The notes under the pieces: generated by a model
Seen by the model: the letters and a program-made list of their open reading frames with translations, nothing else
The model's database searches: none
What the model was told of the DNA's origin: nothing
Program-made: the position numbers and the translations under genes
Part shown: positions 1 through 64,000 of the stretch, piece after piece
Numbering within the stretch: position 1 is the stretch's first letter
Layout of the letters: every line of letters starts with the position of its first letter
Source: Setoptus koraiensis
Taxonomy: Eukaryota > Animalia > Arthropoda
DNA length: 64,000 nucleotides
Reading direction: 5' to 3'
Assembly (NCBI GenBank): GCA_048013815.1
Contig: CM106585.1
Coordinates: 11,594,001-11,658,000 of the forward strand

Positions 1-62
1 TGTGTTGTGACGCAAATCAATTGATGATGTAGGTGCGCTGTTGGCGCCCTTACCACGGCTGC

Positions 63-122
63 GCGATTCCCCCATCTATCGAGCGATTCCCCCGTCCATC
101 AAGCGACTCCCCCGTGTATGAA
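63..122. repeat. Three 20-bp tandem units with core GCGA(T/C)TCCCCC
   Basis: Cores start at 63, 83 and 103. Confidence 0.8.
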
Positions 123-1870
123 GCGAACGGCAACTCTCACCAAGGCTGCTTTGGTCCCCCCCTTCTTGGCCCCGTCTTTTCCCCCGTCTGGCAGCGTCTG
201 CTAGCGTTCGTTAGTGGTTTGGTGTGCGCGACAATGCAGCGCGCTGAGCGGCGTGTCGCGAATTTAGATAGCAGCTAGAGCGAGATCATTCGATAACGAT
301 CGTTCAATTAGTTCGCTACTACTCGAGCCAGTGCGCCAACAGATCGCAATTGATGCCAAACAAGATGCGCGTGCAAATATTCTATCATCGTTGTTACATT
401 GTCGCACACAATTCAATCAATTGTTGTTGTTGCTGCTACTGCCATTACACCAATTGCATCACATTAATTTAAATTAATTAATTAACAATTCAACAGCACA
501 CACACACACACACCAACAAGCAGTCAGCAATTTATGCAAATTACGCCTGTTGTCAGGATCATCAAGTTGCCGGCGGCGCCAAGATGCGGATAAAATAAAG
601 GAATTTATTAGTGATGATTACAATATGATCGCAGCACAAATTGGACCGACCCACTGCTATGCACCGCAACACGCCTGTTCAATTGTTCACTTTTAGGCCG
701 GCGCAACAACCACTACCGACACACAACAATCACCACAAAAACTCAACAATCATCTCAAAAACACAATAATCACCACCAACACACAACAGTCATTGGCAGC
801 AGCCACTGTGCGACCGATGCCGGCGTCGCGCAACAACCAGATAAACTAATTCATACCGTACACTCGCCAGCATCAAACGATCGAGTAAGCAGACGCCGGA
901 ATCCATTACAGAGGAACGAATCAATCAAGACAGTTAATTGTATTCATACATCACACTCGCTGATTGTCTATGTGTGTGGGTCACACAACAGCTAACGCAC
1001 GACCAAATCGATGATTATCCTATCGGGCCCCGCGCGCATCATGTCATCTAGATCCAATTATCAAGCCCAATCATCACTCGTTACGCGGACGACATCACAC
1101 ACAAACGCAAACACACAGCTGTCATTGCCGCCAGTGCTATTTGCCGAATGTTAACAAGCTAATAACATAACGACGACGACATAATGAACAACGACATCGA
1201 CATTAATTCAATCTTTGCACTATCCTACATAAACTACTCAACTTGACGAAAAACTCTACCACTCACCTGTGCTAGCGCCTTTTTGCAACAACCAACTATT
1301 ATAAGTAACACACACACAAACAATAGTAGTAATAGTAACAGCAGCAGCAGCAGCAGCAGTAATCCCTCACTAACACAAATGTCTAATAAACAAACATACA
1401 CACACATCAGCCATGGTGAATAGTAATTGATTGCAACAATAGAATAATCTCCCCCTCTTACATACATATTTAGTATATGTATTCATTGTTTACAACACTT
1501 CCAAAAGAATCACATTTTGCGCGATCGCTGCGCTCGCAAACAGCCTACAACAGCAACAAATTCAGTTAGTTCATCATTACTAGTTAGTCAGCGAATAATA
1601 ATATTAGTAATAGTAGTAATAATAATAATATAACGCAATACTGGCAAAAGTAACTTCAATATATATTGGTGCTGGTGATACAGCAGAGCAAACAACCAAA
1701 AAAATCCGCGCGCGCGCAATTTGTCACGAGAATCAATCTTCCCTTAGAATCAATTTACGGCAATTTACAATTATTTATGTTATATCAAGATAAGTTCACC
1801 ATAACTATAGCATATCATCACTGCTACAACTGACATTGGTCATTTATTTCAAGCGAACAAAAAGACAGCC

Positions 1871-35087
<33,217 letters not shown>

Positions 35088-35796
35088 TAAGACGTATATT
35101 CTATTTTTTCCAGCTCAATAATAGCTGGTCTTTATCCTTCTCCACTGATGGGCACCCAACCAACGTGATCACTCATTGAACAGACCAAAAGCCCGTCAGT
35201 GGTCGCGCTTATACGTACATTGTTGTCGTATTATTGTAGAGCCAGGCAATCTGATCCTCAATCTAACCTGGCCACACTAGCCCGGCCAGGCCAACGGATA
35301 CAATCCTGCCCACCACTCACAATGGCCAGTGTAAACACAGGCCAAACACTGGTGATTCAATTGGCCTAGGTCCACTTGGTGCTATATCCTCAAAACAACA
35401 ATGGTACAGGCATCAATGTGTTACAATAATTATCTTCGATACGTTGTTATCTGGCCAAAACTCTAATTGAGCATGATTGGAGCCATGAATCAAGGTCAAC
35501 AAGATGCACAATAATTATTGTGTTGCAGGCTATTATACAGATAACTCATCATGGCCTATTGGTAGAAATGTGGTAATGACCATCTACGGTTGTGATATCT
35601 TAGAAACGCGACAACGAGATCATGAATTCCACTTTGAGTCATCAGTTTTGTTGGTCTTCATTCGTTCAACATTTTTGCTGGGGGCTTTATTTAGTGGGCA
35701 TCCTTTAAAAGATCTTCGTTGTTATGTCAATGTTAACAAGTTATGCTAATCATATATGTGTATATATGTGTGCATTCATTTAGTCAATTTATTTAA

Positions 35797-37154
35797 TTAA
35801 ACTTCAAGATCATCTAAAGCTCCTTGGAGAGCTTCAATATCATCTTCATTTAGGTCCGCGTCGTCTAGGTCATTTTCATTACTACTCCTACTTGTTTCAT
35901 TATTATCACTAGGTTGAGGAGATTTTTTTGTTTGATCGTCATTATCTTTAATGGGCGATCCTTTAGAAGACGACGGTTCTTCATCATTCGATCCACTAGC
36001 ATTATTCTCAACTAAGAATGTCCTAGACGAGGCTTGTGTTCCGCCAGCCGTGACCTCTTGGGCCAATAGTGCTAATTCATCAAATTTTATCTCCCTAATA
36101 AGCGCCGCACCATCATCTTCATCTGCATCACGCTGACCAAAATCGAAAGTTGCTTCACCTGCCTCCATTTCATTGTCATCCGCTAAATCTGGATTAAATG
36201 TAAACATGTCCCGACCGCTCAAACCAACATGACGGCCCGCTTTGTATTCTGTCCTCTTTCTAGCTTCCTCTTTGGCCAATGTCGCCCGACGTTCCTCAAT
36301 CTTCCTCTTTTTCCATTGTAAAAATGACTCCAATGTTAACTTGGGTAAATCACTGGACAACTTACTACGTTCTACCTCTACTAGCTCCTCCATGGATATT
36401 TCTGGCTTGGCATCTGCCTTCTTCTTATCTTTCTTCAAGATGAAACCTGGCGGTAAGGCGTGACGATAATGGCACTTGTTACCCCCGCCTGGACATTCCC
36501 AGAACCACCCGTACTTGCTATTCTCCAATGCATCTATGAAGTACTTGCATATGATATCTGTTTGTGGTTTTGTCTTATTGGAGGCACCGTGCTTCTTTTC
36601 TACCGCGTCTCGGAGCGTTTCATCGTCCCAGTTTTCCATACCGCCATCCTTTTCTTCGTCTCGCATGTCCACATAGACACTCTTCTTTTGAGCACGTTTC
36701 TCAACCATAACATCGTGAGAGAATTTGCATTTATCACCTTTAGTACATTGGCCTTGTTTGAAGAAGGCGCACAGAACTGATTTTGGATCGACACCACGTT
36801 CGACTTTTTGCGTTGCTACAGGCCTGAATATGGCATTCAATTCTTCTAGTTCCTTCTTCTTTTCTTCCTTTTTAGCACCCTTTGGCTCAACCTGACACAG
36901 TTTATGAATATTAATAAGAATTAGTGCGTGTGACAATTTACTCGCATAGACAAGAGAATTGAGTCTATGTGATGATAGAGAGTACTTACTTTTGGCAGAT
37001 TGCCTTTGACCTGCTTCTGGACCTGCTGTATAAATTTCTGTGTTTTGGCCCCTTTCTTGTTCTTCAATCCAAACGTTTTATCCTCTATAACTTTGTCCTT
37101 CTTCTTCTCTACCGTCTTTTTGCTTTCTTTGTTCCCTGCCTTCTTAGGTGGCAT
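35797..37154 (-). CDS. ZC3H15: Zinc finger CCCH domain-containing protein 15 (DFRP1/Tma46); complement(join(36990..37154,35797..36891)), about 419 aa
   Basis: MPPKK...[30 protein letters not shown]-terminus, two CCCH fingers ([19 protein letters not shown]; CKYFIDALE...[16 protein letters not shown]) and the DFRP region [12 protein letters not shown]...GLSGRDMF. A 98-nt GTAAGT...CAG intron joins the two track ORFs in frame. Confidence 0.95.
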
Positions 37155-39122
37155 TGTGGCATACAAACTTGGCTATATCCACTCAATGCTGCACTGCTAT
37201 GAATTGGGTCCGAATTAAATGATATGGCCAGAGCTGGAAGAACGTTACTCAAGCAACACTGTCCACCTTGTAATAGTTTAGGTGAAATGAATGTAACGAT
37301 AGACAATAAAGTTGCTTGGATGATAATGTTGAACAACCGGCTATAAATATACAGGTATTATGGTGTGAACCTCGTGTTTTTTCTTTTCATCCGCATGAAA
37401 ACCACACAGTATGACTGTTAGAATGGCGACACTCCGGCGTGACTTGTTTGCTTGATAGCGAGTGGAGCAGTCTTGTCTGCTGCTAGCCCAAATCCCGACT
37501 GAGATCAGCTGAGCTACTTTACACTGCAGTGCACACATACTGACTGGTAGACACAAGCGAGTCCCAGTTCGTTATACAAAAAAGATTCACTGTTAGCTGT
37601 TTATAACGATTAGTGCTTCACAGTAACTTTCAATAATTTAGTTGATATCTCTCCCGCTTGGCCACCGGCAGGGTCAAAAGCGCCTTGGTCAACAATGTTG
37701 AAATCATGACCAGGTAAAATATATACATTCGTATCAAAAGAATAAGCTGGTCGATACATTGTTGTGTCATGCAATAGCATGGATAGACATTGTTGTTGAT
37801 TCTGAAGAGAGAAAAGAACTGCAGCAAAATCATACTGACAAGACAGAGAGTTCATCGTTGAATCATTTCTTTGCAACCATCACGCAGATCAAACAACAAC
37901 AACAACAATCCAGTCTTGGCCACCACAAATATTATTGAGTGGCGTAACTGTCCATCTGGCGCTGCTACGAATACAATAATCATCTCGACTACTGCGACGT
38001 TTTGTTCTCCTATTCAGACAAGACATGCGATGTGTGCCGTACAATATTGGAGAGAATAAATTAGGATAAAGAAGCAAACATAGCCAGCCTCTCGTGACAT
38101 CCGAGACCTTGAACCCTTTTCTTGACAGATATCACATCACAAGCATTTATTTGCAACATCCCAAGTTTACAATACAAAGGAACACCAAACCAACTGTCTA
38201 GTGGCGCGCTGACAACCATCACCATTCGACTTTGTCACTGCAGACAGCAAAAAAGTCTATTGTTATCATAGTATTTGCATATCGTTACTATCATACTATT
38301 AATACATGAAAATTGGATTTATTCATTACAACAATCGGAGAAAAACAAATCATGTTGTAGTTCGCGATGATCTATCAGCGGTAAATCTTTGCTTCATACT
38401 CTAAATTGATTACCAGTCAGCGCGTTTAGTTCCCATTACTCATCGTACACATCATGTACAACACACAACATCACTCTGTTTTTGTTCATCGTCAACGATA
38501 AATGCCAATGCTATACCAAACATTATTAGACTGGAAACATTAAATAGTTATTTCGCAAACTAATCCACACTTGCTAGCATAGTTCAAATATTATTATATA
38601 GGTAGGTCACAGCTTCACCTGCTATTACATTCGGATTAATAAGCGCAGCACATCAGATATACAAACGTACATACATGGACTTGATGGTTCAATTTTATGG
38701 CAAACTGCTTCTAAATTAATTATATCATGCTAGCTCGAAACACAAGCCTATCATGTTTGATTCCGACTCATTAATAGATATCAGCCCGATTTTGTACTAC
38801 TCAATTCTCATACCTGTGTCACTTATAGTAGTCTTATTTTTTCGATTCTGGTCCTGGTTTGGATTCGAGTTGTACATAAATAACTGACTGACATTTATTA
38901 TATTGCCCACAAATGCACAGCCAAAGTAGTCTAAATCTACTTAATCACTTCTAATACAGTCGACAACGCATCTGAATATATACGAAGAAGTAGCCTCTGA
39001 ACCGAGTCATGTCATTTAATTGTACAAAATCAAGCCCTCTCGAAACAATTATCTTGATGACACATGCTCATGGTGTTTAAACAGGACATTCAATTAAATT
39101 CAGCTCTACAATCTCATTGCAA

Positions 39123-40301
39123 ATGTTTCTAAGATTTTCCTCTAGGCGCCTAGCCTTATTTGGCTTAGGAATCCTATGTACTACCACTATTATTATGATT
39201 TTATTTTATGGCGGTCCAGAATCTTTCCTCAACAAAAGGCCACAACCCGAATGGCTTTCCCCCAAAAAATACGTAACCGAACCTGATGGCTCTGGCGAAG
39301 GTAAAAAGTATCCATATAGTAAAGATATGCCACTAATCTTTGTTGGAGGTATGCCACGAAGTGGAACAACTCTTCTTAGAGTCATGCTAGATTCTCATCC
39401 AGATATAAGATGTGGCGAAGAGACAAGAGTGATACCAAGACTATTAAATCTGAGGAATGGCTGGGTCAAAGCACCCATCGAATCTAAGAGGCTACAAGAG
39501 GCAGGTATCTCACAAGAAGTATTGGATGCCGCAGTTAGTGCATTCATTTTAGAGATTATAGTCAGGCATGGAAAACCAGCCAATCGATTATGCAACAAGG
39601 ATCCATTCACTCTCAAAGCTGCCGTTTATCTACATGGTTTATATCCAAATTCAAAATTTTTATTTCTAATTCGTGATGGAAGAGCTGTAGCCCATTCTAT
39701 TGTATCGCGAGGCGTTACAATATCAGGTTTCAACCATCAGGACTATCGCGAATGCCTGATGAAATGGAACTCAGCAATTAAGGTTATGCACGAGGAATGT
39801 CAAAAATTAACCGAGTCCGTGTGCCTTCCAGTCCATTATGAGCAACTCGTTCTCCATCCGGAGACTATGATGAAAAGGATTCTCAATTTCTTGGATTTAC
39901 CCTGGAACGAAACAACGTTGCACCATGAAACACTAGTTAATGAACCGAACGGTATTCGTCTATCGAAATTAGAACGATCTACTGATCAAGTTATCAAACC
40001 TATCAATACCGAAGCCCTCAGCAAATGGGTTGGTGCTATGCCTAAAGATGTGGTCCGAGATATGAGCATAATTGCGCCGATGTTATCTGTTCTAGGCTAC
40101 GATCCATACGCTAACCCACCAAATTATGGCGATCCCGATGCATTTGTAAAGCAGAAGATGAAAGAAATAGAAAGTAACAAACTTGATTGGTCTATTAAAG
40201 AACAGCAATTAATTAACGAACGTGAAAATCTAAGGAACCAGTTATCGCTGAAAAGTGGACAACCCCAATTACCAGAATCTTCCACAAATACAACAACATG
40301 A
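39123..40301 (+). CDS. TPST: Protein-tyrosine sulfotransferase (type II Golgi membrane), intronless CDS
   Basis: N-terminal signal anchor [19 protein letters not shown], 5'-PSB motif [39 protein letters not shown] and 3'-PB motif RDGRAVAHS. The first ATG is at 39123; the track ORF starts at an upstream TTG. Confidence 0.95.
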
Positions 40302-40475
40302 TACAAAACACATTAGCCTCATACCTCTTTTTGTTTGACTAGTGATCTTCAATAAGAACGATTATAACAATTTCAAGTGTCTCTTATTTAGAATATGTAC
40401 CATAAATTAGGCAGACTACATACTAAGGTAGTATTTAATTGATAAATCTTTCTACATCCGAATCTAGACTCCTGA

Positions 40476-40940
40476 TCACCTTTTCTTCGAACCTTTCTTC
40501 TTCGAATTTCGTTTCAGCTCTCGTCGCCTTTCAATGTTCCTCTGTTTTTTCTTTTTCATCATTTCTTGTACCTGTTCGTGCTTTTTTGTGCGTTCATTCC
40601 ATTTCTTTTTGTGCATTTTCTTGATAGACTCTTTCTTCTTGATAGATTTTTTTATTAAAACTGGATCGTCTTTTATCTTGTCACCTTTAGCCTTGAGCAT
40701 TGCAGCTTTCCAAGTTGTATCATCCTTTATTTTTCTTGCTTTCTCCTCCGGTAGTTTCTTGAGTTTTTCTTGGAATCTAAGAGCTTGGGTAAGTTTCGTT
40801 TTCAAACTATTCTTCTTGAACTTCGCCTGCAGCGGATCGATAAATTTGGGATCATCGGGAATTGAATCAATTTGGTTAAAGATAATCTTCTCTTTCTCCG
40901 AAAATGGAGCCAACACTACATTAGCGTCTTTGATCTTCAT
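40476..40940 (-). CDS. SURF6: SURF6/Rrp14-family nucleolar protein, short form (154 aa) with the C-terminal SURF6 domain
   Basis: Lys-rich, with the SURF6-domain signature W-KAAMLKAKGDKIKDDPVLIKKSIKKKE...KKWNER...KKQRNI. Much shorter than typical family members. Confidence 0.8.
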   Translation of the reverse strand: MKIKDANVVLAPFSEKEKIIFNQIDSIPDDPKFIDPLQAKFKKNSLKTKLTQALRFQEKLKKLPEEKARKIKDDTTWKAAMLKAKGDKIKDDPVLIKKSIKKKESIKKMHKKKWNERTKKHEQVQEMMKKKKQRNIERRRELKRNSKKKGSKKR

Positions 40941-41188
40941 TTTAACAATAGTAGATTGTCTCGTAGAATAATTTTATAGTTAATCCGAAGAACTATAATA
41001 TCTTTTGTAACGCATCGGCGGCCGCATGGACACGTTTTTAATCAGCACGCCTGCTGCGATCATGTGTTTGTGTTGTGTGCGGTTTGCACGAATATCTCAC
41101 ACGTTTTCGAAGATGAATTCATTGGAATCAATACGCGATTCCCAAATTATAAAATCTAATTAAATCAGTGTCATAGGCTAATCAGATG
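40938..41188. promoter_or_regulatory. Bidirectional promoter/5' UTR between SURF6 (-) and DNAJA3 (+); copy A
   Basis: About 245-bp head-to-head spacer. Shares colinear motifs with 47467..47751. Confidence 0.7.
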
Positions 41189-42580
41189 TCTACATTTTTT
41201 CTGAAACACATCGGGAGATGCTCCTCGGCGGTAGGAGACAAGCAGCTTAGATTTACACAATTATTCAATCCCAAATTAACACTACCCAAACAAACGTGGG
41301 CAGAGGAACAAAGCTTCGGAATAAACCAAAAGACAAATATTACGGGACTACGTTCAAGTGTTTTTGGTGCCTACCAAAGACCATCGACATTGTGTTCCAA
41401 TTTTTCATGTACTCACACCAAAAGGTTTTTACATACCACTAGGATATTGAACAAAAGAGACTATTATGATGTATTGGGGGTGGCCAAAAATTCCACTCAG
41501 AAAGACATCAAAAAAGCATATTATGTTTTAGCCAAAAAATATCATCCAGACACAAACAAGGATGACCCACAGGCAGCCAAGAAATTCCAAGAGATTTCTG
41601 AAGCTTATGAAATATTAAGCGACGAGACTAAAAGAAAAAATTACGATTTCACAGGCGCCGCTAATTCTAATCCCAATGCAGGCTTCTCGCGGCATGGGTC
41701 TGCGGGCAATACTTATAGACAGGATGGTTTTGGTTCTTTCACAGACCCAGAAGAGTTGTTTAGAAGAATCTTTCGCGACTTTGAGCAACAATACGGCACG
41801 CCATTTGATAAGGGCGGCAATACCGGCAACGAATACGACGAGTCAAACTGGGGTATGGGTCAGTCACAAGAGATTAGCATGAGCGTGACGTTCAAAGAAG
41901 CTGCCATAGGCTGTAACAAGGAGATTGACATTAATATCGGTGACGTCTGTCCTGTCTGCTCTGGCAGCCGATGTAAACCTGGTTATAAGCCTATCAAGTG
42001 TCCATACTGTCAAGGAACTGGCATAGAGACTATATCGAATGGTCCCTTCATGATGCGATCAACTTGTAGAGTATGTAAAGGTTCGAGAATGTACATAAGA
42101 GATCCTTGTATGGAGTGTAGCGGAAAAGGCCAGACCATACAACGTAGAAGAGTGATAGTTCCTGTGCCAGCGGGAGTAGATGATGGCGAAACAATTAAAA
42201 TGCGGATAGTCAATGATAAAGAAATATTTGTTACATTTAGGGTTGCTAAGAGCTCATATTTTCGACGTGATGACAACGATGTGCACACCGAGGCTGCAAT
42301 TAGTGTTAGTCAAGCTATTCTAGGTGGATCAATCAGAATTGAAGGTTTGTACGAAGATATAACATTGAATATAGAACCAGGCACATCGTCTCATGTAAGA
42401 ATGAGATTACCATCCAAGGGTATTAAACGAATGGATAGTTTTGGCCGTGGTGACCACTATGTTCACATAAAGATTCAAGTGCCAGAAAGACCTACTGCTC
42501 GCCAAAAAGAGTTGATTAAGGAGTTCGCTCAGGCAACCGATACCGAGTCGAAGTTCGGTAAGGTTGATGGTGTGTCCTGA
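41186..42580 (+). CDS. DNAJA3: Mitochondrial DnaJ homolog Tid1 (type I J-protein), intronless, 464 aa to the first stop; possible extension to 42823
   Basis: J-domain DYYDVLGV...YHPDTNK...[16 protein letters not shown]-rich linker, four CxxCxGx(G/R) zinc repeats and the C-terminal peptide-binding domain ([22 protein letters not shown]). The Tid1-type FLHTT motif precedes the J-domain. Confidence 0.93.
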
Positions 42581-43805
42581 CGGGAAAGAGTTCAACGTAG
42601 CCAAGATGATGATCCTGAGGTTGGCGAGGAAAAGGATCTTTTACCGCCAAGATGGTTGTTTTTTCTAGCTGCTGCAATTGGCTGTGGTGTCATCTACTAT
42701 GTTGGACTGAAACTAAATTCTACAAATGTTTACACTTATGAATATTATAATGAGATCAAACCTAAATATGAGATCCCGGAAACGCATTATTCATTGCCGG
42801 TAGATAAAGAAAAGAAAGAATAGAACTTGAAATGAGGCTTCACTCAATAAATTAATCTCAACCTTTCAGTTGAGAACTTGAATGGTTGGCTAGTAAAGCA
42901 AGTTGTGTAATTAATAGATTAGTGAAGTAAGTGTCACAACATTTGCATGGGGTTTTGTCCCTAGAGCACCTTACGAGCTCATAGTTAAAGATTCATGGAG
43001 AATGGTGAATGTAAATCTCTTTCTAGTCACTTCTGATAAGTCAAGGTTGTTTAAGTTATAAAGAAAATTTAGTGTGATGAGTCACGGTTAAAGATTTGTA
43101 TGAATCAAGGTTAAGCACAATGCGGCAGCCCTAGGGACGTTCCCGGGTAACTAGCGACTGTTTTAACGACTCTCTCTATCTCTCTCCCTTTCGCATCATG
43201 TGATGATGTGATTTTCAATGCCAACGCTCTCGAGCGCTTGGAGTTGTCGTGTGTATGCAAAGGCATAAACATGGATGATCTATCGTCTATGTACGTAGTA
43301 TATGTAAATTTCTCGTGAAAGAATGCTCTTGAACGCTCGATTATTTTATCGTGATTCTAATCAGCAAAATTGAATTGGGAGTTTACGTGTGAGTGTTAAC
43401 ATTGAAAACAATTTCATTGCCAACAAAAATAAGTTTAGAGCGCAATCTCAACTCCCTTAGCAGCACCCTCCCCGGATCCTTTGTGATGTTACTACTGTTG
43501 GTTATGACGGCCTCGCAGTCACGCAAGAGGAAAGAGGAACCTAGCCAGATTCAAGTAGATAGATTCTGTCTAAACAACTAACACAAAGGATAAAATGTTT
43601 AACCTGAGTGCGCCTGTCACTAGCCACCTAGCTTGCGATAGCACATAGCGACTCTCTAGTTGCATAGCGATACTAAGCTAGTGGCGTCTATGTGAGCGCG
43701 CCTAGATCGAGTTGCGCGTGTGCCTCAATTGTTCGCTATTGAGGTCAACATCGCAGCATTGAGCGTGCCTCATGAAGACATTCGAATTTTTCCCCCATTA
43801 ATTGT

Positions 43806-43900
43806 GGTGCGCGTACACTCGCAGTGGTTAGACTGTGGATCTGTATTCGTTGTGGTGCATGCAGCGCACCGGCCCTGGTAGTTCGATTCTGCTGCGACCC
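43806..43900 (+). ncRNA. Degenerate tRNA-like element (pseudo-tRNA or Pol III/SINE-like)
   Basis: A-box-like CAGTGGTTAG (43822), B-box GTTCGATTC inside a T-arm-like hairpin GGTAG-TTCGATT-CTGCT, and two further hairpins. Arm spacing is non-canonical. Confidence 0.3.
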
Positions 43901-44197
43901 CCCTGGCCCGTGCAATTTTGTTCGAAAATCGAACTCGAGCTAGCAAATGAGGTGGTAGCTAGCGAATTTTCGTGTCGTATATAAGAGCTAGCGCAAAGCG
44001 ACACAACGCCATGGACTGGATGTCCGAACGACCGTTGTTGTTAACTCGTTATGATTATTCGTTATTAAATCGTTAATTAATATTATTATGATTATTATTA
44101 TTATTAGTGCTATTAAGTTTGTTACAATTATTGTTGACATTGTTATTGTTGATTATTATTTCAGAAGCTGCAAAGTTTTTTTCTTTCATTCACGCCA

Positions 44198-45100
44198 ATG
44201 TCAGAAATGGCGCGACCTAGAAATTTTAAGGGATCAGACGGACGGTATTCAAGCAAGAGCAAGTACAGCAAATCGGGCAGAAACAACGACGGCTCAGATA
44301 GGCACCATAATCACGATAGGCACCATGGATCGTCTAGCCACGACGACCACAGAGAGAATCGCGATTTTCGCGATCTCAAACCATTACTAGTGGTGGACCC
44401 TGGACCTAGTGGCCTTCTTAATTCGGATCCCACTACTTATCGTTACAGATACAGCAGCAGTAGCAGGGTGAATGCAAACAATTATTACCGACACAACAGA
44501 TTCCGAATGCTTAATGGTAGCCCATTAGGCAGATTGCGCTCCATGGACAGCACAGATTCAGGCGATGGTATTGTGGCGGGAACAAGCATCGGTACGTCTC
44601 CAATCACAGAACTTCCAACAACACCAACAGCAAGTTGCCCGACAACAACACCAACTGCATCGGCACCAACAACAGAACCTTCGGCACCGCCAATAGAATT
44701 GGCCTCGCCCACACATTCTGTAGATTCGACATCGACAAAAGTTATCTCACCCAGCGATACCATTGACCTACCGCCAACTTATGATGATGTAATGAGCGGC
44801 GCCCATCTACGCTCCACCACCACCACCACTACCACCACCAGACAATTACCATCCGCTCCCAAAAATCATTCTAACTCAACGCCGGACATCTCATCAGACC
44901 TACGCGATGGCGGTCACCATAGTGGCTCGTTGAACGAACGAGTATCGGAAGAGGACGAGGCTGATAATGAGGCCGACGGAGATAACTCTAATGATCCTAG
45001 AAGAAGAAGAAAAAAGAATAAATGCAAGAGAACGGCAGCATCGAAAATAAAGAAAGGCCTAGCGAATATTGCTTTCTTCTTGATACAAATCTTAGATTAG
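44198..45100 (+). CDS. Uncharacterised 300-aa low-complexity protein with a PPxY motif and a hydrophobic/basic C-terminal helix
   Basis: Long ATG-initiated ORF in a gene-dense region, His/Ser/Thr/Pro-rich, containing LPPTYDDVM and ending RRRRKKNKCKR...KIKKGLANIAFFLIQILD. Family not recognised. Confidence 0.65.
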   Translation: MSEMARPRNFKGSDGRYSSKSKYSKSGRNNDGSDRHHNHDRHHGSSSHDDHRENRDFRDLKPLLVVDPGPSGLLNSDPTTYRYRYSSSSRVNANNYYRHNRFRMLNGSPLGRLRSMDSTDSGDGIVAGTSIGTSPITELPTTPTASCPTTTPTASAPTTEPSAPPIELASPTHSVDSTSTKVISPSDTIDLPPTYDDVMSGAHLRSTTTTTTTTRQLPSAPKNHSNSTPDISSDLRDGGHHSGSLNERVSEEDEADNEADGDNSNDPRRRRKKNKCKRTAASKIKKGLANIAFFLIQILD

Positions 45101-45240
45101 TCATCACCATAATCATCATTGTTTGTTATCATTAAATAATTATTATTAAATGTATATGTAATGTAACCATTCTGGAAATTTGACATGCAATCCAAACAAT
45201 TTATATTAAATCATACACCTAAACATATAAGCATCAAAAA

Positions 45241-45525
45241 TCAATCGCGGCTTTCTTTCTTCACTTTATAGGTTTTGACCTCTGCGTGCTTCTTTGCTTC
45301 GTTCTTGACTTTTGGTTTGATGAGCATCCTACTTTTTGAGTTTTTCTTTTTGTTCAATCTTTTATATGGGTCGTTGAAAACTATATCATCTGAGGCCAGA
45401 TCAAATTTGTTGAAAATGACTCTATCTTGTTTGTGAAAAGGAGCGAGCAATTCGGTTATGTAAGCGTCTTTTTCCTTCAGTCTAGCCATGATGTCTGACG
45501 AGGACGGTTTGCTGTTGGTAGCCAT
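45241..45525 (-). CDS. Second SURF6-like ORF (94 aa), N-terminal part only; truncated paralogue or pseudogene
   Basis: RLKEKDAYITELLAPFHKQDRVIFNKFDLASDDIVFNDPY aligns with KIKDANVVLAPFSEKEKIIFNQIDSIPDDPKFIDPL of the 40476..40940 ORF. KDAY recalls the N-terminus of vertebrate SURF6. The ORF stops before the SURF6 domain. Confidence 0.55.
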   Translation of the reverse strand: MATNSKPSSSDIMARLKEKDAYITELLAPFHKQDRVIFNKFDLASDDIVFNDPYKRLNKKKNSKSRMLIKPKVKNEAKKHAEVKTYKVKKESRD

Positions 45526-46102
45526 GATAGTCGATGAGGTTAGAATTGCAAACTATCTTTACTAATATTTAAAGGTACGCTGAGGTCCACTCACAAATGC
45601 GAACGTTATCCAAATGGTCACGTTTTCATCCTTCAACTTGTTTATTCGGCGGCGATTTTAAAATCGTAAGAGTTTTCCCCTCCCACTTCACAACATTTTC
45701 TCCCTGGGGAGAAAGGAGATCGTGTGGGAGCTGTAGTGTACCTGCATCATTGGGCGAAAATGCAAGTGGCTAGAGAGTGGAAACGACCACACCAAACTAT
45801 TTTGGAATTCCATTACATGGTACATGCATTAACTTTCGCACCTGGGTGAACCCTACTGTATCATCAATAACAGAACGTCCCGTTGCGTCATACTGCTATT
45901 CATGCAATCAACGCCTGAATTGATTCATTTCAGATAACTTCGGAGGAGGAAGTGCAAATTCCAGCGATGCCAATGAATTTGCATTGATTATACACTATTC
46001 CTTTGCGACATATTTATTCCGGCCGATGCCATAATCAAATCGAAAACTATATAATATTGACGAATATCCACTAAGTGGTCTCCATATCCTAACCGACTAA
46101 AC

Positions 46103-46965
46103 ATGGCACACACGATCTACCTGTTGTTGTTGATAATTGTTCCGCCAATGATATCCAGCTCAGGTAAATATGATGATAAGCACGACTCGGTCAGTATAAC
46201 TAGACTGACACCATGAGTTAAATAGTAAAACAATATAGTTTCCCATACAAATTTCTCCGCATTTCCTCGCTATCTAACATCAATCAGTGTTCGCCATAAA
46301 ATGCTGGACCTGCCAATCAAATGTGGACCCTAAATGCGCTGATCCATTCGACAATACCACTCTGCCCATCACAGATTGTGACGCCTATCCTAGAGATGAT
46401 TTAGGTATGGGTCTTATTGTATATTTCTGGCACATTTTCCACCTTCATCCAGTCGGTCGCCACTAACCTACTCTACTACTATCATTTGTTTTTTACCGAT
46501 AATAGGATTCCAAGACGCTTATGAAGCGGTCCAAGGCAAAGAACATTTCTCCAGGACTTCGGAGCACCTGAGAATCTCTCGGAAGCCAATGTTCTGCAGA
46601 AAGATCAGACAAAAGGTCAAGGGAAACTGGAGAACGATAAGAGACTGCGCCTATCTTGGTGACATTCGAGAAAACAATGGCGACGAAAACAATTGTGTCA
46701 TGAGACAAGGTAAACTTCTCAAGTGACTCCATGCAATTCTATTCATTACCTCTATCTGTGCGCATATTTTAACCAATGTTTTTCATTACTTTTACTCTAA
46801 TTGATTCATGCAGGAATTCATGACACATTTATGGAAAGTTGTCTGTGCAGAAGTAAGGATCTTTGCAACTCCGGACCCATCATCAGTCCATACAACTGTA
46901 TGACACTAACCATCGTGTTACTTGTGGCGTTCGGGTCAATCAAAAATTTCTTAATCGATCATTAA
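46103..46965 (+). CDS. crok: Crooked-like Ly6/three-finger GPI-anchored protein; join(46103..46163,46288..46404,46506..46709,46814..46965), 177 aa
   Basis: Not in the ORF track; built by hand. Signal peptide MAHTIYLLLLIIVPPMISSSVFA, then IKCWTCQSNVDPKCADPFDNTTLPITDC...FCRKIRQKVKGNWRTIRDCAYLG...CVMRQGIHDTFMESCLCRSKDLCNS and a hydrophobic GPI-signal tail. The cysteine spacing and CRKIRQKV..W motif match the Drosophila crooked family. All three introns are GT-AG phase 1 and in frame. Confidence 0.88.
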
Positions 46966-47003
46966 TATAAATAATAATATGCATCAAGATTGGAATGCAA
47001 TTA

Positions 47004-47469
47004 TTACGTGAGCTGCATCTTTGTGAAGCAGTCTATTGCCGAGTTTATGGCCACTGGGCCAACTTTGATATTTTTAGGTGGCCTCCTAACTTGATTTATA
47101 TTGGCTAACTTCTTATCTAGGATAGCTGTGTGGGCCTATCGACGAATCCAGACGAAATGCGTAATGTTTTTAGGGATGATGAGAATTTTTGAAAATTTTG
47201 AATTAGATATCGAATTACTTCGTCGCGAGTGAGAATGTTTTAGTTGTTCAGTATTCGTACAATCGTCTAGTATCAGATAGACGTACCTTGGCTTTCTTGT
47301 TTGATTTTTTGCCACCAGCCCTCAGGTGTCTCCTGTTGATTTTCTCCTCCAATTTCTTTGCTAGTTCTCTTTGAGCTCTTCCTTTCTTGAACACTTCCTC
47401 TACTTGTTTCTTCCTAATCTGTTTTGGTTTCTTAAATTTGTTGTTTTTGTGTTTAGCTCCCTTACCCAT
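47004..47469 (-). CDS. Small Lys/Arg-rich protein (104 aa), probably nucleolar, weakly RBIS/C8orf59-like; complement(join(47287..47469,47004..47135))
   Basis: ORF MGKGAKHKNNKFKKPKQ... has donor AAG|GTACGT at 47286. Acceptor GATAG at 47136 continues in frame as AHTAILDKKLANINQVRRPPKNIKVGPVAINSAIDCFTKMQLT*. The family resemblance is from memory and weak. Confidence 0.55.
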
Positions 47470-47751
47470 TTTATCAATTGTAAAATTTATTATATACTAC
47501 TAATGGACAATTGTAGCTTCAAGCCGAAATATTAATATAACTAAATGAGTTTAAGACAACATCTACGATACTTCCATGTGGCACATTTAATGGCACGTTT
47601 TTTTTTGAAGGCACACGATGTTTTCCAATCATGTGTTCATGTTTAGTGCAGCGTTGACTGAACTCACGCGTTGCTACTGAAGAGTTGGCGAATCAATATG
47701 AAATCCCGAATATCCTCCATCTAAAATAAGGTAATCTGTACTCATCCGATG
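47467..47751. promoter_or_regulatory. Bidirectional promoter/5' UTR between the small basic-protein gene (-) and mRpL4 (+); copy B
   Basis: About 280-bp head-to-head spacer. Shares colinear motifs with 40938..41188. Confidence 0.7.
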
Positions 47752-48525
47752 TCTACAATTTTCTTGACACACATCAGGAGTTGCTCCACAGTTGTGGGTC
47801 AGCGACAACTCAAATTTACACATTTATTCAACCCCAAACTAACGCCACCCAAACAAGCATGGGTTGAGGAGTTCAGCTTGAACCAGAAAGAAAAGGTTGG
47901 AATTGTAGACCTTCATCCATGCATTTTTGGCGTCTATCCAAGGCCTGACCGGGTTTCCGAGGTCATAAATTGGCAGAAAGAATATCGCAAGATCAACTTT
48001 ATCTCAATGCCAACTAGAAATGAATTACCTGGTGGAACTAAGAGGCCGTGGCCGCAGAAGGGAACTGGACGAGCTCGTCACAAGAGCGTCAATTCCCCTC
48101 TTTGGTACAAAGGAGGTTGGGCTAGAGGGCCGAGAGGACCGGAAACTAATTTTAGAATGTTAGCAAATCACAGACTCACTAATGCTATGGCATCGATGTT
48201 GACAATCAAATTGGCACAAGACGACCTTGTTATTGTAAGATCAATCAAAGATTTCGAGTCACAAGATGAAAAACGTCTCGAGGAACTGATCGAGGATAGA
48301 AATTGGGGCCCAAGCGTTCTCATAGTAGACAAATGTGATATATTTCCGGAAAACATCTCCGTTGCATCAGAGAATATAAGGCACATCAATCTTATGCCAA
48401 CATTCGGACTGAATGTATTATCTATGGCAAAACATGAAAAACTCATATTAACGTTAGATGCTTTGGAGGACATAGAAGACAAGCTACTCTTCCAATTGAT
48501 GAGAGTCAATCTGAATGAGAGATGA
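47749..48525 (+). CDS. mRpL4: Mitochondrial large ribosomal subunit protein uL4m, intronless
   Basis: QAWVEE...VGIVDLHPCIFGVYPRPD, the L4 loop signature TRNELPGGTKRPWPQKGTGRARH...SPLWYKGGWARGPRGP, LTIKLAQDDL and GLNVLSMAKHEKLILT. Confidence 0.95.
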   Translation: MSTIFLTHIRSCSTVVGQRQLKFTHLFNPKLTPPKQAWVEEFSLNQKEKVGIVDLHPCIFGVYPRPDRVSEVINWQKEYRKINFISMPTRNELPGGTKRPWPQKGTGRARHKSVNSPLWYKGGWARGPRGPETNFRMLANHRLTNAMASMLTIKLAQDDLVIVRSIKDFESQDEKRLEELIEDRNWGPSVLIVDKCDIFPENISVASENIRHINLMPTFGLNVLSMAKHEKLILTLDALEDIEDKLLFQLMRVNLNER

Positions 48526-48696
48526 AGGAAGCTGTAGTAAGATATATAGATTAGTTATTCTTTTTTTACCTAATATCTATACTCCATAACATCGAACAAG
48601 CTGCAGCGAAAATGTCTCTAGAAATACAGTTGTGTGGTTCTTCAATAGATCATACACACACAGTATACATATTACACAAGATAGTATCAATCTCAA

Positions 48697-49169
48697 TTAG
48701 TGTGCGTTTGCAGCCTCCCATTCCTCTTTCTCTTTCATCTCTTGATTAATCTGCTCTAAGTAGGGCTGCAAATATCTCCCTTTGGTCATGTCCTCCTCGT
48801 AAGTGACCCATTGATCTTCGGGTAAGATATCTTTTTGGATTTTCAGTTGTGTAGCTCTTATACCACGATAGCAGCGTTCATCATGAAGCTCCGGTTGGTC
48901 AATCATGAGGCGTCTGTAGGCCTCTGCAACTAATGGTTTGATAGTGTTGTTGCATCCTCCAATAAGATCATCGTGGTAAAGACCGTACTTGTTGTAGGCG
49001 TTCTGCTTGAATATCAATCTGCTGAAATATTCAGAGTCTAAAAAGAGGAAAAAATTCGAAAAAATGATGTTAAAATATCAAGGACAAGGTTGGAGGACAA
49101 TCCATGTTGCTGCTGGTGTAGATACAATTACTTACTCTTAGCCAATAAGCGGGGTATGAGATAGGCCAT
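48697..49169 (-). CDS. UQCRB: Cytochrome b-c1 complex subunit 7; complement(join(49136..49169,48697..49037)), 124 aa
   Basis: AYNKYGLYHDDL, ERCYRGIRATQL...ILPEDQWVTYEED and YLQPYLEQI...EKEEW. A short first exon (MAYLIPRLLAK) is joined by a 98-nt GTAAGT...TTTTTAG intron. Confidence 0.92.
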
Positions 49170-49371
49170 CTTAAATTTGTAGCTCTTTCCAAATTAAAAT
49201 TTGATGTGCCTGAGGATGATTCTCTATTAATTAAATGAATACAATGTAATGGTTATTCTCCGATTTTTGAAATCTTTTATAGAGATTAGTGCTTGTCGTA
49301 CAATAACAATGTGCGAGTTTTTGTGCCCTCAGTCTGTGCCAGAAATCTGTGCTGTGCTTTGCTCTGCAGCT

Positions 49372-49871
49372 NNNNNNNNNNNNNNNNNNNNNNNNNNNNN
49401 NNNNNNNNNNNNNNNNNNNNNNNNNNNNNNNNNNNNNNNNNNNNNNNNNNNNNNNNNNNNNNNNNNNNNNNNNNNNNNNNNNNNNNNNNNNNNNNNNNNN
49501 NNNNNNNNNNNNNNNNNNNNNNNNNNNNNNNNNNNNNNNNNNNNNNNNNNNNNNNNNNNNNNNNNNNNNNNNNNNNNNNNNNNNNNNNNNNNNNNNNNNN
49601 NNNNNNNNNNNNNNNNNNNNNNNNNNNNNNNNNNNNNNNNNNNNNNNNNNNNNNNNNNNNNNNNNNNNNNNNNNNNNNNNNNNNNNNNNNNNNNNNNNNN
49701 NNNNNNNNNNNNNNNNNNNNNNNNNNNNNNNNNNNNNNNNNNNNNNNNNNNNNNNNNNNNNNNNNNNNNNNNNNNNNNNNNNNNNNNNNNNNNNNNNNNN
49801 NNNNNNNNNNNNNNNNNNNNNNNNNNNNNNNNNNNNNNNNNNNNNNNNNNNNNNNNNNNNNNNNNNNNNNN
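49372..49871. other. Assembly gap of exactly 500 N
   Basis: Run of N. The round length indicates a scaffolding placeholder, so true distance and adjacency across it are unverified. Confidence 0.98.
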
Positions 49872-50028
49872 TCGGCTTATCCTGCAGTCCTGCGGAGCCT
49901 CAATAAACTAACCCAATAACGAGTGGGTTAGCTATTGGTTAGCATCAATTTAATGGCTCGGTTACTAGAAAAAAATTGTTTATTTATAATGGTTAGTAAT
50001 TGCCAGCGGGCAGTGCACAACATTCAAC

Positions 50029-52979
50029 ATGCTGCTATGGATGCTTTACTTGATCGCCAATATCCTCGCTCAACCGGCCGAGGCCAACAACGACGCAAAG
50101 CGTCTCTACGAGGACCTAATGACGTCATACAATAGATTCGTGCGGCCAGTTGGAAACAATAGCGATGTTCTGGTGCTTAAAATGGGCATCAAATTGTCCC
50201 AGCTAATCGATGTGGTCAGTAGGCAAATTTTGCAATTACCAATTCACTTATCTAACTTTACCGGGCTCAACATTAACCATTTGCATGCCCAACACACAGA
50301 ATCTCCGCTATCAAATGATGACCACCATTGTCTGGGTGGAACAAGAGTGGACAGATTACAAGCTCAAGTGGGACCCAGATGAGTATGGCGGTCTAACCAA
50401 GGTGAGTTCATCTTTTCCGTTGTTATCACTATTATCTTGCATCAATAGTTGTTCGACCATATTGTAATAGTATCTTCACGCCTATTGGTTTATGTTTTGT
50501 TTTGATGCGGTGTATGCGTAGCTCCATGTACCCGCCGACAATATCTGGTTGCCTGATTTGGTGTTGTACAATAAGTAAGTTGATTATTGCGTAACTATTT
50601 CATTTTCGATTAATCAATTCAACATTCAATCCACACACATCATCAATTAATCATCAACGCACCTTTTTGTCATACACGTAGTGCCGATGGTCAGTACGAG
50701 GTCACTATTCTAACTAAGGCTACTTTGCATCATGACGGGCGCGTCATTTGGAAACCCCCGGCAGTTTACAAAAGCTCTTGCCACATTGATGTATCGTATT
50801 TTCCCTTCGATCAGCAGAATTGCATACTCAAATTCGGGTAAGTAATAAGCGATATTCTATAGCTTCATCTGATAAAACAGTTGTATATTATTATATCATA
50901 TGTGTTTTGTCTAACTGAATGTAATCGTAGCACTTGGACATGGACAGGCAACCAGGTAGGTGAACTAAACTCCGATTTGATTTGTTGGTCAATTTCATTT
51001 GTCGTTTTAGAGAAAGTTTTTAATAGTAGTCGGATTGTTTTTATTCCGATTCACCTCCTCATATGTGGTGTTAAAACAATCCAAACGACGTGACACAGAT
51101 CGATCTACGACACATCAACCAACCCGACACAAATTCATCTAACTACTCCGATGTCATCGAAATTGGCATAGATCTAAGTGAGTTTCTATTGAGCGTCGAA
51201 TGGGATGTCATGGCGGTGCCAGCCACCAGAAAAGAGAAGTCCTACACTTGTTGCTTGGGTGCATTTACAGGTGAGTTCATGATTAGCAATCAAGCATTTT
51301 TTATCGATCACTTGTCATTTGTGAAGCCCTTAAGTTCGACCATGAATTGACTCTTAAATTATCATCTCGAATATTGTGTTATCTAATCGTATTGTTGGGA
51401 TGGAAACTCGCGTCATCAATCAGACATAACTTTCAATATATTATTGAGGAGGAAAACTCTTTTCTACACGGTCAATCTCATTATACCGTGCATCGTCATG
51501 TCCTTACTATCTATTCTGGTGTTCTATCTCCCATCTGACAGTAACGAGAAGGTGAGTTGTGTATAATGAAAAGTTTTACGTGTCACCGTCTAGCAACATC
51601 TCAACTCATTTGCACGAGCTAATACAATCAATTCACTAATTGCATCATTATTCCATCTCATCCTTTGTATATCATTCGAACAACATAATATGACAGATCT
51701 CGCTGAGTATTTCTATTGTGGTCTCGGTTGACGTGTTTCTTTTGTGTCTTATTGAGATCATACCGCCTACCTCATTTACTGTGCCTTTGCTTGGCCAGTA
51801 TTTACTATTCACGTTATTCTTGGTTACACTATCGGTGGGCGCAACAATATTTGTTCTCAATATAAGCTTTCGGACCTCTTCCACGCACAAAATGTCACGA
51901 TTCGAAAGGTGGTTTTATATGAAGGTACTGCCAATTATATCGTTGATGGGCCAGAGGGACAACGATCAAAAAATCGAAGAGATGAGCTCGATGAAGCTGA
52001 AAACATGCGACCAATGTCACAAGGGTGGCCGTACTAACTCTTTGGCCAGACGCCATAGGCACCACCGTCACGAAAATCACCAGCAACAGCAATTGAAATT
52101 AGTTAGATGCACCAATTGTCATACGTTAAGAGACAATCATCGGCAATCCAACAGGCATGATTATTTTTCTAATAGGCCGCAACAGCAAATATTGAGAAAC
52201 AACACTGATGCCGAAGATGAGGGCTACCACGAGGCCACTTGGAATCAATCAGACAATCACAATTGGCAAACAAAGCCCAGTCTTAGTAGTAGTACTAATA
52301 ATTTTATATGCCGTTGTTATGATTCACAACACAATAGTTGCCACAACAACGGCCATCGTCAATCTTCGACAAACAACCGGACCCCTTTGTACAGAAACAC
52401 TTGTCAATTGATTTGTGATTTGCCACTGAAGTGTCCCTGTGAAAGATGTGACACTAATCACGAAGTTTGTTGTGGTCAAATGAGAAAGGATATGCGCAGA
52501 AAAGACGATCGATATCGCGAGTCGAGCGCCGAGCCTCAGATTGAAACTATTTTAGAATGCGATCATGACAACTATCCTACAGAGGAGATATCATTGTGCG
52601 GCCATCAAACAGAAGTGGCCAATGCCTTTTTGAGTCTGGATTTTGTTGCGAAGCGCATGGAAAATAGAGAAAACTATAACAAGGTACGAAAATTAAACAA
52701 TCCAATCTCAATATCTTAATCAATTTCAATTCAAAACTTACTATTATTTATCTTTCTCATTCTTTTCAATCCCTTCATCATGCTCAGGTGGAAGAGCACT
52801 GGAGATATGTTGCCACTATGATTGATCGTTTCTTCCTAATGGTATTTAGTGTAGTTTGTGTCGCTGGCACAGCATTTCTAGTTTTCCAGGCCCCTGGTCT
52901 CTACGACACCAATCAACCTATTGATACAAAACTAAGCAAGATGGGCCCAAAAATCAGGCCTCAGATTTTTCTCTCATAA
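50029..52979 (+). CDS. Nicotinic acetylcholine receptor alpha subunit, divergent; join(50029..50214,50300..50401,50522..50574,50682..50837,50931..50955,51099..51270,51424..51551,51697..52683,52788..52979), 666 aa
   Basis: Signal peptide, [10 protein letters not shown]...RPVGNNSD...KLSQLIDV, loop [14 protein letters not shown], Cys-loop [15 protein letters not shown], vicinal cysteines in loop C (YTCC), [15 protein letters not shown] (M1), [17 protein letters not shown] (M2), EIIPPTS-VPLLG (M2-M3) and W-YVA-IDR (M4). Eight GT-AG introns join in frame (2001 nt). Subtype not resolvable by eye. Confidence 0.93.
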
Positions 52980-53997
52980 CATAACGATTTCCGTTGTCCC
53001 CTTCCTCTACAATAAATGTCTAATCATGACGCTCAGCTTTTTTCTCAAATGGTTAGATGAAATTTCCATTTCGAATGTCGTATTTGAGATTCTTTTTTTT
53101 TGACCATGTATTGTAAAACATAAATAATTCAGCTCGATACCTGTTTGATGTGGATCAATATAGAGCAGTACCATTGTCCAATAGTAAGGTCTAATAGTCG
53201 AAATCAGTGACTACTAAAATAACGAATTGTTCGAAACAATCAAAGATCATAAAAATGAACTGACCAAATAACAAACGCATTGAATGATAGTGTTTTCAAT
53301 CAACGAATCGGCAAGTAGTTACAACGTTTTATGGCTGGTAGACATGTAGAATACCAATATCGAATTCAAATGAAACTATTGTCTCGGTGTGTAAAACCAA
53401 ACCGTTCGTTGCATTATGCAAACGTATTGCTGTTCTAAATAAATAATAATAGTTATTGTTGTTGGTGTTGTTGTTATGCAACCGTAATATGTTTTTATGC
53501 TGGTGACTATGATATATGGTTTGTGATATTTTATTAGAGGGTATCCGGGCCTAATCTCAAGAGTATCATGATATCAGAATTTATTTATTTACTATATTAT
53601 ACTGCCAAGGTTCGAAGGGCTTGTGACGGCTAGCAGTTAGCATGAGGCAGGTAGAAAGCAGACCTTTTCCAGCAGTCCTGCTGGCGCTCTCTGCTTGCAT
53701 GATTCGAGTGGCAGCTGATTCCATGGTGCAATGATTCCCGAACAAGCCACCGAATCACACCTTCATATTCTCTAGTTATTGGAGCCTGATCAGTTAATTA
53801 GGGTAGAAAGACTCTTCTATTGTTGTCAGTTTAACTTTTTTTCACCTCATGATTGAATCTACTTGTACCTTACTCAGACCTTCTTAATTTAATATTTCAA
53901 TAGAGTTCATTTGATCACTGTGAGTAGTCTGATACCTGTCTGAAGGCTCATTTAATACTATCCCAATAGTTTTTGCAAGATAAATTATTACATCAGT

Positions 53998-55107
53998 ATG
54001 GAACAGGTGGTTAAGTCGGAAGATTCAGAACTGTCCCAAGATTGTACAAATGGAGCACAACCAAGCAAGCACGGCAACATCCTGCCAGTTTATTGCAACG
54101 AGCGAACTATGTCGCTCAATCCCTTAATTCATACAAACATAATACAGTCACCCTATTTCAAGTCATTGTATGAATTGAAGACCTACCATGAAGTCATCGA
54201 TGAAATCTACAACAAAGTTCAACACTTGGAACCATGGGAAAGGGGTTCCAGAAGACCCGAGTCTGGCAATAGAAGTGTGTCCGTTCGTGGAGTTGCTGCA
54301 GGTGGGATAGTATCTTCAGCGTTCTGTTTATTGTATAAATTATTCACACTAAAACTCACCAAGAAACAGTTGCACGGTCTTCTGAAACACCCGGATTCAC
54401 CATATATTAGAGGTCTGGGATTTCTATACATTCGATACACGATTCCACCCAAAGACTTTTGGGAGTGGTTCGAACCATATCTAGAGGATCAAGAGAAACT
54501 AGATTTAAAGGCCGGTGGTGGACAAGACACCAAGATAGGTGAAATGTGCAGGCATTTGCTCACAAAACTCGATTGGTTCACTACTTTGTTTCCACGTATA
54601 CCAGTTCCTATGCAGAAAGAGATAGAGAGGCATTTACAAAATTACGATGATCAGCATCATAGAGAGGCCAGTAGGAATTCCGATCAATCAAATCACAAGA
54701 GATATGATGATAATCATAAGAAAAACCATCTAAGTAATCAAGGTCATGGACACAGGTATGACAATGATAGGCATCGAGCAACCTCAGAGGATTCAAGACA
54801 CGCGTATCGAGATGGTAGTCCAAGAAATCGGTCTAATGACTCTCACAGGGGACACCACGATCGAGATAGTGTAAGGGCAAAGACAAGAGATTATTCACGA
54901 GAGAGGAAATATGACCAACATGATCGTGGAAACTACGGATCCGGTGATAGTTGGCGAAATCGTGATAATCATCGTGACAATGGTAGGAGGCATCATGATC
55001 ATCAAGGACAACATTCTCGTAGCCATCACCACGAGTCATCAAGACATTCGGCCAGGGGTTACAGGTCACATCGCAGCAGATCTAGATCGCCTAGGGAGAG
55101 ACGATAG
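53998..55107 (+). CDS. PRPF38B: Pre-mRNA-splicing factor 38B, intronless
   Basis: LNPLIHTNIIQSPYFK.LYELKTYHEVIDEIY.KVQHLEPW, RGVAAGGIVSSAFCLLYKLFTLKLT, DSPYIRGLGFLYIRY and WFTTLFPRIPVP, followed by an RD/RS-rich tail. Confidence 0.95.
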   Translation: MEQVVKSEDSELSQDCTNGAQPSKHGNILPVYCNERTMSLNPLIHTNIIQSPYFKSLYELKTYHEVIDEIYNKVQHLEPWERGSRRPESGNRSVSVRGVAAGGIVSSAFCLLYKLFTLKLTKKQLHGLLKHPDSPYIRGLGFLYIRYTIPPKDFWEWFEPYLEDQEKLDLKAGGGQDTKIGEMCRHLLTKLDWFTTLFPRIPVPMQKEIERHLQNYDDQHHREASRNSDQSNHKRYDDNHKKNHLSNQGHGHRYDNDRHRATSEDSRHAYRDGSPRNRSNDSHRGHHDRDSVRAKTRDYSRERKYDQHDRGNYGSGDSWRNRDNHRDNGRRHHDHQGQHSRSHHHESSRHSARGYRSHRSRSRSPRERR

Positions 55108-55981
55108 AATTCTGCTCATCAATACTTAGACTGTAAGCAAGTGATGAGGATTGATGTATCCTTCAAAAACGTTTCTAGATAAAAACAAGATTGATATTTC
55201 CACTTAGAAGGAACCCATACTCCGATTTCGCTAGACTACTGTATGTTTTACTAGTTGACACAGTCATTCTCGCTACCCCTTTGTTAGCGACTATGATTTC
55301 TGATTCTCAATAAACTAATTTAGATAAAAGATTGACTTATCATATATAAGTTTTCAAGATTAGTTGGCTCATGTTTGTCACACAACTTCTTTCAAGTCTA
55401 GATAGGCTCAAATTGCGCGCGCTTCACCTCATTGAAACTACCGCTCGAATGCAATATCTTCTAGACCAACCTTCACTATTGGATCAAGGTTAATATTTGC
55501 TTCGCCTCTAAGGATGCCCTTTTAGATGTAATAGCTTTTGTGAGTCGTTGACGGATACCAATGGGGATTCGATGCGAAGGATCTCGATCAGATAAACGTC
55601 TTTTTGGAACAGTTTTATGATCAAGAAATATTATAAGACTGGAACAATCAAAACTAGTCCAACATGGAATGAGTGCATGCACTTGGAGCTTCATTCACAT
55701 AGTCAGTGACATATAGGCACTGAGAAGTCATGCAGCAATTTGACGATACGATAGCAAAAATGATCGAATTGTTCAGGTAGAGACTAACAAATTAATTACG
55801 AAACTTGTCACTACAAACAATAATAATTCACAATGGCTCAATTAGTACAGAAACTCATGGAATGTAACAGTAAGTAATAAATAATAGTGGTCTAGCCCCC
55901 TATGAGACGAGTAAGAATAAATCTTTCTTACACATACCAACAATACTTTATTCCATATACACAGAGTATCCACAAAGATGG

Positions 55982-57994
55982 ATGCAAGAACTCAGTTTAT
56001 GTTCAAGGTGTGCGCTAGCCAGTATGGACGATCATAACCCTAGAAAATCTCATCTCAATGGACTTATCTGCAGGAATAGGTTCACTACACTATCTTCACA
56101 AGATGCCATCAACATCAATCGCCGAGCTAAACATGATTCTTATTGGCTTGGCGGAACTACCTCAATCACTTCTAAGAGTTTGACTCAAAATTTTAAAAGA
56201 GTCTCTGTAGCTCTTAAGCATACCTATAGTAATCATTTGCGTGGTGCCGAACTACTTAAGGACAATGCTGCAACTAAAGTGAGTATAACAATCCAATCAA
56301 ATCTTTCAACCTTGTTCGCAATTCGCAATGCTCATTCTATATCCTTTTTACTACTTTTGTTTATAATGTAATAGGGTTTGGCGTTCGATGAAGAAGAAAG
56401 AATAGCTTTGGGTATACTTGGACTACTACCTCCAGGTCATAGAACCCAGGAAGTTCAGGTGCAGACAGCAATGAACTACATTAATACCACAGATGACGAT
56501 CTGAAAAAGTATACCTATTTACGTAATCTGAAAGATTACAACGAAAGGATGTTCTACAGGACCCTAGCAGAAAATGTAGAGGCTTTGATGCCTATCGTTT
56601 ACACTCCTGTAGTAGGTTTGGCTTGCCAAAAGTACAGTCATATCTATCTAAGACCGAGAGGACTATTCGTAACTATGAATGACCTCGGCCGAGTATCGCA
56701 AGTGATAGCAAATTGGCCAGAGGACAATGTTCACGCGATAGTTGTAACCGATGGCGAACGCATACTTGGGCTAGGTGATCTTGGTGCCAACGGAATGGGT
56801 ATCAGCATTGGAAAACTCTCCTTGTATACTGCTTTGGCCGGTATACCACCACACACAGTATTACCCGTTTGCTTGGACGTAGGAACGAATAATCAATCTT
56901 TATTAGACGATCCATTCTACATAGGATTGCGCCAACTGAGAGAAAGAGGAAAAAAGTATCATCAATTGATTGATGAATTTATGGAAGCTGTCGTGAAACG
57001 CTTTGGACAATCTTGTCTGATACAATTTGAAGATTTCGCAAATGCGAACGCTTTCTCTATCTTGGAAAAATATCGTGGACGTTACTGCACATTTAATGAT
57101 GATATTCAGGGTACCGCATCAGTTTGTGTTTCGGGCATGCTGTCTGCAGCGAAATTGATTTCGACAAATATAGCCGATCACACATTTTTATTCTTCGGAG
57201 CTGGCGAGGCGAATCTTGGAACAGCGGCATTGTTAGTAGAAGCGCTCATGGACAAAGGCTTGAATAAAGAGGAGGCCAAACAAAGAATATGGATGATGGA
57301 CGCGAATGGATTGGTGGTTAGTAGTCGAGATGTCAGTAAATGGTCTAGTCATGTAGCAGACTTTGCACACGAGGCTCCTCACTTGACAGACATGGGCGAA
57401 ATATTGGATCTAGTCAAACCCACGGCTTTAATTGGAGCCTCGGCTGCTTCAGGTGCATTTAATGAGGAGGTACTTCGAAAGATGGCTACGTTGAACGAAC
57501 GACCCATTGTGTTTGCTCTGAGTAACCCAACATCCAAAGCCGAATGCACTGCACAGCAAGCATACCAGTACACTGATGGTAGATGTATTTTTGCATCTGG
57601 ATCTCCGTTCGACCCTGTAGAGTACAATGGCAAAAAATACACAATTGGTCAGGGCAATAATGCGTATATATTTCCGGGTATTGCTCTTGCAGTGATGGCA
57701 TCTCAGGCACCTAGTATATCAGAGAAAGTATTTCTGGTAGCAGCACAAGCACTTAGTGACCAAGTTAATGAGTCGGAGGGCTTGGAAAATCTAGTCTATC
57801 CTAAGATAGGACGGATAAGAGAAGTAACGCTTCATGTGGCGGCAAAGGTCATGGAGTACTTTTATGAAGAGGGCTTGGCAAATTACCTTTTTGAGCCAAA
57901 AGATAAATTATCTTTCTTACGAGATATACAGTATAACTATAATTATGATAAAGGAAAAGAAGAGACCAACAAAAATGATGCTTCTGCTTGCTAA
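55982..57994 (+). CDS. Malic enzyme (malate dehydrogenase, decarboxylating); join(55982..56278,56375..57994), about 638 aa
   Basis: LMPIVYTPVVGLACQ, VVTDGERILGLGDLG, QFEDFAN, FNDDIQGTA, GAGEA, FALSNPTSKAEC and GQGNNAYIFPG. The upstream exon ends LRGAELLKDNAATK|GTGAGT and joins GLAFDEEER through a 96-nt intron, matching the family's N-terminal pattern. The start codon (55982 or 56024) is uncertain. Confidence 0.92.
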
Positions 57995-58103
57995 GTATAT
58001 ATCATCCTCAAGTCAACCCAACTCATATCCAATGACGGGAATGTTTGAATCTCGTATTGTTAATATTGTTGTTATTAGATTAAAATTCTAATGTAGAACT
58101 CAA

Positions 58104-58421
58104 TCATCTGTTTCTATATGTTTCCTGGTTGGGTTTGTTTGTGATGGAGTGCTTTTTCGCGACGTTTTTGCTTGTTATTTCGACCATTTGTCTCGAATTG
58201 CCCTCAAGGTCATCGAGTAGTTGTTTAACTTCAAGGTAAAACGAGGCCTTGGTTGCGGCGGCTAGCTCACGTTGAGCCAACAAATTGCGAACCGAGTTCT
58301 CTAGGCGCTGTATCTCATTCTTCAGCTGGTCATTTGTAATTTTCAGATGTCGCTTTTGTTCTTGGTAGCTGTTTAATAATTTTTTTATTTCCATTTTCTC
58401 CAGGGCTTCCTCGTCATACAT
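58104..58421 (-). CDS. Hypothetical coiled-coil protein (105 aa); a 5' extension toward 58654 is possible
   Basis: Heptad-like, charged ORF (EIKKLLNSYQEQKRHLKITNDQLKNEIQRLENSVRNLL) lying convergent to malic enzyme and divergent from KIAA0513. No family recognised. Confidence 0.5.
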   Translation of the reverse strand: MYDEEALEKMEIKKLLNSYQEQKRHLKITNDQLKNEIQRLENSVRNLLAQRELAAATKASFYLEVKQLLDDLEGNSRQMVEITSKNVAKKHSITNKPNQETYRNR

Positions 58422-58890
58422 GATTAAAAATTTTGTGAATTGTAAGCTGCTAATAAAAACCTTGGATTATCCTGGGGTTTGTTGTTGTTCTCTCTACTTT
58501 TCCAGAGATTTTGGATGTTTTGTGTAAGTACGTGTGACGGATGATCGTAAAGAGGCGCGCATAGTGTATCTGAGTCGGTACAATCACCACACGAGGGATT
58601 TGGGCGGTCTCGAGAAGAAGCGACTCTAGAGGCCCTCTGGTGCAAGATGGTCAAAACGAGAAAAAAAACCGCCCCCTCAAAAACAGAACAAACATATGAT
58701 TCATATGATACGAACAGCTCGTCTTGAGATATTAAGCTATCCGATTGTCCGACAATAACTATTGACTGACAATAGTAATAATAATAACAACAATACCAAC
58801 GGCAACAATCTAAGGTTCGTTATAGTGGCCTGTGGATATGTTCATTGTTTACAATCAGTGTGATCGGATCTGATCAAACGAGGAGATGCC

Positions 58891-59889
58891 ATGTCCAACC
58901 CGGACACCACATCCACCACATCACTAACGAATGAGGAGAAACAACAAAAACTTCGTGCAGATATTAGATCCTTTGTAGTGACAGTATTTCAGGATAGTCA
59001 ATCTATCTCGCTAACAGAGAAAGCAAAATTTGGCAAATTGGTCAGACATCCGGAGGCCCGACTATGGTTTGCGCAATTTGTTGACGAATACAGAGTCAAT
59101 AGTAAGCTAGTGAGCGAATTGACATTCTATAGTTTGGCTCAATATTTTTCAATTGTACTCTTTGAATGCCTTGCAGAGGAAGATTTTCAACCTGCCAAAA
59201 TAATTATGAACATGATGTTCACCTACTATTATCATGTAACAACTACAACAAGCAACGCCAACTCAACGCAACCGACTACTACTCAGTCAACAGGACAACA
59301 ACACACTAATGGCAATTCTGATCCTTCCAGTCATCAACAAGTTTACTTATACCAATTCTTGAAAGATCAACAGATATTCAAATCAATTAGATTTTGGACA
59401 TCGGCCTTCTATGAATCGGTCATATCAGAACGCAATAATCATCAAGTCTTTAAACCTGATCCCTCGCCAAAAGGTGCCATAGATTCGGTGCTTGGTTCAA
59501 GTGAATCAAGTCACCAGACATCGGATGACCAGATGACACCAAAATTGTCTAGCAACAAAAAAGTGTCCCAGGACAAACGCATCGAGGAACTTAAATGCAA
59601 CAGAAACATAACATTCGGACTTTTAGGCTCATTCATTCACAACATGATGTTACTGGGATTGTCTCAATCGTTTTGCCAGGAATTTCTAGACAAGCATTCG
59701 ACCATTGCTGGCCTAGACAAAGAGCAAACGGATGCATTGTATGGTAATCTCAGTTCAATGTTCAATAGTATTTCGGAGGAACAACAACAAAATCCCAAGG
59801 CTGCATCCAAACCAACTCCCCTGTTTCGGAAGCCACTCTCATTCAGCATAAAAAATCCTACCCTCCATTACAGACCTAAGTTTCTATGA
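58891..59889 (+). CDS. KIAA0513: KIAA0513-like protein (SBF1/SBF2-type domain), intronless
   Basis: EKAKFG...RLWFAQFV...RVNSKLVSELTFYSLAQYFSIVLFEC...DFQPAKIIMNMMFTYY, YLYQFLKDQQIFKSIRFW-SAF and NITFGLLGSFIHNM match the KIAA0513 family pattern as recalled. Confidence 0.85.
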   Translation: MSNPDTTSTTSLTNEEKQQKLRADIRSFVVTVFQDSQSISLTEKAKFGKLVRHPEARLWFAQFVDEYRVNSKLVSELTFYSLAQYFSIVLFECLAEEDFQPAKIIMNMMFTYYYHVTTTTSNANSTQPTTTQSTGQQHTNGNSDPSSHQQVYLYQFLKDQQIFKSIRFWTSAFYESVISERNNHQVFKPDPSPKGAIDSVLGSSESSHQTSDDQMTPKLSSNKKVSQDKRIEELKCNRNITFGLLGSFIHNMMLLGLSQSFCQEFLDKHSTIAGLDKEQTDALYGNLSSMFNSISEEQQQNPKAASKPTPLFRKPLSFSIKNPTLHYRPKFL

Positions 59890-60412
59890 ATCGAACGATC
59901 AACACACCTTCCAGATACTTATAAGTGACTAAAGAAACAAACATAAACAAAAAGAATTCTACATATATGTGTATAGCAATCGTAAGTGCCAAAACAAGTG
60001 TAAACAGAGTGACGCGAATTGTTGATTTTGATGCTCTTTCTATAATATACTTATCTATTATTATATTTATTATTTCAAACTATACACCAGCGTACAAGTG
60101 AGTGTACATATGCGAATTATTAATAAAGACTACAAAATGCAAAAATCTCTTTGGCTTTCAAATGATCAGCAATAATAGTTGCAAAAGATTTTTCCCATTG
60201 CTCTTCCTTCTGCCTCTCAATATTGTACTATTAAACTACTACTACTTTATTGTTGTTATCGTTGGTTTGGTTGGTTGTTCACGCGGGAATCTCCTTTAGT
60301 TGAGTGGTTTTGGTTCGCACTCGGGATAACGGTTTGCTTATTGATGGCAATGTGAAAACAAGAAACACACTGGGGCTCCTGGGCAAGACATGTTTGTGGT
60401 ATGATCAAAAGA

Positions 60413-62547
60413 TCAGGGATCTTGTGAGTTTTTGTTGGCTGTGCTACTCGGTGTAGTCTGTTTCAGTGCCAAGAAAGAAACGAAACCCATAAAGTTAACA
60501 ACACCAAAGCAAGTGAACAACCAATTCCAAGCAGTTTGTGTGCCACCCTAAATTTTGATTGATAATTGATTGATTCACAGAGATACACAGATATTGGTCT
60601 GAGTCAATGATGCAGGTTCTATAATATGAAAATTTGTTTCTCGCCCGGGAATGCTTACCGTCGCATCAAATACCAAGCCAATACAGCAACAAAACAAAGG
60701 TATCAAGCCGCAACTCATGGTATTATATACACTGAACATGGCTCCGCTGAGACCAGCCTGGCTCCAGTCATCCATAATTGTGCCCATCAAGGCTAGGTCC
60801 GTGGCGGAATGGAGAGCCTTGTTGAATGAAAATACTATGCTTTCCCCACGATTGATAAATGTCGGTAGTATCCAAGTTATGAGAGAACCAGTGGAGGCTA
60901 ATTGGTGTGTTTGACGAAAGAGAAAACAACGATACATAGATAACAAAATTGTCAATATCTTGATCGTCTTCAGGAAGCTCTCTGTGGCATAGCCGATACA
61001 GTGTGAAAAGTTTACATATTGTTGTAAATCTTTCATTTGTTCTATGTTGTTCTCACCTATACCATATACCATGGTTCTAGCTTTGTACCCTGACCATTTC
61101 AATTTGAGCATGAGAAATTCTAACAATTCAGTGGCCCAAATTATCGCCAACGAAGAGGCAAACTGTATGACAGTGCATGCCAAACCGATAGATGCCATGT
61201 CCATTCTCTGGACCACACTTAAATAGGTTGGTAAAAAGTTATTGAAAGAAATTCCTGTGCCATTGTAGATAACAAAACTCGCCATCAATAGATAAAAGTT
61301 TCTTGAGCCAAACAACTTTGTCCAGGGGGCGGAAGATACTTCAGATTCACCCTCTTTGGATGATTTAAACGCTCTCTTCGACAGAATAATTTTCAGTTCT
61401 CTTTGACTAATAAGCCAGCATTCTTCTGGTGAATTTCTCACTACTATGACCCAAAATACCAACCATACAGCCCCCATGAAACAAAATCCATAGAAGGACC
61501 ATGACCAGTGATAAGAGCAGAGCCAACTCGTGATCAACGGCGTGATTGAGCAGCCACCAATGTCGAAGAATTGCATCATCGCCAGGGCCCTCGTATTCTC
61601 GTGCGAGGGTAACCATTTATCAATCATACCTAACGAAAAAATTGTTTTGATGCATCAATTTAAGCATATTGATTATTTGTGTCACATAGTCATCATCATT
61701 CGATGATTGTCACATCGTGATTTGATTCTGGTGAATCAATCAGTTGTCGATATCCAGTGTTGCTATTTTTACTTTTTACGTCAATCTTACCGAAAAATAT
61801 CGGATAACAAGCAGACCCTCCAAGACCCATGAAAAATCTCAGTACAGCCATCCATTGCCAGCCGAAATAGACCGCGCTCGGCATGAGAGCTATTGTAATC
61901 AGAGTAACCAATTGCGATAATATAATTGGCATGTAAACTCCATGCTTACCAGCCCAGTGCGACAGGTGAATTTGGGGCAACTTTGCGTAGATTTGTCGGC
62001 AAAGGAGAGATCACAAATGCTGAATCAACTCTGCATAGTTTAGCCAACTGCAAGAAACTTTTTTGTTTTTACTTACAGTATAACCAATGTAATAAATATT
62101 TATAATCAGACTTTGTACGAAGTTTGACCAAACAAATTCTCCATCGACAACGGAAACTAACTCTGAAGTTGGATCCTCCGCATCTCCGAATGGATGCTCT
62201 AAATTATTGACAGCAGTATGATTGACCATCTTAACAATGGCCACTGTCATTGATAGACGCAACATAAACAATAGAGCCAGTCCGGTGGAGGCCAAAAACA
62301 TGACTATCCATCTGGTGTGATGGAAAATCTTGTTTGGCCACTGACGTTGAGCTATGAGGCTCTCAGACAATTCAAAAGTTTCTATCGACTTTTGTTTCTC
62401 CATTTTGCTCGAAACGCTAACTCCATTTCTCTTATTGATGCTGTTTCTAAGTTCTCGACCTGGACTATCTGGCATAGAACGCGTGGCTGAGTCGTTTGTT
62501 TCGTCATTTGAGAGGGCACCATCATTTTGAATTGAATTCAATGCCAT
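60413..62547 (-). CDS. SLC17/sialin-like MFS anion transporter; complement(join(62077..62547,61791..61980,61057..61629,60659..60897,60413..60547)), 535 aa
   Basis: TM1 LFMLRLSMTVAIVKM, GEFVWS...QSLII..YYIGY, LRFFMGLG, IDKWLPSHE, W-WSFY-F..G.VW..FW...V..SP, PW..LF.S and LPTYL. Four GT-AG introns join in frame (1608 nt). Confidence 0.85.
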
Positions 62548-64000
62548 TTTGACTACTGCAATTTATTGCCGATGGAAAAACTGTCTTGTTACTGTCGTTC
62601 TCTGAAAACTTGTATCATTTATTCTTTAAATAAACAAAAAATTTCTCGCCAACGCGGAGATTGCCTTCAAACTCCAACTAGCTGAGAGAATTTGCCGCTG
62701 TGTGATATCGACGACAGTTCATAACAAACAGTCCATGGCTACAATAAGAGAGTGATCAAATAAATTCTCTCGTCTGATGTAATGACGCCAATTGATTGGG
62801 TAAGTGTTTATAGTAAGGTTTATAGTGACACTTGTTGACATGTTTAATGGCCAGCTTAACGTTTAATCCGTTGCCAACGAAAATTGTTGTCTATCATAGT
62901 GGCGCGATCAAGAAATGAAACCATATGAAACTATTCGCAAGAGAATTGCGCAATGCTGTTGTCTGTCTGAGCGTTTGATACACTTGTCTGGATAAGCTAT
63001 GGCATAGGCATAAATAATAAGCATATTGATGGCGATGTAAAAACAAGCGACACACTTATTAAAACACTGACGTTTTTATTAATATAATTATCGATTAATA
63101 ATAATTGTCAGCAATATAAGTTTATTTGATACCATAGACATCGTTGGATTTAGGCGAGATGCGCCGGTTGCCAAACACTCAAATCGACATAGACTACACT
63201 ACAGATTTACTACAGACAGGGGTCAATATGAGGCCGAACAATGATCTCAACTTGAGATTGTCAAGGCACAATTATAGTATCGGTGTTGATTGGAGCATTA
63301 TGAGCATTATCCAGCATTATCTCACAGCGCTTACCTGTTGCAACAATGTGTCACGCAATCGTTGTGACCCTGGCCTGTTTACCGGCTGCCTACTGGCGAG
63401 GGAAAGTTTTACAGAAGGAATTCTGTCAAGTGGCAACCTCTTGACGGCAATAAAGACTCTTTATTAATGAGACGTCGGCGGCCGCAGTGAATTAATTTGT
63501 TTTGATTAACAGGTTGTATGGGGTCAGCGCCTACAACGGCACAACAACAAATGATACAACGAATGATATAGGAGGCACGAGCATGTGCAAATTATCATGA
63601 AAGATGCAAATTGATTTTTGAGCATATTATTTGTTATTACCATGTTACGACACCGACGAGCTTTTTGCGCAAGTCATGCACAACAGCAGCAACAACAACA
63701 ACAACATTACCAGAAAGTAACTCGCTTATTAGCATGCAAACAAATTATGGGTCAGCGCCACCAGAACAAGGCTGGCTGTGGGATGGGGGAGGCTGTTGTT
63801 GTTAATTGTTGTTATCACGAGTTTCGCTACTTTAATGATGGATTATTTGTGTAAAAAGTATCAAAAAAGAAAGATTGTTGCCATCTATCAGGCATTGGTG
63901 TGTGATAATATTGCCTCATGTCTCATGTCTCATGTCTTATGCCTTATACACACACACACAAGTGACTTTACTGGCTATACTGTTGGCACTTTGGCTGGCT

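Follow-up and report, generated by a model that had tools for sequence, protein, structure and literature searches.

Organization of the Tid1 and mRpL4 genes

How did a mitochondrial DnaJ protein of a mite come to start with the N-terminus of a mitochondrial ribosomal protein? The question is raised by a 64,000-nt stretch of DNA from Setoptus koraiensis (hereafter the window), where Tid1/DNAJA3 and mRpL4 (uL4m) lie 6.5 kb apart, both on the plus strand. The Tid1 open reading frame (41186-42580, plus strand, stop codon included) is intronless and codes for 464 aa. Its downstream part, Tid1/DNAJA3 proper (41459-42580, plus strand), contains a J domain with HPD, a Gly/Phe-rich region, four CxxCxGxG motifs and a C-terminal substrate-binding domain. 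Pfam DnaJ matched residues 92-154 (E 1.4e-27), with the HPD inside an 11-residue run; DnaJ_CXXCXGXG, the zinc finger, matched residues 255-315 (E 7.9e-12), and four CxxCxGxG motifs could be read in the translation (three of them making up 24 residues, plus CMECSGKG); DnaJ_C matched residues 229-433 (E 1.8e-29). The best named relatives were entered as 'protein tumorous imaginal discs, mitochondrial' and came from mites, insects and horseshoe crab with 50-67% identity, the nearest named species being the eriophyoid mites Fragariocoptes setiger and Aceria tosichella. In the tree built from mature Tid1, the window protein fell inside the eriophyoid clade with support of 100/100.

The mRpL4 open reading frame (47749-48525, plus strand), also intronless, codes for 258 aa and matched Pfam Ribosomal_L4 (E 1.8e-40). 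Among PDB entries, the human uL4m chains 3j7y_F/6nu2_F matched with E 2e-58, and the human and pig uL4m chains together (E 1e-56 to 1e-58) covered mRpL4 residues 26-252. Upstream of Tid1, SURF6 (40476-40940, minus strand; Pfam SURF6, E 1.7e-25) is the head-to-head partner of the chimeric gene. A second SURF6-like open reading frame was observed at 45241-45525. In the window and in the loci retrieved from relatives, the chimeric Tid1 was the only Tid1 copy seen.

Extent of the shared 5' segment

Our comparison revealed that a 5' module of mRpL4 has been partially duplicated and now stands in frame ahead of Tid1/DNAJA3. In a single BLASTP comparison, the two N-termini shared 37 identities over 66 positions with 0 gaps (E 2e-22). 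Codons 1-41 accounted for 28 of these (28/41) and codons 42-66 for the other 9 (9/25), in agreement with earlier counts made by hand. The third-position identity of the window pair was 0.61 over codons 1-41 and 0.40 over codons 42-66, both calculated from small counts. At the DNA level, 41059-41382 matched 47628-47945 with 65.5% identity over 328 nt (E 4e-31). This match extends about 125 nt 5' of both ATGs, so the copy, which the original prediction had confined to the first 67 codons, reaches into promoter-proximal DNA and the 5'UTR; codons 1-67 were confirmed as copied, but not as the full extent of the copy. The non-coding duplicate 5' of Tid1 (41059-41185, plus strand) lies inside the 245-nt spacer to SURF6, and the donor version is the promoter-proximal DNA and 5'UTR of mRpL4 (47628-47748, plus strand). 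Between these blocks, 85 matches were counted (127 nt on the Tid1 side and 121 nt on the mRpL4 side), and the local score of the non-coding block alone was higher than that of 300 out of 300 shuffles. Toward the minus-strand start codons the duplicate showed no significant extension, as 23 of 300 shuffles reached the score.

In the coding part, the L4-derived leader occupies Tid1 codons 1-67 (41186-41386, plus strand) and corresponds to mRpL4 codons 1-67 (47749-47949) as the donor segment. The similarity ends at codon 66-67 and is followed by a linker (41387-41458, plus strand, codons 68-91), which is Tid1's own pre-J segment with an 11-residue motif. When L4 similarity was sought in the 23-codon linker against downstream mRpL4, none was found (score 7, shuffle mean 9.8). 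The junction had originally been placed just 5' of the Tid1 pre-J motif, and this is where the L4 similarity stops.

Direction of the transfer

mRpL4 was confirmed as the predicted donor because the shared motif is conserved in uL4m, lies within the human chain and is absent from Tid1 outside Eriophyoidea. The motif, LFNPK-TPP(R/K)QAWVE...DLHP-IFG-PR-D, was conserved in all of about 50 eriophyoid uL4m and in many other arthropod uL4m, and it could still be recognised in ticks, insects, a horseshoe crab and a nemertean. Among about 85 Tid1 proteins from outside Eriophyoidea, taken from insects, ticks, horseshoe crab and trombidiform mites, none matched the mRpL4 N-termini, in line with the earlier statement that QAWVE...DLHP is a feature of mature uL4m and not of Tid1. 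Residues 26-252 of the window mRpL4 aligned to residues 53-279 of human uL4m, and residues 29 onward aligned into the 250-residue deposited chain 6nu2_F, so the copy holds part of the mature ribosomal protein in addition to the presequence. As had been suspected, a piece of L4 was thus captured along with the presequence region, residues 38-67 matching the N-terminal part of mature uL4m; the bacterial uL4 alignment begins at about mRpL4 residue 46. A profile search of the whole library with mRpL4 residues 1-70 (HMMER) found no other kind of protein carrying the segment, and the matches comprised the Tid1 representative, uL4m proteins and their fragments, and a low-complexity false positive (P0253). 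The reverse polarity, with the mRpL4 N-terminus acquired from Tid1, is conceivable in the P0139/P0152 clade, where the mRpL4 presequence ends in YLHA and recalls the Tid1 motif YLHTS, but its probability is negligible, for the segment shared in the window is conserved in uL4m from mites to humans, is partly homologous to bacterial uL4 and is absent from Tid1 elsewhere.

Expression and constraint of the chimeric gene

Between codon 1 and the J domain there was no other in-frame ATG, in the window as well as in the sister species and other carriers, and translation of Tid1 is therefore possible only from the mRpL4-derived ATG. In the sister species (Logan run SRR33593474), the leader was 73% identical over 90 residues and the whole Tid1 87% identical. 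The gene order was the same as in the window (sulfotransferase, SURF6 on the minus strand, Tid1 on the plus strand), and the sample also held an mRpL4 90% identical to that of the window. Between the window and SRR33593474, dS (Nei-Gojobori) fell in the range 0.50-0.56 in all three parts, namely the leader, mature Tid1 and mRpL4, and dN/dS was 0.36 for the leader, 0.10 for mature Tid1 and 0.10 for mRpL4. The leader value was below 1 (p 0.005, Fisher) and the leader evolved faster than mature Tid1 (p 2e-5, Fisher), indicating that the leader is under constraint, though weaker than that on the mature part. Presequences are usually under weaker constraint. The paralog dS between leader and mRpL4 was about 1.0-1.2, roughly twice the divergence between the window and its sister, so copying or the last homogenisation predates the species split by a similar span. 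The chimera has been held under purifying selection since before the split of the sister species.

The entire stretch was contained in one contig of run X1, which is possibly the source of the assembly. Two runs from a separate study, X4 and X5, covered just 40458-41020 (SURF6) and 41121-42622 (Tid1), with common gaps at 41021-41120 and 42623-43300. The X4 contig begins at 41121, 65 nt 5' of the ATG, and the X5 contig 41194-41672 runs from the leader over the junction into the J domain with 0 differences. The kind of run is unrecorded for X4 and X5; we treated them as RNA-like because their coverage was restricted to the SURF6 and Tid1 units with ends agreeing in both runs, and their RNA nature is judged solely from this confinement to genes. 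Run X7, labelled as RNA, had 0 reads on the stretch and was no test either way. The RNA-like contigs place the transcription start of the chimera at 41121 or further upstream.

Three doubts attached to the original prediction were thus removed: the junction is present in independent assemblies and RNA-like contigs and is not a misassembly, the transcript starts upstream of the copied ATG and not downstream of the duplicate, and Tid1 outside Eriophyoidea is without an L4-like N-terminus, so the leader is not a broad Tid1 trait. A dead gene fragment or an error of assembly, with the true Tid1 start downstream or in another exon, is an extremely unlikely explanation of the L4-like stretch. Residues 38-67 are indeed drifting, with only 9/25 identities and the conserved DLHP gone. 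However, the frame is open from 41186 with no alternative in-frame ATG ahead of the J domain, the leader shows the constraint given above (dN/dS 0.36, p 0.005), and the junction was found in three independent data sets, the RNA-like contigs covering the 5'UTR, leader and J domain. In addition, the two copies are merely 65% identical, which makes a collapsed or mis-joined repeat impossible.

Structure of the leader

By composition, leader residues 1-37 are basic, Ser/Thr-rich and presequence-like (6 K+R, 1 D+E and 7 S+T). They include the block most conserved between the copies, QL(R/K)FT-LFNPKLT-PKQ. The mRpL4 proteins P0157, P0159 and P0142 have almost nothing ahead of this block, which suggests that the block may be part of the import signal. 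Residues 38-67 represent the N-terminal strand region of mature uL4m, from which conserved residues have been lost (VG to IT, DLHP to GLRS). Tid1 residues from about 70 to 91 could be aligned by eye with the entire leaders (19-31 aa) of other Tid1 from Eriophyoidea, and the motif x-HT(S/T)-x-x-L-x-(R/K)K ends all those short leaders. Codons 68-91 have the look of Tid1's ancestral short leader, and if they are, the L4 piece would have been placed ahead of this original leader, which would have been retained and not replaced. The linker had a dN of 0.038 between the window and the sister species. Residues 1-37 together with the retained short basic leader may form a putative mitochondrial import signal, residues 38-67 may be a functionless, drifting relic of the uL4m N-terminus, and the copied promoter may couple expression of Tid1 to that of the mitoribosomal gene mRpL4.

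Distribution in Eriophyoidea

Among about 36 eriophyoid Tid1, at least seven lineages had L4-derived leaders of about 24 to 115 residues. The L4-derived part was 67 residues in the window and its sister and again 67 residues in P0013 (together with P0025, in decayed form). It was about 115 residues in L009/P0252 (true ORF start L009:125), about 50 in P0008, about 43 in P0019 and likewise in P0023, the last with an internal deletion, about 41 in P0003 and about 24 in the P0015 clade. Aceria tosichella and other lineages had short, ordinary Tid1 leaders, and P0009, P0011 and P0025 had long leaders resembling old decayed L4 copies. In a BLAST comparison of Tid1 leaders with mRpL4 N-termini, the matches were eriophyoid only and the top match came from the same lineage. 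Each L4-like leader bore the lineage-specific residues of one particular mRpL4. The capture by Tid1 was upheld, but it is no isolated case, as several eriophyoid lineages have leaders matching their own mRpL4.

Tid1-mRpL4 pairs from the same sample or the same contig were confirmed for SRR33593474, SRR29837402, SRR29535594 and SRR33927573, the pairs of L002 and L004 lying on the same contig and those of SRR33593474 and SRR33927573 in the same sample. The similarity of upstream non-coding DNA was found again in four of the five pairs. The leader of P0003 grouped with P0144, yet the mRpL4 in the sample of P0003 was P0148. Some Logan samples may contain more than one mite species.

In the N-terminal maximum-likelihood tree, which had at most 72 columns with several rows short or long-branched, Tid1 leaders stood beside mRpL4 of the same lineage in several places with starred support, and the starred branches force at least six changes. 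MAFFT misplaced short leaders (P0015 type and P0023), and each leader was projected onto its best mRpL4 partner instead. A tree with all Tid1 leaders in one clade was 143 lnL worse (p-AU 8e-5), for a Tid1 group that was named after the sequences had been seen. In the mature-Tid1 tree, carriers of L4-like leaders were scattered and lineages with short leaders were nested among them. The 5' ends of two unrelated, linked genes have thus exchanged sequence repeatedly, because the leaders resemble the mRpL4 of their own lineage, usually including the upstream non-coding DNA.

Could the leaders be plain orthologs, inherited from one capture by the eriophyoid ancestor and since then subject to divergence and loss alone? 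Such a history would suit the adjacency of the four genes (SURF6, mRpL4, Prefoldin and Tid1) in many eriophyoid loci and the presence of decayed leaders in many lineages. We consider it very unlikely, for each leader shows the states peculiar to the mRpL4 of its lineage and groups with that mRpL4, and the rejection of leader monophyly by the AU test rejects one ancient capture with divergence alone. Moreover, with a dS of about 1.1, the paralogs of the window have diverged only about twice as far as the window and its sister, whereas for mature Tid1 the distance to other eriophyoids is about six times larger.

Gene order and linkage

The spacing between Tid1 and mRpL4 was 6.5 kb in the window, 2.3 kb in L004 and 1.9 kb in L002, where the two genes are divergent, and in SRR33927573 they were on separate contigs. 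Gene order and orientation around both genes vary between loci. SURF6 faces the chimeric Tid1 head-to-head in the window, L001, L004 and L012, and faces mRpL4 head-to-head in L006 and L002, which suggests that a block of SURF6, a putative bidirectional promoter and the mRpL4 5' end may have been duplicated or moved. A tandem duplication of SURF6 and the mRpL4 5' end as one unit would be compatible with the orientation of SURF6 toward Tid1 and with the SURF6-like frame at 45241-45525.

Gene conversion or recapture

Our main reading, to which we give a probability of roughly 0.8, is that the mRpL4 5' module on Tid1 results from recurrent, lineage-matched exchange, by conversion or recapture. As for the mode of exchange, we somewhat favour an old capture with episodic non-allelic gene conversion and in-frame deletions over fully independent recaptures. 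The old copy would have been kept similar to mRpL4 by the conversion events, and deletions in frame would have added to the differences. In most loci the genes are linked, many leaders resemble old L4 copies in decay, and two very distant lineages (the window and P0013) have one junction position, near codon 67. The L009 leader may also speak for conversion: it was 80% identical to mRpL4 of another species over the first 155 nt and 63% in the next stretch, and the differences in the first 155 nt were mostly at third positions, an mRpL4-like pattern. However, junctions differ (near codons 24, 41, 67 and 115), and conversion alone is insufficient.

It is possible, if rather doubtful, that partial duplications were repeated independently and each lineage received a fresh mRpL4 5' module with no gene conversion. 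The linkage of SURF6, mRpL4, Prefoldin and Tid1 and frequent local rearrangement would help such events. The spread of junctions is readily accommodated here, from about 24 codons (P0015 clade) through 41 (P0003) and 67 (the window and P0013) to about 115 (L009), and so are the ordinary short-leader lineages nested among carriers and the fluid gene order, with mRpL4 or Tid1 as the partner of SURF6 depending on the locus. However, at least six in-frame landings at one gene would be required. The junction near codon 67 and the leader length of 90-91 aa are shared by the window and P0013, which stand at opposite ends of the tree, and the decayed long leaders of P0009, P0011 and P0025 suggest an older common origin. 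Whether mRpL4 has repeatedly written a promoter-plus-presequence cassette onto Tid1, giving shared regulation, a shared import signal and concerted 5' evolution, is in our opinion an even bet. If true, the 5' ends of two non-homologous animal genes would have been in concerted evolution over tens of millions of years.

Comparison with known systems

Presequence copying has been described in plants. For example, one article gives the presequence of rice rps11-1 as derived from atp2, that of Arabidopsis sdh3 from hsp70 and that of carrot rps10 from hsp22, citing Kadowaki et al. (1996, EMBO J) among others (PMC2631504). The recipients there were genes newly moved from the mitochondrial genome that had no signal (PMC2631504). 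In the plants as in the mites, a gene for a mitochondrial protein has its N-terminus copied from an unrelated gene of the same sort, and the donor retains its own. However, Tid1 is an ancient nuclear gene with a short leader that was apparently retained, its copy brings along about 30 residues of the mature donor protein as well as the 5'UTR and promoter-proximal DNA, and the case is in an animal and recurs or is homogenised across a superfamily. In rice and maize RPS14/SDHB, one presequence serves two proteins by alternative splicing (cited in PMC2631504). Different mitochondrial proteins share a targeting sequence in that system too, whereas Tid1 and mRpL4 own diverged genomic copies in intronless open reading frames, with no splicing.

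Among the classic chimeric genes of Drosophila is jingwei. The formation of chimeric genes by partial duplication and fusion is a familiar process in animals and has been reviewed (PMC3449122). As in these genes, a 5' fragment with regulatory DNA was fused in frame and provided a new N-terminus and a new promoter. A chimeric gene is usually an extra gene beside intact parents, whereas here the only Tid1 copy seen is the chimeric one, and in the mites one gene pair is involved over and over. Interlocus gene conversion between linked duplicates is likewise familiar from animals and was surveyed in Drosophila (PMC2588116). The likeness is in paralogous segments a few kb apart that are more similar within than between lineages; in our data, the segments grouped by lineage and not by locus, both in the N-terminal tree (AU p 8e-5) and in the top BLAST partners. 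The mite segments differ in being only a 200-450-nt 5' module of otherwise unrelated genes. In a full-text literature search, we found no animal gene for a mitochondrial protein that had taken the promoter and N-terminus of a neighbour, and no report of recurrent exchange of such a 5' module. The case is one of known processes in a new form and not a new kind of system.

Biological significance

Gain or swap of organelle-targeting signals is known mostly from plants, in genes that moved out of the organelle genome recently. In the mites, an old and essential animal gene, Tid1, received the promoter, start codon and N-terminus of its neighbour, and it is the clade-wide, lineage-matched recurrence that raises the interest of the case. 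For annotation and orthology pipelines a caution is in order: in these mites, Tid1 and uL4m are genuinely similar at the N-terminus, and this is no error of the gene model. Across many related species the cases vary in age and junction and make up a natural series that bears on the length of donor N-terminus needed for import, on the speed at which a useless remainder decays and on the concerted evolution of short 5' modules in unrelated genes.

Extent of the duplicated block

Detectable duplication did not extend to the start codon of either minus-strand gene (window 40921-41058 versus 47450-47627), where the local alignment score was reached by 23 of 300 shuffles. Duplication of the bidirectional promoter was confirmed for the mRpL4-side half only.

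On the 3' side of Tid1 (window 42578-42823), the RNA-like contigs of two runs stopped at 42620 and 42622, approximately 40 nt past the stop codon at a GAG|GT site. No AATAAA was found near these ends and 42623-43300 was not covered by the RNA-like contigs of either run. These contigs may stop at a poly(A) site or, alternatively, at a splice donor.

Genes between and around Tid1 and mRpL4

A further trace of the duplication may lie between the two genes. An ORF of 94 aa on the minus strand (45241-45525; counterpart at 1265-1618, minus strand, of L010, a locus of the sister species) matched the SURF6 gene adjoining Tid1 with 35% identity over the N-terminal 72 residues of SURF6 (E 6e-8), while a Pfam search with it returned no match. 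Between the two species its identity was only 66%, whereas that of SURF6 proper was 85%. This ORF may represent a SURF6 paralog, either evolving fast or decaying, that remained from the duplication which gave rise to the chimera.

Two other short ORFs were found in this interval. The one at 46287-46466 on the plus strand matched the start of the QVR (Quiver/Ly-6-like) domain in Pfam (E 1.6e-6) and is probably a single exon of an intron-bearing gene located between Tid1 and mRpL4. The other, at 47248-47469 on the minus strand, lies head-to-head with mRpL4 and encodes a very basic protein of 73 aa starting MGKGAKHKNNKF; it belongs to no Pfam family and is conserved as an ORF of 69 aa in the sister species (L010:4014-4223, minus strand). 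Directly downstream of the UCR_14kD gene, an assembly gap (a run of N at about 49300-49900) gave rise to X-filled entries in the ORF list.

Leaders in other eriophyoids

The longest L4-derived leader was observed in the Tid1 of locus L009 (positions 125-535; Logan run SRR31346747), where about 115 of some 137 leader residues were derived from mRpL4. Its first 51 residues matched the mRpL4 of related species at 44 positions, and beyond them a decayed but still in-frame mRpL4 copy extended as far as GGW-RGPRG in uL4m. In the gene prediction, this Tid1 had been started at an internal Met.

The 1768-aa predicted protein P0253 was rejected as a carrier of the mRpL4 segment: it consists of tandem low-complexity repeats, and its E value of 7e-27 against mRpL4 residues 25-65 arose from 18 repeat matches. 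Such a false positive calls for caution in searches with these residues.

The mRpL4 proteins of some eriophyoids (P0157, P0159, P0142 and P0164) start only 3-8 residues ahead of the conserved LFNPK-TPPRQ block and have practically no separate presequence. In the clade of L002 (SRR29837402), P0139, P0152 and P0242-P0250, the sequence common to mRpL4 and Tid1 was limited to roughly the first 24 residues (MAG-LFNFAKLIRP...YLH). In this clade the copy in mRpL4 ends in YLHA, whereas other mRpL4 proteins have LKHT at that place. Since YLHA resembles the YLHTS motif of Tid1, this clade may have undergone a crossover at the short common motif, or a transfer in the reverse direction.

What the first reader, a model, noticed from the sequence alone, without database searches (positions are those of the whole stretch)
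42578..42823. Tid1 stop TGA-C is followed by an in-frame 80-codon extension with a transmembrane segment: readthrough or hidden splice isoform
Seen: after GKVDGVS-TGA the frame stays open for 80 codons: RERVQRSQDDDPEVGEEKDLLPPRWLFFLAAAIGCGVIYYVGLKLNSTNVYTYEYYNEIKPKYEIPETHYSLPVDKEKKE-TAG. It has an acidic linker, a 19-residue hydrophobic segment and a polar tail, and AATAAA follows at about 42846. Established: UGA followed by C is the leakiest stop context; readthrough is common in arthropods; mammalian Tid1 has long and short forms diverging just after GTVNGVT. Inference: a soluble and a membrane-anchored Tid1 may both be made, either by readthrough or by removing a tiny intron from GTAAGG (42558) to AG at 42605 (48 nt, frame-preserving).
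Basis: partly seen in the sequence, partly recalled or inferred. Interest (0 to 1): 0.75.

Follow-up and report, generated by a model that had tools for sequence, protein, structure and literature searches.

The report
Conserved leaky stop extends mite Tid1
In this gall mite and seven distantly related gall mites, the gene for the mitochondrial chaperone helper Tid1 ends in the same leaky stop (TGA then C), followed in the same reading frame by about 70-97 codons that encode a membrane-spanning tail, so a small share of ribosomes probably read through the stop and make a membrane-anchored version of the protein.

Summary
The single-exon Tid1/DNAJA3 ORF (41186-42580) ends in TGA-C. Eighty open in-frame codons follow, with an acidic linker, one 19-residue hydrophobic segment and a polar tail. 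They end at TAG 42821-23, and AATAAA lies at 42846. Contigs from four public runs confirm the TGA.

In this genome alone the pattern is only mildly unusual: 5 of 75 long ORFs have 80 or more open codons after the stop. The comparison across species is what makes it convincing. Eight eriophyoid Tid1 loci, with synonymous sites saturated between them, all have TGA followed by C and then a frame-0 open stretch of 70-97 codons with a single membrane-spanning segment. Seven of the eight have no Met before that segment. The stretch shows coding-type substitution. In 7 of 8 loci the first poly(A) hexamer lies at or after the second stop. Four loci without the extension have other stops.

No splice sites are conserved, and two RNA-like runs read unspliced through the proposed 48-nt intron. 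The selenocysteine machinery is absent.

Best reading (about 0.6): programmed UGA readthrough gives a membrane-anchored Tid1 isoform. This is a new member of a known kind of recoding.

Caveats: translation was not shown. The RNA-like contigs stop at about 42621. The window's own extension matches the others in architecture, not in sequence.

The parts
41186..42577 (+). Tid1/DNAJA3 main ORF. 464 codons in a single exon: N-terminal leader, J domain with HPD, four CXXCXGXG zinc-finger repeats and DnaJ_C.
   Evidence: ORF list. Pfam hits DnaJ 1.4e-27, DnaJ_CXXCXGXG 7.9e-12 and DnaJ_C 1.8e-29. Best named relatives are Tid proteins of Fragariocoptes setiger and Aceria tosichella. Single copy in the genome.
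42578..42581 (+). First stop TGA plus the following C, the candidate readthrough site.
   Evidence: Sequence. Unchanged in contigs from 4 runs. TGA-C is invariant in all 8 extension-bearing loci, although the flanking codons differ. Neighbouring orthologues switch stop codons freely.
42581..42652 (+). Linker of 24 codons, acidic, with no Met and no stop.
   Evidence: Translation. The linkers in the other species are 28-39 codons, all open and all in frame 0.
42653..42709 (+). Predicted membrane-spanning segment, extension residues 25-43.
   Evidence: Kyte-Doolittle 19-residue mean of 1.98. The other seven loci give 1.63-2.68 at a similar position.
42710..42820 (+). Polar, Tyr- and charge-rich C-terminal tail of 37 codons.
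   Evidence: Translation. Charged tails follow the membrane-spanning segment in all eight loci.
42821..42823 (+). Second stop, TAG.
42846..42851 (+). AATAAA, the first canonical poly(A) hexamer after the first stop.
   Evidence: In 7 of 8 loci there is no hexamer between the two stops, and the first one lies from 4 nt before to 83 nt after the end of the extension.
42558..42605 (+). Examined and not supported.
   Evidence: Donor scores 3.5 bits and is not conserved in other species. RNA-like contigs 42001-42620 and 42187-42622 are colinear with the genome here.

Best explanation
The Tid1 mRNA runs on past the TGA at 42578-80 and carries the extension. Most ribosomes terminate there and make the ordinary soluble mitochondrial J-protein. 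A minority decode UGA-C with a near-cognate tRNA, continue in frame for 80 codons and add an acidic linker, one transmembrane helix and a polar tail. The result is a membrane-anchored Tid1, most simply anchored in the mitochondrial inner membrane with the J domain on the matrix side.

Shown here:
- The anatomy at the stated coordinates.
- The same anatomy at the same stop in eight deeply diverged eriophyoid species.
- Coding-type evolution of the extension in frame 0.
- An invariant TGA-C.
- No other visible way to reach the extension.

Inferred, not shown: that ribosomes actually read through, the efficiency of readthrough, the residue inserted at the stop, and where the long form sits in the cell.
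For: (1) Recurrence. The window and loci L002, L003, L004, L005, L006, L007 and L011 all have TGA followed by C, then 70-97 open codons in frame 0 with a single hydrophobic segment. Frames +1 and +2 close within 0-45 codons.

(2) Deep divergence. Synonymous differences in the main ORF are saturated (pS about 0.8; even the closest pair has dS 1.17), so neutral DNA would not keep a frame.

(3) Coding signature in the extension.
- pN (0.38-0.58) is below pS (0.67-0.90) in all 28 pairs.
- Protein-independent nucleotide alignments show most differences at codon position 3 (0.55-0.64, against 0.36-0.48 at position 2).
- Gaps are multiples of 3 in two pairs.
- GC1 exceeds GC2 in every locus.
- The seven non-window peptides are significantly alike, with z up to 21.

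(4) Stop identity. It is TGA-C in 8 of 8 loci with the extension. The four loci without it have TGA-A, TAG-C, TAG-A and TAA-A. SURF6 and prefoldin orthologues in the same contigs switch among TGA, TAA and TAG, and only 1 of 25 other long ORFs is TGA-C.

(5) No alternative access.
- Seven of eight extensions have no Met before the membrane-spanning segment.
- There is no conserved donor or acceptor.
- There is no antisense ORF.

(6) RNA-like contigs read the TGA and the next 40 nt colinearly with the genome.

(7) The first poly(A) hexamer lies at or after the second stop in 7 of 8 loci.

(8) The gene tree puts extension-bearing loci across the base of the eriophyoid Tid1 tree, with losses nested inside. 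One loss is a deletion of about 0.65 kb in the closest relative.

(9) UGA followed by C is the weakest termination context. This is established knowledge; the enrichment of TGA and of a 3' C among readthrough genes is discussed in PMC5100048.
Against: - There is no direct evidence of translation past the stop.
- The two RNA-like runs have no contig from 42623 to 44040, and both contigs end at 42620/42622. The mRNA seen may not carry most of the extension. These runs also have 300-500-nt holes inside the CDS.
- The window's own extension is not significantly similar in sequence to the other seven (z from -0.7 to 1.0). Its homology rests on position and architecture.
- Its closest relative has lost the extension.
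- No stable RNA structure follows the stop in any species (z from -0.8 to +0.7).
- Abundant readthrough has been documented only for arthropods that diverged after the centipede.
- This genome shows no frame-0 excess of post-stop ORFs in a small sample.
Confidence: 0.6

Rival explanations
1. Alternative splicing removes the stop. Each species would use its own frame-preserving mini-intron; in this window that is 42558-42605, 48 nt. This would join the Tid1 body to the transmembrane tail.
For: A GTAAGG donor-like site and a downstream AG give a 48-nt in-frame candidate. Tid1 isoforms in mammals and mosquitoes arise by alternative 3' splicing at almost the same point in the protein (PMC4941349). 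Contigs drop rare variants, so a minor spliced form is not excluded.
Against: - No joint was seen in any run, and two RNA-like contigs are colinear across the site.
- The best donor scores across the 8 species are -0.2 to 3.5 bits, at non-equivalent positions, with purine-rich acceptors.
- Splicing would not require frame 0, an open linker or an invariant TGA-C, yet all three hold in 8 of 8 loci.
- Eriophyoid introns are few, long and 5'-biased.
- The splice would delete the conserved ...FGxVxGxx end of the main ORF and the relatively conserved first codons after the stop.
Confidence: 0.1
2. The extension is a relic in this species. It was once translated, as in other gall mites, but here the mRNA ends or is processed about 40 nt after the stop, and the open frame is left over.
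For: Both RNA-like contigs end at 42620/42622, and nothing is laid up to 44040. The window's extension has no significant sequence similarity to the others. The sister species has deleted the region. The extension has been lost at least three times on the gene tree. Post-stop open frames of 80 codons are not rare in this genome.
Against: - The frame is still open for 80 codons (shuffle P 0.002), with an intact hydrophobic segment, acidic linker and TGA-C.
- No poly(A) hexamer lies before 42846, and one sits 23 nt after the second stop, as in the other species.
- The low-depth runs also leave holes in the CDS.
Confidence: 0.13
3. The UGA is recoded by another route: selenocysteine insertion, or A-to-I editing of UGA to UGG.
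For: The stop is always UGA, the only codon that can encode selenocysteine and one that editing can turn into Trp.
Against: - No tRNA-Sec: the only sub-threshold hit is tRNA-Ser(AGA).
- No SepSecS in the genome.
- No SECIS or other Rfam match on the + strand in 42300-44200.
- A linker position is an unlikely place for selenocysteine.
- The A of UGA has a 5' G, the least favoured ADAR neighbour (established knowledge). No stable duplex is predicted. The RNA-like contigs show TGA.
Confidence: 0.03
4. Chance: an untranslated 3' UTR that happens to be open and hydrophobic.
For: Five of 75 long ORFs in this genome have 80 or more open codons after the stop. AT-rich DNA often encodes hydrophobic stretches.
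Against: The same architecture, frame and stop context occur in eight species with saturated neutral divergence, with coding-type substitution patterns.
Confidence: 0.03

Closest known systems
Conserved functional stop-codon readthrough in Drosophila and Anopheles genes (Jungreis et al. 2011; 2016, PMC5100048)
   Same: A frame-0 second ORF with a protein-coding evolutionary signature, a conserved TGA stop with a 3' C, no in-frame ATG or splice site to explain it, and a C-terminal peptide added to a share of the protein.
   Different: The lineage here is a chelicerate, and abundant readthrough was dated to after the split from the centipede. No Tid/DNAJA3 readthrough turned up in the searchable literature. 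The extension adds a whole membrane anchor. No frame-0 excess was seen genome-wide in a small sample.
Readthrough-revealed targeting signals: peroxisomal PTS1 on mammalian LDHB/MDH1 and fungal glycolytic enzymes (own knowledge); two insect candidates with peroxisomal targeting signals are reported in PMC5100048
   Same: One gene and one mRNA give two destinations. A cryptic localisation element sits just behind a leaky UGA.
   Different: The element here is a transmembrane segment in a 70-97-residue extension on a mitochondrial matrix chaperone, not a C-terminal tripeptide.
Tid1-L/Tid1-S of mammals, and the alternative C-terminal isoforms of insect l(2)tid
   Same: The two forms share the whole J-protein body and diverge a few residues after the ...G-x-V/I-x-G-V/I... 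motif. The mite stop sits at that same point (PMC4941349). Mosquito isoform X1 and some lepidopteran models also end in a tail with a transmembrane segment.
   Different: Those isoforms come from alternative 3' exons. The mite gene is a single exon, and the two parts are separated only by a stop. A profile comparison of the mite and mosquito tails aligned only 5 columns, with probability 3%. Tick, horseshoe-crab, trombidiform-mite and Daphnia entries show no transmembrane tail. Homology of the tails is therefore not supported, and convergence is as likely.
Membrane-anchored mitochondrial J-proteins (yeast Mdj2, Pam18/Tim14; own knowledge)
   Same: A J domain held at the inner membrane by one transmembrane helix, which is what the long Tid1 form would look like.
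   Different: Those are separate, short, type III J-proteins. The mite long form would be a full type I J-protein with a C-terminal anchor. Its localisation is untested.

Membership tests
Tid1/DNAJA3 (type I mitochondrial DnaJ) | J domain with an HPD motif | tested here: met
   Pfam DnaJ 1.4e-27 at residues 92-154. HPD is visible in ...KKYHPDTNK....
Tid1/DNAJA3 (type I mitochondrial DnaJ) | Cys-rich zinc-finger region (four CXXCXGXG repeats) and the DnaJ C-terminal domain | tested here: met
   PF00684 7.9e-12 and PF01556 1.8e-29. Four CxxCxGxx repeats are visible in the ORF.
Tid1/DNAJA3 (type I mitochondrial DnaJ) | Orthology to l(2)tid/DNAJA3 rather than to other DnaJ proteins; single copy | tested here: met
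   The best named hits are all 'tumorous imaginal discs' or DnaJ l(2)tid proteins of mites and insects, with E down to 1e-167. The genome has one full-length copy; the other hits match mostly the J domain alone.
Tid1/DNAJA3 (type I mitochondrial DnaJ) | N-terminal mitochondrial presequence | not tested
About 90 residues precede the J domain. No targeting predictor was available here.
Programmed (functional) stop-codon readthrough | Second ORF in frame 0 with a protein-coding evolutionary signature, open from the stop onward | tested here: met
   Eight of 8 loci are in frame 0 with 70-97 codons. Also: pN below pS, position-3 excess of differences, gaps in multiples of 3, and peptide similarity z up to 21 among seven loci.
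Programmed (functional) stop-codon readthrough | Conserved leaky stop and context | tested here: met
   TGA-C in 8 of 8 loci with the extension. Other stops occur in the 4 loci without it and in neighbouring orthologues.
Programmed (functional) stop-codon readthrough | No alternative route to the extension (splice site, internal start, other strand) | tested here: met
   No conserved donor or acceptor. No Met before the membrane-spanning segment in 7 of 8. No antisense ORF.
Programmed (functional) stop-codon readthrough | The mature mRNA carries the stop and the whole extension contiguously | tested here: inconclusive
   RNA-like contigs are colinear through the stop up to 42620/42622, but nothing is laid beyond that. 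The position of the poly(A) hexamers suggests that the extension is inside the mRNA.
Programmed (functional) stop-codon readthrough | Ribosomes translate past the stop (footprints, peptides, reporter) | not testable with these tools
   No ribosome profiling or proteome data could be reached.
Programmed (functional) stop-codon readthrough | Stimulatory RNA structure 3' of the stop (present in some cases only, not obligatory) | tested here: not met
   Folding 123 nt from the stop in 8 species gave z from -0.8 to +0.7.
Selenoprotein (UGA = Sec) | tRNA-Sec, SepSecS and a SECIS element in the 3' UTR | tested here: not met
   the only tRNA-Sec-like hit is tRNA-Ser(AGA), there is no SepSecS, and there is no SECIS in 42300-44200.
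Mosquito-type transmembrane tail exon of l(2)tid | Sequence homology of the tail | tested here: not met
   hhalign of A2 against A3 aligned 5 columns with probability 3%.

The most novel reading that the evidence does not exclude
In gall mites, which have lost most of their introns, stop-codon readthrough may have taken over the job that alternative 3' splicing does for Tid1 in insects and mammals: making a second, differently localised C-terminal isoform. The mites would then have kept this UGA-C switch since near the base of the Eriophyoidea. If so, readthrough would be a general way for intron-poor animal genomes to keep isoform diversity, and gall mites would be the first chelicerates with an ancient, selected readthrough gene.
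Probability: 0.2. Interest if true: 0.85.

Novelty: new member of a known kind. Interest (0 to 1): 0.62.

Why it matters
Tid1/DNAJA3 is the essential mitochondrial Hsp40, and its two C-terminal isoforms behave differently in mammals. This locus suggests that a whole superfamily of mites makes a second, membrane-anchored Tid1 by recoding a stop rather than by splicing.

Three things follow if this holds:
- It would extend conserved functional readthrough to chelicerates.
- It is a clean example of readthrough switching a soluble protein to a membrane-anchored one.
- It offers natural controls, because three lineages lost the tail and changed the stop codon at the same time.

It also shows that gene models for these genomes are missing a coding segment. 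Among 1.84 billion representative proteins, the only real match to the tail is a 74-residue ORF called on its own in one relative. No model joins the tail to Tid1.

Tried and rejected
- **48-nt intron.** No joint in four runs and no conserved sites.
- **Independent downstream ORF.** No Met in the window's extension or before the membrane-spanning segment in 7 of 8 loci.
- **Antisense gene.** None found.
- **Selenocysteine.** Rejected.
- **Stimulatory RNA structure.** No signal.
- **Homology of the mite tail to the mosquito transmembrane tail.** Not supported.
- **Pfam on the extension.** No hit.
- **Profile of the eight extensions against 1.84 billion representative proteins.** It returned only the 74-residue ORF that a gene caller had made from L003's own extension, plus one spurious repeat protein. 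No fused Tid1+tail model or transcript is on record. The profile is weak, so this is not evidence of absence.
- **Exact look-up of the window's own Tid1.** Nothing on record.
- **Paralogue of the extension elsewhere in the genome.** None.
- **Genome-wide sample for a frame-0 excess.** The sample shows no excess but is underpowered.
- **First tree script.** It returned no answer. The rerun was a quick search.
Full report
**What is there.**
The window comes from an eriophyoid (gall mite) genome of 48.8 Mb in two contigs. At 41186-42580 lies a single-exon ORF of 464 codons with the full type I DnaJ architecture: J domain with HPD, four CXXCXGXG repeats and DnaJ_C. Its best named relatives are the 'tumorous imaginal discs' proteins (Tid1/DNAJA3) of Fragariocoptes, Aceria and insects. 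It is the only full-length copy in the genome.

The ORF ends ...GKVDGVS-TGA (42578-80), with C at 42581. The frame then stays open for exactly 80 codons to TAG at 42821-23:
- a 24-codon acidic linker without Met (42581-42652);
- a 19-residue hydrophobic segment (42653-42709, Kyte-Doolittle mean 1.98);
- a 37-codon polar tail.

AATAAA follows at 42846.

**Is the stop real?**
Contigs from two DNA runs and two RNA-like runs cover the stop, and no difference is listed there. One RNA-like contig (42187-42622) matches perfectly. The TGA is therefore not an assembly error, and it is present in the RNA-like data.

**Is it more than chance?**
Shuffling the downstream DNA gives P of about 0.002 for 80 open codons. 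The empirical background is less flattering. In 264 kb of this genome, 5 of 75 ORFs of 150 aa or more are followed by 80 or more open codons in frame 0, and 2 and 4 are in the other two frames. On its own the observation would be only mildly unusual. TGA-C is rare as a stop: 3 of those 75 ORFs, and 1 of 25 other long ORFs in the window and related loci.

**Comparative evidence.**
I fetched the genomic contigs that encode eleven eriophyoid Tid1 homologues. Seven of them (L002, L003, L004, L005, L006, L007, L011) share the following with the window:
- The main ORF ends at the same conserved ...FG-x-V-N/D-G-x-x motif.
- The stop is TGA and the next base is C.
- Frame 0 stays open for 70-97 codons, while frames +1 and +2 close within 0-45 codons.
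- The extension has an acidic or charged linker, often an R-F/Y-F-G-L motif, one hydrophobic segment (Kyte-Doolittle 1.63-2.68) and a charged tail.
- Seven of the eight lack any Met before the hydrophobic segment.

These species are far apart. Main-ORF identity is 60-91%, and synonymous sites are saturated (pS about 0.8; dS 1.17 even for the closest pair). Unselected DNA could not have kept a frame.

The extension evolves like coding sequence:
- pN is below pS in all 28 pairs.
- In nucleotide alignments made without reference to protein, differences are most frequent at codon position 3 and least frequent at position 2.
- Gaps are multiples of three in two pairs.
- GC1 exceeds GC2 in every locus.
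- The seven non-window peptides are significantly similar to one another, with z up to 21.

The codons flanking the stop vary, but TGA-C does not. SURF6 and prefoldin orthologues on the same contigs switch among TGA, TAA and TAG.

The four loci without an extension have other stops: L001 has TGA-A, L009 TAG-C, L010 TAG-A and Fragariocoptes TAA-A. In 7 of 8 loci no canonical poly(A) hexamer lies between the two stops, and the first one lies from 4 nt before to 83 nt after the end of the extension. That places the extension inside the mRNA.

**Distribution.**
On a quick maximum-likelihood tree of the main ORFs, the extension-bearing loci are spread over the base of the eriophyoid clade. The loci without an extension are nested among them: L001 is sister to the window, L009 is sister to L007, and L010 belongs to a large Aceria-type clade. 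This fits an old origin and at least three losses. In the closest relative, L001 (87% identity), the loss is a deletion of about 0.65 kb corresponding to window ~42538-43190.

**Mechanism.**
The extension is selected as coding sequence in the frame of Tid1 and has no start of its own, so it must be reached from the Tid1 ORF.

Splicing is not supported:
- No joint was seen in any run, and both RNA-like contigs are colinear with the genome across 42558-42605.
- The best frame-preserving donor candidates across the eight species score -0.2 to 3.5 bits, lie at non-equivalent positions and pair with purine-rich acceptors.
- Splicing would not demand frame 0, an open linker or an invariant TGA-C.
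- In Aculops lycopersici the few remaining introns are long and 5'-biased (PMC7738191).

Selenocysteine is excluded. The only tRNA-Sec-like hit is tRNA-Ser(AGA), and there is no SepSecS and no SECIS. Editing of UGA to UGG is disfavoured by the 5' G, the lack of predicted duplex structure and the TGA seen in the RNA-like contigs.

That leaves translational readthrough of UGA-C, the weakest termination context. No stimulatory structure follows the stop. The roughly 20 nt after it are somewhat better conserved than the rest of the linker, and in the window the stop reads UGA-CGG. I recall UGA-CGG as a classical viral readthrough context; this rests on my own knowledge and was not checked here.

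The long product would be a full J-protein with a C-terminal membrane anchor. Anchoring in the inner mitochondrial membrane is an inference from the N-terminal leader and the single transmembrane segment. It was not tested.

**Evidence against, and what remains unexplained.**
- Translation past the stop is not shown.
- The two RNA-like runs (X4, X5) cover only the genic parts of 38800-44700. Their contigs stop at 42620 and 42622, with no loose end, and nothing is laid up to 44040.
- No poly(A) hexamer precedes that point, and the site reads CCTGAG|GTTGGC, a weak donor-like sequence. These low-depth runs also leave holes of 300-500 nt inside the CDS, so the cause may be low depth or a polymorphic branch point.
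- The window's extension is not significantly similar in sequence to the other seven. Its equivalence rests on position, stop context and architecture.
- Its sister species has lost the region.

I therefore give a separate 'relic in this species' reading 0.13.

**Comparison with what is known.**
The signature matches that used to define functional readthrough in Drosophila and Anopheles (PMC5100048). That work dates abundant readthrough to after the split from the centipede, so a chelicerate case lies outside the documented range. My small sample shows no genome-wide frame-0 excess here.

Mammalian Tid1-L and Tid1-S (PMC4941349) and the insect isoforms diverge at almost the same point of the protein, but by alternative 3' exons. 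Mosquito isoform X1 and some lepidopteran models even end in a tail with a transmembrane segment. However, a profile comparison gives no support for homology with the mite tail. Tick, horseshoe-crab, trombidiform-mite and Daphnia entries show no such tail. 'Readthrough replaced an ancestral spliced transmembrane exon' therefore remains a speculative reading (0.2).

No paper on Tid/DNAJA3 readthrough was found. A profile of the eight extensions finds no fused Tid1+tail protein among 1.84 billion representatives.

I confirmed only the taxon and that an L4 gene lies near Tid1 in two relatives.

**Verdict.**
The 'two isoforms' idea is strongly supported by conservation. Readthrough is the best mechanism (about 0.6), and the 48-nt intron is not supported. 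This is a new member of a known kind of recoding, of solid interest to people working on recoding and on mitochondrial chaperones. It can be tested directly with RNA 3'-end mapping, ribosome profiling, peptides and a reporter.

Noticed in passing
window ~42538-43190 versus L001:4355-4375: The closest relative (87% protein identity) lacks the last 14 or so codons, the TGA, the whole extension and the 3' UTR, because about 0.65 kb is missing. Its ORF ends ...EATSFWH with TGA-A.
   Followed up: partly
L009:3339-3383, L010:3360-3404, and proteins P0013-P0034: Eriophyoid lineages without the extension end in short Trp- or aromatic-rich tails (SSWSDGWS, SWFNFNFK, SWWSSFKS, PFAWIRKSL) and use other stop codons. 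These tails may be remnants of the amphipathic ...GKIKKAIFG tail of other arthropods, or replacements for the membrane anchor.
   Followed up: no
window 42620-42622: Contigs from two RNA-like runs both end here, 40 nt after the stop, at CCTGAG|GTTGGC. There are no loose letters and nothing is laid until 44040. Unexplained: it could be low depth, a polymorphic branch point, a short 3' end or a splice in the 3' UTR.
   Followed up: partly
proteins P0037, P0040, P0044, P0045, P0067 (mosquitoes); P0029, P0089, P0105 (Lepidoptera): Annotated long Tid isoforms of mosquitoes and some moths and butterflies carry a C-terminal hydrophobic segment. In mosquitoes it comes from an alternative 3' exon that diverges right after ...GVTFKTDG. 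I found no paper on this in my few literature searches.
   Followed up: partly
window 40476-40940 (-) and 41186 (+): A SURF6-like gene lies head to head with Tid1, about 245 bp apart. This pairing is kept in most related loci (L001, L003, L004, L006, L007, L009), often with prefoldin and mitochondrial ribosomal protein L4 genes nearby.
   Followed up: no
window 44198-45100 (+): A 300-codon Ser/Thr-rich ORF with no Pfam match and a hydrophobic C-terminus. The RNA-like contigs cover it from about 44040 onwards.
   Followed up: no
G000:C1:5000001-5200000 plus the window: Long open stretches after the stops of ORFs of 150 aa or more are about equally common in all three frames (5, 2 and 4 of 75 with 80 or more codons). 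This small sample shows no sign of widespread readthrough. The fetched 200 kb holds 500 N.
   Followed up: partly
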